A stretch of DNA of 64,000 nt from a virus. The translations under genes were made by a program, and so were the position numbers. Positions 1 to 64,000 of this stretch are shown here, piece by piece. The notes under the pieces were generated by a model that saw only the letters and a list, made by a program, of their open reading frames with translations, ran no database searches and had not been told where the DNA came from. Where the stretch lies: IMG/VR virus record IMGVR_UViG_3300021963_000051, positions 1 to 64,000 of that record; one strand, given 5' to 3'. Position 1 is the stretch's first letter. The number at the start of each line of letters is the position of its first letter.

Positions 1-720
1 CTTGTGGCCCTTGTACTCCTTGTGGCCCTTGAGCGCCTACTGGTCCTACCACTGTACCTACATCAGTCCAAGTATTTGAACCCCACACCCATAAATGTCC
101 ATTATTTGCTGTAACATAACCAGTACCAGTGGTAAAAGCGTTAGGATAGGGAAGTCCTGCTTGTGTAGCAGTTGTTCCTTGAATGGTTATCGATGTACCG
201 TCGGCTCCTCGAGGACCACTTGGTCCACTAGGTCCGGTAGGTCCTTGTACTCCCTGAGGTCCCTGTACTCCTTGCGGTCCTTGTGGCCCTGTTATAGCTG
301 GTCCGGTAGGACCTTGTACTCCTTGTGGTCCTTGAACTCCTTGTGGTCCTTGAGCTCCTACTGGTCCTACCACTGTACCTACATCAGTCCAGGTATTTGA
401 ACCCCATACCCATAGATGACCTGTGCTAGATGTTATATAACCAGTGCCAGTGGTAAAAGCGTTAGGATAGGGAAGTTGAGCTTGTGAAGCTACTGTTCCG
501 TTAATAGTAACAGAAGAACCATCTCTTCCAGGTGGTCCACTTGGTCCAGTTGGTCCAGTTGGTCCTTGAACGCCTTGTGGTCCTTGTACTCCTTGCGGTC
601 CTTTTAAAGTCCCACCTACTGTAACAGTGGCTAGATTATTCAATGTCAAGGTCAGTGTACCTTGAGCGGACACTGTCGCTGTTGTAACGTACGGTCCTGT
701 TGGTCCTGTAGCACCAACAG
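1..720 (-). repeat. Collagen-like Gly-X-Y repeats plus a 321-bp (107-aa) tandem duplication
   Basis: ctggtcctaccactgtacctacatcagtcca occurs at 40 and 361 (period 321); ccagt.ccagtggtaaaagcgttaggatagggaagt is also duplicated; many ccttg(t/c)gg(t/c)cc units. Confidence 0.9.
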
Positions 721-1831
721 GTCCTGTAACTCCAGCTGTACCTGCTCTAGCTGATAAACTCACTAACCAAGAACTCGAACTTGAGGCACCTACAGCATAG
801 TCACTCAAAACTTGTAGTGTTATACCATTGTTAGTTGAATTTATTACAGTACCTTCAAAGTAATTGGTACTACTAGAACTAACTAAAATTCTACTTCCAG
901 GTATGAAATAATGAGTATTAGTGTTAACATTTAAGATTTTACTACCTGTACCGCATACAATGGTGCTTGTTGATTGTAAAATTAATGCGCTGCCGCCACT
1001 GGTTTGTAATGGCACACCATTTACCGCAAGATTACTTCCTATGACTGAAACAGCATTTCCGCCAAGATAGATTGTACTGGAACTTACATATAAACTACGC
1101 CATTGCGTACTGCTAGTTCCTAGATCATAAGTTATATTTGCTGTAGGTATAAGATGACTACCTACTCTGCCTGCGGTTAATGTACCATCAATAGTAATAT
1201 TACCTTTAACGCCAAGATTTTTAAGGACAGTTAATCCTGTATTAATTTGTGAAGGACTTGTGGTATTAAAATAAAATAAACTTGTAACAGTATTAGCGGT
1301 AAAAGTTGTAGTACTTATGAGTAAAGTTGGATAACCATAACTATATACAGCACTGACTTTTTTAACTTGATTTGTTATATCTTCTCTTAAACTGTTTAAG
1401 GTCGAAGGTGGCTCAATTCCAAATTTGCCAAGTGTACTACTTACAGCAGGTCCTATTAGTTTCCAACTACCATCATAAACTCTAAATTGATTATTTCCAC
1501 TATCAAACCAAAAATCCCCTTCAGCAGGGTTAGCAGGGGCGGTTCCGCTTACTTGAGCTTGATACGTCGGTTTGAAAGAACTTCCATCATAGACTTTAAG
1601 GATTTTTTGATCTGTATCAAAAAATAACTGTCCAACTTGTGGATTAGTAGGAGAATTAGGAGTAGTATTAGCGAAACTAGTTAATAATTTAACAAAATTA
1701 TTATTAACAATCTCGCCATAATTATTAACGTTTTTTCCTATAAGTGATAAACTGGTGGTCAAATCGTCAATTTCATTATTTGAAATGACAACAAGAACAG
1801 TTCCGTTATTATTATATACTGTATATGACAT
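1..1831 (-). CDS. Tail fibre/baseplate appendage protein with collagen-like repeats (partial, runs off the left edge; absent from the ORF track)
   Basis: Read by hand from ATG at 1831: MSYTVYNNNGTVLVVISNNEIDDLTTSLSLIGKNVNNYGEIVNNNFVKLL...PTNPQVGQLFFDT. N-terminus is paralogous to the 1902-3716 protein. The same frame gives GPQGVQGPQG (Gly-X-Y) repeats at the window edge. Confidence 0.85.
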   Translation of the reverse strand, partial: MSYTVYNNNGTVLVVISNNEIDDLTTSLSLIGKNVNNYGEIVNNNFVKLLTSFANTTPNSPTNPQVGQLFFDTDQKILKVYDGSSFKPTYQAQVSGTAPANPAEGDFWFDSGNNQFRVYDGSWKLIGPAVSSTLGKFGIEPPSTLNSLREDITNQVKKVSAVYSYGYPTLLISTTTFTANTVTSLFYFNTTSPSQINTGLTVLKNLGVKGNITIDGTLTAGRVGSHLIPTANITYDLGTSSTQWRSLYVSSSTIYLGGNAVSVIGSNLAVNGVPLQTSGGSALILQSTSTIVCGTGSKILNVNTNTHYFIPGSRILVSSSSTNYFEGTVINSTNNGITLQVLSDYAVGASSSSSWLVSLSARAGTAGVTGPVGATGPTGPYVTTATVSAQGTLTLTLNNLATVTVGGTLKGPQGVQGPQGVQGPTGPTGPSGPPGRDGSSVTINGTVASQAQLPYPNAFTTGTGYITSSTGHLWVWGSNTWTDVGTVVGPVGAQGPQGVQGPQGVQGPTGPAITGPQGPQGVQGPQGVQGPTGPSGPSGPRGADGTSITIQGTTATQAGLPYPNAFTTGTGYVTANNGHLWVWGSNTWTDVGTVVGPVGAQGPQGVQGPQ

Positions 1832-1901
1832 AATTTAGATATTTACCAAGTATAGGATTTAAAAATTCTAACTATATTTGATAGGTACGCTCCAAAAAAA
1901 T

Positions 1902-3716
1902 TTAGGTTTTTATAATATATCTTAAATAGACTCCTACACCTGTACCAGTTGTGACATAGGTAGTGGTGCTCATATCTGGAACCCTAAATGTACCTGCTCC
2001 GCCTATCCCAAATATATTACCAATTCGAGCAAACAAAGCCGGATAAAGTGTAGCAGTGTGGACTGCTCCTAATCCAGGAGTCCCCTCATTAGTACAAAGT
2101 AAATATCCATTTGGAGCAGTTGTTCCCCCATATGGTAATATAGTGCCTGGTAAAACCAATCCGTTATAGACATCCGCTAAAAAATTATCCTTAGATATCT
2201 TTTCAATTGTAGTAGTTGAGGTAGATGTGTTTAAAACTAACAAGGTATAGGTGCTTGTCGCAGCAGCTAAAGAAGCAGCATCATCAAATATTTTTCTAGT
2301 TATAGAAGCTGTAAAAACTACATTAGCACTGCCATCAAACAATATAGAAGTACCTGTTATGTGACCAGTTATTCCAACTTCTCTTTTAGTTTCTAATTTT
2401 GTACTAGTTCCAACAAGTCTGCCATAAAATACTGTAGTAGCTGTTCCAGTGCTACCAATGCCAAGACTATAACCTACTGATTGCGCATGGATTTGACGGA
2501 ACCTTGTAGAAGTGCTACCGATATCATAAACATCGTGTTTATTAGGCTGAATAATAATTCCAAAACTCGATGTTGACCCTACAACGATTTTACCTATACT
2601 TGTTGTAACACCTGTTACATTAAGATTACCTCGTATGACTAAATTTTTATCGATTCTTGCAGATCCAGCAATAGCAATTGAATTAGACGATGAATTTATA
2701 ATACTCAAGGTTCCTGCGAATCGAGCAGAACCATTTACGTCTAATGCGGGACTTTGGCTGTTAGTAACTGTATTCACACCTACACTGCCCGCTATTGGAT
2801 TAAAGGTTATAAATGTACTGGTGTTTATACCTACATAAAAATTTTTAGTATTATCCAAAAATTGAAGTAAAGCACCATCTATACCACTATACAGTCTAAT
2901 TGTTTGATTATAAGTCGGATTAATAACGTATAATCCGTTAGTATCACTTATCTTAAAAGTACCTGTATGAGTTTGTGATGTAGCCCTATTGCGTAAAATA
3001 TCGTTCGATCTTAAAACACTATTACCAGTAACTACTAATGATTCTGCCTTTTCTGACACTCCGTAATATTTGGCATTATTCTTATTGGTTAGATTAGAAC
3101 CTACTCTAATTATAGTGAACCCTTCTATCACTGCTCTTGGTGTAAATTCATGATTAGAAATTACAGAGATAACCTTGTTATTGGCCCAATTTAGTATAAC
3201 TGGATAAAACTCTCCCGCAACACTTTCTACATTGGTAAATTCTGGTCCACTTTTTATAGCACCACTACTTGCACTAGGTCCAACTAATTTCCATATATTA
3301 CCGTATCGTATTTTTAATTGCGCATTTTCAGTATCTACCCAAACATCACCTTCTCTAACAGTAGAACCATACTGCACATATGGATCATTAGGTTGTTGAA
3401 ATATTCCACTAGACGGAGTCCATCTACTAGAATTATTGGAACCGTTGTTTATTCTTAAAATTTTACGTGTAGGTTCGCTGGTATCATACCAAAGTTGACC
3501 TTCGATAGGATTCTCAGGAGGATAAGGACTAGAAAAATTTTCAAGAAGTTTAACAAAATTCTGAGAATACGCAAGTCCATAATTAGTATAACCCGGACCA
3601 ACTAAATCTAAACTGGTATCATAATCATTTTTTCCAGAAGTTTCTATAGCTGTAGGAACAATTATTGTACCTGTTTTGAAAGGATCAGAAAATGTAAGAG
3701 TGTAAGGGCTTGCCAT
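1902..3716 (-). CDS. Baseplate/short tail fibre protein with a C-terminal tail-collar domain
   Basis: C-terminal LPGTILPYGGTTAPNGYLLC...YPALFARIG...FRVPDM...YIIKT is the phage tail collar signature. N-terminal NFVKLLENF...P.NP.EGQLWYD motif. Confidence 0.8.
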   Translation of the reverse strand: MASPYTLTFSDPFKTGTIIVPTAIETSGKNDYDTSLDLVGPGYTNYGLAYSQNFVKLLENFSSPYPPENPIEGQLWYDTSEPTRKILRINNGSNNSSRWTPSSGIFQQPNDPYVQYGSTVREGDVWVDTENAQLKIRYGNIWKLVGPSASSGAIKSGPEFTNVESVAGEFYPVILNWANNKVISVISNHEFTPRAVIEGFTIIRVGSNLTNKNNAKYYGVSEKAESLVVTGNSVLRSNDILRNRATSQTHTGTFKISDTNGLYVINPTYNQTIRLYSGIDGALLQFLDNTKNFYVGINTSTFITFNPIAGSVGVNTVTNSQSPALDVNGSARFAGTLSIINSSSNSIAIAGSARIDKNLVIRGNLNVTGVTTSIGKIVVGSTSSFGIIIQPNKHDVYDIGSTSTRFRQIHAQSVGYSLGIGSTGTATTVFYGRLVGTSTKLETKREVGITGHITGTSILFDGSANVVFTASITRKIFDDAASLAAATSTYTLLVLNTSTSTTTIEKISKDNFLADVYNGLVLPGTILPYGGTTAPNGYLLCTNEGTPGLGAVHTATLYPALFARIGNIFGIGGAGTFRVPDMSTTTYVTTGTGVGVYLRYIIKT

Positions 3717-3719
3717 TTA

Positions 3720-4331
3720 TTAAATTCCTGAACTCAAACTTTGTATTCTTACTGTATAATCTACCTGTATCATTCTGTTCAATGACTTTTGTACAGGATG
3801 GAAAATTACATGAGTTAGCAATAATCCTTCATCTAATCCGGCAGGGCTATAGGATCTTAAACCTATCTCATCAAAAACATAGGTACTATTACTATATATG
3901 TCATTGTCAAATGCTAATTGATCTGCAGGTTCGCTAAAATCTAACAGACAACTTACTAAAATATCACTATAAAAAGTACCAGCCCTGTGCCTTACTTCCA
4001 TATAATTTCTTGCCGGATCTCTATTTACAGCAAGCCTCTTACTATCAACACTTTTTGAATAAGTTTGATAATACAAGCTCCCTTCTCCAATAACATTGGG
4101 AGTTCTATAAGTTATTATTCCGGTAGGATCAATTCTTGTTCCTCCGCTACCAAAACACATTACGCCTATAAATCCAGTATCTTGATTGCTCATAGCTTCA
4201 GCCAACGCATAGCTAAAATTTTCGTAATGAATAGCATTACGCTTATTAACTATAACTTCTTCAGTTAAAGGATCAAAAATTTTAATATGTCCTTCTATAT
4301 GAAAAAATCCATTATCTTTTGGGTTGTTCAT
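3720..4331 (-). CDS. Conserved phage baseplate-region structural protein
   Basis: 203-aa ORF within the baseplate operon; GHIKIFD...NAIH and FDEIGL...LLTHVIFHPVQKSLNR.IQVDYTVRI pattern typical of large-phage baseplate proteins. Confidence 0.65.
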   Translation of the reverse strand: MNNPKDNGFFHIEGHIKIFDPLTEEVIVNKRNAIHYENFSYALAEAMSNQDTGFIGVMCFGSGGTRIDPTGIITYRTPNVIGEGSLYYQTYSKSVDSKRLAVNRDPARNYMEVRHRAGTFYSDILVSCLLDFSEPADQLAFDNDIYSNSTYVFDEIGLRSYSPAGLDEGLLLTHVIFHPVQKSLNRMIQVDYTVRIQSLSSGI

Positions 4332-4373
4332 TTTATTTTATCCAATACGATATTTATCCTCATAAAATATCCC

Positions 4374-6050
4374 TTAGGTTTCTAATTGTAATACCGTAAG
4401 TGTAACTGTTACAGTAGATGCAGCTGAATGCTGATTAGTTACATTAACAAAAATCTGATCGTCCACAGTAGGTTGATCATTAAATCCTATTAAAGCAGGC
4501 GTTAACCGTGTTGTTAACGAACCCGATGTTGTAACAACTTCAACTAGAACATTTCTACTAACTGGCGGATCTTGAAATTGCGGCCTCGTTACATCTGTTG
4601 ATTGTCCGACACTGGTTGCATATATCCTTACCCAAGCAGCAACATTAGTCTGAATTTTTGATAAAACATAAGTTTTAAACCCTTGTATGGAAACAGATGC
4701 TGTTGATCCCACTGATAATAAAGCGGTAGATGTTACTACACTTGTTCTAGAAGACAAACCTGCACTAGAACCTCCTCCAGAACTACCTGGCATAATAACG
4801 GTTGCGCTGTAAAATGTAGCAGAACTTGTGGTTAATACGGCAATCGTAGTGCCACTATTATCTTTAAAAATATGTTTGGCACTTTGATATACATTTACAG
4901 TATCTTGTAAATCAAGTCTAGTAGTAATTGTAGAAGATCCTGTATTGGCCGTTGTTATAACCGCTCTCGATCCATTTGTACCGGTTGAGAAATTTTCTAA
5001 GGCATAATAAGATATACCGCCTGTAGATGTCCCTGATTGATATAAAGTAGCAGAAGTTAAATATTGACCCCTAAATAAAATATTACCTATACTATCATCT
5101 TTCCTTAACGGATTTTTTCTCAAATCACTAGCACTTCTTCTACTAGAAATAAATGTTAAATTGTTAGATCCAGATAATGTAGGATTATCAACTGAAACTA
5201 CATCCTCAGAAGGCACACCATCAATACTAAATTTGGTATTTAAAAATTTTATTTTTGAGACGCCTTCATGATTTAAAACCAATGAAGTATCTCTAACGAC
5301 AAATTTTTGACCGTTTATACCAGATCCAAACAATAAAAGAGGAGTTGGTGTCTCTCCTTCCATTTCCCAACTCTGTTTCAAATGTAAATGGGTATAATCA
5401 TCTCCACGCATTTTAGTTTTAATAGGATTAGTTCCTAAATAAAATTCAACTCCTCCAGCTAAAACTTCCTGAGGATTGTCTGTAAAATTTTCAGCAGCTC
5501 TAAAGGTCAGCTGTCCTGAAAAACTATTCGTTTTTTCAATGGTCCAAAATCTTCCAGAAAAACCGCCTACACCTAAAGTAAGCAATTTTTCTCCTCCTAG
5601 AGTTGGCAAGGGATCATCTAAAATACGATTGGCTCTTTCTCCAGCAATGATAGGCCAATTTGTTACAGTATTGACATATTTGTCACCGTATCCTCTTATA
5701 CTTAAATAAGTGTTCTTTCTAGAGTTAGGATTTCGCAATCCATTTGTTACGAATAGAGTAGTCAAATGATTGTCAAGACCAGTTAATGGAGCACGTTCTC
5801 CACCGATAAGGGCCGATTCAAGAACAAATAAATTTTTACAAAGCAGTGTTCCAGTATTAAGTGTAATATTAGCAAACCTCACTGAAGAGGTTGTGGCTAA
5901 ATTCTGATCTGCTCCAGTTATGCTTACCCTGAGTAAATCAAACAAATCACTATACCTAAGCCTTTTGGTGACTCTATTATCTACAATAATAAATTGATGT
6001 GAACTGCCTGCTTCTATACCTGTAAATTGTAGATCAGTTACTCTTGTCAT
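4374..6050 (-). CDS. Putative virion structural/fibre protein
   Basis: 558 aa, Ser/Thr rich, co-oriented in the tail operon; C-terminal domain GFKTYVLSKIQT..AAWVRIY...DPP...VEVVT. Confidence 0.6.
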   Translation of the reverse strand: MTRVTDLQFTGIEAGSSHQFIIVDNRVTKRLRYSDLFDLLRVSITGADQNLATTSSVRFANITLNTGTLLCKNLFVLESALIGGERAPLTGLDNHLTTLFVTNGLRNPNSRKNTYLSIRGYGDKYVNTVTNWPIIAGERANRILDDPLPTLGGEKLLTLGVGGFSGRFWTIEKTNSFSGQLTFRAAENFTDNPQEVLAGGVEFYLGTNPIKTKMRGDDYTHLHLKQSWEMEGETPTPLLLFGSGINGQKFVVRDTSLVLNHEGVSKIKFLNTKFSIDGVPSEDVVSVDNPTLSGSNNLTFISSRRSASDLRKNPLRKDDSIGNILFRGQYLTSATLYQSGTSTGGISYYALENFSTGTNGSRAVITTANTGSSTITTRLDLQDTVNVYQSAKHIFKDNSGTTIAVLTTSSATFYSATVIMPGSSGGGSSAGLSSRTSVVTSTALLSVGSTASVSIQGFKTYVLSKIQTNVAAWVRIYATSVGQSTDVTRPQFQDPPVSRNVLVEVVTTSGSLTTRLTPALIGFNDQPTVDDQIFVNVTNQHSAASTVTVTLTVLQLET

Positions 6051-6051
6051 A

Positions 6052-8631
6052 TTAATACCTTCTTATAGTTATACCATCATCAGTTGTAATTGGTTCATTG
6101 TTTGTATCAAGCAATCTCGGATCGCCACCATAATAATATAGATCAGGCAATTCTGCTTCTTTCTGCCTAATAAATCTAGATACCCTATCGTTGCTGGTCA
6201 AAATAGATTGTGTCCCAGTAAAGATTAAACCTATTTTTTGTAAAACTTGAACCTGTACTCCTGAAATAATTCCTCCATCTATATTTAATATTAATAACTG
6301 ACTAGCAGTATTGATACTAAATTCAGGAGGAAATGATACTAAAGTAGTGCTAGTCACAGAAGTATATCCGTTATAAGAACTTTTTCTAAGTTTTCTTCCG
6401 CTATAATAAACTTCAAGTTGGTCTATAGCTTGTACGTAAGAATCTATAGTAATTCCATCCCCCCAATTTGTAGAACTGGTTATTGTAGATATAGCATATG
6501 TATTAGTAGACGTTGTTAGGAATTTTTGTACCTTCAATGTGTCTTCATATGGAATTGTCTGTAACACACCCTGATCTACTACCTTAGTACCTTCATCTAA
6601 GTAAAAAGCAGGACCAGTACCTAACGTTCCTCTTCTTAAAATTTGTAATTCATTATTATCGGTTCTAAAAAATTCAATTCTTTCTCTATCAATCAAGGCT
6701 ACTCCGGGAATATTTTGGGCATAATTACTAGGACTTAAAGCTCCAGGCTCAAAAACTGGAAGTTTTTCACTAGTATATGTCACAAATCCTGTTAAAAAAG
6801 TAGTATGATCTACACTTATTCTTTTATAGTGAGTTCTACCAAAAAAGTCATTAAAAATTCTATAAGCATACACTCTACTGGCCATATCTGGTTGTGATAC
6901 TATAGTAGCAATTATTTCGCTTGAATCCGTAGCTTCTACTTCATCACTAAATTGGATAGTTCTACCATCAGGCATTATTTCAAAATCAAACCTATGAACT
7001 AGGGGCCTGCCATCTAAATAAACCCAAATTAAGTTATCATCTATAACAGGGTTTAATAAAGTTACACGTCTAATGGAATTCCACGGACGAGTTTCAGTTC
7101 TAAAGGATTTGTCAATATGATCATTCCAAGTTAAAATTCTAATATTCTTATCTGATAATGGAGTAGGAAAATATAAAATATTATCGTTTATAATATAATC
7201 GTACTCAATTCCTGTAAACTTGGAACTTACAACAGCGACACGAGTTCCGTCAGGAAAAAGAGTATTCTGCAGAATAATATTGTTATTAGGTAAATCAAAA
7301 TAAAATTCAATACCTGCTTGTAATCTTACTCCATCGGCGTATACAAATACTTCTGATGTTAAAAAATAATTAGGTGGATAAGCTATGGCATTATGGATAC
7401 TATATGTTAAATTATTACTTTCTTTTACATAATAACTCGTGTAAGGTGGACTCAATCTTTTTCTATCAGTAGAACTTGAACTGGTACTGATTTCAACAAT
7501 TGCTTTATCACTGTACGGTTGAGCCGCTAATGGTTGACCAGGAAGATATGTTAGTATAAATGTTTGACTACTTGCAGATGATGGTACTGTTATAATTTGC
7601 TCGTTAAGTTTGCTATATCTAACGTATGGAGTGTTAAAAAACCAAGCATCAACCTGAAATTTTCTATTGTCAACCGTTGATCCTACAAAGTCGGGCATAT
7701 TATGTATTCTTACTGCTGCTCTGTTCCAATCTGTCCAACTAGGTTCAATACTGAAACCATAATCAGTGGTAGTTGTTATCTGCTGTACTTCTTGTCCATT
7801 AACTAAAACAAAAGCACTATGAACATCATCATACGCTGCCAAACTTTCTACAATACCAGAATTAAGGTCCTCAAATAAGGCAGAATTACTATCAATTAAA
7901 CCAATACCACCAATTCTGACAAAAGTAAATCCTCCTACACCGCTAGTGGTTTGAGGAGGTAGGACAATGTTATTTCCATCTATAAAAAATTGATTATCTG
8001 TAATTACTGTAGATGTACTTCTATTAAAAATTTTACCTTCATAGTATACACTAATATAACCATAGGCGTCAGGTAATACACTGATTCTAGCCGTAGTTGT
8101 CGTTCCTGCAACTATAGGAAAAGTTCCTGAGATTATTACAGCATTAGTATCTGTACCTTGAGTATAAATTGTAATTCCTAAACTATCTTGAGTATGACCC
8201 GGAACTAACTCTTCAGGAGCAAAGCTAACGCTCGGAGACATAAACCGATCTCCGTCAATAATTATATCAGAAGGAGCCACACCAAGAGCATCGCTCAGTA
8301 TACCGTTAGACCAGGTCCCACCTACGAGTGCAGTATCTAACGGTGAAAAATTAAAATCGTTTTTCCAAAATTCAATTGTGGGATTAGAATAGAGAGTGGC
8401 AGAAAATATATAACAAACACCACTATTTAAATTATTAACTCTCACTAGAGCTCTACCAGGAACAACTGTATCAGATGCTGTTTGATACCATATAGTAGTT
8501 GTATTTCCAGGATTAACGCTGCTTATCAAGGTATTATTTACAAAAAAACTCGTTGTAGAAATTTCCGACAGAGGATTATCTGTAATAATTACTACAGAAT
8601 TTGCTGTGGAGATTTGATCAATTATTTTCAT
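6052..8631 (-). CDS. Baseplate wedge-associated structural protein (probably the C-terminal continuation of the giant gp7-like protein)
   Basis: 859 aa; repeated V(F/Y)xDGxxL...DF/Y beta modules; IDRERIEF...LRRGTLGT motif; ATGA overlap with the upstream giant ORF. Confidence 0.7.
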   Translation of the reverse strand: MKIIDQISTANSVVIITDNPLSEISTTSFFVNNTLISSVNPGNTTTIWYQTASDTVVPGRALVRVNNLNSGVCYIFSATLYSNPTIEFWKNDFNFSPLDTALVGGTWSNGILSDALGVAPSDIIIDGDRFMSPSVSFAPEELVPGHTQDSLGITIYTQGTDTNAVIISGTFPIVAGTTTTARISVLPDAYGYISVYYEGKIFNRSTSTVITDNQFFIDGNNIVLPPQTTSGVGGFTFVRIGGIGLIDSNSALFEDLNSGIVESLAAYDDVHSAFVLVNGQEVQQITTTTDYGFSIEPSWTDWNRAAVRIHNMPDFVGSTVDNRKFQVDAWFFNTPYVRYSKLNEQIITVPSSASSQTFILTYLPGQPLAAQPYSDKAIVEISTSSSSTDRKRLSPPYTSYYVKESNNLTYSIHNAIAYPPNYFLTSEVFVYADGVRLQAGIEFYFDLPNNNIILQNTLFPDGTRVAVVSSKFTGIEYDYIINDNILYFPTPLSDKNIRILTWNDHIDKSFRTETRPWNSIRRVTLLNPVIDDNLIWVYLDGRPLVHRFDFEIMPDGRTIQFSDEVEATDSSEIIATIVSQPDMASRVYAYRIFNDFFGRTHYKRISVDHTTFLTGFVTYTSEKLPVFEPGALSPSNYAQNIPGVALIDRERIEFFRTDNNELQILRRGTLGTGPAFYLDEGTKVVDQGVLQTIPYEDTLKVQKFLTTSTNTYAISTITSSTNWGDGITIDSYVQAIDQLEVYYSGRKLRKSSYNGYTSVTSTTLVSFPPEFSINTASQLLILNIDGGIISGVQVQVLQKIGLIFTGTQSILTSNDRVSRFIRQKEAELPDLYYYGGDPRLLDTNNEPITTDDGITIRRY

Positions 8632-11600
8632 TGTACAAATCCTCTCGGGGGAGATTCTCTCAATATAATATCTCCTAATGAATTTTTCATACGACTAATA
8701 TCTAGCTTGTTATAATTTACTCTGTAATATCCATCTTTGCCTACGTTCACAGCATCAGGGTTGAATAACATTACCTCCTGAGCTAAGACACCTTGCTCTT
8801 TCTTATCAAATAACATATATTCATATAGACCGAACCCTAATTGATGAATTCCGATCTTTTTAATATCGGACTTTAGTCTAGCATCTGATAATTCTCCACC
8901 AGGATCTAAAAAAACAGTATCAAACACAGTAGTTTGTGCATCAACCTCAACATAATAGGTTCCGCTTGCTATTACCACTCCAGATGTAGATGTTGATATT
9001 TCTATAGTTAAATTAAATTTAGCTACACTCGGTCCGACGCCGGTATAATTTGCACTGGCGTACCATCCTAATTGACCGTTTACAGGTGTACTGGCTGCTG
9101 TAGCAATAGTTACCCAAGAACCGTTTACCTGATTATATTGATAAGTATTCAAATAAGCAACATCAATAATTGAGCCAAAACCCGGTCCTGTAAACGATAC
9201 ATCAGCTGACCATTCATTGAGAGGATCTAACCTAGCTCTTACATATAATCCTGTTAATCCTGTTGAATCTATAGCCCAACGCTGAAGATATGGAGTAACA
9301 TACACACCGGATCCATAGGCTGCATCAATTGGTTGTATACTTAAATTAAACGTACCTGAACTTTCTATTACTATTCTACCGAAAGCAACATTATTATTTA
9401 CAGTCTTACTAACTAATCGGCTAGGTGTTTGACCAAATTCATTTACTACCTGATCTGTTATTGAAACATCAATATATGATTGACCATAAACCATACCGAT
9501 ACTGCTGACCACCGTTGGTAATGTAAACCTAAATGTCTCAGTCGGTTCTGATAAAGCATCTACTGCTATATTAAACTGTTTTTGTACGCTAGCTTGGGTT
9601 GGTATAGCTGTTGTAATTAATGTTAATGTTCCGACATAGGAAGAAGTAGATAAATCTGCTAGAGAAATATTACCGGTCACTGTAGATATCGAATAAGGAA
9701 CCTGATGTCCATTAGGAAGATTTAGTGTTGTAAGAGTGATTGTAACTATAGAACCTTCACCTACAGGACTATTAGATGTTAATGTGTATGATGGCGGATT
9801 TGTAAACGATGTGTCATTAATTGTTATTGTAGTTGAAGTGCTAAAAGTACTAGAAGTGACTTCTAATACATTTAACCAAGTTTTAAGATATACACTGAAA
9901 TTTTCTGTTCCCTCTGTTAACAAATCTTCAGATATTTGAACATCAAAGGAGATAGGTAATTCGTCTAAACTATAAAGAGGTGCGCTTGTGGCCGTTAAAA
10001 CACCTGCCGTAATATCTCCAGTGGTTATATTTGTACCACTTCCTATAACTTGTAATATTCTACCGTCACTGCCAAAATCTACATTAGTTGCACTAATTAC
10101 ATAACTTATAATATCCCCTTCGTTTACAGGAGAAGAAACTAAATTTCCATTTTTGTAGGCACTAATATAATAAGCAGGAGGTCCAGTTGGTCTATCTCTC
10201 AACTTCATGCTAGTTGTTGCTACTGGGTAAGTGTTCACTGTTCCGCTGGTTAGATAGCTATAAACACTTACATAGAAAGTTTCTGTACTCTCAACTGTTC
10301 CATCACTTAAAGTGGTAATACTAAAGTTTAAAGGCAAAGATGTAACCGAAGTAGAAATTGTTCCGGTCAATCCCCCCGCAAAATCCCCGCTGGTGATATT
10401 AGTTCCAGTGATTAAATACCCTATCGTCTTCCCTGTACCATAATATAAATCTAGCCCGCTAAGAGTAAAGGTAGCAGTATAACCTTCCATTATAGCAGGA
10501 CTTCTTGCTGTTAAAATATATTCCTCATTAAAGCATGGTCCAATTTGAAAATTAATAGATCCTAAAACTCTATTGTTGACAGCAATATTATTTAAAATAC
10601 TACAAACTGTAACTGTCGCTGTAATAAAATTTGCCGTTACAGCAGAAAGAATTGAAGTTGCTGTTACCACAAAAGTGTTGTTGTCATTTATTTCATAGAT
10701 AGTGTATCGACCATTGAATCCGCCAGTTACTACTCCAGATATTTGTATTTGATCCCCTGTTCTTAAAGCCCCATTAAAAGGTTGTCTTGTATCAATTCTA
10801 ATATAACTACCAAGAGCAGTTGAAGTACTAACCGCATTGGCTATTTCATATACAGGTATAGTGATATCAATAGTATTTGTAATTGAATTTACACTTTGAA
10901 CAACCGTATCTGTTCTAAAATAATTACTTGTTGTACCTAATAGTGTTAAAATCTGACCAGGTACTATTCCTTGTATACTTTCTAAAGCCAATGTTCTATC
11001 AGAAACTGTTGCCTGAGATCTTAACTTACTCTTAGCGTAATTATTTGTTAAATCATTCCAACCTAACGGTGATCCTTGACCCAGAGGAGGGGAATAATCA
11101 AATTTTAATCCATTAAATTGAGTATAGGGATATTCTAATCCCTTGATTAATAGAGGTAAACTCTTTTCAACCATATTTACAGTAGGCTGATAAAATTCTT
11201 CAATTCTATCAATAGCATTATAAAGATCGATATGTTTATTAAAAACAATTTGTAAAAACTGCCCTTGGGGAGGTATAAAATTGACAAATATAAATTTACT
11301 ATAATTTTTAGCAAATTTATTAGTATCTTTACTAAAATGTTCTATTCTATAGTTAGATCCTAGAACTATTTTCTTATTCAAGGTCACAAAAATGGATAAT
11401 TTATCTGCTTCCGCTTTATATGGTAATTCAAATTCAATTTGTGAACCATTAGTAACAGTCTCAAAAATTATCTGTCTATTTCCAAGCTCAGACGATCGTG
11501 TATATCTATCAAACTTGATACCTATTGTGTTAGATCTAACCTGTCGATTTTCAATTATTACCGAACCACTGGCATGCCTAGTTACTGCACCACCATTAGT

Positions 11601-14600
11601 AAAACTTAATTGAGGTTGAGATCTATATCCATAACCGGGATCGATTACTTCAACCTTATATACACTACCATTTCTAACATATGCTTCTGCCCTAGCATGG
11701 TAACCTCCAGAAACTATATCTCCAATAAAAACTACTGTAGGTTTGTTTGTATAACCAGAACCACCATCTGATATATATATTTCCTTTACTGTAAAGTACC
11801 TATTCTGATACCAATCATACACCGTTCCTGTGTTTAAACTAGAACTGTATGAAGACCAAACTTGATTATGACTAGCTCTTATAGTATCGTATCTTTCTAA
11901 ATCTTTATTGTAAAAAGCCGGAACATCAAAATCAGAAAAATAAGAATTACTATTTTCCAAATAATTATTGACATTATTAAAATTACGAACTGTTGTCTTG
12001 AATGGCTTTATCTCATTAATATAGTCTTCTATGTATTTAGAACTATCTAAACTATAGGCAGGACGTTGATCTAAATAATTTGTGCTGCTTTTTACAATAA
12101 CAAAACTTGTCTTAAAAGCCCAATCTATAAAATATTGTTCTGATATAACATATTTTAAGACAGTGAAGAAAAACTTGTTCCAATAAACTTTCAAACCTTC
12201 TGTAAAGATGTCATTTTTTAAGGCAGACAAAATATTAAAAAGCTCTACATCAGGCAATTGATCAAAAAGAGTTTCATCAAGAGATGTAGCGCTGAATCCA
12301 TAATTTGTATTTTTATTCCATAACACATCTTTAAATTTTATAGTTCCATTTCTTTCATATACAATATCAAATTCTTTGGAATAATTTCCAGAAACATTAT
12401 TACTAACTTTACGTAAGACAGCAGGATTACCATTGCCTATATTAGCAACTTTTATATAATCTTGTTCTTTTAGGTCGGTTAGAGACGATAATTCAAAAAC
12501 ATCGTTTAAAATTGCCACATAAGATTTATATGGATCATAATCATTTAATTGAAAATCAACATAGTCCCAATATAGAGAAGTATTATATAACTGAGTCCTA
12601 ATTTTATTCCAGCTGTTCAATGAATAATTAAATGAATATAAGCTCCATCTGTTAGCCGATTGTGAATCAATCTCAACCAATACTGTGTGTGATCTAACAT
12701 CAACAGTTGGTGAAGAAGTATATCCATTTCCTGCCTTGTTGATTACTATATCGACGATTCTCCCTTCTGCATCAATTAAAGCAGAAAGACTCGCATCCTT
12801 ATTTGGTAATATAACAATTTTAGGTGAAAATTTATATCCATAACCGGGATCAATTATATTAACACTTACTATTTTTCCATTATTTACAGTAACAGATATT
12901 CGTGCCTGTTTAAATTTTTCATATCTTATTGAATTCAAATCATTATATTCTGCAACTAGATAATCATACTCACCGGATTCTTCAATTGGGGCTGATTCTT
13001 TTTCTAATAATTTTGTAAAATCATATATACTAGTAGTTCGATTTTCACTCAATGTAGAGTTTACAAAAGAAAATATATTTCGTATAGCTTCAAACCTATT
13101 TTTAAAGATAGTTTGCTGAGGACGAATTGACAACCCGTATCTATTTCTAAATGATAGATTAGGATCAGGAACTAAGTTTCCTAAAGTATCTCTACCTACC
13201 ATACTATCAAAGATTTTCTTTTCTAAATAAGCATTTGGCACAGAAGTAATATCACCCTCGCGCATTAGCATCCATTCTGTATGCTTTGGAATATCGTTAG
13301 TTATATCTGAATAGTTTATATTCAAACTTTCATTTACACTGCTTCCTAAATTTGCCACGGCTATAGAATTTTTTGAAATTATTTCTATAAATCTATGCCC
13401 ATAGCCTAGTGGATCGGCTATCAATCTAGAAACATCAATAGCGCTGATACGACGAGAAGTTTTCTCAGGAACAATTGTTTTATTTTTTACCCAATAAAAA
13501 TATACATTCTCAAAGGCACCAGTAATAGTATTCAAAACCTGTTTAACAGACATGACCGAGTTATCTGGATATTTAGGTTGACCACTAATCCCTTTAGTTA
13601 TTCCCTTGGTGGTATCGGCAATAGCTGCCCATTCACTGGGTAATAGAGTTGATCTTACCCATTCATAAATATCGATGCTGGCGCCAGGAAACAACTTACC
13701 CCAATTATTTTTCCTATAAATTTCATTGCCTTGTTCATACCAAATATATTTCGCTGCGCTAAGATCCCACCATAGTTCTCCAATATGCGGATCAATCCAA
13801 TTAATTTGATTATCCACAACGGTGCTACCTATTCCAATTGAGTAAACGGCGGGGTCGGCACTGAGTTTGTATTTAATTTCTTGATCTGCTATACCTGGTA
13901 TTCTGCCTTTTATAGGATCATATATATCTAAATAATCAATTACTTCCTCATTTTCTAAACTAATTCTACTAACTTTGTTAATTTTGCTTACATCTACCAG
14001 GTCTTCCTCATATCGTAATCTATTCCAAATCTTCTTATTTTTATCTATAATATTGAATTTATAGAAACTAGAAATGTCAGTATCCGATGATATAAAATCT
14101 ATTGTAGGAGCGCCTACATAAATTTCATTGTTAGTTATATTCACAGAATATCCATAATCACTGCCTTGGTTAATATCCTCAGGTAGTAATTCAGTAGCTC
14201 CTATAAAATAATCATTTAGGTTCTGATATATAAAAGTTGATCCGGAATCTGGAACAACTGTAATAAATCTTGTCTGATTAGAATCAAATGTAGTTTCTGT
14301 ATTCCTATTAAAGGCTGTTTTATAAAACTTAACAACTTCTGATTTGTTTGTTCCTAAAGCGGTAATTGCTAACATCTGCTCATTTTCTGAAATATCAATA
14401 TCTTGAGCAAAAATTAAATCTGAATTCTGTATTGGGTTAGAAATAATCTGATTGAGTGAAAATGTTAGATCTGATTGCTTTTTATAGACAGCTACTCTGC
14501 CCAAGGTCTTTCTATCATATGATGCCTTTCTTGAACCGACGAATAAAAACTTACCTGTATCAGAAACAACTACCGTAGTCCCAAATTCATCTGAGCTAGA

Positions 14601-17600
14601 AAAAGGAGATATAATTGTCTGTTTCCAATTTAAATTATTATCAAATATTTGAACAATACCTTTAGCACCATTATCAAAATAATTAGGAGCACTAATAGCT
14701 ATAGTATTTCCAAATCTATCACCCGCTATTTGATATCCCCATTTAGCTCCGCCATTTATTACTACACTAGATGTGCTTACTACTTCTATAGTATTTGTAC
14801 CAAAAAACGGAACTATATCTATAGTTCCTTTTCTTTGATATAATTTATTATTGGTAAATGACCTTGCGTAATCAAATGATAAAGGCTGGGCATCTACAGC
14901 ATTAAAAAATATGTCAATAAATGCTAGACTGTTTGAGTCATATCCATTATTAATTACAATTCTGACCCAGTAGTCCAAGCCGTCACTATCAGGATCTCTG
15001 AACAAACCATATCTTATACCATTAGAAGTATTGTAGATATTATTAGAAACATAGAATGGTAAAATAGATAAAGCAACATTTTTAAAATCATTGAAACCAT
15101 AAGATCCTCTGTATGCTTCTACAAAATTATCTATGTTAAAATCTAAAATATCTACATTCAATAAATTAACTTTATAGGCAAACACCTTACCAGAATAGAT
15201 ATGTCTAGCATTACCCGGAGCTCCTATCAAAAGTGTAGTTGAACTAGTTAAGGCAGTTTGATTTATATAGATAGAATGGCCGAATCTAGAATTAGAATTA
15301 GTTAAAGTATTGTAAGGCTGTGTCAAAACTACTTTAGTCAACTCTCCAGTACTTCTTATATTTAAGGTGCTGATTTTTACCACACCTTCCGACATATAAC
15401 CTCTGCTATTTAAAGTTTGTGAGCTTATAGATACAAGCTGACTAGTAGAAGTAGTGGCTCTAATATTGCTAGCCTTCGGCGCTCCAGCAAAAATAAGTTC
15501 TTTTGAGATATCAAAGTTTAAACTATACCCAAAATCAGTAGAGGTGTTCATTTGAACATAGTTCTGAGTTGAATTCAAAGGATAGGAAAATAATTTATTA
15601 AGATTATTATTAAAATCTTTTCTATAAATCCCTACAGCACCGTAATTTATGGTACCAGGAGCATTATATTCTAAACTACTTACAATGACAATGTTAGTCA
15701 GAGTACTTGCAAATATTGCGCTTCCTAATTTTTGATTAAGAGGTACAGGAGCAGTTTTATATTGGCTTCCTAATGAAATATTCTGTATTTTTTCCAAAAC
15801 TACCCATTTACCATTTTCATCATTGTCGATCCAAACTTTATCACCTTGAGATAAATTGAATTGATTTAAACTAGAATTCCAATCTTGATAATTTTGAAAT
15901 CTTGCCTTTTCAAACTTTAACAATGAGCCGTAGGCAATTAGTTCGTCATTTTCTATGCCTACTATACGAGAAGCTACAGTAAATTGTGTTAGATTAGGAA
16001 TCTCTTGAACAATATAAACACCATTAACTTGATAATTAAACCCAACTACACTTATTATATCACCAATAATTAAATTATGGTGTCCGCTGGTCACAAAGGT
16101 TATCGAGGAACCAGGACTTTGTACAAATACTCCTGTAATTTTAGCCTTTTGCTTTAGATACCTATAAACATCCCAACCACCGTTTTCTAAAAACCCTAAC
16201 CAAATAGTATCACCGTTTTTAATTAAACTATTATTAGCAATATCTAGTAAACTATTTTTATTGTAAGCTGTACCAGTAATATCATCCTGTCTTACATATC
16301 CTGCAGTTCCCATAATAACAGTATTAGAAGCAGTTGAAAAAACATTTTCAATATCTATATTAGTAGGTAATATCAAAAAATCAGTAGTAGAATTGTATTG
16401 AATAAGTTTATTATTTGATTGAGAATTTGAAAAAGAAACAACATATGGATTTTCTACTGTTTGATTTTCTCTAAGTTCAAATTCAATTTCTTTTACACTT
16501 GAGATTGAACCATATTCACCAACTCTTACGGCCCACTCTTCTTGTATTTCTATAGAAGATGTTGCTTTGTTTTTTCCAACCTTTAGAATATTTTCTAAGG
16601 CTTTAATTGTGCCTTTGTCTTTAATAAATCCTTGATAAAATTTATATTGCGCAACCGGATCTGTAATAATTTTATCAAGATAAGGTCTTGGACTATATCC
16701 AATTAAATGTTGAGCGAATTTTTGTTGTTCAAAGTCAAAATTGTCAATATCCAAACTATAAAAATCTTCAAATTGATTAATTTTATATTCAAAATTAGGT
16801 AATAAAACATTATCATATTTTTCATAAAGAGCGGACCATTGATCGAAATTAAATGTTTGACTGCTTTGTATGTTTTCATTTGCCTGATAATATTGACCAT
16901 TGAATCTTACTATATCTGATATAGTATAGGCAGCATATGGTTCCCAATCAGTGTAGTCTCCTGGATAGAATAAAAATCCAGGATTTGATAAATCACCGTT
17001 CCAATTCTTAGTTTTAAATCCGGTTAATTTGATTCTAAATTGTTTATATCCGGTTGGCTTGTCGAAAATTGTATCATTGAACACAGTCGTATTGTTTAAA
17101 ACTAAAATGTGCTCTTTTTGTATAATCTTTAAAGAAGCAAAAAATAATCCGTCCTCAGTATTTTTTACAAAAATTGTAAATCCTTCACTATTACGAACTA
17201 CATCAATATTTTCTTTTGGAAAAAATTTTCCATCAGCATTTTGTAAATTGTACTCTACATTTTCTTTAAAAAGATCCTCTACTACATAATTTTTACTAAA
17301 AAATTTAATTTTGTCAGAGAAAGGAGATAATGTTATTAAATTTCCAGTGGCCCAGTTTTGTGAGGACCAATATAAAAATTCTTTAGCGCTAAAATTCCAA
17401 TTAATTATTTCAAGTAGATCTCTATTATAATTGTCAAAAATAAATCCTAAAGATTCAAGATATTGACCATAACCAATTATCACATCATAGACCTGTTGAG
17501 CAGTAGCAAAGGTCGCTCCGTAAAATATAATAGATTCTTGATTTTCGAAAACATCAGTATGTTGTACAGTGACGCCTCCTGAACTAGGCTGTTTATCTAA

Positions 17601-20600
17601 TAATGTAAAAAACTCACTTTGAAATATCCTGTCTGCACTATGACTTACAATAACTCTATAATATCTCGAATTATAAAAAACCAGTTGACCTTTTTTATAA
17701 AATTTGCTAGTATAAGATCCTGCTGTAGCAATATCAACTGAACTCAATCCTCCTTTTTCACCGCCGTAGTAAGGTTGCCATATACTATAAGGTTCTGGAA
17801 TTCCCCCAATAGTAATTTCTTTAGAATTATTAGAATAAATGGGTTTAAAAATTTTAAAATAAGAATTATATCTATTATATCCCTTAATAGCGTAGCCATT
17901 TTCTATTTTTTGAACTATAATTCCTGATATATCAAATTGCTTTATAGGATCACTTTTATATAATTTAATTGTATAATCTTCATTGGGCAAAACTAGACCA
18001 GGACTATTGCTGTCAGGATCAACTGCATTAATCAAGACTTTTAACTTTTCCTTAGTACTATACCCTCCTAATTTATAGGCAAGATTACTGTCAAGATTGG
18101 CAATATTTTGAGATAATTCTTTCCTATAGTCCTTATCAATAAAAGTACCATACTCTAGAATAAAATTGCCATACCCTGCTGCCGAATCTACGTCATAGGC
18201 TTCTACTAATAATTTCTTAGGACTTAAAAATAAATTATCTTCTTTCCAGACAAACTGTCCTCTAGAATTTATAGAAATTCTAGAGACATCAAATAATCTA
18301 CTCATATAATCTAATGGAGAAATTAATATCATGCATATTTGTAAGGCATAAGGATAAATGCTAGACTGTCTCCACGCTACTTCTGCCGGACTGTGATCTC
18401 CAAATATCCAACTATTATCTCTATTAGATTCTGATTCATTAACCAAAAAGGATTCTATAGGTCTTAAATTTCCAGAAGAATCAGCGGGAATCTGAGCAGC
18501 TAATGATACTCCAGAAGATCTAATTAGGTAATTTATAACTCTGTTGTTTCCTGGCTCTCTGACAAATCCATTAAAAATATCAGTCCACATTGTTGTGTTG
18601 GTTGAACTATAATTACCGGTATAGACAGAGTCCCACCAAATAGGTTTTTCTGCAAAATTTAAACATTCCCATGGATGTGAGTGAGGTCTATCAGTATCAT
18701 ATAAATCTTTAAGAATAGACCTATATGTCCCGTTGTGTACTTTATTAATAATATTATCTATAACATTTTTAAAATTATGAGTTCTTGTATTACTATTGTC
18801 AAATGTTGTATTTTTTCCTACCTCAATTCCATTTTTTACAGCCCAATTAGAATATTCTTTTTCTAGAAAACCGTTAAACTCATCTTTATTAAAATTTGTA
18901 GTCCTAAACGAACCCGGAATCTTATCAAAAATATTAAAAATATTACTACTATAATGTATCTTCAAATTGTTATAGACTCTTAATTCATATTCTAAAAGAA
19001 TAGTATCTCTAAAATCATTAAACGCCTTAATTATAGATCCATCATGACCTACTATTACATTAACAGATCCATAAGAATATCTATTATCAGTAGTAATAAT
19101 AGGTTTAGTAGCAGGATATAATCCCAACTTTGTAGGAGTAGGTGCAATAAAATTACCCAATGTATTTGAATAATAATTTATTGTAAATTTATTACCTATT
19201 AACCATTGACTGTTATCTACTAAAATTGTAAATGTACCATTATTGTAATTTAAAGAATAATCTATTCCATAGATTAACATTCTACCACTGTAATAAATGT
19301 AAAAGGCTTTGTATGATAATCTTGTTAAATCAAATTGATCAGGTAAAGGAAAAGTTTTTTGAATTTGGCTTACGATAATATATTCTTTTGAAAATTTTAC
19401 ATTTCCAAATCCAACCATATCGGAATTATAAAATGATTGATTAGAAAATTTTGTTGTACCTAATTCTAATAAAATATTATCTAAAGCAGCAACAGGATCA
19501 TTAGTGTAATTATAAAGTTCAATTTTTCTTAATAGATTTTGTTTAAAAAAATTATACTGATTTCCAACCCATCTTATGGAATTAATTACATTAACGTCTG
19601 ATTTTCCTAAAAATAATTGAAGAAATGAAATAGGATTTTCATTCATTATAATTCTATTACCAAGTCCCCAATCTAAAGGCGGCCTATCTCTTAAATTACT
19701 TCTTCCTGGAAACACTCCTCGAAATCTCGTATCCTTAAAAACAATTGTTTCTATATGATCAACTAATTGACTATAAGTTATAGTTGAAATTTTTTCATTG
19801 AAAGGGTTGTTTTGAAGACTAATAACAGGTGCATAATAACCATTTGAATTAGGAGTTTGAGTTGAAATTGTACGGAGCGTTACAAAATTATTCTCTGCTA
19901 TGACACGCGATGAATTTATTACTATTCCAAAAGAAGTCACAGTAAAACTAGATGTTGTAAACCGATCATTTACAGATAAAAAGGTTCTTGTAGGGGTATA
20001 AACTGGATTATCGAAGGCACTAACCTTGAAACTATTTGTAGATTCTGTAGTAATAAATGATTCAATTACCACTTGGGGTAATTGAAAAGAAGTACCATAA
20101 AGATTTCTCAAAAAGGGAACATAGGTAACATCCTCAATTCTATACTGTTTGAAAAAATATTCTTCTACAGATTTTTCAACAGAAACACCATCTATGATAA
20201 AATTTATAGATTCCGTTCCTTGATAATTTTCAAATTGAAAACTGCTTATACCAACTAAATTTTGATTTACAGAAATAGGAAATCCCAAAATTTCATCATT
20301 TTTACCACTACCAATCTTATATCCAAATAATTTGGTTCCAGAAAAATTATTTTCAGCTGAGATATCATTAAGTCCTATGCCTTCCGAATCATATAAATCA
20401 AACAGTGGTGCTTGATTTAGTTTAGTCTTATTTTGAGATTCTACCCAAGTATCATCAGTATCATTATAATGAAAAGATTTACCTTTATACTTCACACCTA
20501 AGTTTACAGAAATAGAATCATTATCTATAACCGATACATTTACATCTTCAGTAAAGTAAATTAAGTTAGTCCCTGTGGTAAAATTAACAATATAGATCTT

Positions 20601-21671
20601 TTTCCTATCATTAACATTTTGATTAGCATTAAAAATAACTCTATAATTCTTATCTAATGGCACGCCATCTATATAAAATCCTATGTTACCAGTAATAGTA
20701 TCCAAAGGAACTTCTAAATTATCATCATAAAGGTCAATCGATCCAACACTTTTTAATCCGAAATTAAATAATTTGAGATTATAAGCAAACTCTACAATAG
20801 GTCTTTTAGCCCTCAAGCGATAATCATATAAAGGCAGTGTATTATTATACTGAGCACTGATAGCAATTATATCTGCATGAAACCATCTATTATATCTAGA
20901 CCAGGGATTTAAATCCCTACTGCCTCTATTAATTGTTACATATTCCGGAACAGTAGCAGCAGGATTACTGCTGTCAAATCCATAATAGTCAAATGGAAAA
21001 CTATCAAATGTCTCGCTGATCATTTGAGTAATATCACTGTTTAAAACTAAATTATCAAATTTTACAAGGGAGATCTTACCTCCAACTCCTTCAACAATGT
21101 ATTCAGTAGCAGATGAAATATAAGTTCCAGAAGATACATATGATGTAGTTGTTATAACCTTCATTCCATTTGATAATATTATTCCATTGGTAAAAGTATA
21201 TCTGTCTCTATTGATAAAATCTTCACTAGGAATAACAATCGGATCTGGTCCGTTAGGAAGCCAATAATACTGGTCATAATTGGAAAATTTATCAAAATCA
21301 ATTGGGGGAGCGTAACTATATACGACAGTATTAAACAACCTATCTAAATTTTCAGTAAAAGCACCTTCTATAGTTAATCTGTTTAATATATCTTCATAAA
21401 AAATACTATCTGTAACATTACCTTGAATATCTTTAAAAATTAAAGCAGGCTCAAACTGATAGGCAGACCTCCTATCTACAATGTCTTGTAGATAAACATC
21501 ATTTACAGGATCATAAGTTGGTGTCAGTTTAGATCCAACATACCCATCAATCCTCTCTAATTCTGGGTTTTGTAAAAGTTCATCTAATGTACTAGACAAA
21601 AACTTTTTATTCTTATCGGTTTGAAGATAATCAGGAAGAAAATTAACAGATTTTTTATTAGAGTCTGCCAT
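8628..21671 (-). CDS. Giant baseplate wedge protein (gp7-like) with CBM5/12-like, FG-GAP propeller, GxGY repeat, Calx-beta-like and S74 chaperone modules
   Basis: 4347-aa ORF directly after the gp6-like gene. Motifs: WEPYAAYTISDIVRFNGQYYQA; FG.S/GAP repeats; DPGYGY/DGGSGY; three EG...D...E.TETF repeats; SDARLKSDI near the C-terminus. Confidence 0.75.
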   Translation of the reverse strand: MADSNKKSVNFLPDYLQTDKNKKFLSSTLDELLQNPELERIDGYVGSKLTPTYDPVNDVYLQDIVDRRSAYQFEPALIFKDIQGNVTDSIFYEDILNRLTIEGAFTENLDRLFNTVVYSYAPPIDFDKFSNYDQYYWLPNGPDPIVIPSEDFINRDRYTFTNGIILSNGMKVITTTSYVSSGTYISSATEYIVEGVGGKISLVKFDNLVLNSDITQMISETFDSFPFDYYGFDSSNPAATVPEYVTINRGSRDLNPWSRYNRWFHADIIAISAQYNNTLPLYDYRLRAKRPIVEFAYNLKLFNFGLKSVGSIDLYDDNLEVPLDTITGNIGFYIDGVPLDKNYRVIFNANQNVNDRKKIYIVNFTTGTNLIYFTEDVNVSVIDNDSISVNLGVKYKGKSFHYNDTDDTWVESQNKTKLNQAPLFDLYDSEGIGLNDISAENNFSGTKLFGYKIGSGKNDEILGFPISVNQNLVGISSFQFENYQGTESINFIIDGVSVEKSVEEYFFKQYRIEDVTYVPFLRNLYGTSFQLPQVVIESFITTESTNSFKVSAFDNPVYTPTRTFLSVNDRFTTSSFTVTSFGIVINSSRVIAENNFVTLRTISTQTPNSNGYYAPVISLQNNPFNEKISTITYSQLVDHIETIVFKDTRFRGVFPGRSNLRDRPPLDWGLGNRIIMNENPISFLQLFLGKSDVNVINSIRWVGNQYNFFKQNLLRKIELYNYTNDPVAALDNILLELGTTKFSNQSFYNSDMVGFGNVKFSKEYIIVSQIQKTFPLPDQFDLTRLSYKAFYIYYSGRMLIYGIDYSLNYNNGTFTILVDNSQWLIGNKFTINYYSNTLGNFIAPTPTKLGLYPATKPIITTDNRYSYGSVNVIVGHDGSIIKAFNDFRDTILLEYELRVYNNLKIHYSSNIFNIFDKIPGSFRTTNFNKDEFNGFLEKEYSNWAVKNGIEVGKNTTFDNSNTRTHNFKNVIDNIINKVHNGTYRSILKDLYDTDRPHSHPWECLNFAEKPIWWDSVYTGNYSSTNTTMWTDIFNGFVREPGNNRVINYLIRSSGVSLAAQIPADSSGNLRPIESFLVNESESNRDNSWIFGDHSPAEVAWRQSSIYPYALQICMILISPLDYMSRLFDVSRISINSRGQFVWKEDNLFLSPKKLLVEAYDVDSAAGYGNFILEYGTFIDKDYRKELSQNIANLDSNLAYKLGGYSTKEKLKVLINAVDPDSNSPGLVLPNEDYTIKLYKSDPIKQFDISGIIVQKIENGYAIKGYNRYNSYFKIFKPIYSNNSKEITIGGIPEPYSIWQPYYGGEKGGLSSVDIATAGSYTSKFYKKGQLVFYNSRYYRVIVSHSADRIFQSEFFTLLDKQPSSGGVTVQHTDVFENQESIIFYGATFATAQQVYDVIIGYGQYLESLGFIFDNYNRDLLEIINWNFSAKEFLYWSSQNWATGNLITLSPFSDKIKFFSKNYVVEDLFKENVEYNLQNADGKFFPKENIDVVRNSEGFTIFVKNTEDGLFFASLKIIQKEHILVLNNTTVFNDTIFDKPTGYKQFRIKLTGFKTKNWNGDLSNPGFLFYPGDYTDWEPYAAYTISDIVRFNGQYYQANENIQSSQTFNFDQWSALYEKYDNVLLPNFEYKINQFEDFYSLDIDNFDFEQQKFAQHLIGYSPRPYLDKIITDPVAQYKFYQGFIKDKGTIKALENILKVGKNKATSSIEIQEEWAVRVGEYGSISSVKEIEFELRENQTVENPYVVSFSNSQSNNKLIQYNSTTDFLILPTNIDIENVFSTASNTVIMGTAGYVRQDDITGTAYNKNSLLDIANNSLIKNGDTIWLGFLENGGWDVYRYLKQKAKITGVFVQSPGSSITFVTSGHHNLIIGDIISVVGFNYQVNGVYIVQEIPNLTQFTVASRIVGIENDELIAYGSLLKFEKARFQNYQDWNSSLNQFNLSQGDKVWIDNDENGKWVVLEKIQNISLGSQYKTAPVPLNQKLGSAIFASTLTNIVIVSSLEYNAPGTINYGAVGIYRKDFNNNLNKLFSYPLNSTQNYVQMNTSTDFGYSLNFDISKELIFAGAPKASNIRATTSTSQLVSISSQTLNSRGYMSEGVVKISTLNIRSTGELTKVVLTQPYNTLTNSNSRFGHSIYINQTALTSSTTLLIGAPGNARHIYSGKVFAYKVNLLNVDILDFNIDNFVEAYRGSYGFNDFKNVALSILPFYVSNNIYNTSNGIRYGLFRDPDSDGLDYWVRIVINNGYDSNSLAFIDIFFNAVDAQPLSFDYARSFTNNKLYQRKGTIDIVPFFGTNTIEVVSTSSVVINGGAKWGYQIAGDRFGNTIAISAPNYFDNGAKGIVQIFDNNLNWKQTIISPFSSSDEFGTTVVVSDTGKFLFVGSRKASYDRKTLGRVAVYKKQSDLTFSLNQIISNPIQNSDLIFAQDIDISENEQMLAITALGTNKSEVVKFYKTAFNRNTETTFDSNQTRFITVVPDSGSTFIYQNLNDYFIGATELLPEDINQGSDYGYSVNITNNEIYVGAPTIDFISSDTDISSFYKFNIIDKNKKIWNRLRYEEDLVDVSKINKVSRISLENEEVIDYLDIYDPIKGRIPGIADQEIKYKLSADPAVYSIGIGSTVVDNQINWIDPHIGELWWDLSAAKYIWYEQGNEIYRKNNWGKLFPGASIDIYEWVRSTLLPSEWAAIADTTKGITKGISGQPKYPDNSVMSVKQVLNTITGAFENVYFYWVKNKTIVPEKTSRRISAIDVSRLIADPLGYGHRFIEIISKNSIAVANLGSSVNESLNINYSDITNDIPKHTEWMLMREGDITSVPNAYLEKKIFDSMVGRDTLGNLVPDPNLSFRNRYGLSIRPQQTIFKNRFEAIRNIFSFVNSTLSENRTTSIYDFTKLLEKESAPIEESGEYDYLVAEYNDLNSIRYEKFKQARISVTVNNGKIVSVNIIDPGYGYKFSPKIVILPNKDASLSALIDAEGRIVDIVINKAGNGYTSSPTVDVRSHTVLVEIDSQSANRWSLYSFNYSLNSWNKIRTQLYNTSLYWDYVDFQLNDYDPYKSYVAILNDVFELSSLTDLKEQDYIKVANIGNGNPAVLRKVSNNVSGNYSKEFDIVYERNGTIKFKDVLWNKNTNYGFSATSLDETLFDQLPDVELFNILSALKNDIFTEGLKVYWNKFFFTVLKYVISEQYFIDWAFKTSFVIVKSSTNYLDQRPAYSLDSSKYIEDYINEIKPFKTTVRNFNNVNNYLENSNSYFSDFDVPAFYNKDLERYDTIRASHNQVWSSYSSSLNTGTVYDWYQNRYFTVKEIYISDGGSGYTNKPTVVFIGDIVSGGYHARAEAYVRNGSVYKVEVIDPGYGYRSQPQLSFTNGGAVTRHASGSVIIENRQVRSNTIGIKFDRYTRSSELGNRQIIFETVTNGSQIEFELPYKAEADKLSIFVTLNKKIVLGSNYRIEHFSKDTNKFAKNYSKFIFVNFIPPQGQFLQIVFNKHIDLYNAIDRIEEFYQPTVNMVEKSLPLLIKGLEYPYTQFNGLKFDYSPPLGQGSPLGWNDLTNNYAKSKLRSQATVSDRTLALESIQGIVPGQILTLLGTTSNYFRTDTVVQSVNSITNTIDITIPVYEIANAVSTSTALGSYIRIDTRQPFNGALRTGDQIQISGVVTGGFNGRYTIYEINDNNTFVVTATSILSAVTANFITATVTVCSILNNIAVNNRVLGSINFQIGPCFNEEYILTARSPAIMEGYTATFTLSGLDLYYGTGKTIGYLITGTNITSGDFAGGLTGTISTSVTSLPLNFSITTLSDGTVESTETFYVSVYSYLTSGTVNTYPVATTSMKLRDRPTGPPAYYISAYKNGNLVSSPVNEGDIISYVISATNVDFGSDGRILQVIGSGTNITTGDITAGVLTATSAPLYSLDELPISFDVQISEDLLTEGTENFSVYLKTWLNVLEVTSSTFSTSTTITINDTSFTNPPSYTLTSNSPVGEGSIVTITLTTLNLPNGHQVPYSISTVTGNISLADLSTSSYVGTLTLITTAIPTQASVQKQFNIAVDALSEPTETFRFTLPTVVSSIGMVYGQSYIDVSITDQVVNEFGQTPSRLVSKTVNNNVAFGRIVIESSGTFNLSIQPIDAAYGSGVYVTPYLQRWAIDSTGLTGLYVRARLDPLNEWSADVSFTGPGFGSIIDVAYLNTYQYNQVNGSWVTIATAASTPVNGQLGWYASANYTGVGPSVAKFNLTIEISTSTSGVVIASGTYYVEVDAQTTVFDTVFLDPGGELSDARLKSDIKKIGIHQLGFGLYEYMLFDKKEQGVLAQEVMLFNPDAVNVGKDGYYRVNYNKLDISRMKNSLGDIILRESPPRGFVQ

Positions 21672-21672
21672 T

Positions 21673-24600
21673 TTAGGTACCTGAATTTATAGATAACTGA
21701 TTCATTGTAATAGCATCTATTATTTCTATATCATCAATAGTTGCCGCACTTATTAAAATTTCATTAGGCAAACAATCTATTTCAAATAAATTACCGAATA
21801 TACTTTTATCTTTAGATACAATTACAAAATTTGTAATATTAGGAGAAACTAGATTCATTACATATGTAGATAGTTCTGTAAAATAAAATTTTTGACCAAA
21901 TTCCCAATTATCAACAGCAAAAAACTCATTAATTGCTGTTAGTATTTTAATTTTTAAATCATTATCATTAGTGACCATTTTACTATTTTTAACAGCTCTA
22001 AAAGTAGCTTGAAGTCGTGTATTTGCTTTCACACCAAATAAGGGCTTGTAAATGACTGAATTAAAAATGATTTCATCGCTTATTGATTTTATTGTATCTA
22101 AACTTTCTTTATAATTTTTTTCCAATTCTTGCGAAGTAGGTGCCAGTGGCTCAGATATTGAATTCCCAATTATATAATTTCTATATTCAGTATCATAAGA
22201 ACTAGTTAGAACATAGATGTCGATTATATTTGATTTACTGGGATCAATTCTTCGTTGAGATCCTGTATTATGTATATAATGAAACTTAAGATCAGATCTT
22301 CCTTGTCTGGCTATATACTGATCTGTATAAACAAGTAAAGATAAATTTGAAGACCAATACTTCATCGTATCTATGTTTGTGAAATAGAATAATTGATTGT
22401 CAACCTTCATCTCGTCAATAACCTGATCTTCACTTGTTAATTGTATCACAGACTCTTTTGTTAGATTATAACTTTTTCCGTCGACAGTTTTTTTAAAATA
22501 AACAAATTTATCTTGTACTATTGTTTCAAAACTATCGATTTTCAAATATTCTCCAGCATTATTATAATCATATAGACTTACATAAACTTTTTTATTATTT
22601 ACAAAGCCATCAGTCTCTATTACTAGGCTATCAATTTGCCATATATTATCTTCTCCAATAGATTCTTTCTCAGCAACATTAGGAGTAAGATTAACTGGCA
22701 AAATTTCTATTTTATCTTTCAATAGAGTATTAGTAGTATAGTCAAAATTTACAGAACTATTATCTACATAAAACGCAGTCTGAAGTACACTTTCAAATAT
22801 ATAAATTAATGAACGACTTCTAATTCTATAATTTCTGCCATTCCATACAAAGGCAACTAACCAGCTTGCATCTAAATTTAAATCTGTAGTATTTTCTTGA
22901 AAATCTAAATTAAAATCTGAATTTAAATCTAAATTAGAATTTAAAATGAATTCCCATTCTCTGGTAATTCGGTTTATGGTCAATCCAAAATTTCTATAAC
23001 CTAAACATTGATTAGCTATTTCATTTTCTATAGGAAATGATAAAATACTTTTGTATACAGAAACTACTTCTATGGGAATAGAACCTGAAGGAACTCTAGT
23101 AGAAAGAATAATCGGACCGGTTCCATCTTCTAATAAACTGGCGCCGTCGTTTACTACCTGTTTGACTGTTGCCCAAATATATGTTCTGCCGTTACTAGGC
23201 AAATTCCTAGGTATAGGATTATAACCTCCGCCCGCCTGTTGTACAGTCCAATACGGTTTATTACCACTCAAAGCTCTATCTGAATCAATTAAATCTGATG
23301 CAGTAAAAAAACTATTTAAAAATGCAGGAGTAGAAATATTATATCCAAGTCTCAAACATTCATCAGTCCAATATTTTAAGCCATCATAGTCCGGATCTCT
23401 ATATAGACCATATCTTGTTCCTGCTGTAGTAGAGTACGCAGAATTTCCCGTATATAATGGTAATATATTCAGTGCTTTGATATAGTATTGTTTAAAGGTA
23501 TAATCACCTCTTGCCAAATCTACAAACTTTAAAATATCAAAACCTAAAACATCCTCTTCTTGTAAAAATTGAAGTCGATTTTGTTCATCAAAATACATAC
23601 CATCAGGAGCTGAAAATTTTATTTTAGATCCAACTTCTACGTATTGTAAATTATTATCTGTATACTTAGAACCAACTTTATAGGTACCATTGCTATTGTA
23701 AAAATAACCTCTACTCTGTCCTGGAGTTTCATTAACTTCTTGCCACTTTAATCCTAAATAAATTAGACTAGGTTTTTCATAGTGATCATAATAAAACGAT
23801 GAAAGTTTAGGACTGTTTATTATGGATGCTAGGTTATTTTTTAAAACACTAAAAATTTGATTCCTATTAACAAAGGTAAAATCAAAGAACTGTTCTTCGA
23901 TTTCTTTGTAAAGTATTCCATCATCTCCAAAAATATTTGTCGAACTGGCTTTGCCTGTAACATCAATTAGATCAAAATATCTACTGATTCCGCTTGAAAT
24001 TCTATTAACGCTCTTTACTTTAAGAATACCAGAACCTGCATTTAAAGGTCCTATATTGTAATCTTCAGCAGTGATCATCCTATTTTGTAGATAATAGGTC
24101 TGGGGTGCTTTTAATTTTATATCTGAATCTGATTCCGCACCAGAACTATTAGAAATAGTGTATTGAAGTCCTAATGTAACTGATAATGTGTGTTCTTGTC
24201 CTGAGACATTTTTATAAGGAACTAGAATAGTAATACCCGCTAGATCATCCGGTTTAATTACATAGGTTAAACCATTGCTCTGTCTATAAAATAATCTAAA
24301 CTCCCCCTTGGGCAAATCTCCGAACACCCCATCTGTAAAATTTAAATCAATTTGATCATCTGCTCTAGAAGTTACTGAATACAAATTTTTCTGTAATTTG
24401 CTAATACTGTTATAGATAATATTATTTCCAACTACAGAAGGAATTTTTTCCCATAATGTTTCAAAATTTCCCTGTTTGTTTAATTGCCATAACCAAACAT
24501 CTGTATCATTAATGTTTGGTGTATTGATTCCTATAATTTCATTTGGAACTGGATTACTAATATTGAAATTGGCTAAACTCAAATTGCCTTGCTTGAATAA

Positions 24601-25359
24601 TAAAAAGAATCCGCTGTTTGCACTGCCCGATCCTTGTTTGTCATCTCTAAAAACTAAATTAAGCGGATTAGCTGGTCTTGGAGGACTTTCATAGATATAA
24701 TCTTTACCATCGAATGTACAAGATACCACTTCAAATGTCATATTGGTATTGCTTACAGACTTAGTAAAGTTATACAAAGGAACATCAGTATTTACAGTAT
24801 TAAAACTATAGGCTTCTGTTCTAATCCCATCAATATTTTTAAAGGATTTAGATGATCCGAATTTAGTTATTAATGCTGAATTTATAATGTTTATAAACTG
24901 TTGGTACCAATCGGCATTTAATCCATCGTTCCAAAGTATTGTTACATCTGATAAGTTTACCCCGTTTGAATCAAATACATTATCAGTTGTACTGATACCT
25001 GTTATTTTAAGAAGTCCACTAGCTGGAATATTCCTGTGCGGATTATAACTAATTAATTGAGCTAATTTTAATATACTATCTCTGCGCTGCGCAGTTTCTA
25101 AAAAATTTTCTCTGGCATTAAGATCTATCCTAAAACTTAAATTTTGCCCTAAAAAAGCAATTAAATCTATTAGAGCAATGTATTCACTCGATTCTATATA
25201 GTCATTAAAATCTTCAGGATAATTTTCCTGCAGATATGAAATCATTACCCTTCTAATAGTATCAAAATCATAACTTTTAAAATCAGCAAACTTGAAAGAT
25301 TGATAAATTTTGGTCCAATCTTGATTTACTAATAATTTTTTTCTAGAATCAGGAATCAT
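21673..25359 (-). CDS. gp6: Baseplate wedge subunit, T4 gp6-like
   Basis: DFDTIRRVMISYL...DFNDYIESSE...LIDLIAF...ENFLETAQRRDSILKLAQLISYNP and GAESDSDIKLKAP..Y..QNRMITAEDY; follows gp25. Confidence 0.85.
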   Translation of the reverse strand: MIPDSRKKLLVNQDWTKIYQSFKFADFKSYDFDTIRRVMISYLQENYPEDFNDYIESSEYIALIDLIAFLGQNLSFRIDLNARENFLETAQRRDSILKLAQLISYNPHRNIPASGLLKITGISTTDNVFDSNGVNLSDVTILWNDGLNADWYQQFINIINSALITKFGSSKSFKNIDGIRTEAYSFNTVNTDVPLYNFTKSVSNTNMTFEVVSCTFDGKDYIYESPPRPANPLNLVFRDDKQGSGSANSGFFLLFKQGNLSLANFNISNPVPNEIIGINTPNINDTDVWLWQLNKQGNFETLWEKIPSVVGNNIIYNSISKLQKNLYSVTSRADDQIDLNFTDGVFGDLPKGEFRLFYRQSNGLTYVIKPDDLAGITILVPYKNVSGQEHTLSVTLGLQYTISNSSGAESDSDIKLKAPQTYYLQNRMITAEDYNIGPLNAGSGILKVKSVNRISSGISRYFDLIDVTGKASSTNIFGDDGILYKEIEEQFFDFTFVNRNQIFSVLKNNLASIINSPKLSSFYYDHYEKPSLIYLGLKWQEVNETPGQSRGYFYNSNGTYKVGSKYTDNNLQYVEVGSKIKFSAPDGMYFDEQNRLQFLQEEDVLGFDILKFVDLARGDYTFKQYYIKALNILPLYTGNSAYSTTAGTRYGLYRDPDYDGLKYWTDECLRLGYNISTPAFLNSFFTASDLIDSDRALSGNKPYWTVQQAGGGYNPIPRNLPSNGRTYIWATVKQVVNDGASLLEDGTGPIILSTRVPSGSIPIEVVSVYKSILSFPIENEIANQCLGYRNFGLTINRITREWEFILNSNLDLNSDFNLDFQENTTDLNLDASWLVAFVWNGRNYRIRSRSLIYIFESVLQTAFYVDNSSVNFDYTTNTLLKDKIEILPVNLTPNVAEKESIGEDNIWQIDSLVIETDGFVNNKKVYVSLYDYNNAGEYLKIDSFETIVQDKFVYFKKTVDGKSYNLTKESVIQLTSEDQVIDEMKVDNQLFYFTNIDTMKYWSSNLSLLVYTDQYIARQGRSDLKFHYIHNTGSQRRIDPSKSNIIDIYVLTSSYDTEYRNYIIGNSISEPLAPTSQELEKNYKESLDTIKSISDEIIFNSVIYKPLFGVKANTRLQATFRAVKNSKMVTNDNDLKIKILTAINEFFAVDNWEFGQKFYFTELSTYVMNLVSPNITNFVIVSKDKSIFGNLFEIDCLPNEILISAATIDDIEIIDAITMNQLSINSGT

Positions 25360-25409
25360 ATCTGTATTTTATTATGTTTATAATATTTATTTTGCTATTA
25401 TCTCAGTAG

Positions 25410-25847
25410 TTATTGAACCTTTAATCCTACCTTTTGATCAAATGCTAAACGCAAAGTAGCAGTCTCATTAGTACTTTTTATTAGTAAAGTTATCTCTACA
25501 AGATAACCTTGATCATATTCATTAATTTTAATTTCTAAAGGTGTAGTTCTAGGATCAAAACTACAGATATTTTTAATATCAGCGGTAAGCAAATCCCTAA
25601 TTTGATCAGTTAATGGTTCCATAATAAGGTCCCAAATTATAGTACCAAACTCGGGATTCATAACTCGTTCTCCCTTTCTAGTATTAAAATGATTCAATAT
25701 ATCTTGCTTGATTAATTCAAAATCAAATAACTTTGCGTCGCTGTTGAGGTTATCAACCGTGCTAAAGCCCTTATAAATGTGCCTTCTCACATTGGCTTGG
25801 CTAACTGTGTAAGGAGTTGGAGATAATTCTATATTTTTGTAAGGCAT
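25410..25847 (-). CDS. gp25: Baseplate wedge subunit, gp25-like
   Basis: IKQDILNHFNTRKGERVMNPEFGTIIWDLIMEP is the gp25/GPW family motif. Confidence 0.9.
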   Translation of the reverse strand: MPYKNIELSPTPYTVSQANVRRHIYKGFSTVDNLNSDAKLFDFELIKQDILNHFNTRKGERVMNPEFGTIIWDLIMEPLTDQIRDLLTADIKNICSFDPRTTPLEIKINEYDQGYLVEITLLIKSTNETATLRLAFDQKVGLKVQ

Positions 25848-25854
25848 TGACTAT

Positions 25855-28200
25855 TTATGGTCCTGCAGAACCTGTTCTAATAGGGTTTCCACTTGAATCT
25901 GTCACTATACCGCCTGTACCTGAACTGAGTGTAGTACCTTTTAGTTGTCCTAAGAAACATTCATAATAACCTTTTTTCTTTGCCTTAATGTCAGGAGTAT
26001 TAAATCCTACACTGGCACAAGCAGCTTCAAAATATCCACCATCATTAGTATTGGCTTTACATCTGTCTAACAAATATAAAACACTTACTTGAGCCGCTAT
26101 TTCACTCTTGTTTAGCAAGGTAGGATCATCTAATAAAGAAGTTGGAGTAGGTAACAATCTTTTATCATACATTTGTTTGCTATATTTGGCATAATTTGCT
26201 CTACCGGTCAACTGAATATAGCCCCTACCAATATACTTACCACCATCGCCGGGTTGAGTATTACCAAGTCCTTTACCCTTATTTGTTTGGTATCCATACA
26301 AAAACTCAGGCAAACTGTTATTTGGATTTCCAGCATATTGCTGTGCTAGAGCCTGATCCCCTTTGAATACACTAGGGAATACCTGTAACAATCGTTGTGC
26401 TGAATAATTAAAGTTTTCTTCGACAAGTTTCCAACTACACTCGCCACCGGCTATACCTAATAGACTAGCCACAGCATAAGGACTAGTGAAACCTAATTGA
26501 TTACAAGCATTTTTTAAAGCAGCTATTCCTGCCTGTGCAGAAGAATTATTGATATCTTTAGCAAATTTAGGATCACAAGTCCCTGCATTAACTTCAGGCT
26601 GATTGGCTGGTTGTTGCGGATCAGAGGCACCGCCAGCTGCACCAGCAGGGTTAGGAGCAATACCATCTTTTGTTCTATCGGCTAATGTTACATCAGTAGC
26701 GGCAGGGCTAAACTGAGCAGGGTTTATGTTTTCATGTTGATCCCAGGGCTCATGAGTAGGAACTCTCTGCATAATACTTTTAATCGGTTCAGATCTATAA
26801 AATATATTACCTTCCCATCCTTTCTTCTTTTCTCGATTTGGTAGGGTAAACAATGGAAGAATAGGAGGAGATTCTGCCTGCGTTGCTATAGCTGGTGAAT
26901 CGGCCGCTGGGCCATTTAAATCTATTTGACTACCGGTCACATAGACATTACCATTAGCGCCTATATGTAACGACGCTCCACTGCCTATTTTTACATGATC
27001 TTCTCCGCTAAGATCTAGCCCACCGGAAGCACTAGCTACAAGATTTTTTCCTGTCAATAATTCTAAATTTCCTACTACGGTACTTTTATAAACTCCGCCA
27101 ATAATTTGATCTTTATTTCCTCTTACACTGATTTTAGCATTATCTTCAACTGCTAAAAAATAGTATCCCCCAATATTGGTTTCATAATTTTTACCTGCTC
27201 TAACATGAATATTTCTCCCCGCTTCAAAATTTATATCTCTATCAGCCCTAAAATTAAAATCATGCTGGGTATGTATACTAACACTATCGTAAGCGAAAAT
27301 ATCTATCTTTCCATTACTGGTTAATTCTATCCAGGCAGTACCCCTACTGTTGCCAATATAAATCAAATCACTACTATTATGTAACAGCACTTGGTGTCCT
27401 GTACGAGTTCTTATTCTTACTAATTCATTTTTACCTTCAGCATCACCATCATCCATTATAAAGGTTGTACCCCCTAACCTGCTGACAAATGCTTCAATAC
27501 CATCTCTAGATTTTGTTTTATAACCTATTTTGCCTCGTTTAGCACCATCTGAATCATCTATCGGGCCAGGAGTACTAATACCGTAAACTGAGTTAGGTAC
27601 CTCACGCCTTGCTCCACTACTTGTTACACCCCTAATTACATCTTTCAAAAGTCCTTGATTTAATAATCTATCGGCAAAGGGATGTACAGGTTTAGGTTTT
27701 CCAGCTGGACTTGCCCCATCCTTTAAACTAGTCTTATGTCTTTCTGCTACGGGTAAGTATGAAGTTTGATACTTTCTCATCTGAGCATCTGTCATCAATA
27801 CTTCAGTGCTGGCAGCTAGGCCTGGCAGCATGTGATTTTGAAAAGGATCTTGAACACAACCAAACCAATAACATTGATTAGCATCGCCACCGACAAAAAT
27901 TACCATAACAGTAGTACCGATATCAGGAGGCACAAACCAAAATCCGTAACTTTTCTGAACATCGTTGAAATCACCAGGATTATTGCCTTCAAACCTTACT
28001 GATGTAAATCCCATAAATGGACTACAGTAATTCGCTACATAAACCTCTGCTTGAAACTCTGTACTACTGGGCACAGTTTTAATAAGAGCTACTTCAAGTC
28101 GACCCATATACATTGGATCTAAGTGATTAGTGACTTCAGCTAGAAATGGTCCTGCTGAAGGAGGGGGACTTCTTTTTCTTGTTTCAAAATTTTGAGTCAT
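25855..28200 (-). CDS. gp5: Baseplate central spike (gp5/VgrG-like) with a C-terminal GH19 lysozyme domain
   Basis: N-terminal OB-fold (DPMYMGRLEV...PPDIGTTVMVIF), beta-helix repeats, then GNTQPGDGGKYIGRGYIQLTGRANY (GH19 signature). Confidence 0.85.
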   Translation of the reverse strand: MTQNFETRKRSPPPSAGPFLAEVTNHLDPMYMGRLEVALIKTVPSSTEFQAEVYVANYCSPFMGFTSVRFEGNNPGDFNDVQKSYGFWFVPPDIGTTVMVIFVGGDANQCYWFGCVQDPFQNHMLPGLAASTEVLMTDAQMRKYQTSYLPVAERHKTSLKDGASPAGKPKPVHPFADRLLNQGLLKDVIRGVTSSGARREVPNSVYGISTPGPIDDSDGAKRGKIGYKTKSRDGIEAFVSRLGGTTFIMDDGDAEGKNELVRIRTRTGHQVLLHNSSDLIYIGNSRGTAWIELTSNGKIDIFAYDSVSIHTQHDFNFRADRDINFEAGRNIHVRAGKNYETNIGGYYFLAVEDNAKISVRGNKDQIIGGVYKSTVVGNLELLTGKNLVASASGGLDLSGEDHVKIGSGASLHIGANGNVYVTGSQIDLNGPAADSPAIATQAESPPILPLFTLPNREKKKGWEGNIFYRSEPIKSIMQRVPTHEPWDQHENINPAQFSPAATDVTLADRTKDGIAPNPAGAAGGASDPQQPANQPEVNAGTCDPKFAKDINNSSAQAGIAALKNACNQLGFTSPYAVASLLGIAGGECSWKLVEENFNYSAQRLLQVFPSVFKGDQALAQQYAGNPNNSLPEFLYGYQTNKGKGLGNTQPGDGGKYIGRGYIQLTGRANYAKYSKQMYDKRLLPTPTSLLDDPTLLNKSEIAAQVSVLYLLDRCKANTNDGGYFEAACASVGFNTPDIKAKKKGYYECFLGQLKGTTLSSGTGGIVTDSSGNPIRTGSAGP

Positions 28201-31200
28201 GATTTAACCGATGGAAGATTATAGGTTGATCTGCTTACTAATTTATCCAAGGGATTCTGTCCAACAGACTTAGATCCGAACCTACTGGTTACTGAACTTG
28301 AAGCATTATAATCTTGAACGAACTTATCACCAACTAAAGGATTTAACATAACTTTGCCAGATTGGATCCTATTGTTTAAAATTTCATTATCAATTTGATT
28401 TGTATCTTTCCTTAAATTGCTTAAAGGATTATTTTGTCCGGCAGGAGATTGTTGTAGGGCATCGAAAATGTTTTGTTTAGATACTAGAGATCTGCTAATA
28501 TTATTAACGTTATTAGTGCCATATAAACTGGCAATCGCAGAAGCACCGCCAATAGCAGCAATTCTTTTTAGATTATCTATATTAGTATCAGGCAAAGGAG
28601 CAGCAGTATATGGTTGGGTGGCAGGTAAATTTTTAAATTCGCTGGAACTTATATATTCTAACTGTAGTCCTCTATCTAATTCTTCTCTTAGATCAATATT
28701 GTCAGGAACAGACTTAAAATCTGAAATCTGATTTGACATTTTACTAGTGAATTTACTGCTTAATCCAGACACCTTACTTAAATCAACACCTGCACGGGAT
28801 CCTAGTCCTAGAGGATCTGCCTTACTACCTAATAAAGATCCTATCTTATCTCTCGAACTAGATAAAATATTACTTGATTGATTGAACAAATTTGAGGCAG
28901 AATCTATTTTAGTTGAATCAATTTTTGACGGCAATCCTGATACATAGGATAATTGTTCAATGGTTAGATTATCATCAGATCTTAGAATATTTGTTACACC
29001 TTCTCCTATTCCACTGCCTTTAGTCTTTACCATAAGATTTTGAGCAACATAACTAGATATCATGTCATTAGATAAATTTGCATAATCCACTTTAGAACCC
29101 CCAGGAAATAGTGTGTCTATAGTAGATTTAACTTTTATTGCATTTTCTATAGAACTTTGACTGAGTGACGCTAATCCAATTTGATTCAGCCTAACATTTC
29201 TAGAAAAATCTGTGGGCAGTGAGGATCCTATTTGACTACTTCCAGAATCTAAAGAATCGGAAGCTGAGAAAGAGCCTAGTAAAGAACTTTTTAGAACATT
29301 AGAATCCCCCCCTAATCCACCAGGCGAATCTACGAAGTTTACAGACTCGCCTGGATTTCCAGAGTCCGGAATACCTCTGTTGAATTGTTCTTCAAGGGTA
29401 GAACTATCAACTCTTTGTCCAAAATCAATGGCTTGAGTAGTACCTTCTTTAATCTTATCGTCATTATTAGGTTTAAGAAGTAGAAAATCTTTAGGATCTT
29501 CAATTGGTATTTGTTGATCAATCACCTGCCCTGGTACCCTAATCATGTCTAGTTTTTGATGAAATAGACCGTCCTTGAAAATACTTTGACACTTAGTAAC
29601 CTTAAACACTCCAGAGAATGGAATTCTGTTAGAATCAAAATACATCATTCCACCTTCTTCAAAGCTCTTTATATCAATAGGATTCCTAAAGTTTACAGCA
29701 ATTAAAACTTCTCCTCGTATATTTGCTGCTTCACCATCTTCGGTTTCGAGATGAGATACCATTGTAGGACTATAATTTCCTATACCGCCAGTTACCACAA
29801 AAAACGGATCTCCTAATATTTCTAATTCCCCTCTAGAAAAGGATACACTATTCATCATCTTTTCATGCATCACCCTTGCCAGCACACTGAACGGATCATT
29901 CTTAGGTAATCCAGCATTATAGGTATTGGGCATCAAGACTTCTGTGGCTCCTGGATCTGCTTTTTTAGAACTCTCCGGTACTGAGGAAGTTGAGGAAATA
30001 GGACTATCTTTGAAATTAGGCACAGGCTTTCCCGAATTCCTGGCAGCCGTTTTGGCACCCGGTTGATCTTTTTGACCGGCATCAACAGGCACGGCCTCAA
30101 AAAATAAATTATTAAATTGTATTTTAAAATTTCTTACTTCTGTATTTTTACCTGTATAGATATAATCATACTCTCTTAATACTGACCGTTTAAGCTTCTT
30201 TTCATCTGTCTTTACATTACCTAGATTAGGAATGCTGGAAAAATGACACCTATAAGGAGTAACCACGTAGGTGTAAACATGATCAGGTTCTCTGGTCTTT
30301 GGATTTATATTGGCCTTATTTCCAACTTCAACTCTAATCATAAAATATTCTATCATCCCGTCATCATCAACGGGCAGTTTTTCTATAATGTTACTAATAT
30401 ATTCACTATCTCTTATGATCGAGCCTATAATATCATGAATATTTGCACCTTCTGGAAATTGTGCTACACTTTGTTTGGGCTCATAAGGGACTTCTTCTTT
30501 GACAGACTCAGTTTGAACCTTTCTTTCTTGGGCTATCTTATAGGCATTTTTCCTTTTATTTTCTGCAGGATCTACCATCCTATAGATATTGCTGTCAACT
30601 CCTAGTTCTGCTAATTTAGAGCTTCCTATGACTCCTTCTCTATCTTCTATCCATGATGTTCCAGATAGCTTTTCAAACCTTATCTTATATTCATCATAAC
30701 TTGAAGGAGTTCCAGATTTTTCTGCGTTTTGTATTTCCTGATCTGTTAAATTTAACATTAGGTCTTCTAATATTTCGTAGACCTTTTCTCCAGAAACCTT
30801 TGTAGCCTTTTTTAATCTACCTGCCTGTCCAAATGTTTTTTCATTATTAGGAATACATTTGACACTATATTTTGTACCTCTTTCAGTTACTTCAACTTCA
30901 GCACTGGCTATTTTTATAGGAAAAAATCTTGTGGCCTTAGGTACCTCTTCAGGTTCACCAAATTCAGAACTATCAGGATATCCCTTAAATTCCAATTTCA
31001 ATAAGAATGTAGCTGCCTTATAGTTGGCATATCCTGCCTTAACTGCTGCTACATGAAGAGCTTCTAAAAATCCATTCATACTGTAAGGTTCGATAATATC
31101 GAAACGCATAGAGGTAGGCAATGTCATACCACTGTCTTTTGTAAAAGACATTGCTGTCTCAATTTCTGCGTTATCAATAAAAAAATCAAAGCGTCCAGGA

Positions 31201-31658
31201 CTGTCCTTGTTAAATCCCTGTACAGCCTGCATATTTTCTAACCTACCTTTTGATCTAGCTACTTGCCTACCTTTCAACCCTAAATCATCCTGTATATCTC
31301 TTATATTTTTTTCTAATTCAATTTGCTGGGGATCTGGATTGGCTATACCTTCGGAACCTTTTCCGCCACTTCTTAAAATTAGTAATTCCTCAACGCTTCG
31401 TCTATATGCCTTAGGATCTTTAATATCTTCTTTATAGATAGCAGATAGTGTAAAATTATAAGTGCAAGACCTATAACTAGTCAAAACATTTTTCTTGCCA
31501 GTTATGGTAAATTCAGACTTTTTATCTTCATCTTTTGAGGCTGTATTACCAGTTTTCTCAGAAGTAAAAGTTTTTCGTTCTACCGTAGGATCATTAGATT
31601 CAGCAGGGGTAGGTACAAAGGCCGATTCATAACCTGTATAATTATATTGTTCTGCCAT
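28197..31658 (-). CDS. Baseplate hub/tail protein (gp27-like position) with a long Ser-rich C-terminal extension
   Basis: Lies between gp53-like and gp5-like genes; LEILGDPFF and FSGVFKVTKCQSIFKDGLFHQKL motifs typical of hub proteins. Confidence 0.6.
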   Translation of the reverse strand: MAEQYNYTGYESAFVPTPAESNDPTVERKTFTSEKTGNTASKDEDKKSEFTITGKKNVLTSYRSCTYNFTLSAIYKEDIKDPKAYRRSVEELLILRSGGKGSEGIANPDPQQIELEKNIRDIQDDLGLKGRQVARSKGRLENMQAVQGFNKDSPGRFDFFIDNAEIETAMSFTKDSGMTLPTSMRFDIIEPYSMNGFLEALHVAAVKAGYANYKAATFLLKLEFKGYPDSSEFGEPEEVPKATRFFPIKIASAEVEVTERGTKYSVKCIPNNEKTFGQAGRLKKATKVSGEKVYEILEDLMLNLTDQEIQNAEKSGTPSSYDEYKIRFEKLSGTSWIEDREGVIGSSKLAELGVDSNIYRMVDPAENKRKNAYKIAQERKVQTESVKEEVPYEPKQSVAQFPEGANIHDIIGSIIRDSEYISNIIEKLPVDDDGMIEYFMIRVEVGNKANINPKTREPDHVYTYVVTPYRCHFSSIPNLGNVKTDEKKLKRSVLREYDYIYTGKNTEVRNFKIQFNNLFFEAVPVDAGQKDQPGAKTAARNSGKPVPNFKDSPISSTSSVPESSKKADPGATEVLMPNTYNAGLPKNDPFSVLARVMHEKMMNSVSFSRGELEILGDPFFVVTGGIGNYSPTMVSHLETEDGEAANIRGEVLIAVNFRNPIDIKSFEEGGMMYFDSNRIPFSGVFKVTKCQSIFKDGLFHQKLDMIRVPGQVIDQQIPIEDPKDFLLLKPNNDDKIKEGTTQAIDFGQRVDSSTLEEQFNRGIPDSGNPGESVNFVDSPGGLGGDSNVLKSSLLGSFSASDSLDSGSSQIGSSLPTDFSRNVRLNQIGLASLSQSSIENAIKVKSTIDTLFPGGSKVDYANLSNDMISSYVAQNLMVKTKGSGIGEGVTNILRSDDNLTIEQLSYVSGLPSKIDSTKIDSASNLFNQSSNILSSSRDKIGSLLGSKADPLGLGSRAGVDLSKVSGLSSKFTSKMSNQISDFKSVPDNIDLREELDRGLQLEYISSSEFKNLPATQPYTAAPLPDTNIDNLKRIAAIGGASAIASLYGTNNVNNISRSLVSKQNIFDALQQSPAGQNNPLSNLRKDTNQIDNEILNNRIQSGKVMLNPLVGDKFVQDYNASSSVTSRFGSKSVGQNPLDKLVSRSTYNLPSVKS

Positions 31659-31659
31659 A

Positions 31660-31959
31660 TTATCTAGATAAAACTTGATTTAAAACACTAAGTTTAGGCA
31701 GGTAGATCTTTACTCCTGCTTTTAGATCAAAAATAGGGTCCTTAATTAAATCTTTATTTCTTATAGCGAAAACCCACCATAATTTTGTATCTTTATATAA
31801 ATCATAGGCCAATAAGTCCGGCCTATATTGATATAGTGATGTTACTTCAAATAAGATATCATCAGACTGACTAGGAATATTTGTAAATGATAGAACATCT
31901 AAATAATCATTTACTATTCCTGTTTTATAATACGGGCTTCTATAACTATAAATGGCCAT
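31660..31959 (-). CDS. gp53: Baseplate wedge protein, gp53/LysM-like
   Basis: YRPDLLAYDLYKDTKLWWVFAIRN...DPIFD...G..IYLP. Confidence 0.8.
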   Translation of the reverse strand: MAIYSYRSPYYKTGIVNDYLDVLSFTNIPSQSDDILFEVTSLYQYRPDLLAYDLYKDTKLWWVFAIRNKDLIKDPIFDLKAGVKIYLPKLSVLNQVLSR

Positions 31960-31960
31960 G

Positions 31961-32902
31961 TTATAGATATCCTAGACCGTTAAACCCGCCATTAATATAT
32001 TTGGTAACAGAAAATTGCTGCATTTCATTTCTACTATATACGGGTAAGACTGTTACAGAGATAGTGCTTAACACTGGTACACTCGATACTGTGTCTGATC
32101 CAAATTCACCTTGTGAATTAGCTTTTTTATAGGTAAAATAATCTACACTATCTGGATATTCAAATCTAAAATTTTGGATTACCACAGGTACATTATCAAA
32201 CATAAAAGATCCATGTCCATTTAATCTACATACAGGAGGAGGAGCTCCTCTATCTACGTCGCTACCAAAACGCATTTTAGTTAAAGATCGAAGACAATGC
32301 ATGGTGCTAATAAGAATATCAGCATCGTTTTCATTTGATACAGTGAATTTACCAGTTATAGAAATAGGATTTACCTTGCTTCTTTGATAAAAATATACAG
32401 TATAATTACTGTGAATAGGTGCAGATGTACCATAATCAGCCCCTACTTCAAATTGAATCTGAGGTGTATAAGGGAATAAAATTCCGTGATGTAGGCTTAA
32501 AGGTGCTGCTATTCCTTCTAAATATTTAGGTGGTACTTTTATTTTAACACGCAGATCTTTGCCCAATTTATTACCGCGTCTATCAATAAAGCTAGTTGTA
32601 GTTTTGAAATCAGTTACTTTTTCTGCTCCAGCGGTAACTCCCGGAGGCAGTCTTTCCTGTATATTAAAAACTTTATTATTATTAGAAACCCTAGATTCAA
32701 AGCCATTAGTAAGGTCGACTACTGAAGCATTTGAATATCTATCTGCTGTTTCTGCTTCACTGGCACTGGCATTTGTAGATGCTATACGATTTGTAGCCTG
32801 CTGATCAGCTACTCGTTGTTCCTGCTGTTCTACGCTTATAGGGGCAGGATCTACCGATGTCGCGAGCTGTGTAGTAACTGATATAGGAGACAATGTGGAC
32901 AT
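31961..32902 (-). CDS. Putative tail tube initiator / baseplate-tube junction protein
   Basis: GILFPYTPQI, ISITGKFTV and GAPPPVCRLNGHG..MFDNVPVVI motifs; first gene of the baseplate operon. Confidence 0.6.
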   Translation of the reverse strand: MSTLSPISVTTQLATSVDPAPISVEQQEQRVADQQATNRIASTNASASEAETADRYSNASVVDLTNGFESRVSNNNKVFNIQERLPPGVTAGAEKVTDFKTTTSFIDRRGNKLGKDLRVKIKVPPKYLEGIAAPLSLHHGILFPYTPQIQFEVGADYGTSAPIHSNYTVYFYQRSKVNPISITGKFTVSNENDADILISTMHCLRSLTKMRFGSDVDRGAPPPVCRLNGHGSFMFDNVPVVIQNFRFEYPDSVDYFTYKKANSQGEFGSDTVSSVPVLSTISVTVLPVYSRNEMQQFSVTKYINGGFNGLGYL

Positions 32903-32920
32903 GATAAAAATTTGTTATTT

Positions 32921-32941
32921 TTTATTTACCATATAAATAAA
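32921..32941. promoter_or_regulatory. Back-to-back late promoters (TAAATA on minus at 32923-32928; TATAAATA on plus at 32932-32939)
   Basis: Inverted repeat TTTATTTA-ccata-TAAATAAA at the divergence point; matches the T4 gp55 late consensus TATAAATA. Confidence 0.65.
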
Positions 32942-32954
32942 GTGCGTTTTTCCA

Positions 32955-32983
32955 TTGACAATCCCTACATTTTCTAGTACAAT
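32955..32983 (+). promoter_or_regulatory. Sigma70-type promoter for the late sigma factor gene
   Basis: TTGACA (32955-32960), 17-nt spacer, TACAAT (32978-32983); AAGGA SD before ATG at 33009. Confidence 0.85.
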
Positions 32984-33008
32984 TCCAAAAAAAAGGAATA
33001 ATAATACG

Positions 33009-33902
33009 ATGACTGTACCTAATAAAAGAGTCAAATATCTAAACAATCGAGATCTACTATCAGAAATTCACAAAAGCAAATGCTCTTTCAGCAGTTTTTC
33101 ACAAAAAGACTTTAGTCAACACGATATTATTGTTGCTGATCTCAAAAAAATTACACAAAAAATTATATTAGAAGCCAAAAAAAATCGTGCCAAGCGAATA
33201 GGAATTAAAAATTTTATCATAGAACGTGATCAGGGAAATAAAAAAGTCAAATTAGCAGACCTAATACCAGATTATAAAAAAATCCCTAAAACTGATATTA
33301 TCTTCAGAATAATGACCTACGATCATATTCCACTTAGCCCAGGTAGAAAAAAAAGCACCAAAACAACTTCCGATGCTCACGAAAAGATAAACTTCCCCCC
33401 GTTTCAACACTGGAAATTTAACGAAGAAGATGAGCTTGTTTGTGTAGGTAAAAGTCATTGGAAAGGCGGAATGAAAACTGGAAAATTTTCTAAAGAACAT
33501 GGACGCATTACCGAAGAACTAGGTAAGATGTTTATCAAACTTTCAGAAAGGTATGCTCAACGTAGCAACTGGCGTGGCTATACTTACATTGACGAAATGC
33601 GCGGGCAGGCTATTCTGCAACTCAGTCAAATTGGTCTACAGTTTGATGAATCAAAATCAGAAAATCCATTTGCTTACTATACAGCAGCGGTGACAAATTC
33701 ATTTACTCGTATTTTAAATATTGAAAAGAAAAATCAAAATATCAGAGACGACATGTTGATAGAAAACGGATTAACTCCAAGCAGTACAAGACAGCACGCT
33801 CATGAGTTCGCAGAAGAAACAGCTAGACAAGCTAATTTATATAAAAATACAAGATTACCGAAAGCCGAAGAAAACATAGAAGATGAAGAGGAAACTACTT
33901 GA
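33009..33902 (+). CDS. gp55: Late-transcription sigma factor, T4 gp55-like (start revised from the TTG at 32955)
   Basis: YLNNRDLL...LGKMFIKLSERYAQRSNWRGYTYIDEM...FDESKSENPFAYYT...F.RIL..EKK; directly upstream of gp47/gp46 homologues. The ORF-track start lies inside the -35 box. Confidence 0.85.
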   Translation: MTVPNKRVKYLNNRDLLSEIHKSKCSFSSFSQKDFSQHDIIVADLKKITQKIILEAKKNRAKRIGIKNFIIERDQGNKKVKLADLIPDYKKIPKTDIIFRIMTYDHIPLSPGRKKSTKTTSDAHEKINFPPFQHWKFNEEDELVCVGKSHWKGGMKTGKFSKEHGRITEELGKMFIKLSERYAQRSNWRGYTYIDEMRGQAILQLSQIGLQFDESKSENPFAYYTAAVTNSFTRILNIEKKNQNIRDDMLIENGLTPSSTRQHAHEFAEETARQANLYKNTRLPKAEENIEDEEETT

Positions 33903-33927
33903 CATTTATATCTGTAGTTGCTATTAT
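33899..33927 (+). promoter_or_regulatory. Sigma70-type promoter for the gp47-gp46 operon
   Basis: TTGACA (33899-33904, overlapping the gp55 stop), 17-nt spacer ending in TGc, TATTAT (33922-33927); GAGGAG SD before 33945. Confidence 0.8.
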
Positions 33928-33944
33928 GCCACTGAGGAGTTTCT

Positions 33945-34958
33945 ATGGCATTGTTTAAAAAGGTAGCATGTTTCACAGACTTACATGTAGGTGCTAAATC
34001 AAATAGCACAGTCCATTTACAAGACTGTGAAGAATTTGTAGATTGGTTTATTGAAAATGCCCAACGTGAAAATTGCGAAACCGCAATCTTTCTCGGAGAT
34101 TGGAGCCATAACCGAAACAGTCTAAATTTATACACATTAGATACAAGTTTGAGATTATTAGAAAAACTTGGCGCAGCATTTGAACAATTCTTTTGGTTTC
34201 CAGGCAATCACGATCTGTTCTATAAAGATAAACGTGATATTCACAGTTCAGCATTTGGCAGGCATATTCCAGGCGTTACTGTCGTAGACACTGTGACCAC
34301 TCTAGGTGATGTAACTTTAGTTCCCTGGTTGATAGGTGACGAATGGAAAGCAATGAAAAGCGTAAAGAGCAAATATGTGTTCGGACATTTTGAACTACCG
34401 AAATTTATGATGAATGCCATGGTTCAGATGCCCGATCACGGCGAACTTCGTGCTGAAGATTTTCGAGGTCCTGACTATGTGTTTAGTGGGCACTTTCATA
34501 AACGTCAACAGAACGGTTGTGTGATATATATAGGCAATGCCTTTGCTCATAATTATTCAGATGCTTGGGATGATGATCGAGGAATGATGACCTTAGATTG
34601 GGGTGGAGAGCCAAAGTTTCACAACTGGGAAAATGCTCCGAAATTTAGAACAATCAAACTCAGTGACCTCATTGATCGCAAAGATGAACTGATGAAATCA
34701 AAAATGTATCTAAGAGTGAACCTAGATATAGATATAAGTTTTGAAGAAGCTAACTTCATTAAAGAAGAATTTACAAAAACATATGATATAAGAGAAATGA
34801 GTCTTATTCAAGATAAAAGTAACTTAGAAGCTTCTTATGAGGACAATCCAGATACTAAATTTGAAAGCATAGATCAAATTGTATCCGAGCAACTGACCAA
34901 TTTAGACAGCGGTAATTTTGACAAAAAACTATTAATGGACATTTACAATGACCTTTAA
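33945..34958 (+). CDS. gp47: Recombination endonuclease subunit (Mre11/SbcD-like metallophosphoesterase)
   Basis: FTDLHVG, FLGDW, PGNHD, FGHFE and SGHFH motifs. Confidence 0.93.
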   Translation: MALFKKVACFTDLHVGAKSNSTVHLQDCEEFVDWFIENAQRENCETAIFLGDWSHNRNSLNLYTLDTSLRLLEKLGAAFEQFFWFPGNHDLFYKDKRDIHSSAFGRHIPGVTVVDTVTTLGDVTLVPWLIGDEWKAMKSVKSKYVFGHFELPKFMMNAMVQMPDHGELRAEDFRGPDYVFSGHFHKRQQNGCVIYIGNAFAHNYSDAWDDDRGMMTLDWGGEPKFHNWENAPKFRTIKLSDLIDRKDELMKSKMYLRVNLDIDISFEEANFIKEEFTKTYDIREMSLIQDKSNLEASYEDNPDTKFESIDQIVSEQLTNLDSGNFDKKLLMDIYNDL

Positions 34959-36735
34959 AATTCAATCATTAACAGTGAAGAATTTTATGAGTGTGGGCAA
35001 TCAAACTCAAGCCGTTGATTTTGATCAAGAGCAGTTGACCCTGGTGTTAGGATCTAATCTTGACCTGGGTGGCGATGACACAGGTTCCAGAAATGGCACA
35101 GGCAAGACCACAATAATCAACGCCTTGAGTTATGGCCTATATGGTCAGGCATTGACCAACATTAAAAAAGAAAATCTAATCAACAAGATCAATAATAAAC
35201 ATATGTTGGTCACAGTTGAATTTGAAAAGAACAATCTAAATTATCGCATCGAACGTGGTCGTAAACCCAACATTCTCAAATTATTTGTCAACAATCAAGA
35301 AATTACCGCAGACAATCAAGGAGACGATGAAAGCCAAGGTGACAGCAGAGAAACACAAAAGTCAATTGAACAAATGTTAGAAATGAGTCATACCATGTTC
35401 AAACACCTTGTGGCTCTCAATACCTATACCGAACCTTTCTTGGCCATGCGGGCTGCTGATCAACGTGAAGTTATTGAACAACTGTTAGGCATAACCCTAT
35501 TGTCAGCAAAGGCAGAAGAATTAAAAAATCGTATAAAAGAAAACAAAGATTTAATTGCCAGAGAAAATTTTAGAATTGAAGGTATCAAATCAGCCAACGA
35601 AAATGTTCAGAAGAGTATAGAAAGTCTAAAACTAAAAAGTTCGGCGTGGTTCAATAAACATGACCAAGAATTAGAATCATTAGGTCGTGCCATTGTTAAT
35701 CTTGAAGCAGTAGATATTGAAGCGGAGATACAGGCGCATACAGCCTTAAAAACGTGGTCGGACAATGATAAAAAATTAACCGGCTTAAGAAAACAAAAGG
35801 CAACTTTGGAAACTGCTGTCATGCAGGCAGAAAAGACTGTGAAAAAATACACAGCAGAAGTAGAAAAATTAAAAGATCATAAATGCCATGCTTGCGATCA
35901 AAAACTTCAAGATCATAAACATAAAGAAATGTTAGATGATGCTATCAAGCATAAGATAGAAGCAGATGAATATGCTTTAAAAGTAGTCAATGACTACGGA
36001 CTTGTTGTCAATGACATTGAAAAAATCGGCAACCAAGGAGCAAAGCCTACTACATTTTACGAAACTGAAGCAGAAGCATTAGGTCATAAAAACAATTTAG
36101 GCAACTTAGAAAAGGCACTGATACAAAAATCAGAAGAATCCAATCCCTATGAAGAACAAATTGATGAACTAAAAAATTCTGCCATACAAGAAATAGACTG
36201 GACAGTAATAAACGAATTGACCAAGTTGCGTGATCATCAGGACTTTCTTTTGAAATTGTTGACAAATAAAGATAGTTTCATACGAAAGCGTATTATCGAT
36301 CAAAATCTTTCATATCTTAATAAAAGGTTAAGTTATTATATTGACAAATTAGGATTACCGCATCGTGTGGTGTTTCAAAATGATCTCACAGTGGAAATAA
36401 CTCAACTGGGACAGGATTTAGACTTTGATAATCTCAGCAGGGGTGAACGTAATAGATTAATTTTGAGTATGAGTTTTGCCTTTAGAGACGTATGGGAAGG
36501 ACTATACCAACCTATCAACTTATTATTCATTGATGAACTTGTCGATTCGGGCATGGATTCAGCTGGTGTAGAAAGTGCTTTGGCAGTATTGAAAAAAATG
36601 GGCAGGGAACGTAATAAGAATATATACCTTATCAGTCACAAAGATGAGCTACAGGGCAGAGTAAACAACGTACTAAGAGTAGTAAAAGAAAATGGATTTA
36701 CTAGTTACTCAAACAGTTTAGAATATGTCAACTGA
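34948..36735 (+). CDS. gp46: Recombination ATPase subunit (Rad50/SbcC-like)
   Basis: KNFMS, Walker A NGTGKTT, coiled coil with CHAC zinc hook, LSRGE signature, LFIDE Walker B, ISH. Confidence 0.95.
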   Translation: MTFKIQSLTVKNFMSVGNQTQAVDFDQEQLTLVLGSNLDLGGDDTGSRNGTGKTTIINALSYGLYGQALTNIKKENLINKINNKHMLVTVEFEKNNLNYRIERGRKPNILKLFVNNQEITADNQGDDESQGDSRETQKSIEQMLEMSHTMFKHLVALNTYTEPFLAMRAADQREVIEQLLGITLLSAKAEELKNRIKENKDLIARENFRIEGIKSANENVQKSIESLKLKSSAWFNKHDQELESLGRAIVNLEAVDIEAEIQAHTALKTWSDNDKKLTGLRKQKATLETAVMQAEKTVKKYTAEVEKLKDHKCHACDQKLQDHKHKEMLDDAIKHKIEADEYALKVVNDYGLVVNDIEKIGNQGAKPTTFYETEAEALGHKNNLGNLEKALIQKSEESNPYEEQIDELKNSAIQEIDWTVINELTKLRDHQDFLLKLLTNKDSFIRKRIIDQNLSYLNKRLSYYIDKLGLPHRVVFQNDLTVEITQLGQDLDFDNLSRGERNRLILSMSFAFRDVWEGLYQPINLLFIDELVDSGMDSAGVESALAVLKKMGRERNKNIYLISHKDELQGRVNNVLRVVKENGFTSYSNSLEYVN

Positions 36736-37063
36736 AAAAATAGACGAATATAGAAGACTTTACTCAGAATACATCAGCCTAAGTGTAGATTTACATAACT
36801 ACCATTTAAGTTTTCTAAAATACAAAGGAGGAGAGACAGGAAGATCTTGTAAACGTACAATTAAAAAAATGAGGAAAATATTGTACTACATGGATAAAAT
36901 AAACTTTTTTGTTAGACGAGAACATTTAGATAATTGGAAAGCAGAAGTGGAAAGTAGAAAAACCATACAACCAGATGGTACAATTAAAGTAAAAAGAAAA
37001 ACACCCTACAAGAGAAAAGCAAAAAATGGAAACAACAACAACACAGCTACAAAAATTGTTTGA
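36725..37063 (+). CDS. Basic hypothetical protein, possibly a divergent Hc1-like paralogue
   Basis: 112 aa, Lys/Arg rich, overlaps both neighbours; helix-G-x-x-G-R-x-x-K-R pattern resembles the next gene. Confidence 0.6.
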   Translation: MSTEKIDEYRRLYSEYISLSVDLHNYHLSFLKYKGGETGRSCKRTIKKMRKILYYMDKINFFVRREHLDNWKAEVESRKTIQPDGTIKVKRKTPYKRKAKNGNNNNTATKIV

Positions 37064-37223
37064 AGAATTTATAAAAGAAGATACTAAATTTACCAGCGGC
37101 AATGCAGCAGCAGGAACTCGTGCTCGTAAAGCTCTAGCAGAAATTTCTAAAACCGCCAAGGCTAGACGCAACGAAATTACAGAAGAAAAAAATGCTCGTA
37201 AGGAAGCTAAGGCAACCAAATGA
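37026..37223 (+). CDS. Histone H1-like protein, Hc1 family
   Basis: KFTSGNAAAGTRARKALAEISKTAKARRNEI matches the Hc1-family GNxAAGTRARK motif. Confidence 0.8.
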   Translation: METTTTQLQKLFEEFIKEDTKFTSGNAAAGTRARKALAEISKTAKARRNEITEEKNARKEAKATK

Positions 37224-37945
37224 TTGAAAATAAATTCAACGACTTATGTTGCAAAGTATGCGGTGGAAACACTAAAGTTTATGGTATAGTAGACTTCAAC
37301 AAAAGTTGCGAGGAATTGAATGGTAAATTTTTACCTTACTCAGGGCAAGCTGTTTATTATCATCAATGTACCAACTGCCAATTTATTTTCACAACAGACT
37401 TTGACAATTGGACATTGACAGATTTCTCAGATAAAATCTACAACGATGATTATGAATTAGTTGATCCCGAATATTGGGAAACTAGACCTAAAAATCTAGC
37501 TAAATGGATTCAACCCTTACTTAACGGTAACAAAGAACTAAACATTTTTGATTATGGTGCAGGAACCGCGGTGTTTGGTGATGAATTAGAAGATCAGGGA
37601 TATACAGTTGATTCTTGGGATCCATTATGGGAAGACCCGTTAGACGAAAGTAAAAAAAATTCTTATGATGTTGTTACAGCATTTGAAGTCTTAGAACATA
37701 GTCCTACTCCTTTTGAAACAGCTAAGGAAATAGCTGATTTCAGTAAAAAAGGAGAAGGACAATTAGTTATTATGACTTTAGCTAATGATATCATTAGAGG
37801 TGAAGGGGTAAACTATTGGTATTTGGCTCCAAGAAATGGACACGTTTGTATGCATAGTAATAAAAGTATAGAAATTTTATTCGACAAATTAGGAATGTAT
37901 GTTCAACATCTAGCTCCAAATACTCATATAGTTTCATGGAAATAG
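37220..37945 (+). CDS. Class I SAM-dependent methyltransferase with an N-terminal zinc ribbon
   Basis: CKVCGG...CTNC, IFDYGAGTA (motif I), YDVVTAFEVLEH, WYLAPRNGHV. Confidence 0.85.
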   Translation: MIENKFNDLCCKVCGGNTKVYGIVDFNKSCEELNGKFLPYSGQAVYYHQCTNCQFIFTTDFDNWTLTDFSDKIYNDDYELVDPEYWETRPKNLAKWIQPLLNGNKELNIFDYGAGTAVFGDELEDQGYTVDSWDPLWEDPLDESKKNSYDVVTAFEVLEHSPTPFETAKEIADFSKKGEGQLVIMTLANDIIRGEGVNYWYLAPRNGHVCMHSNKSIEILFDKLGMYVQHLAPNTHIVSWK

Positions 37946-38380
37946 ATGTCATGGTATTATAAAAATGAAATAATAACCGAATTACCTGACACCACTGTAG
38001 GATTTGTATATATTATAACAAATAAAATTACAGGCAAAAAGTACATAGGCAAAAAATTATCTAAATTTAGCAAAACCACATACAAAACAATAAAATTAAA
38101 AAACGGCACAAAGAAAAAGAAACGAATCAAATCAAAAATAGACTCAGACTGGCAGACATATTACGGCTCAAACGATCAACTTTCAAAAGATGTAGCACAA
38201 TTAGGCACAGACAAATTTCATAGAGAAATATTATATTATTGTAAATCAAAAGCAGAATGTTCATACATTGAGGCACGAGAACAATTCACAAGAAAAGTAT
38301 TAGAATCAGACGAATATTACAACGGACAGATTTCTGTTCGTGTCCATGGCTCCCATATTAAAGGCAAATTACTCGGTTAA
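37946..38380 (+). CDS. GIY-YIG endonuclease (stand-alone catalytic domain)
   Basis: GFVYIITNKITGKKYIGKK...YYGS...FHREIL...E...YYN, with a Lys-rich insertion. Confidence 0.9.
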   Translation: MSWYYKNEIITELPDTTVGFVYIITNKITGKKYIGKKLSKFSKTTYKTIKLKNGTKKKKRIKSKIDSDWQTYYGSNDQLSKDVAQLGTDKFHREILYYCKSKAECSYIEAREQFTRKVLESDEYYNGQISVRVHGSHIKGKLLG

Positions 38381-38793
38381 AGGCTAGCGCAGGCTAAATT
38401 CATGCGCCCTAGACCTGGACTTCGTGTCGCAGGGATGGATCGCTCACCGCCGAAGTGAGAACTCAACCACTACCCTACCCGGATGAAGATCACTAATCGC
38501 CGTGATTTGGTTGTTTGAATAGGTTAAACCCAAGGCAAAAAGACGCTCTTAATAGAGCACGTTTTACAAGTATGATAGCGTATACGTGTAAAGCCGCCGT
38601 TGTATGAAGACTGGGATGGAGGTACCGGACAACCGCCTCTGCTAAACACCCTAACGCTGTGTGACTATGCTACTCAGATGATGCCAAACTTCGCCCGCCC
38701 TGGGCGAAGTGTGACCACTTAATCTAGATGATACTAAAAGACAAAAACGCTTCGAGTCTCGTAGACGAAGAAGCGAACGAACGCAGTTCGTTC
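38381..38793 (+). ncRNA. Candidate large structured non-coding RNA (alternatively a structured DNA element)
   Basis: GC-rich island in AT-rich DNA with at least 10 helices found by eye, e.g. GCGCA/TGCGC, CCTG-GAC/GTC-CAGG, CTCAC/GTGAG, CAACCA/TGGTTG, GCTCT/AGAGC, TTTACA/TGTAAA, ACTTCGCCC/GGGCGAAGT, GAACGAAC/GTTCGTTC. No credible ORF. Strand is inferred from the operon. Confidence 0.7.
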
Positions 38794-38820
38794 ATAAATA
38801 TTAAAATATCAATACAAAAA

Positions 38821-40233
38821 ATGAAATTATCAAATATTATTATAGAACAACATTTAAAAGATGGATTAATTCTATTAGAGTCTGTATGTCAAAATCTGAC
38901 TGAGGAACAATCTAGGATTATTAAGGGAATTTATAATGAATTTAAACCTTTAATAGAAGCAAGTTTAAGCCAAGATCAGATACTACAAGTATTCACAGGT
39001 GTTGAACAACAGGCAACAGGATCGGGTAATAATAGGACACTGATAGGTAAAGGGGTTGATCTTAAAAATCAAGTAAACGATATAATCAATAAAACAGGGC
39101 AATGGCTTCAAAATACCGCTCCGGTACAGTTCGCTGATCAGAAGTTTGAAGAACTTAAAACAAAAGTTGCTGCTAAGTTCCCTAACTTAGATCGTCAACT
39201 TACTGATCTTGGTACCTGGATGAAAGACAATCCAGGTAAAAGTGCTGCTATCATTGGCGTATTAACTGCTATTGCTTCATTGGCGGGTGGACCTGCAGGT
39301 GGTGCTATAGCTGGACAGGCTCTTAGGGGTGCTGCTGAACTTATAAAAGGTGAAAAACTTTCAACTGCTGTTGGAAAGGGTATTAAAACTGCGGCATTAG
39401 GTTATCTTTCAGGTAAAGCATTTCAGATGCTTGGCGACTGGGTAGGTAGTTTTAGAGAACAATCAATACCATTTGGTCCGGAAAATACTGGCCTTGAAAA
39501 AGTTAGTTGGGGTGCTCGCAGTTCGATTACAGGTCCTGGAATGGAATGGACAAGGACTACACAGGGATTTAACGCATTAGTTCGTCCTCAAGAAGCAGAA
39601 GTCATTAGAACAGCAATGGCAGGAATCAAAGCAGGAGAACCTGGTGCATTTGATACATTGTATAAGGTAGCAAGAGAAGTAAACTCAAAAGAATATAAGC
39701 AGGCCTTAAATGGTGTAGTTCAAGGAGCCTGGGAAGCAGCTAAGTCTAATGATAGTATACTTCAATTTATTAACGTTACAAAACAAGGATTGCAAGCAGG
39801 TGCGCAAGGTGCTGTTGCAGCGTCAACTGGCAGCAAATCTACTACAAAAACAGAAAGTTTAACTAAATCCACAATAAACAAATTATTTTATAATGTAGAT
39901 CGAGCCAATATGGTATTAGATGAAGGTATATTTGATAAGATTAAACAATTTGGTCAAAACTTAACCACTAAGATCACCGCAGATAAATTAAAAACAGCGT
40001 GGACTAAGGCAGGGTCTCCTACAGATAGCGATCAAGTTGCACATTTTTTAAAACAGGCCGGTGTAAATGACACTATAATTTCTAAGGTGTTTGGTGATAT
40101 GAATATTTCTTATTCGGGAAAAACAACACCTTCAACTAACAATCAAACGGTAAATACCAATGATATTGTAGTGAGAATACAAAAACTAACTCCTGCGCAA
40201 CAAAAAGAAATTTTAGCCTTACTAGGGAAATAA
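38821..40233 (+). CDS. Probable internal head (ejected) protein; start revised to 38821
   Basis: Late motif TAAATA at 38795-38800 precedes ATG 38821 (MKLSNII). LLES, LIEA and LDEG protease-type sites; Gly/Ala hydrophobic segment. Confidence 0.6.
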   Translation: MKLSNIIIEQHLKDGLILLESVCQNLTEEQSRIIKGIYNEFKPLIEASLSQDQILQVFTGVEQQATGSGNNRTLIGKGVDLKNQVNDIINKTGQWLQNTAPVQFADQKFEELKTKVAAKFPNLDRQLTDLGTWMKDNPGKSAAIIGVLTAIASLAGGPAGGAIAGQALRGAAELIKGEKLSTAVGKGIKTAALGYLSGKAFQMLGDWVGSFREQSIPFGPENTGLEKVSWGARSSITGPGMEWTRTTQGFNALVRPQEAEVIRTAMAGIKAGEPGAFDTLYKVAREVNSKEYKQALNGVVQGAWEAAKSNDSILQFINVTKQGLQAGAQGAVAASTGSKSTTKTESLTKSTINKLFYNVDRANMVLDEGIFDKIKQFGQNLTTKITADKLKTAWTKAGSPTDSDQVAHFLKQAGVNDTIISKVFGDMNISYSGKTTPSTNNQTVNTNDIVVRIQKLTPAQQKEILALLGK

Positions 40234-40234
40234 C

Positions 40235-41089
40235 ATGAGAATAACTGAAATATTAAGTGAAAATCAAATTGACGAAGGATTCAAAGACGCCCTAGCAAAA
40301 GGAGTAGGTGGAGTAGCACAAGGTATTGGAGCCACAGCAGGTGGATTGGCAGGGGCTTGGGGACGTATGAAACAAGGTTATCAGGCAGGAAAAGCAGCCG
40401 TAGCTAATCCCGATGCTTACTTTGCTCAGCAAGACCAGCAGCCTATTGCAGCGAATACTGCTACAAATGCTTCTTCAACAACACCACCTACAGGTTCTGC
40501 TACAACACCTCCAGCAGGCGCTCCGGCACCAACTCCTGCTACAACTACAGCTCCTGCTCCTCAAGCCACGCCTGACGAATTACAAGACCTTAAGAATATT
40601 ATTGGAAAATTAAATCCTGATCAAAAACAAGACATAGCAGCACAATTGACCAAACCTGAAATACAACAACCTTCAGAGCCTGCAGCTACACCAGCTCCTG
40701 CAGCTACACCAGCTCCTGCAGGTACAAGTGTAGACATAGGACAGGTTAAACAACAAAGTGCTCAAAAGGCACAGGCAGCACAGGCTGACAAACAAACAGC
40801 TCAACAACAAATTGCCGCGACTCAAGCAGCTAATGCAGCAAAAGCCAAACAAGATGCGGCTGTAAAAGCAGCAAAGGACACTGCTATGGCAAAACCAGGA
40901 TTCCAACAGACAGCAGCGGACAAGTTAGCCATACAAAAAGCACAGCAAATGGGCATCAGAGAAGCAGTTAAGGAAAGCAAACAACCTAAAAAACCTGCTC
41001 CTAAACAACCAGCCAAGAAACCTGTTCCAGGTAAGAAGAAAAAAATAGTTGTAGAATTTAACAGTAAATTTTTAGGACAAAAGATTTAG
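40235..41089 (+). CDS. Probable internal head protein, Ala/Pro/Gln rich
   Basis: N-terminal MRITEILSENQIDEG, IREA and VKES sites; low complexity; 18-bp tandem repeat (PAATPA x2) at about 40679-40721. Confidence 0.6.
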   Translation: MRITEILSENQIDEGFKDALAKGVGGVAQGIGATAGGLAGAWGRMKQGYQAGKAAVANPDAYFAQQDQQPIAANTATNASSTTPPTGSATTPPAGAPAPTPATTTAPAPQATPDELQDLKNIIGKLNPDQKQDIAAQLTKPEIQQPSEPAATPAPAATPAPAGTSVDIGQVKQQSAQKAQAAQADKQTAQQQIAATQAANAAKAKQDAAVKAAKDTAMAKPGFQQTAADKLAIQKAQQMGIREAVKESKQPKKPAPKQPAKKPVPGKKKKIVVEFNSKFLGQKI

Positions 41090-41304
41090 AAGAAAGGTAG
41101 TCCTGTTTCTTTAGTTGTGGCTAGATTAGCTTCTACAAGTTTACCAATAAGTTCTCTATCTTCTGGTGTTAATAAATGAGCCTGATTAAAATCTAATCCT
41201 CCCCTCATAAACCAACTTAATTTTAAGAGCTCCTCTTTTAAGGCTTTTGTATTTTTTTCATAGCTCTTTACTAGATCCTCGATTTCACTTACATCGAGGT
41301 ACAA
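41086..41304 (-). CDS. Small tail/baseplate assembly protein, probably expressed as a -1 frameshift extension of the upstream gene
   Basis: Only a TTG start and no SD; lies in the -1 frame after the slippery T TTT TTC at the end of the upstream ORF. Confidence 0.65.
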   Translation of the reverse strand: MYLDVSEIEDLVKSYEKNTKALKEELLKLSWFMRGGLDFNQAHLLTPEDRELIGKLVEANLATTKETGLPFF

Positions 41305-41309
41305 AAGCC

Positions 41310-42173
41310 TTATACGAAAAAAGTTGCTGGATCAAAGGTTAGTGGAATTGTAATAGTTTCCCCTTGCGCTCCCTGTTCGCGCATTTGTTCAGTTACAGGT
41401 ATAGTTATAGGTTTGATTGTATTTTGTTCTTGAAGTTGTTGAATATGAGTTTGAATTATACTGAATATTTCTTTATCTGTGTTTTCGACAAATTCTCTAA
41501 TGAATTCTGGATTATCAACTGATCCTTCATTAGTATCAATTCTAAAAATGCTATTAGCTACCATACCTAATGTAACTTCTGTTAATTTTGAAAAACTGGT
41601 TTTAAAAATTTCCTGTTTTTGTTCTTCAGTTAACTTTTCATCATTCACAGCCTGCATTATCTTTTGTGTTTCAAAAGTTTGGATGGCATTTTTTGTCATT
41701 TCTTTATAAAACAACGGTCTAACATACACAGTCATATTTTCATGAACAGGTATAACTGTATTCCAGGATACATTATTTAGAATATCGTCCATAACAAGTC
41801 TTAGATCGACTTGATAATCATATTCTATATCTTCACTAATCTTCACAGGCGTAGACATCATTTCACCATAGGTAGCTAGCCTGATTGACAGCAGTAATAA
41901 ATCTAAATCAATGCTAGGGACGTACCAAGCATTTTTTATAGATGGGATACAATGTTGAATAACATCTACCACTGCTTGACCATTCATTAAGGCATCAGGA
42001 ATATTGAGTAATAATTCATCTTTAGCTGTCATACTATATACAGCAATCTGTTGATTTTCGGGCAAATCTAAAGTACCGTCGGGCCAAAATTGACCTTGAC
42101 TAGGTAAACTGATATATACCTTAGGCTGACGCATGAAAGATGTCAGCGGATTTTTAACCATATTTTGAACCAT
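41310..42173 (-). CDS. gp26: Baseplate hub assembly / tail assembly chaperone, gp26-like (start revised to 42173)
   Basis: NPLTSFMRQPKVYISLPSQG...MTAKDELLL..PDALMNG...DLDLLLLSIRLATYGE; GGAG SD upstream of ATG 42173. Confidence 0.7.
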   Translation of the reverse strand: MVQNMVKNPLTSFMRQPKVYISLPSQGQFWPDGTLDLPENQQIAVYSMTAKDELLLNIPDALMNGQAVVDVIQHCIPSIKNAWYVPSIDLDLLLLSIRLATYGEMMSTPVKISEDIEYDYQVDLRLVMDDILNNVSWNTVIPVHENMTVYVRPLFYKEMTKNAIQTFETQKIMQAVNDEKLTEEQKQEIFKTSFSKLTEVTLGMVANSIFRIDTNEGSVDNPEFIREFVENTDKEIFSIIQTHIQQLQEQNTIKPITIPVTEQMREQGAQGETITIPLTFDPATFFV

Positions 42174-42185
42174 CTGCAACTCCGA

Positions 42186-42216
42186 TAAATAAGTTGTACC
42201 CCTGTGGATATATTTA
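42186..42216. promoter_or_regulatory. Face-to-face late promoters (TAAATA on plus at 42186-42191; TATAAATA on minus at 42211-42218)
   Basis: One motif points to each of the divergent genes (tape measure and gp26-like). Confidence 0.6.
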
Positions 42217-42241
42217 TATACTAACATAACCGGCAAAAATA

Positions 42242-44599
42242 ATGGCAGACGTAACTGGACGAATAGGTGGAGAAGATGTAGTTCTTAATAATGCAGCCAC
42301 TGAGGCTACGTTAAAACTCTTGCTTCAAGCCACAATGGCTGCAAATAAGCAGAGCCTGAGCACCATTCAAAATCTAGCTCAAAAAAGCGGGCTCAGTCCG
42401 GAAGCAGTACAGGCAGCTAATTCTGCTCTTAATCAAACGCAAGCGGCTGGCAGTAAAGTAGGTAAAGCCTTTGAAGCACTGGGATTTGTAGCAGGTGCTC
42501 TCAGCAGTACATTTCGAGAAGCAGCCAACTTAGGTGAAAAGATTGCCAGCGGAACGTCGCAGGCTAGTGATGTATTCAATAGTTTTAGTAAGATTAGCGG
42601 GCCAGTTGGGGTTGTAGCAGGACTGTTTCAAAAGATGTCGCAATTCCAACAGGATCAGTTGGCTAACTATCAGGAATTATCTAAGGTCGGTATATCATTT
42701 GGCGGTAGTCTAACTGATTTAAGAATGCAGGCTAGCCTCACCTATATGACCATGGGTGAATTTAATAATGTTGTAAAGACCAACGGTGAGACCTTTGCTC
42801 GAATGGGAATTACGGCAAATGAAGGTGCTAAGGCGTTCGTTAGACTGAGCAATGAATTATTAAAAAGTCAAGCGGGAACCAATCTTCAGGCATTAGGTTA
42901 CACTACTCAAGAAGTAAATCAAGGCATGTTAAATTACATATCTATGACAGGTGGTAGAACACGCCAAGAAATGCAGGATCAAAAGGCATTAACAGCGGGC
43001 ACAGTAACTTATCTGCAGGAACTAGATCAGCTGGCGCAGATAACAGGTAAAAACAGACAGGAGATGGAAAAGAAGCTTCAGGAAGAAATGAATGAGGCAG
43101 AATTTCAATTATTTTTAGGATCTAAGTCTAGAGAAGAACGAGAAGCCATTGAACAAAATGTCAAGAGAGCTACAGCTCTCTATGGAAAAGGCGGAGCAGA
43201 TATCGCCAAGGCTAACGCAATGGGAGTGGCAACACAAGGAGAAGCAGGTAAGAAACTTGAAGCGGTAAGTTCTGATACTGCCGAAGCTGTTCGTCGCGAT
43301 TTGGAATTAAGAAAACAATACGGAGCAGATAGTAAACAAGTACAAGACAATGAGATAGCAGGTAGAAAAGCCAATGCTAAGAGTATGGGGGAACTAGCCG
43401 GTCCTGTTGGATATTACAGCGGTATTTTGAAAGATAACGGCGATGCTGTAAAACAAGCCAATAAAGATAGGCTGCTAGCAGACGGTGAAATAGAAGAACA
43501 ATATAGTAAACAAGCTAAAGAACGAGAAGAAAGAGAAAAAAGTCAAGCCAAGTCTGCTGTAGAAACTAAAAAGGCTCTTGATGAATTAGGACAAGAAATA
43601 CTAGCGGCTACATTACCTGTAATAGAAGCCTTTAGTCCTTTAATAAAAACTTTTATTACAGGACTTACTGGACTACTTACTCCTGTGGCTAAATTGGCAC
43701 AGGCAATTACTCAAAGTGAAGTTTTAATGGGTGTACTTAAGACAGCAGTAATAGGTTTGACTGCTGTCTTTGTTGCTGCTAAGGTGGCTCAATTAGGTAA
43801 AACGGTGGCTACGGGTGTTGGAAACATCTTTAAAAGTGGTACAAATATAGCGTCAGGCGCCATTGAAGGATTTAAGAAAGGCGGCATAAAGGGAGCATTA
43901 GCTGGAGGATTATCTGCAGGAGTAGGAGAAGCTACCGGAGCACTAGCAGGTCCTTTAGGGTCAACACCCCAAAATCCAATGTACGTATCTATAGTATCGG
44001 GTGGAGCAGGTGGCGGTGTTTTTGATCAACTGATAGATAAGTTAGGTCCCAAAGGCGGTGGTGGCAGCAAAATAGGAGATCTAGCTGGAAAAATTGGAGA
44101 AAAATTAAGCGGTGGACCCGGTGGTAGCCTTGTAGAAAAAATAGCAGGTAAAGTAGGTGGATCCCAAGGCCTTAGTAAAATACTAGGAGGTGCTGGATCA
44201 TTGTTAGGCAAAGTAGCTGCGCCTTTAGCTATAGGAATGACAGCCTATGATGCCTTCAAAGGATTTACAGCAGATAAAAACGCCAGCTTCGGAGATAAAA
44301 TGATGAACGCTGGTAGTAGTGCATTAAATGGACTGACCTTTGGATTATTAGGTTCTAGTCCGGAAGAAATAGCGGCTAAGGCTACAAAGTCTAAAGAAAA
44401 GGAAGAAGTATCTGAATCTACTCAATCAGAAAAAGAAAAGTCAGCCAATCAACAATCTATAGAATCTCTAGCAGAAGAAATAAGTGACCTTAACAAAATT
44501 ATGACAGAATTGTTAAAACATACAAAAGATATGGCTGAATATAGTAGGAGAACTAGTGATGGTGTGAAATCACTTAATCCAAACTTATTCCCAAGTTAA
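42242..44599 (+). CDS. Tape measure-like protein
   Basis: 785 aa, helical, Ala/Gly/Gln rich, with hydrophobic segments and PLGSTPQNPMYVSIV and GLTFGL motifs; adjacent to the chaperone gene. Confidence 0.7.
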   Translation: MADVTGRIGGEDVVLNNAATEATLKLLLQATMAANKQSLSTIQNLAQKSGLSPEAVQAANSALNQTQAAGSKVGKAFEALGFVAGALSSTFREAANLGEKIASGTSQASDVFNSFSKISGPVGVVAGLFQKMSQFQQDQLANYQELSKVGISFGGSLTDLRMQASLTYMTMGEFNNVVKTNGETFARMGITANEGAKAFVRLSNELLKSQAGTNLQALGYTTQEVNQGMLNYISMTGGRTRQEMQDQKALTAGTVTYLQELDQLAQITGKNRQEMEKKLQEEMNEAEFQLFLGSKSREEREAIEQNVKRATALYGKGGADIAKANAMGVATQGEAGKKLEAVSSDTAEAVRRDLELRKQYGADSKQVQDNEIAGRKANAKSMGELAGPVGYYSGILKDNGDAVKQANKDRLLADGEIEEQYSKQAKEREEREKSQAKSAVETKKALDELGQEILAATLPVIEAFSPLIKTFITGLTGLLTPVAKLAQAITQSEVLMGVLKTAVIGLTAVFVAAKVAQLGKTVATGVGNIFKSGTNIASGAIEGFKKGGIKGALAGGLSAGVGEATGALAGPLGSTPQNPMYVSIVSGGAGGGVFDQLIDKLGPKGGGGSKIGDLAGKIGEKLSGGPGGSLVEKIAGKVGGSQGLSKILGGAGSLLGKVAAPLAIGMTAYDAFKGFTADKNASFGDKMMNAGSSALNGLTFGLLGSSPEEIAAKATKSKEKEEVSESTQSEKEKSANQQSIESLAEEISDLNKIMTELLKHTKDMAEYSRRTSDGVKSLNPNLFPS

Positions 44600-44611
44600 A
44601 GTAAATACTAT

Positions 44612-46330
44612 ATGTCATGGAAAAAATATTTTACGCCTGTTAAACAACAGGGAGGTACACTAAGTGTTATAAGTGGAACTTCAGGTTACCATACTAACCC
44701 AGCACACAGAAACTACTCTAGCTATCTCCCAGATGTATATTCTGGTCATCCTAATCGTTTAGAACGTTACGGTCAATACGACACTATGGATAGTGACAGT
44801 GAAGTTAATGCGGCATTAGACATCTTAGCCGAATTTTGTTCCCAACAAAATGAAGAAAATGGAACTCCGTTTAGAGTATTCTTTAAAGATCAGGCAACTA
44901 ATGCTGAGATAACAGTCATAAAAAAATATCTACAGCAATGGTCAAAATTAAACAAGTTTCAATTAAGAATTTTTAAAATTGTTCGTAATGCTTTTAAGTA
45001 TGGAGATGCTTTTTTTGTAAGAGATCCTGAAACGCAAAGTTGGTTATTTGTCGATTCTGCAAAAGTTGATAAAATTATTGTAAATGAATCAGAAGGTAAA
45101 AAACCTGAACAATATTTTATTAGAGATTGGAATCCTAATTTAGAGACTTTGGCAACTACTGCTATAAATCCTAGTAATGTTACAGGAGGGGGTAGTCAGT
45201 ATGCAAGTTCCTATGCTGGAAATGCAGGAGGAGCTGGCTATAGTAGAGGAATGACTGGTGCTTTCCCTACAAACATTTCCGGTACACGGTTTGATAAACA
45301 TCAAAATCAATTTGCTATAGATGCTAAACATGTAATTCATATAAGCATGAGTGAAGGATTAGATAATAATTATCCCTTCGGAACAAGTTTATTGGAAAGC
45401 ATCTTTAAAGTTTATAAGCAAAAGGAATTACTAGAAGATGCGATTATTATATATCGTATTCAACGAGCTCCAGAACGTCGTGTATTTTACATTGATGTAG
45501 GTAATATGCCTAGTCATATTGCTATGAGTTTTGTAGAACGAGTTAAGAACGAAGTTAATCAGCGTAGAATTCCTAGTATAACTGGCGGAAGTCAGTCAGT
45601 GATTGATGCTGGTTACAATCCATTATCTATTAATGAAGACTATTTCTTTCCGCAGACAGCAGAAGGTAGAGGATCAAAGGTAGAAGTATTGCCTGGTGGG
45701 ACCAATTTAGGAGAAATCGATGATCTCAAATACTTTACCAATAAGTTATTCCGTGCTTTGCGCATACCTAGCAGCTACCTACCTACAGGCCCAGATGATG
45801 GAGGTAGTAATTTCAACGATGGAAGAGTTGGAACTGCTTATATTCAAGAACTTAGATTTAACAAATATTGCGAACGATTACAAAGTTTAATAAATGAACA
45901 ATTTGATACAGAATTTAAATTGTTTATTCACAATAAAGGACTAAATGTAGATCCTAATTTATTTGATATTAAATTTAATCCACCGCAAAATTTCGCTGCC
46001 TACCGTCAAGCAGAAATGGATACTGCCCGAGTAAACACATTTAATACAATGGTAGCTATACCATTTGTTAGTAAGAGATTTGCTATGAAACGTTTCTTAG
46101 GTATGACTGCAGAAGAAGTTGCCGAAAACGAACGTATGTGGAAAGAAGAAAATATCGATATTGGTACAGAACTTCCTGCTACTGCTGAACTTAGAAGTGT
46201 GGGTGTAACCAATGCCGGGATTACCAATGATTTAAGCAATATTAGCGGAGCAACGACCCCGCCTCCTCCTACTGCTAATGCTCCTGAGGCAGGCGCTGCA
46301 ACCGCAGCACAACCAGAACCTACTGTATAA
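44612..46330 (+). CDS. gp20: Portal protein
   Basis: LLEDAIIIYRIQRAPERRVFYIDVGNMP, EDYFFP...GRGSKVEVLPGG.NLGEIDDLKYF..KLFRALRIP.S and ELRFNKYCERLQ. Confidence 0.95.
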   Translation: MSWKKYFTPVKQQGGTLSVISGTSGYHTNPAHRNYSSYLPDVYSGHPNRLERYGQYDTMDSDSEVNAALDILAEFCSQQNEENGTPFRVFFKDQATNAEITVIKKYLQQWSKLNKFQLRIFKIVRNAFKYGDAFFVRDPETQSWLFVDSAKVDKIIVNESEGKKPEQYFIRDWNPNLETLATTAINPSNVTGGGSQYASSYAGNAGGAGYSRGMTGAFPTNISGTRFDKHQNQFAIDAKHVIHISMSEGLDNNYPFGTSLLESIFKVYKQKELLEDAIIIYRIQRAPERRVFYIDVGNMPSHIAMSFVERVKNEVNQRRIPSITGGSQSVIDAGYNPLSINEDYFFPQTAEGRGSKVEVLPGGTNLGEIDDLKYFTNKLFRALRIPSSYLPTGPDDGGSNFNDGRVGTAYIQELRFNKYCERLQSLINEQFDTEFKLFIHNKGLNVDPNLFDIKFNPPQNFAAYRQAEMDTARVNTFNTMVAIPFVSKRFAMKRFLGMTAEEVAENERMWKEENIDIGTELPATAELRSVGVTNAGITNDLSNISGATTPPPPTANAPEAGAATAAQPEPTV

Positions 46331-46338
46331 ATATTCTT

Positions 46339-46578
46339 ATGTTTTTAAGAGAATTTATATATTTCAACAATAAGACTCCTAACATGGTGGATGATGGCCG
46401 CTACCTATCTGATAATGATTCTTCTATTCTAAACCCTGACGATTTAAGAAAAACAAGATTAACATTAAAAATGTTAAAAGAACTTAGATTAGCAGGTGAA
46501 GCCAGAGAAAAAGAATATAAAGAAGAAATGGGCCTTGTTAGAAAAATGTATGCTGTTCCTCCCCCCCAACCTACTTAA
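46339..46578 (+). CDS. Small conserved head-module protein
   Basis: 79 aa between portal and core genes; MFLREF start, RKTRLTL...LR motif; TATAAATA 5 nt upstream. Confidence 0.7.
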   Translation: MFLREFIYFNNKTPNMVDDGRYLSDNDSSILNPDDLRKTRLTLKMLKELRLAGEAREKEYKEEMGLVRKMYAVPPPQPT

Positions 46579-46692
46579 AATTAATTTTTTTATTCAAAAA
46601 TGCCTATTTTAGGCCTATTTTCTACCGAGTTTTTAATCAATTTGTAAATATCCTTACAGCCTTGCCGCTACCATTTAAGGAGAATACAAGTC

Positions 46693-47727
46693 ATGACGAA
46701 GTTTGAACAACTTCTAGACTACATTGTGAACGAAGAACATGATAAGGCCAATGAGCTTTTCCATGAAATCGTTGTAGAAAAATCTAGAGAAATTTACGAA
46801 AATTTAATTGCTGAAGAAGAAGATGAAGAAATGGATGAAACTGCTGATGAAGAAGCAGATGAATCCGTAGATGAAGCAGCCGATGAGGAAATGGATGAGT
46901 CCGATGAAGAAATGGATGAATCTGCTGACGAAGATATGGATGAAGCAGCCGATGAAGAAGCAGACGAAAGTATGGATCTAGAAGATTCATATATGATGGA
47001 CGGTGATGACGAAGAACCAATGGGCGGTATGGACGACATGGGCGGTGACGCTACAGATGATCTAGAAGGTGATGTCAGTGCTGACAGTCCAGAAGAAGAA
47101 TTAAAGATGAGCATTAAAAATGCTATGGCAGAATTACAAGCAGCATTCGATGCAGCTAAGGATATATCTGGCAACAGTATGAGCGGTGATGATGAATTTG
47201 CTGCGGGTGCTGACGATGAAATGGGTTCAGACGATGATGAAAAATTAGAAATGATGGGTTTTATGGAAGGTCGTCGCTTGACTCGCGAATATGTTGAAAA
47301 AGTAGGAAATGACTGGGATAAAGGTAGTAACATGAAGCAGCAGGCCAAGCACGTAGGTGCAGGTTCTGGTGATACTGAAAGCGCTCCAGTAGAAGGTCGT
47401 AGCCCAATTAGCAGCGGTTCAGGAAAGCCTAACACAGGTGCTAATGCTAAAAACCTAAATCAAAGCCATCACGAAGGCGGTAGCCCAACTGGTACAAGTC
47501 CAGCAGGAAAAGCCGGCGGATTCTTAAGCAATGCTAAAGAGGACAACGGTGGTAACGGAAACGTCCCTGGTGGAAAGATGGGTGTAAAGAATCTTAAGAA
47601 GGTCAGCGGGGGTCACGGTGCTGAAAAGAAAGGTTCTGGTCCAGGTCCGGTAGGTTCAGGAACAGGTGATAAAGCAGGTCAAACAAGCATGGGTAACCAA
47701 GCACAATTGATTAAGCATATCAAGTAA
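46693..47727 (+). CDS. Acidic prohead core protein
   Basis: Extremely Asp/Glu rich with DEEMDE(S/T/A) repeats; located between portal and protease; AAGGAG SD. Confidence 0.7.
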   Translation: MTKFEQLLDYIVNEEHDKANELFHEIVVEKSREIYENLIAEEEDEEMDETADEEADESVDEAADEEMDESDEEMDESADEDMDEAADEEADESMDLEDSYMMDGDDEEPMGGMDDMGGDATDDLEGDVSADSPEEELKMSIKNAMAELQAAFDAAKDISGNSMSGDDEFAAGADDEMGSDDDEKLEMMGFMEGRRLTREYVEKVGNDWDKGSNMKQQAKHVGAGSGDTESAPVEGRSPISSGSGKPNTGANAKNLNQSHHEGGSPTGTSPAGKAGGFLSNAKEDNGGNGNVPGGKMGVKNLKKVSGGHGAEKKGSGPGPVGSGTGDKAGQTSMGNQAQLIKHIK

Positions 47728-47740
47728 ATAGAGAATTTGG

Positions 47741-48370
47741 ATGAAATTAACTTACCTACGTGAGCATTTAAGTTTTGATCAAGCTCAAGCTGTTTTGGAA
47801 AGCGATGACAAAGAAGGTCGTAATCTTTACCTAAAGGGCATTGCTATTCAAGGTGGTATTCGTAATGCTAATCAACGGATATATCCAGTTGATGAAATTG
47901 AGAGTGCAGTAAAAACGTTAAATGATCAAATACAAAGTGGTTACAGTGTTTTAGGTGAAGTAGATCATCCAGATGACCTAAAAGTAAATTTGGATCGTGT
48001 CAGCCACATGATTACACAAATGTGGATGGAAGGTCCTAATGGATATGGGAAGATGAAAATTCTTCCCACTCCCATGGGCAACTTGGTTCGGACTATGTTA
48101 GAAAGCGGTGTAAAACTTGGTGTTAGTTCAAGAGGCAGCGGAAACGTTGATGATTATTCTGGCAAAGTATCCGATTTTGAAATCATTACAGTCGACATAG
48201 TAGCCCAACCAAGCGCCCCAGGTGCTTACCCCACTCCTGTTTATGAGCATTTGATGAATATGAGAGGTGGAAGTAAGGCATTAAAGGTAGCACAAGAAGT
48301 TAAAGAAGATCCAAAGGCCCAGAAATATTTGAAGGAAAGTCTCCTTCAGATCATCAAAGGTCTAAAATAA
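47741..48370 (+). CDS. gp21: Prohead protease
   Basis: N.NQRIYP, LGEVDHP, VSH, GVSSRGSG and DIVAQPSAP.AY motifs. Confidence 0.95.
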   Translation: MKLTYLREHLSFDQAQAVLESDDKEGRNLYLKGIAIQGGIRNANQRIYPVDEIESAVKTLNDQIQSGYSVLGEVDHPDDLKVNLDRVSHMITQMWMEGPNGYGKMKILPTPMGNLVRTMLESGVKLGVSSRGSGNVDDYSGKVSDFEIITVDIVAQPSAPGAYPTPVYEHLMNMRGGSKALKVAQEVKEDPKAQKYLKESLLQIIKGLK

Positions 48371-48388
48371 GCCCGAGGAGAAATATAA

Positions 48389-49480
48389 ATGTTGGACGCA
48401 TTCAAAAAATTAGTTGAAAGTGGAGCGATTTCGGAAGATGTAAGTTCCGAATTACAATCTGCTTTTGATACTAAGCTTCAAGAGAATCGCGACCAAGTTA
48501 CTGCTGAACTTCGTGAAGAATTCGCTAAGAAATACAACCATGATAAGTCTCTTATGGTTGAAGCGATCGACAAGATGTTAAGTGACAGATTGGCCGCAGA
48601 AATGGCTGAGTTATATGAAGACAAAAAAGCACTAGCCGAAGTAAAAGCGCAATACACAAGACGTATTAGCGAAGATGCCAGAAAGCTAGAAGGATTTGTA
48701 ATCAAACAACTAGGCAAAGAACTCGTAGAATTTCAAGGTGATAGAAGGAAAGTATCTGAGAATTTTGCGAAATTAGAACAATTTGTTGTACATGCTTTGG
48801 CAAAAGAAATAAACGAATTTGCTATTGACAAGCGTGATTTAGCTGAAACTAAAGTAAGACTTATTAGAGATGCAAAAATTAAATTTGAAGATATTAAATC
48901 TAAGTTTATTAGTCAAAGTGCGAAAATTGTAGAAAATGTTGTAAAAGAAAAATTATCTTCTGAAATTTCACAATTGAGAGAAGACATAGAAAGTGCTCGT
49001 AATAATGATTTTGGTCGTAGAATTTACGAAGCATTTGCGCAAGAATATGCCGGTTCATATCTAAATGAAAAGTCTGAGACAAGCAAGTTGTTAAAGATAA
49101 TTCAGAAAAAGGATCAAGAACTAGCAGAAGCACAAGAGGCTATAGCTGTTAAACAAACTCTAGCTGAATCTAAGGACCGCGAATTGCGTGTTACTAAAGA
49201 TTTAATGGAACGTAAACATGCTATGTCCGAATTGCTGGCACCATTAGGTGCTGATAAAAGGGAGCTGATGCATACGCTTCTTGAGTCTGTACAGACAAAA
49301 GATCTTGCAAAAGCATATGAGAAATACCTACCAACAGTAATGGAAGGCGAAACAAGAAAAGTAGAAAAGAAAACTACTCTTAAGGAAAGCACTGAAGTGA
49401 CTGGAAATCGTGAAGCAAAGCCCGAGGTAGGCTTCGACAACATTATTGATATCCGCAAACTTGCGGGGTTGTCAAAATAA
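48389..49480 (+). CDS. gp22: Prohead scaffold protein
   Basis: Long coiled coil between protease and capsid genes; FGRRIYEAF motif; GAGGAG SD. Confidence 0.8.
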   Translation: MLDAFKKLVESGAISEDVSSELQSAFDTKLQENRDQVTAELREEFAKKYNHDKSLMVEAIDKMLSDRLAAEMAELYEDKKALAEVKAQYTRRISEDARKLEGFVIKQLGKELVEFQGDRRKVSENFAKLEQFVVHALAKEINEFAIDKRDLAETKVRLIRDAKIKFEDIKSKFISQSAKIVENVVKEKLSSEISQLREDIESARNNDFGRRIYEAFAQEYAGSYLNEKSETSKLLKIIQKKDQELAEAQEAIAVKQTLAESKDRELRVTKDLMERKHAMSELLAPLGADKRELMHTLLESVQTKDLAKAYEKYLPTVMEGETRKVEKKTTLKESTEVTGNREAKPEVGFDNIIDIRKLAGLSK

Positions 49481-49501
49481 TATTCAAGGAGAAGACATAA
49501 A

Positions 49502-50677
49502 ATGTCAAAACTTTTAAATGAAAGATGGTCAGAGACCAAAGACGCTCTGCTTGAAGGCCTACAAGGTAACCGTCGTCAATCCATGGCAGTTTGCTTGGAA
49601 AACACACGTCGTTATTTGGCTGAGGCTGCAACAGCAGGTGCAACCAGCACAGGTAACATCGCTACATTAAACCGTGTGATTCTGCCAGTAATCCGTCGTG
49701 TTATGCCAACAGTTATTGCTAACGAAATCGTTGGTGTTCAGCCAATGACAGGTCCAGTTGGTCAAATTCATACTCTACGTGTTCGTTACGCTGACAGCGG
49801 TGACGGCGTTGTAGCAGGTGAAGAAGCACTAAGCCCATTCAAGATTGCTGCTGCTTATTCTGGAAATAACGTAGATGCTACACCTAAGGCTGCTGTAACA
49901 AGCCAGTTAGAAGGTGCTCCAGGTAAGCGTATGAGCATTCAAATCTTGAAGACACCAGTTGAAGCTAAGAGCCGTAAGCTATCAGCTCGCTGGACATTCG
50001 AGGCTGCTCAAGATGCACAGGCACAACAAGGTATCGACATTGAGGCAGAAATTATGGCCGCTCTAGCTCAAGAAATTACAGCTGAGATCGACCAAGAAAT
50101 CCTAGCTTCTTTACGTGGTCTTGCTGCTGTTGAAGAAACATATGACCAGTCATTAGTTTCTGGTACAGCTACATTCGTTGGTGACGAGCACGCCGCTCTT
50201 GCTATTCAGATCAATCGTGTAAGCAACTTAATTGCTCAGCGTACACGTCGTGGTTCTGCTAACTGGGCAGTTGTTTCTAACCAAGCTCTTACAATTCTAC
50301 AGAGCGCAACAACTAGTGCTTTTGCTCGCACAACAGAAGGCACATTTGAAGCTCCAACAAACACCAAGTTTGTAGGTACATTGAATGGAGCAATGCGTGT
50401 ATATGTAGATGCATACATGAGCGACACAGTTGATAACAACCAAGTTTTAGTTGGTTATAAGGGTTCAAGCGAAGCCGATGCTGCTGCTTTCTACTGCCCA
50501 TATATTCCTCTAATGAGTTCTGGTGTTGTTCTAGATCCAGCAACATTTGAACCAGTAGTTGGCTTCTTAACACGTTATGGCTATGTTGAGCTAACAAACA
50601 CAGCTAGCTCTCTAGGTAACGCTGCTGACTATCTAGGTAAGGTTGCAATTACATCTGCTAATGTAAGCTTCAAGTAA
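49502..50677 (+). CDS. gp23: Major capsid protein
   Basis: IRRVMP..IANEIVGVQPMTGPVGQI, AKSRKLSARWTFEAAQD, EI.AEIDQEI, FYCPYIPL and TRYG; probable cleavage at YLAE/A. Confidence 0.97.
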   Translation: MSKLLNERWSETKDALLEGLQGNRRQSMAVCLENTRRYLAEAATAGATSTGNIATLNRVILPVIRRVMPTVIANEIVGVQPMTGPVGQIHTLRVRYADSGDGVVAGEEALSPFKIAAAYSGNNVDATPKAAVTSQLEGAPGKRMSIQILKTPVEAKSRKLSARWTFEAAQDAQAQQGIDIEAEIMAALAQEITAEIDQEILASLRGLAAVEETYDQSLVSGTATFVGDEHAALAIQINRVSNLIAQRTRRGSANWAVVSNQALTILQSATTSAFARTTEGTFEAPTNTKFVGTLNGAMRVYVDAYMSDTVDNNQVLVGYKGSSEADAAAFYCPYIPLMSSGVVLDPATFEPVVGFLTRYGYVELTNTASSLGNAADYLGKVAITSANVSFK

Positions 50678-50701
50678 TAGTTTATATACAGATGATACAC
50701 G

Positions 50702-50725
50702 AAGCCCGCTAAATGCGGGCTTTTT
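50702..50725 (+). terminator. Intrinsic terminator after the capsid gene
   Basis: AAGCCCGC-taaat-GCGGGCTT followed by a T run. Confidence 0.9.
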
Positions 50726-50727
50726 GT

Positions 50728-50799
50728 TAAATATAAAGTCTTTATGATTTATGCGGCACCCACCGCGTAGGGCATAGAACGCTCAATAAGGAGAAACAA
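50728..50799 (+). promoter_or_regulatory. Late promoter plus structured 5' leader of the 141-aa gene
   Basis: TAAATA at 50728-50733; nested stems TTTATG/CATAGA and TTATGCGG-caccca-CCGCGTAG; AAGGAG SD. Confidence 0.6.
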
Positions 50800-51225
50800 A
50801 TGGGACGTCCATTAAAGAAAAAATTTTTTAGCGCAAATGCTAATAATAACATTAAAGTACAATTTCATAACGGTACTTCAAGCGTAGCTGGTTACATTGT
50901 TCACCAAGTAGGTGCTCGTAGATTTCAGTGTAGTGACGGAACAAATCGAAGAGTATGTAAATTAGTGAACAAAGCCTCTGCAGCTATTGCGGCTGGGGAA
51001 ATGACCATTACAGTGAAACAAGATGATGGTACTATAGATCAAGTTCTTAAAATTTCAGGAAGAATGCTAACAACCTTAAATGCTGGTGGCAATACGATTC
51101 GTAGACCTTGGAATTTCAGTACTTCAACTAGTGACAGTTATGTGCAAGTTGAAGAAGCTGGTACTTCGACTAGCGCAGTTACAACAGCAACTGGTGCAAC
51201 CAACCTTGAAGGTGATGCTCAGTAA
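50800..51225 (+). CDS. Putative capsid-associated (decoration) protein
   Basis: MGRPLKKKFF start, YIVHQVGARRF...VCKLV; own late promoter, strong SD and terminator, directly after the capsid gene. Confidence 0.6.
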   Translation: MGRPLKKKFFSANANNNIKVQFHNGTSSVAGYIVHQVGARRFQCSDGTNRRVCKLVNKASAAIAAGEMTITVKQDDGTIDQVLKISGRMLTTLNAGGNTIRRPWNFSTSTSDSYVQVEEAGTSTSAVTTATGATNLEGDAQ

Positions 51226-51240
51226 TTCCTAAGCATCTAT

Positions 51241-51265
51241 AAAAGGGGGCTAGACCCCCTTTTTT
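51241..51265 (+). terminator. Intrinsic terminator (possibly bidirectional)
   Basis: AAAAGGGGG-ctaga-CCCCCTTTTTT. Confidence 0.9.
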
Positions 51266-51283
51266 CATAAGGTAAATAAAGGT

Positions 51284-51808
51284 ATGGCAAGTAATTGGGC
51301 TCTCCCTAACACAATTATTCAATATGCTGAATCAGGATTTGAAAATATTCATGTAGCCTGGGATAACAGCAGGCAGTTTTCACCTCTAAAAAATAAAGAC
51401 GGTATTCATACAAAGACTGTTAGAGACCTTATTCACATAGCTAGAGATCCTAAACATGACATTGTAGAAAAAACCTATTTTTTAAAACTTACAGGTTTTA
51501 ATTTTACAAACATACCTATTTTTCTATCAGGAATAGAAGTTAAGGTAACTATGAACAGATACGGTAGAATTACCGACGACGAAATAAATCTTTGCTTAAA
51601 CAATGAAACAATAGGTACAAATCAAGCAGATAGAGAATTAAGTCCTATTAAAATTTATGGTGGTCAATCTTATCTATGGGAAACAGGTTTGACTATAGCA
51701 GATTTATCAAATAGTTCTTTTGGCTGTGTATTTAGATTTCAAAGTCATCCAAATTGGCCTCATAAGTGTAGTGCGCTAATTGATGCTGTTGAGATAAGAG
51801 TTCATTAA
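51284..51808 (+). CDS. Hypothetical virion protein
   Basis: 174 aa; GFNF...I.GIEV and YGG...LW....T..D.....FG pattern; TAAATA 5 nt upstream. Confidence 0.65.
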   Translation: MASNWALPNTIIQYAESGFENIHVAWDNSRQFSPLKNKDGIHTKTVRDLIHIARDPKHDIVEKTYFLKLTGFNFTNIPIFLSGIEVKVTMNRYGRITDDEINLCLNNETIGTNQADRELSPIKIYGGQSYLWETGLTIADLSNSSFGCVFRFQSHPNWPHKCSALIDAVEIRVH

Positions 51809-51835
51809 AAAATAAATACACTGAGGATCAATTAA

Positions 51836-54800
51836 ATGGCAACCAGCGTACAACAATATCCAGGGAATCTTAAAGTATCTGTATATAACGGATTCATTGT
51901 TATTGATGCTAAAGATCAAATTTCAATAACTTCCCAATTTGGATACATAAGAACAGAAGCAGGACTCTATATTACCAACGAAGCCACTGGGGGTTATCTT
52001 AGAAATATAGCATCTCAAGAAGTCTTAATAAGATCAAATTTAAGTTATGTAGAGGTAGATGCTAATGATTATATAAGATTAACATCCAATAGTAATTATA
52101 TTCAATTAAATGCTGCTCAATACGCTAGAATTTCAGCAGGCGATTATGTAGAGTTAAAGCCTCAAAGTTATTTAAAATTTGATGTAACTACGTATCATCA
52201 AAGTCAAATAGGTGATTATTCTGTCAGTGTAATCGGGGGTTATCAAACTGTTGATGTTGCACAATATATTGAACAGTCTGCTGGTAATTATTATAAAATA
52301 TCAGCATTAGGTGGAAGAATTACATTAGAAGCTAATAGCTTTGTAGAGATTGACGCCCAACAGCAAGTCACAATTACTTCTCAAGGAAGTTTTATAAATT
52401 TAACCGCTGTATCTGTTATTGGCACAGATGCTCAAGAAATTGAATTAGGAGCTAATGATACTCAAGATGTTATTCCTAATGCAAAATTTAAAAAGGATCT
52501 CTTTGTTAGAGATTCTACAACATATGATATAGGAGCATCTGGGGAGACATGGAGAGGACTCCACATTGAAACAATTGACAGTTATGATCAAGGCAATGTT
52601 CAAAATCCTTATTTCAGAGTATTCGATCCAAATGATGTTTACGGCGCCGCAATAGGTAATGCTGGTCAAATAGCCATAGCGAATGCTCAACGAGCATCAG
52701 CACCTGTGTATTTTAGAGGTGGTGTAGGTATAGCAAAAGATTTAAATGTTGGCGGATTCATTTATGGTAGAATTGAAACAGCTAATACCAGTTTAAGTAT
52801 TAATGTAACTGCTACAAATATTGATCAAGTTTTTTACAATACCTTTGCAGTAAGTACGGGTAATCAATTTTTATTCATAGACTCTACAGGATTACAAGGA
52901 GGATATACCTATAATCCAAGTCGAGGTCTACTTACTGTTGAACGGGGGAGAGTAGTAGCTACAGATCAAAGTGTTAGTACTACAACAGGTGCATTTACTG
53001 TAACAGGCGGAGTTGGTATTGGCAAAGATGTTTATATTGGTGGCAATATTTTACCTGGAACTGCTAATACTAGCAGTATAGGCCTACAAGATTTAGAATG
53101 GGCTACAGGATTTATCAATAATTTATATTCCGAATTTATTGGGAATACCAATACTAATATAATTATGCAGCCAGATATCACTGCAAATAAAGGCAGAGTT
53201 GATATTTTCGGTGACATTAGAGTACGCGGTAAAGATCCTGTAGGAACTGCTCCAGTTGTAAGGAATACTCTATATGTCACTATGGATGGTAATGACACTA
53301 ATGATGGTAGAGCAATGGATGCCAGTCGTGCTTGCAGAACAATTAGTGGAGCTGTTAAGAGTCCGTATTACCAAGAAGGAACACAAATTCTAGTTAGTGC
53401 AGGATTTTATCTTGAAGATAATCCTATAAGGATGAAGCCTTACACTAGTATAAGAGGTAGTGATATTAGAACTACCTTTATTGAACCAATCAATAAAACG
53501 CAGGATTTATTTCATGTAGAAAGTGGTTGTTACCTAAACTATATGACCTTTTTAAATGGAAGAAGTGGCTTACTTGAAGGTCCATATGAACAGGGCTTTA
53601 ATAGAGGAGCGTATTGTACAGCATTTCCTCCATTAGAAGGTGATGACAGAATAGACTTGTTCCATAGTCCTTATATTCAAAACTGTACAAATCAAAGCGG
53701 TCCTTGGCTCAAAGACGGAACAATGTTTATACCGAATTCCACTGTACAAATTCCAAGAGCTGTAGGAACAGGAACATGGGAAGCAAACACTACAACTATA
53801 GTAGTAAAAGCTAATACAGGCACAATTGCCAAAGGCATGAGTATAAACGCAGGTAATCAAAATCCAGGATTTTTTGATGCTCGTACGTTAATGTTGGCAA
53901 ATAAGGCATTCATTCAAGAACAGGTAGTTGCTTTTGTAGATCAAACATTTAATAGTGGAAATTTTGTCTACGATCAAATTAAATGTGCTAGAGACACAGG
54001 TTTGATTTTAGAAAGTATTGCCATTGATATGCTTCAAGATAGCACAAGCGAAAGCATTTTTGCCGGCCTTCAGTACTGGAGACAGAGCGGATATGTAGAT
54101 GCTATAGGTAGTCAATTTACAGCAACAATAAATTCTATAGGATATCTAGCTACTCTTGCTGTTACTACAGCATCTAATGCAGGTGGTGGCGCACAAGGAT
54201 CTATTGTCAATCAGCGTTTTCAAAATATTTTAACAATTCTTAATACTAGTACAGCAACTTTAGCTAATGGTTCATTTAGTGAATGGATAACAAATAGTAT
54301 TGTAAGTAATGGTACCGCTACAAATAATGTCAATACTGTCTTGGCCTACAATGCTTTATTAGCCGCTAAAAATAGTTTAAAAGAAGGCGTAATATCTTAT
54401 ATAACTAGTAATTTTCCAACATTGGTATACAACTCATCTACATGTCGAAGAGATGTAGGATTTATAATAGACAGTGTAGCATTTGACCTATTACATGGCG
54501 GAAACAAACAAAGTATTAAATCTGGAGTTTACTATTTTGGCTATACTTCAACCATTAGTGAAATTAATACAGGTTCTAGTAATATTACGAATGAAATTCC
54601 ACAAACAACTGCTGCTTATAGATTCTTGAAAGGTATCGTTTCAAATGTCGTTCAAGGAATTCCTGTACCTACAAAATATCAAAATTCTATCCTACAAACT
54701 ATCGCAGGATATAACAGCGGTACTATTCATCAGGCTGAAGATTTATCAGATAGGATAGATATTATCACAGGTATAATTAGAAATGGCCCTTCTGATTATG

Positions 54801-57800
54801 CCGAAACTGGTAAACGTATTCCTATTAGTCTTGAAACAAATACTACGACGCAAGTTTCAAATGCCTATAATTTATTACAAGCTAATAAAAATTTTATAGT
54901 TGCTGAAACTATTGCTTATATTAATTCAACATCAAATTACTTCGAATATAATAGAGAAAAATGTAGACGTGATGTTGGAATTTTAGTAGAAAATATAAGT
55001 TATGATGCTACATTTGGTGGTAATGAAAAAGCTGTAGAAAGTGGACTTGCCTATTTCGATGGTGTAATAAGCAAAATTTCCGGACAAGAAGTTCAAACTA
55101 TTTCAGCTATAGATTATCTAAATTCTTTAGCTCAAAAAATAATAAGAAATCAAACCTGTACAAATCTTTTAGGATTTACTGCAACTCATGTACAAGTAAT
55201 TAATACAGCATTAACTGGAGGAGCAGTAAGTTCAGATACTATAGATTATCTATTTGATATAGTTACAACAATTATAGATAATGGTCCTACCGCAGCACCT
55301 ACCATTTATAATAGCCCAGGACCGGATAGCGCATTTGTAAGTGCTCAAACTCTTATTCAATCTAATAGAGCATTTATACAACAAGACACGATAAACTATG
55401 TTAATAATGTTTTATTACCTACTTTATATCCAGGATATTTTTCATACAGTGAAATAAAATGCCGTAGAGACACTGGATTAATTATTGATTCTATCGCTAT
55501 TGATTTATTGTATCCAACTGCGGCAAGAAGTCAAAGTACATTTGCCGGATTACAATACTGGAATCAAGATGCATATGTTGGAGCTATTGCAGATCAATTA
55601 AATCCTACTGTAGATGCTATTAAGTACCTTAAAGATCTAGCAAGAAAAATTGTCTTATGTATTACACCTAGTGATGATTTAGTTAATAGATATCAAACAG
55701 CCATTCCCCAGGTTACAAATTTAGAACCAGGAACAGATAACGAAGTAACTATTTTAAATGCTAGATTTGATGAACTTATAGAAATAGTAAACGGAAATAA
55801 ATCAGGTTGGACAAACAGAATTATTCCCAATGGAAAAACAAATAGTTTATTAAATTACAAAAATGCTTACAATCTATTAATAGCAAATAGAGCATACTTA
55901 GGTGCTGAAGTAAATGCCTATGTCCAGGCAACAAATTTTGGATTTACTTATGATACAGCCAAGTGTGCTAGAGATGTGGGATACCTCACAGAAGCTGTAG
56001 GCTTTGATATGCTTCACGGAGGAAATAGACAAACTGTTCAAAACGGTTTATATTATTACGGATTTACTTCAACTACAAACATTTATAATGAAACTACTCA
56101 GACTGTTGCTGCCTTCAACACGTTAAGTTATATCATAAGTCAAGTTGTACTTAATACTCCTGTTAATCGTAGACAGTTTAAAAAAGTTCAAACATTTTTT
56201 ACAACTACTGCTACAATAAGCGAAGTTAATTTTATTAATACTACTGTTAATACAATTACAAGCATCATTTTAAATGGACCAAGTGTAGCAGCATTACCAG
56301 CTGGTGTAGCAATGACAGCCAGTAATTCCGCAAGTGTAATCACAGCCTATGATTTAATTTATGCTAATAAAGATTTTATTATCGAAGAAGTAATTAGTTT
56401 TATAGATCAAACTTATAATGCAGGTAGATTTAACTATGATGAAGCTAAATGTTTTAGAGATGTTGGGTTAATTTTAGACGCTGTTACTCAAGATGTAATT
56501 TTAGGGGGAAATAGTAAAAGTATTGAAGCAGGATTGGCATATTGGAGTGGAGGTTATAATTCTGTAGGAGATCAAATTACCACTACAACTATGGCAATTA
56601 ATCACGCACGAGATATGGCGATCACAGTGGCTAAAAATCAAATATTTACAGCTACTACTGGTACATTACTAACGCAAAACATTATTCCATTTTTTCAATA
56701 TGGTGATGAATACGGTCCACAAGAAGCTATTCGTAGAAACTTTAATATAATTACTACTATTATAGAAAAAGGTCCTTTATATGCTCCGCCAACTTATGCT
56801 GGAGGAGGACTCTTTAGTCTTGTTGGTATTAACGGTGCAGATGTTAAGATTGCTCCTAAAGTTATTAGTGTTTCTACTATTACTACAGGCACATATAGGA
56901 TCGGGCTTGATATACCTACTATAGGATTCGGTGTTAATTCTACTCTATACTTTGGAGATACACAGATATTTCCTTTAAGAGATAAAGAAGTAGATGAGCA
57001 AAGTTTTGAATACGCAGGAAACACTTCAACATGGGCACTTAGAAAAATAGACCCAGTCGGTGGTATGGGAGGCAGTTTAGTAGATGGTGGGGTGATAAGT
57101 GATAGATCTCCTATTCAATCATTTGTGTATGATGCCTTTACTCAACTTACACAGGGCGGCCGTGGCGTTCATATCATTAGAGATGGTTATGCTCAGTTAG
57201 TTTCGGTCTTTACTATTTTTGCTTCTAAGGGTGTAGAAGTTGAAAGTGGTGGTATAGCCAGTATTGTTAACAGTAACGCTAACTTCGGAGACATCTGTTT
57301 ACAGGCTAAGGGCTTTGGCAAACGTAAATTTACAGGGCATATTTACAATCCTTCATTTAAGTCTTATCCAGAAAGTCCAAATTTAATAGGAGGGGAATAT
57401 TTAAATCAATATTATCCTAGCGGATTTTGGCCTAACAATGCGCAGGTTATGGTCTTTTTACCAGATTTAGATGATCGTCCGCACATTTCTTTAGTAATGG
57501 AGGTTATTCCTCCGGAGACTGTACGAGATTATACAGGAGAACTTGTAGCACAGGTTAATGAACAAGGCTTTCCGGGATTTTTAAATGCTAGTCCTACTAC
57601 AAGCACTTTGTCTACAGGAAGTATAACTATCTCTGGAATAGACACAACTAATATCTTTGTGGGTAACCGTGTATATGCTAGAGATCAATTTGGAAGAAGC
57701 ACAAGCTCGAATATAGATGTTAATGGTGACTGGATACCATATGTAGATGACGAGACATTTGTTACTGGGTTAGAATATCAAACAGTTACACTGAGTAAGC

Positions 57801-58894
57801 CATTATTATCGGGTGGCGCTGATCCAGATAATACTGCTTTGAGTATAAATGATAATTATTTTGATTTGTATTTTTGTGGTAATGCATATTATACAGTATT
57901 AAGTAGTGAGGTTGGATCAAATCCGCAATATGCCGGCACAGGAACAACTTTAATACCTGATGGAGAAAATATTCTATCTGCTATAAGTCTAGGTTTACCT
58001 GTTGGTCAAATTAATGAACATATAGCTACACTAAATTACCTTAATACAATCACAAATAGAGTGATAAGTAACCTTCCAGTTACAAGTTTACAGACAGGAA
58101 CAAGTACAACAACTCAATATATTAACTTGTTAGTACAAGGTGGGGGGGAAGCTACATCGTTCATAGATTTAAGGTTTGATGATTCTATAAACATCATAGG
58201 AGCAGCTAATCTTACTGCGGCAGAAGCAGTGGTTAGACCTAGTCTTAGAACTACCTCTGGAGCACCTGTACAAGGGGCAGGTAGTGCTGTCAGTTTAATA
58301 GAACAAAATATAGAATTTTTAGCAGACGAAGTCAGCGCATTTGTACGAAATAATTATTTTTCAACAAATTTTGTAACATTAAGTCAAGCAGACAAAGATA
58401 AAATTTTCTACAAGTGTCAGCGAGATACAAAAATTATTCTACAAAGATTAATATACGACATAGAAACTGGAGGCAGGTACAATATGGTAATGGTTGGTCT
58501 TAGCTATTGGAGAAGACAGGGTACCTATCATATTGTTAGTTTGGGAGAGGCAGTGACAAGAACTGATTTATTCCCAGACGGTGCTACAGTTAATTTCTAT
58601 CAAAGAAGCTATATGAGTGCCAGTGGTTACGTATTTGAATATGTAGGAGCGGGTATCGATTACGGAGCACTTCCACAGCGTGGGGTAGCAGATCCCCAAC
58701 AAGGTAGAGAAGTAGTTCAGCTAAATGCCGGTAAGGTATTCTTTACTTCAACTGATCAAAACGGTGACTTTAGAATAGGTCCAGGATTAGTTATTAGTCA
58801 AGCAACTGGTGTGCTTAGTGGTAGAACATTTACACGATCATTATTTGCTAATTTAACACCCTTTATTTTAGCTATTGAAGCAGGTGGGGGCTAA
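51836..58894 (+). CDS. Giant virion structural protein: beta-helix (pectin-lyase-like) scaffold carrying seven helical C-x-R-D repeats
   Basis: LYVTMDGNDTNDG, G.YLEDNP, IRGSDIRTT, SPYIQNCT, DAFTQ..QGG.G, YAQLVSVFTI, FEYVGAG and TSTDQNGDFRIG motifs; repeats such as KCARDTG. Confidence 0.85.
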   Translation: MATSVQQYPGNLKVSVYNGFIVIDAKDQISITSQFGYIRTEAGLYITNEATGGYLRNIASQEVLIRSNLSYVEVDANDYIRLTSNSNYIQLNAAQYARISAGDYVELKPQSYLKFDVTTYHQSQIGDYSVSVIGGYQTVDVAQYIEQSAGNYYKISALGGRITLEANSFVEIDAQQQVTITSQGSFINLTAVSVIGTDAQEIELGANDTQDVIPNAKFKKDLFVRDSTTYDIGASGETWRGLHIETIDSYDQGNVQNPYFRVFDPNDVYGAAIGNAGQIAIANAQRASAPVYFRGGVGIAKDLNVGGFIYGRIETANTSLSINVTATNIDQVFYNTFAVSTGNQFLFIDSTGLQGGYTYNPSRGLLTVERGRVVATDQSVSTTTGAFTVTGGVGIGKDVYIGGNILPGTANTSSIGLQDLEWATGFINNLYSEFIGNTNTNIIMQPDITANKGRVDIFGDIRVRGKDPVGTAPVVRNTLYVTMDGNDTNDGRAMDASRACRTISGAVKSPYYQEGTQILVSAGFYLEDNPIRMKPYTSIRGSDIRTTFIEPINKTQDLFHVESGCYLNYMTFLNGRSGLLEGPYEQGFNRGAYCTAFPPLEGDDRIDLFHSPYIQNCTNQSGPWLKDGTMFIPNSTVQIPRAVGTGTWEANTTTIVVKANTGTIAKGMSINAGNQNPGFFDARTLMLANKAFIQEQVVAFVDQTFNSGNFVYDQIKCARDTGLILESIAIDMLQDSTSESIFAGLQYWRQSGYVDAIGSQFTATINSIGYLATLAVTTASNAGGGAQGSIVNQRFQNILTILNTSTATLANGSFSEWITNSIVSNGTATNNVNTVLAYNALLAAKNSLKEGVISYITSNFPTLVYNSSTCRRDVGFIIDSVAFDLLHGGNKQSIKSGVYYFGYTSTISEINTGSSNITNEIPQTTAAYRFLKGIVSNVVQGIPVPTKYQNSILQTIAGYNSGTIHQAEDLSDRIDIITGIIRNGPSDYAETGKRIPISLETNTTTQVSNAYNLLQANKNFIVAETIAYINSTSNYFEYNREKCRRDVGILVENISYDATFGGNEKAVESGLAYFDGVISKISGQEVQTISAIDYLNSLAQKIIRNQTCTNLLGFTATHVQVINTALTGGAVSSDTIDYLFDIVTTIIDNGPTAAPTIYNSPGPDSAFVSAQTLIQSNRAFIQQDTINYVNNVLLPTLYPGYFSYSEIKCRRDTGLIIDSIAIDLLYPTAARSQSTFAGLQYWNQDAYVGAIADQLNPTVDAIKYLKDLARKIVLCITPSDDLVNRYQTAIPQVTNLEPGTDNEVTILNARFDELIEIVNGNKSGWTNRIIPNGKTNSLLNYKNAYNLLIANRAYLGAEVNAYVQATNFGFTYDTAKCARDVGYLTEAVGFDMLHGGNRQTVQNGLYYYGFTSTTNIYNETTQTVAAFNTLSYIISQVVLNTPVNRRQFKKVQTFFTTTATISEVNFINTTVNTITSIILNGPSVAALPAGVAMTASNSASVITAYDLIYANKDFIIEEVISFIDQTYNAGRFNYDEAKCFRDVGLILDAVTQDVILGGNSKSIEAGLAYWSGGYNSVGDQITTTTMAINHARDMAITVAKNQIFTATTGTLLTQNIIPFFQYGDEYGPQEAIRRNFNIITTIIEKGPLYAPPTYAGGGLFSLVGINGADVKIAPKVISVSTITTGTYRIGLDIPTIGFGVNSTLYFGDTQIFPLRDKEVDEQSFEYAGNTSTWALRKIDPVGGMGGSLVDGGVISDRSPIQSFVYDAFTQLTQGGRGVHIIRDGYAQLVSVFTIFASKGVEVESGGIASIVNSNANFGDICLQAKGFGKRKFTGHIYNPSFKSYPESPNLIGGEYLNQYYPSGFWPNNAQVMVFLPDLDDRPHISLVMEVIPPETVRDYTGELVAQVNEQGFPGFLNASPTTSTLSTGSITISGIDTTNIFVGNRVYARDQFGRSTSSNIDVNGDWIPYVDDETFVTGLEYQTVTLSKPLLSGGADPDNTALSINDNYFDLYFCGNAYYTVLSSEVGSNPQYAGTGTTLIPDGENILSAISLGLPVGQINEHIATLNYLNTITNRVISNLPVTSLQTGTSTTTQYINLLVQGGGEATSFIDLRFDDSINIIGAANLTAAEAVVRPSLRTTSGAPVQGAGSAVSLIEQNIEFLADEVSAFVRNNYFSTNFVTLSQADKDKIFYKCQRDTKIILQRLIYDIETGGRYNMVMVGLSYWRRQGTYHIVSLGEAVTRTDLFPDGATVNFYQRSYMSASGYVFEYVGAGIDYGALPQRGVADPQQGREVVQLNAGKVFFTSTDQNGDFRIGPGLVISQATGVLSGRTFTRSLFANLTPFILAIEAGGG

Positions 58895-58905
58895 AAGGAA
58901 AAATT

Positions 58906-59322
58906 ATGGCATTAATTCCATTAAATAAATTTGTTACGAAAACAGTCATTTTAAATACATCTAGTTTTTATTATAATTATTCTGGAGTGAGTACAACAAC
59001 TGTATATACCGCTCCAATTGGTGTAACTAGTATTGTATTGATGGCTCAAGTATCTAATATCAGTACAGGTACACAAGCAGTGAATTTTATTCATCACAGA
59101 AATAGACCAATTTTAGCAGACGCTCAAGGTAACGGTGCTCAACCTGCCAATGTAGATAGCTTTCTTGTTAAGAATTTTGAAATTCCTAGCGGTGATGCCG
59201 GTACTGTTTTGTCAGGTAAACTCGTAATTGAAAGTTTAGATAGTTTAAGAGCATTTGTCAGTTCTAACAACTCCAACACTGTACAACTTGTTCTAAGCGT
59301 TTTAGAAACAGCAAATAATTAA
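58906..59322 (+). CDS. Small virion structural protein
   Basis: VYTAPIGVTSIVLMAQVSN...GKLVIESLDSL...LSVLE; co-transcribed with the giant protein. Confidence 0.7.
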   Translation: MALIPLNKFVTKTVILNTSSFYYNYSGVSTTTVYTAPIGVTSIVLMAQVSNISTGTQAVNFIHHRNRPILADAQGNGAQPANVDSFLVKNFEIPSGDAGTVLSGKLVIESLDSLRAFVSSNNSNTVQLVLSVLETANN

Positions 59323-59332
59323 AGAGAAATTT

Positions 59333-61021
59333 ATGCCAAAACTTTTAAGTGGATCAGTTCTGAGAACAGGAGGTAGCGGAGACTTTATTGATCTAGCTAA
59401 TTCTCAACCTCAACTGCCGGCTACTGAAACAACTGCTACAGGGTTTACTGTAGCAACTGATGGACTTCTAAGAACAACGTATAGATCAGCGTTAGGTTTC
59501 GTAGAATTTAGAACTGCTACAATTTGGAGTGGGTTGCCTGAGGGTACCATTAGAATAAATGCTACTGGTACAGCATTCTTATCAACAACCACAAGCACCG
59601 GAAATCTTGTAGTCCAAGGGGGTATAGGCGTAGGCGGTAATATGAGAATCGCCCGAGATATTACTGTAAACGGACTAACAATAGGACAGGGAATAGAAGG
59701 AAAAAATAATATTATTTTTAGAGGTACAGCTTCGGCTCAAGCAACTGCCTTTGAAGATGGACAAGAGTCAATAGCAATAGGCTATGATACATTAACTGGA
59801 TTAATAACAAGTTATAAAAATATTGCCATAGGAAGATATGCTTTAAGTTCAGGCTCAAATATTTCTAATACCATAGCTATCGGTGACAGTGCTCTACGCC
59901 TTATGGGTACAAATAATTATCCATTTTTAGCTACTGTTACTAATGTTACTAGAGTAAATTCAAGTACAATTACTGCTGCTACAAATGCTAGTCCTATAGT
60001 AGTAACTGCTGCTAGCCATGGTTTAACTACAGGTAGTCAAATATTAATTTCTAATGCTGTAGGTATGACCACAGCTACCGGTAGTGTCAGCGTTTTAAAC
60101 AATACCAAGTATTGGGTTAATGTATTAGATCCTAATTCTTTAGCCTTATATACAAATAAGTCTTTAACAATAGCTTCTAACGGGACTTCAACAACTGTTT
60201 TTGGTGTTTTATATACTCTTACCAGTTATGTAGGAAGTGGAACTATAATTAGTCCCACTCTTGTTACCTACACAGGCACAACAATTAATACCGGAAGTGG
60301 AGTGTACATTGACGGTATAAATGGTACAGTACAATTAAATCAACGTAATTTTTATGTTGATTATATAAATTCTAACACAGTAAGTCTTTTTCAAAACAGT
60401 ATTCTTCTTACACCAATAGATGGTAGCGGTTACACTGCCTATACGTCTAGTGGTACAATTTATCGTTATATTACCAATGATGATAATATTGCCATAGGTA
60501 ACGATGCTGCTAAAATTTTAGTTAATGGTAATGACAATTTCTTTTTTGGAAATAATGTTGCTGTAAACTTGACCACTGGTTCTAATAATACCATAATAGG
60601 TCATAATGTAGCCAATAACTTAACTAATGTAAACGGTACTATCGCACTAGGCGGTGATAATCTTGTTGATAATAGAGATAATCAAGTTAATATAGGTAGT
60701 GTATTTTATTATGATGGTAGAGGAAATACAGATTTAAACACAGACGTCCGTGCTGGACTAGGAACAGATAGCACTGGAACCAACTCAGGAGCAATGGTAA
60801 TACTAGGTGGGCTAGGTGTAGCCGGTAAAGTTTTTAGTCAAGGTAGTGGGGTAGCCGGAGAAGATTATGAATTATATACCCCAACGATAACTATAACAAC
60901 AGGTACAGCACCTGCAAATCCTAGACTAGGTGATGTTTGGATCAACACTGGAATATTTGCCTATCTTCAATATATACAGGATGGTACAAGCACCATTTGG
61001 TTACAAATTGTTCAACTATAA
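59333..61021 (+). CDS. Tail fibre/adhesin-like protein
   Basis: NIAIGxxAL (YadA-head-like) repeats, ITAATNASPIVVTAASHGL beta domain, GxLVVxGGxGV repeats. Confidence 0.7.
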   Translation: MPKLLSGSVLRTGGSGDFIDLANSQPQLPATETTATGFTVATDGLLRTTYRSALGFVEFRTATIWSGLPEGTIRINATGTAFLSTTTSTGNLVVQGGIGVGGNMRIARDITVNGLTIGQGIEGKNNIIFRGTASAQATAFEDGQESIAIGYDTLTGLITSYKNIAIGRYALSSGSNISNTIAIGDSALRLMGTNNYPFLATVTNVTRVNSSTITAATNASPIVVTAASHGLTTGSQILISNAVGMTTATGSVSVLNNTKYWVNVLDPNSLALYTNKSLTIASNGTSTTVFGVLYTLTSYVGSGTIISPTLVTYTGTTINTGSGVYIDGINGTVQLNQRNFYVDYINSNTVSLFQNSILLTPIDGSGYTAYTSSGTIYRYITNDDNIAIGNDAAKILVNGNDNFFFGNNVAVNLTTGSNNTIIGHNVANNLTNVNGTIALGGDNLVDNRDNQVNIGSVFYYDGRGNTDLNTDVRAGLGTDSTGTNSGAMVILGGLGVAGKVFSQGSGVAGEDYELYTPTITITTGTAPANPRLGDVWINTGIFAYLQYIQDGTSTIWLQIVQL

Positions 61022-61032
61022 TGAGATTATAA

Positions 61033-62070
61033 ATGGCACTATTTAATTTTCCCCCTAATCCTACTATAGGACAGACATATCAAGTAGGAAATAGAACTTA
61101 TGTATGGACTGGGTCAGCTTGGGTAATAGGCCCTAGTCCGACAAATTTTACTTCTGGTACTGGTGTAACATTGATTTTAACATCTACCACAAATGCTGTG
61201 GGTTTAAACACAGGTGGTACATTAACAGTTCTAGGTGGAGCTGCTATTTCAGGAGATTTATATCTCGGAGGTAGTTTAATAGGTATTAGTACAGGAACTG
61301 GTGGCGGAGCAGGAACTGTTAATGCAGGTACAGGAACGTTTACAAGAGTTTACATCAATGGAGGATTTCAATCCACAGGAACAAATAGCGGCGCATTACA
61401 AGTATTAGGAGGTGTGGGCATAAGTGGAAACCTTTGGATAGGCGGAATTTTATACTCTGCTGGTGCTCCGGTTTTAACAACTGCTAGCTTTAATGAAACT
61501 CTATTCGACGGTGTTGATATAGATATTACAGACATCGGGGGTGGAGTTTTGCAATTAAATAATATCTCAACTCTTCAATCTGTAACAGGCAGAGGTAATG
61601 CTACCAATAATGATGTAAGAATAACTGCTTCAACAATATCTACAGGTACAAACTCAGGTGCTTTAGTTGTCACAGGAGGTGTAGGAGTAGGTGGACGTAT
61701 CAATTCTGAAAGTCTTAAGATCGCTGATGCGGTTTATGATTCAACTGTCCAACTGGTAAATAGTACTGTCTTGACAGTAATAGATGAATTTAGTTTTAAC
61801 CAATTTAGATCTGCCAAGTATATGGTACAGGTCAGCGAAGGAAATTCTAGTACTCATAGATGTCAAATTACAGAATTATTAGCACTGGTCTCAAACACAG
61901 GTACAGTTATTTTAACAGAATATGCTACGATTAATACGGATGTAGATTTAGGTAATTTTGATGCATTGGTAACAGACACAGGAAGCGACATAGTTGTAAG
62001 ATTATATTTTTTAGCTACAGATAGTATTCCAAAAACAGTAAAAGTATTGAGGACTGCTATCGCCAAATAA
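61033..62070 (+). CDS. Fibre-like structural protein
   Basis: FPPNPTIGQTY...YVWTG..W head, STGTNSGAL.V.GGVG repeats, C-terminal FRSAKYMVQV domain. Confidence 0.7.
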   Translation: MALFNFPPNPTIGQTYQVGNRTYVWTGSAWVIGPSPTNFTSGTGVTLILTSTTNAVGLNTGGTLTVLGGAAISGDLYLGGSLIGISTGTGGGAGTVNAGTGTFTRVYINGGFQSTGTNSGALQVLGGVGISGNLWIGGILYSAGAPVLTTASFNETLFDGVDIDITDIGGGVLQLNNISTLQSVTGRGNATNNDVRITASTISTGTNSGALVVTGGVGVGGRINSESLKIADAVYDSTVQLVNSTVLTVIDEFSFNQFRSAKYMVQVSEGNSSTHRCQITELLALVSNTGTVILTEYATINTDVDLGNFDALVTDTGSDIVVRLYFLATDSIPKTVKVLRTAIAK

Positions 62071-62082
62071 AGGAAGTGGAGC

Positions 62083-64000
62083 ATGCCGATATTTTCGCAA
62101 AGTAGGGATTTCCTTACTAAAAATGGTATCATAACCGAAGGGACAGGTGAAGTAACTAGTTCAACAGGTAATACCAACGCAATTCAGTCAGCGGGCGGTA
62201 TTGCCGCAGCTAAAAATATCATAGTAGGCACCACGGCTACAATTTATGGTCCGTTAATAGTTAACAACTCAGCAACGCTAGGAAATACATTTGTAACATC
62301 TATCACAGCCACTAGTACTTCTGGATTCGTTGATTTATATGTAAGAGATATTACAGCTAGTGGAATTATTTTCGGAACCATTACAGGCAATATTAATACA
62401 GCTACTAATCTAGCGAATGGTTTAGCTGGACAACTTGTTTATCAAACCAACCCAGGTCAAACGGCCTTTGTTACTCGCGGTGCCACAGGCACTATTCTTA
62501 CCAGTAACTTTGCCGGTGCTCCCAGTTATAATGATTACCTAACATTGGCAAATGTTACAAATGCCAGTTCCACACTTACAGGAGCTTTACAGGTAAGAGG
62601 TGGGGCAGGGATTGGCCTTAATTTATATGTCGGTGGTGACTTATCTGTAAGCGGTGGTGACATAATTACAGATGCTACAACATTTAATCTTTTAAATGCC
62701 AATGCTACTACGATCAACTTCGGTGGTGCTGCTACCTCTTTAACAATTGGTAATACAACAGGTGAAACTACTGTTCGAAATAAATTTACAGTCAGTAATA
62801 TCACCAATGCTGCTTCTACAGTAACAGCAGCCCTGGTCGTTTCTGGTGGAGTTGGTATAGGTAGAGATCTTGTAGTAGGCGGAACCATATATGGAACTAT
62901 AAGCGGTATTATTACCACTGCCACATTTGCTCAAACTGCTCAAACTGCTACAAATATAGCAGGCGGTTCTGTAGGCAGCATACCTATCCAAACAGCAGCT
63001 GGGTTGACAGCACATATACCTTTAGGTGCTGTGGGATATGTTCTAACTGCCGCAGCCAGTACAGCTAGTTGGCAAAGTTTAGCAGGACTAAGTGCAGGCA
63101 GAGCCACCACATCAACTCATTTAGATCTAGGATCAGCTGGGCAAGTACCATTTCAAACTGGTGTGGGACTCACAGGCTTCACTGGGCCTGGTTTAGATGG
63201 AGAAATATTAGTTAGCAGAGGTGCTGTGGCTTCCGGTCCAGTATTTCAAAACACTCTTACACTAAACAGCACTATCGCAGCAAGTTCTACACAGACCGGT
63301 GCTTTACAGGTTAGAGGTGGTGTTGGCATAGCTCAAAATCTTTATGTAGGAGCTAATGCTAATATTGGCGGTACAGTTATTGTTAATAGTACAGCGTCTA
63401 GTACAGGCACAGGTAATAGTAATGCCCTGTATGTAGTAGGCGGTGCCTATATTGATAAAACATTAGTCGTAAAGGAGCAAGCAAGATTTGAAGGGGCTGT
63501 AGTTTTTGCCGGTACAGCCACATATGCCTATTCTACTGTTACAGTCTTTACAGATAATTTATTAAGTGTACACGCACCGTCAGGAACAACACCTCCTGAT
63601 CATACTTGGACACTAGACGATGGTAAAGACATTGGCCTATTGTTTCATTACTACAAAAGTGCCACAGATAAAGATGCCTTTTTAGGATTTAAGAACAGTT
63701 CCGGATTTTTAGAATGGTATGATAATGGTACAGAAAGTGGTGGTGTATTTACAGGTACTAGTTATGGTACTTTTAGAACAGGTGGAATACGACTTGTAGG
63801 CGGCAATGCCAATACAGAAAATACTACTTCTGGAGATCTACAGGTCCTGGGTGGAGTGGGTATTGGTGGTAAAATTTATGTAGGTAGTTCAGGAACATTC
63901 GCCGGTGATATATTACCCGCTTCTAATGGCACAGTAAACCTAGGTAGTCCAACAAGGCGATTTGGTACCTTATATGTTACAAGTTCTACATTAGATGTTG
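62083..64000 (+). CDS. Long fibre-like protein (partial, runs off the right edge; absent from the ORF track)
   Basis: Read by hand: MPIFSQSRDFLTKNGIITEG...; in-frame GALQVRGGVGI repeats at 62581, 63298 and 63832. Confidence 0.85.
   Translation, partial: MPIFSQSRDFLTKNGIITEGTGEVTSSTGNTNAIQSAGGIAAAKNIIVGTTATIYGPLIVNNSATLGNTFVTSITATSTSGFVDLYVRDITASGIIFGTITGNINTATNLANGLAGQLVYQTNPGQTAFVTRGATGTILTSNFAGAPSYNDYLTLANVTNASSTLTGALQVRGGAGIGLNLYVGGDLSVSGGDIITDATTFNLLNANATTINFGGAATSLTIGNTTGETTVRNKFTVSNITNAASTVTAALVVSGGVGIGRDLVVGGTIYGTISGIITTATFAQTAQTATNIAGGSVGSIPIQTAAGLTAHIPLGAVGYVLTAAASTASWQSLAGLSAGRATTSTHLDLGSAGQVPFQTGVGLTGFTGPGLDGEILVSRGAVASGPVFQNTLTLNSTIAASSTQTGALQVRGGVGIAQNLYVGANANIGGTVIVNSTASSTGTGNSNALYVVGGAYIDKTLVVKEQARFEGAVVFAGTATYAYSTVTVFTDNLLSVHAPSGTTPPDHTWTLDDGKDIGLLFHYYKSATDKDAFLGFKNSSGFLEWYDNGTESGGVFTGTSYGTFRTGGIRLVGGNANTENTTSGDLQVLGGVGIGGKIYVGSSGTFAGDILPASNGTVNLGSPTRRFGTLYVTSSTLDV

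What the first reader, a model, noticed from the sequence alone, without database searches (positions are those of the whole stretch)
37946..38793. GIY-YIG nuclease gene followed immediately by a ~410-nt densely structured ncRNA candidate
Seen: starting at the nuclease stop codon (38380), the sequence switches from AT-rich to roughly half G+C and is filled with nested helices. These include GCGCA 38387-91/TGCGC 38403-07; CCTG-GAC/GTC-G-CAGG 38414-33; CTCAC 38443-47/GTGAG 38455-59; CAACCA 38464-69/TGGTTG 38508-13 enclosing ATCAC/GTGAT; GCTCT/AGAGC 38545-58; TTTACA 38563-68/TGTAAA 38587-92; GAGG..CGG/CCG.CCTC 38619-39; and a 9-bp stem at 38688-38710. A loop AGCGT (38577-81) can pair with ACGCT (38654-58), a possible pseudoknot. 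It is the only long gap in a gene-dense window and lacks tRNA, tmRNA, RNase P and group I/II hallmarks. Established: nuclease-plus-large-RNA pairs exist (HEARO with HNH, omegaRNA with IscB/TnpB). This GIY-YIG has no separate DNA-recognition domain but has a very basic insertion (KTIKLKNGTKKKKRIKSK). Inference: a possibly undescribed phage ribonucleoprotein in which the RNA binds, regulates or guides the nuclease. A ribozyme or replication origin is the alternative.
Basis: partly seen in the sequence, partly recalled or inferred. Interest (0 to 1): 0.88.

Follow-up and report, generated by a model that had tools for sequence, protein, structure and literature searches.

The report
Full-length Polynucleobacter-1 twin-word phage RNA
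The gap behind a small nuclease gene of this uncultured freshwater giant phage encodes a real, doubly knotted RNA of about 415 bases; only its first third is catalogued (as an orphan motif), its function is still unknown, and it carries one 7-letter word twice that changes fast but always in both places.

Summary
Window 38382-38793 (+) is a conserved structured RNA. Its first 135 nt are Rfam RF01718, Polynucleobacter-1 (105.7 bits), an orphan motif from 2010. The other ~280 nt are uncatalogued but conserved in about 160 phage contigs. A 17-helix fold with two pseudoknots is 92% paired, against ~40% in shifted controls.

This scan has already reported the same RNA on at least seven other genomes. 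I re-tested those claims here.

The RNA-guided-nuclease reading is not supported:
- The GIY-YIG family occurs in 507 phage records, and four complete genomes have it without the RNA.
- Nine phage loci have the RNA without it.
- Polynucleobacter chromosomes carry the RNA next to DUF6641 and integrase genes.
- No nuclease residue tracks the RNA's variable word.

The linkage is still strong. The GIY-YIG gene abuts the RNA in 125 of 144 loci. Where it is missing, an unrelated ~170-aa PD-(D/E)XK nuclease usually takes the same place, in an either/or pattern.

What I add: a second RNA type with a different 5' half, and the twin 7-nt word. The word is identical in 118 of 121 unique phage RNAs and comes in 13 variants. 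Further variants occur in bacteria, where 4 of 18 copies have mismatched twins. No complementary partner was found.

Best reading: a stand-alone trans-acting RNA. Its function is unknown.

The parts
37946..38380 (+). Small GIY-YIG nuclease gene (144 aa, nuclease domain only). It is the last protein gene of the gp47/gp46-like recombination gene row.
   Evidence: Pfam PF19835 SegE_GIY-YIG, 1.8e-31. phrog_447, 5.6e-36. Invariant FVY, YIG, R93-E94 and N126 in an alignment with RNA-less homologues.
38382..38516 (+). 5' domain of the RNA, which is the catalogued Polynucleobacter-1 motif (helices P1-P5).
   Evidence: Rfam RF01718, 105.7 bits against a gathering score of 37, model positions 1-141 of 141. 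Helices 2-8.
38517..38793 (+). Uncatalogued 3' two-thirds of the same RNA.
   Evidence: blastn and nhmmer conservation over the whole length in ~160 phage contigs. Covariation in helices 9-17.
38575..38580 (+). Pseudoknot 1, 5' strand. It is the hairpin loop of P7 and pairs with 38655-38660.
   Evidence: 6 of 6 pairs have compensatory changes and 92.9% are paired. Mutual information.
38655..38660 (+). Pseudoknot 1, 3' strand.
38599..38602 (+). Pseudoknot 2, 5' strand (GUUG). It pairs with the loop CAAC at 38630-38633.
   Evidence: 100% paired. U-A in 32 sequences and C-G in 15 at 38601:38631.
38619..38639 (+). Near-invariant hairpin GAGGUACCGGACAACCGCCUC. Its loop forms pseudoknot 2. It served as the search word for the second collection scan.
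38613..38651 (+). Helix P9 (38613-15 with 38649-51), which encloses that hairpin.
   Evidence: 3 of 3 pairs compensatory, 100% paired.
38659..38682 (+). Module 1: GUGUGAC, then 10 nt ending in ACUC, then the 7-nt word AGAUGAU (38676-38682).
38689..38709 (+). 8-bp hairpin between the two modules. Its 5' strand (38689-92) can alternatively pair with 38606-38609.
   Evidence: 94.9% paired. The alternative pair 38606:38692 is 88% Watson-Crick with three pair types.
38709..38732 (+). Module 2: GUGUGAC, then 10 nt ending in AUCU, then the same 7-nt word AGAUGAU (38726-38732).
   Evidence: The word is identical to that of module 1 in 118 of 121 unique phage RNAs, with 13 variants. Independent contrasts go the same way in 11 of 11 and 10 of 10 cases.
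38749..38774 (+). Helix P12 (GCUUC/GAAGC) around a conserved GAGCG..AGCGAA-type internal motif. The motif is also kept in the bacterial copies.
   Evidence: (helix 16).
38775..38793 (+). Terminal hairpin GAACGAA/UUCGUUC, the likely 3' end of the RNA.
   Evidence: 7 of 7 pairs compensatory (helix 17). Conservation stops just after it.
38793..38800 (+). CATAAATA, one mismatch from the T4-type late promoter word TATAAATA. It lies ahead of the downstream gene, whose likely start is 38821.
   Evidence: Read from the sequence. The word is enriched after the RNA: an exact match in 6 of 71 loci against a 0.3% background, and at most one mismatch in 24 of 71 against 11%. Its role as a promoter is inferred.

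Best explanation
This is the full-length form (about 412 nt, 38382-38793, + strand) of the Polynucleobacter-1 RNA. It is a stand-alone, multi-domain RNA with two pseudoknots. Freshwater T4-like giant phages carry it once per genome, and integrated mobile elements of Polynucleobacter carry it too.

In the phages it is the last element of the early gene row gp47-like, gp46-like, small proteins, small nuclease. It starts within a few bases of the nuclease stop codon and ends at its own hairpin. In a minority of relatives, and in the window with one mismatch, a late-promoter-like word follows. So it is most likely made on the nuclease operon's transcript and then acts on its own. This transcription model is inferred.

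The conserved 3' half is the core of the family. It is a rigid scaffold that shows two single-stranded copies of one 7-nt word on two similar modules about 50 nt apart.

Because the word changes often but always in both copies, the most likely mechanism is that one sequence-matching reader must fit both copies. The RNA would then work in trans as an adaptor or decoy during infection, not as a guide of the neighbouring GIY-YIG nuclease.

The small nuclease in front of it (GIY-YIG, or PD-(D/E)XK in a minority) is best read as the last gene of the recombination module, or as a homing-type gene that rides next to a conserved RNA gene.

Shown: the fold, its extent, the family and its contexts, and the identity rule of the twin word.
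For: Fold and extent: RF01718 at 105.7 bits. Whole-length conservation in phage contigs. 92.3% paired, 57 of 91 pairs compensatory, both pseudoknots supported.

One copy in each of two complete genomes of 365 and 345 kb.

Independence from the nuclease:
- 507 phage records hold the nuclease family.
- Melnitz-3, S-SRM01, ACP17 and P-HM1 have the gene but no RF01718 hit and no large downstream gap.
- Nine phage loci hold the RNA without it. These include a 209-kb contig (60% complete) and a 303-kb contig (85% complete).
- 10 loci have 0.2-0.95 kb inserted between gene and RNA. One insert is a phrog_314 homing endonuclease.
- 17 of 151 sampled genomes of the genus of G103 score above the family cut-off (18 at E<=0.01). 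The genus is taken to be Polynucleobacter because one hit coincides with the 2010 Polynucleobacter coordinate. There the RNA lies beside DUF6641, a 198-aa tyrosine recombinase and a clamp-loader-like ATPase, with no GIY-YIG gene.

The 3' half is the core: 26 loci match only the 3' half, have a different 5' half, and the 10 of them tested give no RF01718 hit.

Twin word:
- Identical in 118 of 121 unique phage RNAs, in 13 variants.
- At least 47 changes on the RNA tree.
- Phylogenetically independent pairs go the same way in 11 of 11 cases (p about 0.001) and 10 of 10 (p about 0.002).
- Bacterial copies carry further variants. These are AGCGAAA, AGAGAAA, GGAGAAA, AACAAAA and AUCAAAA, and they are again twinned.

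End of the transcription unit: the upstream gene abuts the RNA whichever nuclease it is. The late-promoter word is enriched after the RNA.
Against: - The RNA's ends, abundance and timing are therefore unknown.
There is no complementary partner inside the RNA, in the flanks, or at any blastn-alignable site of six phage genomes. Only 90 of the ~300 occurrences lay in alignable DNA.
- The tight and ancient linkage to a small nuclease gene, including an either/or swap between two unrelated nuclease folds, leaves a functional tie to 'a nuclease' open.
- Four of 18 bacterial copies have 1-2 mismatches between the twins.
- On the + strand, no intrinsic terminator and no sigma-70 promoter-like site closer than ~145 nt upstream was found.
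Confidence: 0.5

Rival explanations
1. Ribonucleoprotein with the small nuclease. The RNA binds, regulates or guides whichever small nuclease is encoded just upstream, GIY-YIG or PD-(D/E)XK. The twin 7-nt words would act as the specificity element.
For: - Adjacency in 125 of 144 loci, kept across both 5'-domain types.
- Either/or replacement by an unrelated nuclease at the same spot.
- The nuclease is a bare catalytic domain with no other Pfam domain.
- In bacteria the RNA lies near a short tyrosine recombinase, another DNA-cutting enzyme.
Against: - The nuclease family is widespread without the RNA, including four complete genomes.
- The bacterial copies have no nuclease neighbour of either family.
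- Unrelated genes are inserted between gene and RNA in 10 loci.
- No GIY-YIG residue co-varies with word position 1: the highest mutual information is 0.15 of 0.99 bits.
- The basic stretch is not specific to RNA-linked members.
- No target complementary to the word was found.
- A guide does not need to be present twice in identical form.
Confidence: 0.15
2. Hitch-hiking. The nuclease genes are free-standing homing-type endonucleases, or simply the last gene of the recombination module. They persist next to the RNA gene because it is an extremely conserved sequence, which makes it a good cleavage target and landing place. The linkage is genetic, not functional. This explains the neighbourhood only, not what the RNA does.
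For: - The Pfam family is SegE-like, and weaker PHROG and PADLOC hits are to homing endonucleases.
- The same family sits at other, unrelated places in cyanophages, Melnitz and ACP17.
- A phrog_314 homing endonuclease is inserted at the same junction in L037 and L053.
- Two unrelated nuclease folds occupy the same site in different phages.
- The RNA has long invariant stretches.
Against: - The 144-aa protein has no DNA-recognition domain such as homing enzymes usually carry.
- It is present in 94% of loci rather than sporadically.
- The PD-(D/E)XK family is annotated as resolvase-like, not as homing.
- Most other inserts at the junction are not recognisable endonucleases.
Confidence: 0.2
3. 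Cis-acting end of the operon. The structure is a 3' untranslated element that stabilises, processes or terminates the early transcript and insulates it from the late genes.
For: - It starts at the stop codon of the upstream gene in nearly all loci.
- A terminal hairpin lies just before late-promoter-like words.
- No strong own promoter was found in the window.
Against: - About 412 nt with 17 helices, two pseudoknots and near-invariant single strands is far more than stabilisers or terminators need.
- The bacterial copies stand alone behind a 185-nt divergent intergenic region and must have their own promoter.
- Downstream genes and their strand vary.
- The twin-word rule has no place in this model.
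Confidence: 0.08
4. Self-processing or intramolecular explanation of the twin word. One version: the two words are the two sites of one cleavage, ligation or strand-switch event, which needs identical sequence at donor and acceptor. The other version: they pair with each other base-for-base in a parallel, like-with-like arrangement.
For: - Identity, not complementarity, is what is conserved, at every variable position and for words as different as AGAUGAU and AACAAAA.
- No complementary partner exists inside or near the RNA.
- The words are purine-rich and almost free of C.
- A conserved alternative helix nearby hints at conformational switching.
Against: - No known ribozyme family matches.
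- Spacing between the words varies from 50 to about 72 nt.
- No read data exist to show a shortened or circular product.
- Parallel like-with-like pairing is rare in natural RNAs (own knowledge).
Confidence: 0.07

Closest known systems
Polynucleobacter-1 RNA motif (Rfam RF01718; Weinberg et al. 2010, Genome Biol 11:R31, PMC2864571)
   Same: The first 135 nt match the model end to end at 105.7 bits. The habitat is the same: fresh water and Polynucleobacter. The 2010 supplement already noted the position downstream of one gene family (GOS11034, likened to PSSM2_218). The Polynucleobacter copy they list at about 2.1307 Mb was found again.
   Different: The catalogued motif is 141 positions. The RNA here is about 412 nt, and its more widely conserved part is the uncatalogued 3' half: two pseudoknots, twin modules, the GAGCG..AGCGAA motif and a terminal hairpin. 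Rfam files it as an sRNA of unknown function. The 2010 authors found it in no sequenced phage, whereas here it is in about 160 phage contigs.
Nuclease-associated guide RNAs: HEARO/omega RNA with IscB, omega RNA with TnpB (own knowledge; review PMC13565253 listed, not read)
   Same: A structured RNA of a few hundred nt lies directly next to a small nuclease gene of a mobile-element-rich genome.
   Different: Those RNAs and proteins are obligate partners and carry a guide that matches a DNA target. Here both the RNA and the nuclease occur without the other. The nuclease fold is GIY-YIG or PD-(D/E)XK. The variable element is a 7-nt word present twice, with no complementary target found.
Large orphan phage-borne RNAs such as GOLLD and ROOL (own knowledge; GOLLD is in the same 2010 paper)
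   Same: A large, intricately folded RNA of unknown function carried by phages and prophage-like elements, found by comparative genomics.
   Different: No sequence or model similarity: there is no Rfam hit other than RF01718 at E<=10. It is smaller, and it has the twin-word feature and the fixed place behind a nuclease gene.
Bridge RNAs of IS110 recombinases (own knowledge)
   Same: Two loops on one structured RNA must agree in a short core, and the RNA neighbours a DNA-breaking and rejoining enzyme. In the bacterial copies that enzyme is a tyrosine recombinase.
   Different: No IS110-type gene is present. The 10-nt stretches next to the words are conserved rather than programmable in the bacterial copies. 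The word was not found at element borders or elsewhere in a co-varying way. The phages that carry the RNA have no adjacent recombinase.

Membership tests
Rfam RF01718 Polynucleobacter-1 RNA | Covariance-model score at or above the curated gathering score (37 bits) over the whole model. | tested here: met
   105.7 bits, model positions 1-141 of 141, window 38382-38516 +.
Rfam RF01718 Polynucleobacter-1 RNA | The family's helices are kept through compensatory changes in relatives. | tested here: met
   Helices 2-8: 88-100% paired, with compensatory pairs in P1, P3, P4 and P5.
Rfam RF01718 Polynucleobacter-1 RNA | Lies downstream of the gene family noted by the authors (GOS11034, likened to PSSM2_218). 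| tested here: inconclusive
   The RNA lies behind one gene family in 125 of 144 loci. That family is common in cyanophages. I did not check directly that it equals GOS11034 or PSSM2_218.
GIY-YIG nuclease superfamily (Pfam PF19835 SegE_GIY-YIG) | Profile match above the curated cut-off. | tested here: met
   109.4 bits against a cut-off of 25, residues 3-129 on profile positions 1-123.
GIY-YIG nuclease superfamily (Pfam PF19835 SegE_GIY-YIG) | GIY and YIG motifs plus conserved Arg, Glu and Asn of the active site. | tested here: met
   F20-V21-Y22, Y33-I34-G35, R93-E94 and N126 are invariant in five distant members. Their catalytic role is inferred from the family.
Free-standing homing endonuclease (Seg type) | A DNA-recognition domain joined to the nuclease domain, and sporadic presence between close relatives. 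| tested here: not met
   No second Pfam domain in 144 aa. Present in 135 of 144 loci.
RNA-guided nuclease systems (omega RNA / HEARO type) | RNA and nuclease occur only together. | tested here: not met
   Nuclease without RNA. RNA without nuclease.
RNA-guided nuclease systems (omega RNA / HEARO type) | A variable guide segment with complementary targets. | tested here: inconclusive
   The variable 7-nt word exists, but no complementary co-varying site was found in the flanks or in six phage genomes. Host genomes of these phages were not searched for a complementary site.
Group I/II introns, RNase P RNA, tmRNA, other Rfam families | Match to the family model. | tested here: not met
   No Rfam match other than RF01718 at E<=10 in 38300-38900. 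ARAGORN found no tRNA or tmRNA. No split gene: the upstream gene ends at the nuclease start, and downstream genes differ between loci.
Box C/D or kink-turn modules (reading of a sister finding on this window) | Conserved G-A dinucleotides in both boxes that form tandem sheared pairs. | tested here: not met
   Word variants GAUAAU, and AACAAAA or AUCAAAA in bacterial copies, and box A variants without A (GUGUGGC), lack the required G-A steps.
Replication origin | A GC-skew switch or iterons bound at the DNA level. | tested here: not met
   Cumulative skew has its extremes at the contig ends, not at the RNA, in two complete genomes. Selection acts on RNA pairing, including G-U pairs.

The most novel reading that the evidence does not exclude
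The twin 7-nt word is a programmable specificity element. The RNA would be an adaptor that must match one short nucleic-acid sequence twice, for example the shared core of two DNA sites. It would hand that match to whichever DNA-cutting enzyme travels with it: GIY-YIG or PD-(D/E)XK nuclease in the phages, the short tyrosine recombinase in the Polynucleobacter elements. That would be a new class of RNA-directed DNA transaction, unrelated to CRISPR, OMEGA or bridge RNAs.
Probability: 0.06. Interest if true: 0.95.

Novelty: new variant of a known kind. Interest (0 to 1): 0.6.

Why it matters
Large, intricately folded bacterial and phage RNAs of unknown function are few. Each one solved so far has revealed new biochemistry.

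This RNA is catalogued only as a 141-position orphan motif. The data here show three things:
- The real unit is about three times longer.
- Its conserved core is the uncatalogued part.
- A second type with another 5' domain exists.

The RNA also obeys an unusual rule: one fast-changing 7-letter word must be the same at two places. Such an identity rule, rather than complementarity, points to a matching step with an unknown partner and gives a direct experimental handle.

The RNA is shared by giant lytic phages and by integrated elements of their probable host. That makes it a candidate player in phage-host or phage-satellite conflict in lakes.

The either/or swap of two unrelated small nucleases in front of it is a separate puzzle worth testing.

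Tried and rejected
- **Known RNA classes.** Rfam at E<=10 gave only RF01718. ARAGORN found nothing.
- **Isolated phages.** blastn against 50,697 phage records found no match.
- **Cis-regulator of the downstream gene.** Rejected: downstream genes and their strand differ between loci.
- **Internal partner for the word.** Mutual information over 121 RNAs found only the twin position. A per-sequence complement scan with controls was also negative. The U-rich stretch at 38510-16 can wobble-pair with the word but does not explain the identity rule.
- **Nearby antisense copy.** None within the flanks held for each locus (up to ~15 kb in all).
- **Phage-encoded partner.** In six genomes, two of them complete, the only alignable sites that track the word are the two words themselves. 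A first ungapped attempt failed its own positive control.
No co-varying residue.
- **Stop-codon or kink-turn readings of the word.** All 13 phage variants fit N-N-N-U-R-A-N, but the bacterial variants (AACAAAA, AGCGAAA) break the pattern.
- **Translational bypass of the T4 gene 60 kind.** This is a 50-nt gap with matched codons, a stop codon and a hairpin. Rejected: no ORF runs into module 1, spacing varies, and identity extends beyond a codon.
- **Promoter reading of the modules.** The spacer is 10 bp, too short.
- **Word at borders of the bacterial element or in its promoter region.** The antisense hits there are conserved sequences that do not follow the word.
- **Invertible or excisable segment around the bacterial RNA.** No convincing repeats.
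- **Junction as a homing hot spot.** Only one of five inserts tested is a recognisable endonuclease.
- **Genome contigs pattern scan.** 120 chance hits, none real; the scan was wasted.
Full report
**What is there.** The window is the first 64 kb of a 112-kb uncultured-virus record, estimated 30% complete. At 37946-38380 (+) lies a 144-aa ORF that is a GIY-YIG nuclease domain and nothing else: Pfam SegE_GIY-YIG, E 1.8e-31; phrog_447, 5.6e-36. From its stop codon to about 38800 there is no credible ORF. G+C rises from 0.26-0.35 to 0.48-0.49.

**RNA family and strand.** Rfam places 38382-38516 (+) in RF01718, Polynucleobacter-1, at 105.7 bits against a gathering score of 37, covering the whole 141-position model. 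Nothing else in 38300-38900 matches any of 4227 families at E<=10. No tRNA or tmRNA is present. The + strand folds better than shuffled sequence (z = -2.87); the - strand does not (z = -1.24).

**The RNA is three times longer than the catalogued motif.**
- A word from the 5' domain found 77 viral contigs, two of them chance hits.
- blastn showed that not 135 but about 350-430 nt are conserved at 68-80% in most of them. Conservation ends just after the hairpin at 38775-38793.
- A second scan used a word from the 3' part, GGTACCGG-NNN-ACCGCC. It brought in about 87 further true loci.
- Of these, 26 match only the 3' half of the profile. Their 5' half has about the same length but a different sequence. 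The 10 tested are not recognised by RF01718 at its gathering score.
- The uncatalogued 3' half is therefore the more widely conserved core, and at least two 5'-domain types exist.

**The fold.** I combined RNAalifold, a mutual-information scan and inspection into 17 helices, two of them pseudoknots. I counted them on 47 non-redundant sequences.
- 92.3% of cells are paired, against 37-45% with partners slid by 1-3 columns.
- 57 of 91 pairs have changes on both sides.
- The covariation score is 0.369 against 0.06-0.08, and 0 of 500 shuffles reach the observed values.
- Position 38692 is complementary both to 38706, its hairpin partner (97%), and to 38606 (88%, three pair types). A 4-bp alternative helix, GAAG/CUUC, may therefore form at some stage.

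**The twin word.** Two similar modules lie about 50 nt apart on either side of the 38689-38709 hairpin. Each is GUGUGAC, then 10 nt, then AGAUGAU. The 7-nt words are at 38676-82 and 38726-32.
- In 118 of 121 unique phage RNAs the two words are identical. They come in 13 variants: AGAUAAU 31, GGAUAAU 21, AGAUGAU 17, GGAUGAU 17, AGAUGAG 9, AGAUGAA 7, GGAUGAA 6, GCAUAAU 5, and five singletons.
- The flanks keep constant differences between the modules (ACUC against AUCU). Wholesale copy correction of the repeat is therefore unlikely.
- On a tree built without the word columns, the word changes at least 47 times. Phylogenetically independent pairs go the same way in 11 of 11 cases for position 1 and 10 of 10 for position 5.
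- Recombination between phages could inflate the count of changes. It cannot explain 13 matched variants.

**No partner found for the word.** I found no complementary partner in any of these places:
- Inside the RNA.
- In the flanks held for each locus.
- In the nuclease protein: the highest mutual information with word position 1 is 0.15 of 0.99 bits.
- At any blastn-alignable site of six phage genomes, two of them complete. There the only sites that follow the word are the two words themselves, which served as positive controls. Only 90 of the ~300 occurrences lay in alignable DNA.

**Is the RNA the nuclease's partner?**

For a link:
- Among 144 phage loci with at least 700 nt of upstream sequence, the GIY-YIG gene ends within about 70 nt of the RNA start in 125. 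It lies 0.2-0.95 kb upstream in 10 and is absent within 3 kb in 9.
- In 6 of those 9, a ~170-aa PD-(D/E)XK nuclease (Pfam PDDEXK_15, phrog_244) lies upstream, directly in 5 and with an RNase H gene between in L229.
- Contigs with that gene have no GIY-YIG homologue, including one of 303 kb that is 85% complete.
- Two complete GIY-YIG genomes have no PDDEXK_15 (positive control).
- Two unrelated small nucleases therefore replace each other in front of the RNA.

Against an obligate partnership:
- The GIY-YIG family is found in 507 isolated-phage records, mostly cyanophages.
- The complete genomes of Melnitz-3, S-SRM01, ACP17 and P-HM1 carry the gene at other places, with no gap behind it and no RF01718 match anywhere.
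- Other genes are inserted between nuclease and RNA. These include a phrog_314 homing endonuclease, a methyltransferase-like gene and unknowns.

**Bacterial copies.**
- In 17 of 151 sampled genomes of one genus the RNA scores above the family cut-off (18 at E<=0.01). I take the genus to be Polynucleobacter because one hit falls at the coordinate listed in 2010 for Polynucleobacter sp. QLW-P1DMWA-1. The RNA sits in the chromosome, sometimes twice.
- These copies keep the 5' domain, the two modules, the GAGCG..AGCGAA motif and the terminal hairpin.
- Their words are quite different from the phage words but again twinned: AGCGAAA, AGAGAAA, GGAGAAA, AACAAAA and AUCAAAA. Four of 18 copies have 1-2 mismatches.
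- Their neighbours are a divergent DUF6641 gene (18 of 18), a 198-aa tyrosine recombinase, a clamp-loader-like ATPase and a second integrase. This is an integrated mobile element, and there is no GIY-YIG gene.
- The word does not recur in a co-varying way at the element's borders or in its promoter region.

**What was known.**
- Weinberg et al. 2010 (PMC2864571) described the motif from fresh-water metagenomes and one Polynucleobacter genome.
- They remarked that its 3' half is not always detected and that most examples lie downstream of one gene family resembling a cyanophage gene.
- They also noted that no sequenced phage had it.
- This scan's earlier follow-ups on other genomes reached the same basic reading: a full-length RNA, a twin word, not the nuclease's guide, a solo copy, and host-chromosome copies. 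I repeated those tests independently here and agree.
- As far as those notes show, the following are added here: the second 5'-domain type, the either/or swap with a PD-(D/E)XK nuclease, the negative whole-genome search for a partner, the nuclease co-variation test, the alternative helix, and the count of word variants across phages and bacteria.

**How it most likely works.**
- In the phages the RNA closes the row gp47-like, gp46-like, small proteins, small nuclease. It abuts the last gene whichever nuclease that is.
- It ends at its own hairpin. The T4-type late promoter word TATAAATA is enriched just after it.
- No strong promoter or + strand terminator of its own was seen in the window.
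- I therefore infer that it is made at the 3' end of that early transcript and acts as a separate RNA.
- The bacterial copies, behind a 185-nt divergent spacer, must be transcribed on their own.
- The identity rule of the word is best explained by one reader that has to fit both copies. Because the word changes so often, a nucleic acid is a likelier reader than a protein.
- A like-with-like contact between the two words, or two equivalent processing sites, remain possible.

**Verdict.** The feature is real and its anatomy is now well defined. The function is unknown.

Noticed in passing
window 50731-50802 (+): A second catalogued orphan RNA motif, Rfam RF02980 freshwater-2, at 55.8 bits against a gathering score of 49.9. 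It sits just upstream of an AUG with a Shine-Dalgarno-like AAGGAG.
   Followed up: no
window 37026-37223 (+) and 36725-37063 (+): A 65-aa Hc1-type histone H1-like protein gene (Pfam PF07432, 4.6e-15) and a very basic 112-aa ORF lie between the gp46-like gene and the nuclease. Both recur in many related loci (clusters c4 and c6).
   Followed up: partly
window 37220-37945 (+): A 241-aa class I methyltransferase gene (Methyltransf_23, 2.5e-21) is inserted between the Hc1-like gene and the nuclease gene. It did not cluster with any ORF of the other 77 loci of the first scan. L230 has a different methyltransferase-like ORF between nuclease and RNA.
   Followed up: partly
L208, L309, L300, L239, L227, L232, L249, L220 and others (about 26 loci): A 'type B' form of the RNA. 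It has the same 3' half, twin word and place behind the GIY-YIG gene, but a different ~210-nt 5' half, which RF01718 did not recognise in the 10 loci tested.
   Followed up: partly
L047:3776-4291, L248:3963-4481, L316:8819-9382, L276:9348-9851, L240:3896-4423: A ~170-aa PDDEXK_15 nuclease gene takes the place of the GIY-YIG gene directly in front of the RNA. The two nuclease families were mutually exclusive in the genomes checked.
   Followed up: yes
L391 (G103:C1:1712801-1732800) and L410-L420: In the bacterial chromosomes (genus taken to be Polynucleobacter) the RNA lies in a conserved block: DUF6641 (divergent), the RNA, a 198-aa catalytic-domain-only tyrosine recombinase, and a clamp-loader-like AAA ATPase, with a second integrase nearby. 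This looks like an integrated satellite or prophage-like element. tRNA-Met or tRNA-Phe genes lie 4-9 kb away.
   Followed up: partly
L391 10273-10293 and 11077-11097: A 21-nt stretch inside the bacterial RNA recurs, 18 of 21 identical and in the same sense, inside the neighbouring tyrosine recombinase gene. By rough estimate this has about a 3% chance of arising by chance.
   Followed up: no
G005 (223-kb contig holding L048): This RNA-bearing phage contig has 51% G+C, against 36-44% in the other five genomes fetched. The RNA family therefore spans phages of very different base composition.
   Followed up: no
window 38821-40233 and 40235-41089 (+): The two genes after the RNA (470 aa and a 284-aa Ala/Pro/Gln-rich protein) have no Pfam or PHROG match. 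The 470-aa protein found no relatives in a viral-contig scan.
   Followed up: partly

Follow-up and report, generated by a model that had tools for sequence, protein, structure and literature searches.

Twin words that vary identically in the full-length Polynucleobacter-1 RNA of giant aquatic phages could form a parallel-stranded, homo-paired helix

The window, by which we mean the whole 64,000-nucleotide stretch of viral DNA analysed here, contains a structured non-coding RNA in which a short module, GTGTGAC-N10-AGATGAT, occurs twice. The module sits in a stretch of 440 nt without genes, flanked by a 144-aa GIY-YIG gene and a 470-aa open reading frame (ORF). A preliminary description had pointed out that the two copies lie 50 nt apart and are bridged by a perfect hairpin, and this arrangement is confirmed and proves to be conserved in relatives. 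The stretch that encodes the RNA has a G+C content of about 50%, compared with about 30% in the flanks and in the phage genome, and positions 38382 to 38793 fold with a z-score of -3.55. In 147 unique viral sequences, the RNA is conserved over its whole length, with limits at 38382 and about 38793. The features of the locus, and of the module within it, are the following.

37946-38380, + strand: 144-aa GIY-YIG gene, neighbour of the RNA (PF19835, 1.8e-31), with conserved catalytic residues
38382-38793, + strand: whole structured RNA of about 415 nt that holds the module, delimited by G+C, folding, conservation and covarying helices
38382-38516, + strand: 5′ domain, Rfam Polynucleobacter-1 (RF01718; cmscan 105.7 bits, gathering score 37)
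38575-38581, + strand: 5′ strand of helix A, AUAGCGU, in long-range pairing with 38654-38660
38654-38660, + strand: 3′ strand of helix A, ACGCUGU, which takes in the initial GU of the first GTGTGAC
38659-38682, + strand: first copy of the module, GTGTGAC-TATGCTACTC-AGATGAT
38661-38665, + strand: junction word 1, GUGAC, core of the first 5′ box; conserved, with C, U or A as its last letter
38666-38671, + strand: variable part of the first ten-nucleotide segment (N10-1), UAUGCU, 5′ arm of a weak hairpin, H1
38672-38675, + strand: lead-in of word 1, A-CUC, invariant (147/147)
38676-38682, + strand: twin word 1, AGAUGAU, with the same letters as word 2
38688-38710, + strand: central hairpin, ACTTCGCCC/GGGCGAAGT, between the two words; perfect, 8-9 pairs
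38709-38732, + strand: second copy of the module, GTGTGAC-CACTTAATCT-AGATGAT, exactly 50 nt from the first
38711-38715, + strand: junction word 2, GUGAC, nearly invariant
38716-38721, + strand: variable part of the second segment (N10-2), CACUUA, for which no partner was found
38722-38725, + strand: lead-in of word 2, A-UCU, invariant (147/147)
38726-38732, + strand: twin word 2, AGAUGAU, with the same letters as word 1
38748-38792, + strand: two terminal 3′ hairpins that end the RNA, neither with a U tract

The GIY-YIG protein shows 55-92% identity among phage relatives, and its gene is located upstream of the RNA in 132 of 147 phage loci, directly in 119 of these and one gene away in 13. It occurs in none of the 61 loci examined from a second clade of relatives (clade 2), and no such RNA was found beside the GIY-YIG orthologues of cultured phages (Melnitz, Variovorax, cyanophage). 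Any partnership of the gene with the RNA is putative, and we describe it as a neighbour. In many cyanophage records (e.g. NC_006884 PSSM4_172.1) and in PHROG 447, the orthologues are labelled 'NAD synthetase', which looks like an inherited misannotation. A Methyltransf_23-domain protein is encoded at 37220-37945 (+), between SbcC-like and GIY-YIG genes, and other small genes are seen in relatives. On the other side of the RNA, the ORF was called at 38728-40233, its start being placed by the ORF finder at an ATG within twin word 2; the true start is probably the AT-rich in-frame ATG at 38821. The 470-aa product has no Pfam or PHROG match and no relatives in viral contigs. A second orphan RNA motif, Rfam freshwater-2 (RF02980), is present in the window at 50731-50802 (+), with 55.8 bits against a gathering score of 49.9.

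No tRNA or tmRNA was found at the RNA stretch, and a group I intron was rejected because there is no Rfam match to one even at E = 10 and because the nuclease is a conserved free-standing gene. About the first third of the RNA matches positions 1-141 of RF01718. This 141-nt model ends at 38516, and the module begins 143 nt further, at 38659. The Polynucleobacter-1 motif, an orphan family in Rfam, dates from 2010 (Weinberg et al. 2010, PMC2864571), and most of its examples lie downstream of a gene like cyanophage PSSM2_218 (supplement of PMC2864571). The flanks of the 2010 Stockholm alignment hold the twin words in a Polynucleobacter chromosome and in GOS scaffolds. In all seven testable viral loci with the exact pattern, the Polynucleobacter-1 domain is found 137-195 nt upstream of the module, and it is also found upstream in 7/7 clade-2 loci. 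The module is an undescribed 3′ extension of Polynucleobacter-1 that is present in all relatives examined, and the ~415-nt RNA is the full-length Polynucleobacter-1 RNA. The 3′ part of about 275 nt, the twin words and the identity rule given below are absent from the Rfam model and were not found in the literature searched.

The two hairpins at the 3′ end are supported by covariation, in 38751-53/38770-72 and at 7/7 pairs of 38776-82/38786-92. The sequence CATAAATA lies directly past the last hairpin, at 38793-38800, and relatives carry TATAAATA at the same place; this is the T4 late promoter consensus, to which CATAAATA is similar. The downstream gene therefore probably has its own late promoter, with the RNA ending before it.

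The exact double pattern is present in 8 IMG/VR contigs. An anchor that was blind to the boxes, consisting of the 5′ and middle domains, fetched 88 contigs with 64 unique complete RNAs, and every one of these 64 carries the module. A second viral scan, in which the variable letters were left free, contributed more than 119 further contigs, giving 147 unique full RNAs in all, and a metagenome scan for clade 2, with all seven word letters free, yielded more than 120 contigs and 75 unique RNAs. As a negative control, the clade-2 flanks were used in a viral scan, which returned only two unrelated sequences, with words that differ from each other. In genome contigs, the 5′-anchor pattern gave no match, and the twin-box pattern gave six true matches on small MAG contigs together with four chance matches; a blastn search of the phage collection with the RNA gave no match. 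Shuffled sequences contained 0.35 pattern matches on average, and 6 of 100 shuffles reached two. The real support for the module comes from conservation: hundreds of sequences from aquatic phages and from islands have kept the twin boxes. No further copy of the module was found in the 64-kb window with two mismatches allowed, and two genomes of 345-355 kb that are 99-100% complete hold one copy of the RNA each.

The clade-2 loci have a different setting. In five of them (L230, L238, L252, L264, and L271) the RNA adjoins a divergently transcribed DUF6641 gene, and in L238 and L264 a small tyrosine integrase gene (Phage_integrase, 188-189 aa) lies on its other side. A tRNA is present in L238, and L252 contains a group I intron match. 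These loci look like small integrative islands or satellites that have this RNA in common with giant phages. The RNA is present as a single copy per genome in giant T4-like phages of aquatic habitats, and it is found as well in freshwater bacteria, on small islands that bear an integrase. This hints at a signal common to phages and elements that may exploit them.

The pseudo-symmetric two-site architecture proposed for this non-coding RNA is real and conserved, and both copies of the module follow the same plan: the 3′ strand of a helix, GUGAC, 6-9 variable nucleotides, an A, three pyrimidines, and the 7-nt word. In helix A, which precedes the first copy, all seven pairs covary, each with 2-4 pair types and at least 88% canonical pairing in 147 sequences. 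The initial two letters of the first box vary (GU, AU, AA) inside this helix, and its covariation indicates that the initial GU of the first GTGTGAC is helical. The central hairpin, with compensatory changes in three of eight predicted pairs and a variable loop, has a 3′ arm that terminates in the initial GU of the second GTGTGAC. The flanking boxes, first described as identical, are not invariant, the first GT of each GTGTGAC being the end of a helix and AGATGAT varying in both copies together. The additional RTGA(T/A) words that had been noted near 38482, 38570, and 38602 exist, and the one at 38570 belongs to helix A. A third word-like string, GGAUGAA at 38481-38487, is located inside the Polynucleobacter-1 domain, where the Rfam consensus reads GGAcGaa. 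The exact twin 7-mer is present a third time in 13 of the 147 RNAs, the listed cases being at 38481-38487.

The preliminary description had proposed to test whether the boxes are invariant while the two N10 segments vary. The alignment gives a different picture: AGATGAT varies, always alike in both copies, and the last four letters of the segments, A-CUC and A-UCU, do not vary at all. In N10-1, the 5′ half forms an arm of a hairpin, since it is complementary to the sequence right after word 1 in relatives (UAUGC/GCAUA, GUGAG/CUCAC), with a complementarity of 3.83 within the same sequence versus 3.23 across sequences (z = 5.4); in the window, an arm of hairpin H1 is degenerate (GCCAA). For N10-2, a comparison of the same kind detected no complementarity to any part of the RNA. 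With invariant lead-ins, half of N10-1 paired and N10-2 lacking a partner, the N10 segments are not free guides. Searches for targets of the N10 segments and words, adjacent or single, gave nothing beyond chance in the 112-kb record or in 680 kb of related loci, and in two relatives that are 99-100% complete the matches were no more numerous than those of a reversed-pattern control. The parallel behaviour of the two AGATGAT copies points instead to pairing of one box with the other.

The most distinctive property of the module is that the two words are the same in nearly every RNA, although the word itself changes. They are identical in 63 of the 64 unique RNAs fetched with the box-blind anchor and in 147 of 147 when the variable letters were left free, while about 15 different words are used across the family. 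In clade 1, the words are AGAUGAU, GGAUGAU, GGAUAAU, AGAUAAU, GGAUGAA, AGAUGAA, AGAUGAG, GAAUGAU, and GACGAA; GACGAA, the only natural GAC word, occupies both boxes of one RNA (L048). The sole clade-1 exception (L078, IMGVR_UViG_3300036671_000262) combines GGAUGAU with AGAUGAU and differs at the terminal position 1. In this RNA, both junction words read GUGGC in place of GUGAC. On a tree that leaves out the boxes, the word of clade 1 has undergone at least 41 changes, mostly A-to-G transitions. Independent pairs of sequences in which word 1 differs at position 1, 5, or 7 show the same change in word 2 in 17/17, 9/9, and 5/5 cases, respectively (p = 1.5e-5 for position 1). Position 5 of the same box is unchanged in 14 of the 17 pairs that differ at position 1, so the coupling runs from each position to its counterpart in the same polarity, and inheritance of the word as a block is ruled out. 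Complete identity was found for just three of the 34,191 pairs of variable columns, 38676/38726, 38680/38730, and 38682/38732; the next pair in rank reached 0.925.

Clade 2 extends the rule to other letters. Its words (AGCGAAA, GGUGAAA, AGAGAAA, GACAAAA, AUCAAAA, and AACGAAA) are fully identical in 64 of 75 RNAs and agree at positions 2-6 in 73 of 75; in nine of the mismatched pairs the difference is confined to a terminal letter, and in one it is C versus U inside the word. Changes number 10, 6, and 6 at positions 2, 3, and 4, where the two words agree in 74-75 of the 75 RNAs. Taken together, the two clades indicate that the identity rule holds for all seven positions somewhere in the family. 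The clade-2 flanks in the Stockholm alignment read ACUC-AGCGAAA and AUCU-AGCGAAA with GUGUAG as junction word, and the commonest clade-2 word stands in the context A-GCGAAA-G. The lead-ins CUC and UCU differ from each other in every one of the 147 RNAs. Gene conversion, like block inheritance, could be rejected because these letters beside the words are never alike and because position 1 is uncoupled from position 5.

No complementary partner of the words was found within the RNA by a mutual information (MI) scan, a wobble-tolerant 7-mer scan, or the comparison of same-sequence with cross-sequence complementarity, and the upstream GIY-YIG mRNA contains no covarying partner. No residue of the GIY-YIG protein tracks the word (MI of at most 0.45 bit). 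Readings of the words as stop codons (URA), as CsrA (GGA) or Hfq sites, or as anticodon mimics were each rejected, since each fails on some word variants.

The best explanation is that the twin words are neither guides nor kink-turn boxes and are the two strands of one tertiary element. That they pair with each other in parallel is, judging from the sequence comparison, about an even prospect. An unpaired junction strand, continuing from the 3′ end of a helix, would carry each word; these two strands would lie side by side, both running 5′ to 3′, and each base would pair with the identical base of the other word. The resulting A.A, G.G, and U.U homo pairs, with cross-strand stacking at GA steps, would form a parallel-stranded zipper of seven pairs, which may hold helix A, the central hairpin, and the 3′ hairpins together as a compact, pseudo-symmetric core of the 3′ domain. 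Written as RNA, the strand pair would be r(ACUCGGAUGAU) with r(AUCUGGAUGAU), the window itself carrying the AGAUGAU versions. Homo pairing in the same polarity would give in-register identity, independence of the positions, freedom from a third partner, tolerance at the ends, and purine-rich words with GA steps, all of which are observed.

A structural model for such an element is available from synthetic DNA. In crystals, the oligonucleotide d(ACTCGGATGAT) is a parallel duplex held by eight symmetric homo pairs (Tripathi, Zhang, and Paukstelis 2015, PMC4330391), namely C.C+, G.G through the sugar edge, A.A through the Hoogsteen edge, and T.T, and the GA steps show cross-strand stacking. The paired region runs from C4 to T11; ahead of it, C2 and U3 remain without a partner and A1 is intercalated in a second duplex (PMC4330391). 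NMR and native gels confirmed the parallel duplex in solution, the change from GAT to GAC is isomorphous, and d(CGAA) and d(GCGAAAGCT) are named as parallel-homoduplex motifs (PMC4330391). All 11 letters of d(ACTCGGATGAT) are those of the A-CUC-GGAUGAU variant of segment 1, and the clade-2 word in its GCGAAAG form contains the CGAA motif. More generally, the natural word variants follow the grammar of the known formers (GA steps, GAY, CGAA, and A runs). Identical letters in the same polarity, as expected of the strands of a parallel homoduplex, were found in 63/64, 147/147, and, at internal positions, 73/75 RNAs, and the rare mismatches are mostly terminal or an internal C versus U, as a duplex would allow. 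Read from the sequence, the connector between the words measures 43 nt and includes a hairpin, which is long enough for a parallel arrangement.

Other features fit this arrangement less readily. The flanking pyrimidines always differ (CUC versus UCU), and the zipper would thus begin abruptly. Folding also predicts word 1 as part of the loop of a weak hairpin. In addition, the RGAU of word 1 is able, according to RNAalifold, to pair with the AUCU just ahead of word 2; the A-UCU lead-in being invariant, this pairing gives no covariation signal. We infer that the helix is formed in the phage by the RNA, or by the same-sense single DNA strand; the covariation is the same for both and does not tell them apart. 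On these grounds, our confidence that the element represents the first natural parallel-stranded, homo-base-paired helix, revealed by in-register identity covariation, falls a little short of even. Less likely, by analogy with the crystal, the invariant A four letters upstream might intercalate into a second such helix. This could lock head to head two RNAs or, at a signal shared by phage and island, the displaced DNA strand of an R-loop.

The same identity could arise if both words were exposed and bound two copies or subunits of a single trans-acting partner, such as a host RNA that reads them by base pairing or a dimeric RNA-binding protein. Two identical sites are what a shared reader predicts, as in the two nut boxB sites of lambdoid phages, and the preponderance of A-to-G transitions fits a pairing with wobble intermediates, as does the apparently unpaired state of N10-2 and word 2 fit exposure. 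We nevertheless consider docking of this kind rather unlikely. No complement of the words was found in cis, in the phage's own record, or in two complete relatives, and no residue of the neighbouring GIY-YIG protein tracks the word. With about 15 words and at least 60 word changes, each change would need a third, matching change or a switch of host. A U in the partner tolerates both A and G, so boxes of mixed type would be expected to be common, and they are almost absent. Finally, the match of the words to known parallel-duplex formers would be a coincidence.

It is far less probable that the words compete for one invariant G/U-rich strand in a bistable switch and are kept identical by the need for equal strength. 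The strand UGUUUG at 38512-38517, for example, fits both words in no fewer than 88% of sequences, and a U opposite a purine requires no covariation of the third strand. However, the helices would consist mostly of G.U wobbles, the strand is partly taken by the covarying helix 38464-69/38508-13, and neither position 7 (U, A, or G) nor the clade-2 words GACAAAA and AUCAAAA could pair with UGUUUG. A little less probable still is that the words mark a pair of equivalent sites of cleavage, or that they bound a 50-nt unit which template jumping copies again and again, a process for which the ends must be identical. Identity of the words without a third partner fits such processing or templating, and direct repeats around a hairpin recall the repeats of type III antitoxins and the template ends of DRT2-type RNAs. 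Against this, no reverse transcriptase (RVT_1) was found in the 112-kb record or in five relatives, two of which are 99-100% complete, and unit expansion is not seen: there are always exactly two modules, no array, and no copy of the unit elsewhere in the genome. The least probable reading is that of a dual guide with two 10-nt guides between kink-turn-like boxes for an effector, perhaps the adjacent GIY-YIG nuclease, a domain-only protein with intact catalytic residues and no DNA-binding domain that adjoins the RNA in 119/147 phage loci; it is contradicted by the four invariant letters of ten in each N10, the partial pairing of N10-1, the lack of targets, the failure of the kink-turn rules, searches for Nop, L7Ae, and IS110 genes that found none, nuclease residues that do not follow the word, a whole clade with the RNA and no nuclease, and cultured-phage nuclease orthologues without the RNA.

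If the parallel pairing of the twin words is true, it would add a new type of helix to natural RNA and would link a motif of DNA nanotechnology to biology. Structure-prediction and covariation tools seek complementary changes alone, and an element held by identical changes is therefore invisible to them; in-register identity covariation could then serve as a search rule for more elements of this type.

Among known systems, several resemble the phage RNA in outline and differ in detail. A template RNA of the retron or DRT type would be expected to have an RVT_1 gene in its genome, and none was found in the 112-kb record or in five relatives. Box C/D sRNAs and kink-turns, to which the preliminary description had compared the module, likewise have short GA-containing boxes that occur twice with segments of about 10 nt between them. 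In box C/D sRNAs, however, the C box (RUGAUGA) is 5′ and the D box (CUGA) is 3′, whereas the order in the phage RNA is reversed, with the UGAC-type box first, and its 3′ word has variants such as AGAUGAU, GGAUAAU, AGCGAAA, and GACAAAA rather than RUGAUGA. The flanks of the module show no covarying complementarity, so that the canonical C-stem that a kink-turn has beside its 3-nt bulge and tandem G.A pairs cannot form; with the word taken as bulged strand and GUGAC opposite it, -1b/-1n, read from the sequence, are C/C or U/C. The comparison with kink-turns consequently does not hold. No Nop or L7Ae genes (PF01798, PF01248) were found in the 112-kb record, which is itself only about 30% complete. 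IS110 bridge RNAs and the tigRNAs of TIGR-Tas systems also present two short variable segments in one structured RNA, and the two loops of bridge RNAs share identical core letters. The phage RNA differs from them in that neither an IS110 recombinase (PF01548) nor a Nop-domain Tas gene was found, in that it occurs as one copy per genome with no array, and in that its variable segments are without targets and partly structural. An IS110 bridge RNA adjoins a DEDD recombinase, whereas the neighbours of the phage RNA are a GIY-YIG gene and, in clade 2, DUF6641 and a tyrosine integrase.

Polynucleobacter-1 (RF01718) is the same RNA, with a score above the gathering threshold and a model that omits the module, and the family is redefined here as the 5′ third of a ~415-nt RNA. 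For the 3′ domain, the literature searched contained no precedent of a natural RNA with a parallel homoduplex of seven pairs, and the only parallel RNA duplex found there is that of poly(A) (PMC5737284). The poly(rA) duplex has symmetric A.A pairs and needs low pH or ammonium (PMC5737284). The clade-2 words similarly end in A runs, although poly(rA) is a homopolymer and not a sequence-specific element of a folded RNA. A further comparison is with the parallel homo-paired DNA duplexes, d(ACTCGGATGAT), d(CGAA), d(GCGAAAGCT), and d(GA)n. These are synthetic DNA oligonucleotides that associate between molecules at high concentration, whereas the phage case would be intramolecular, within one natural transcript, and the fourth letter of the segment differs between the two phage strands (C versus U), unlike in the d(ACTCGGATGAT) homoduplex. 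The 11 letters are the same in both, and the 7-nt word falls inside the part that is paired in the crystal, C4 to T11, with the preceding A, C, and U unpaired there.
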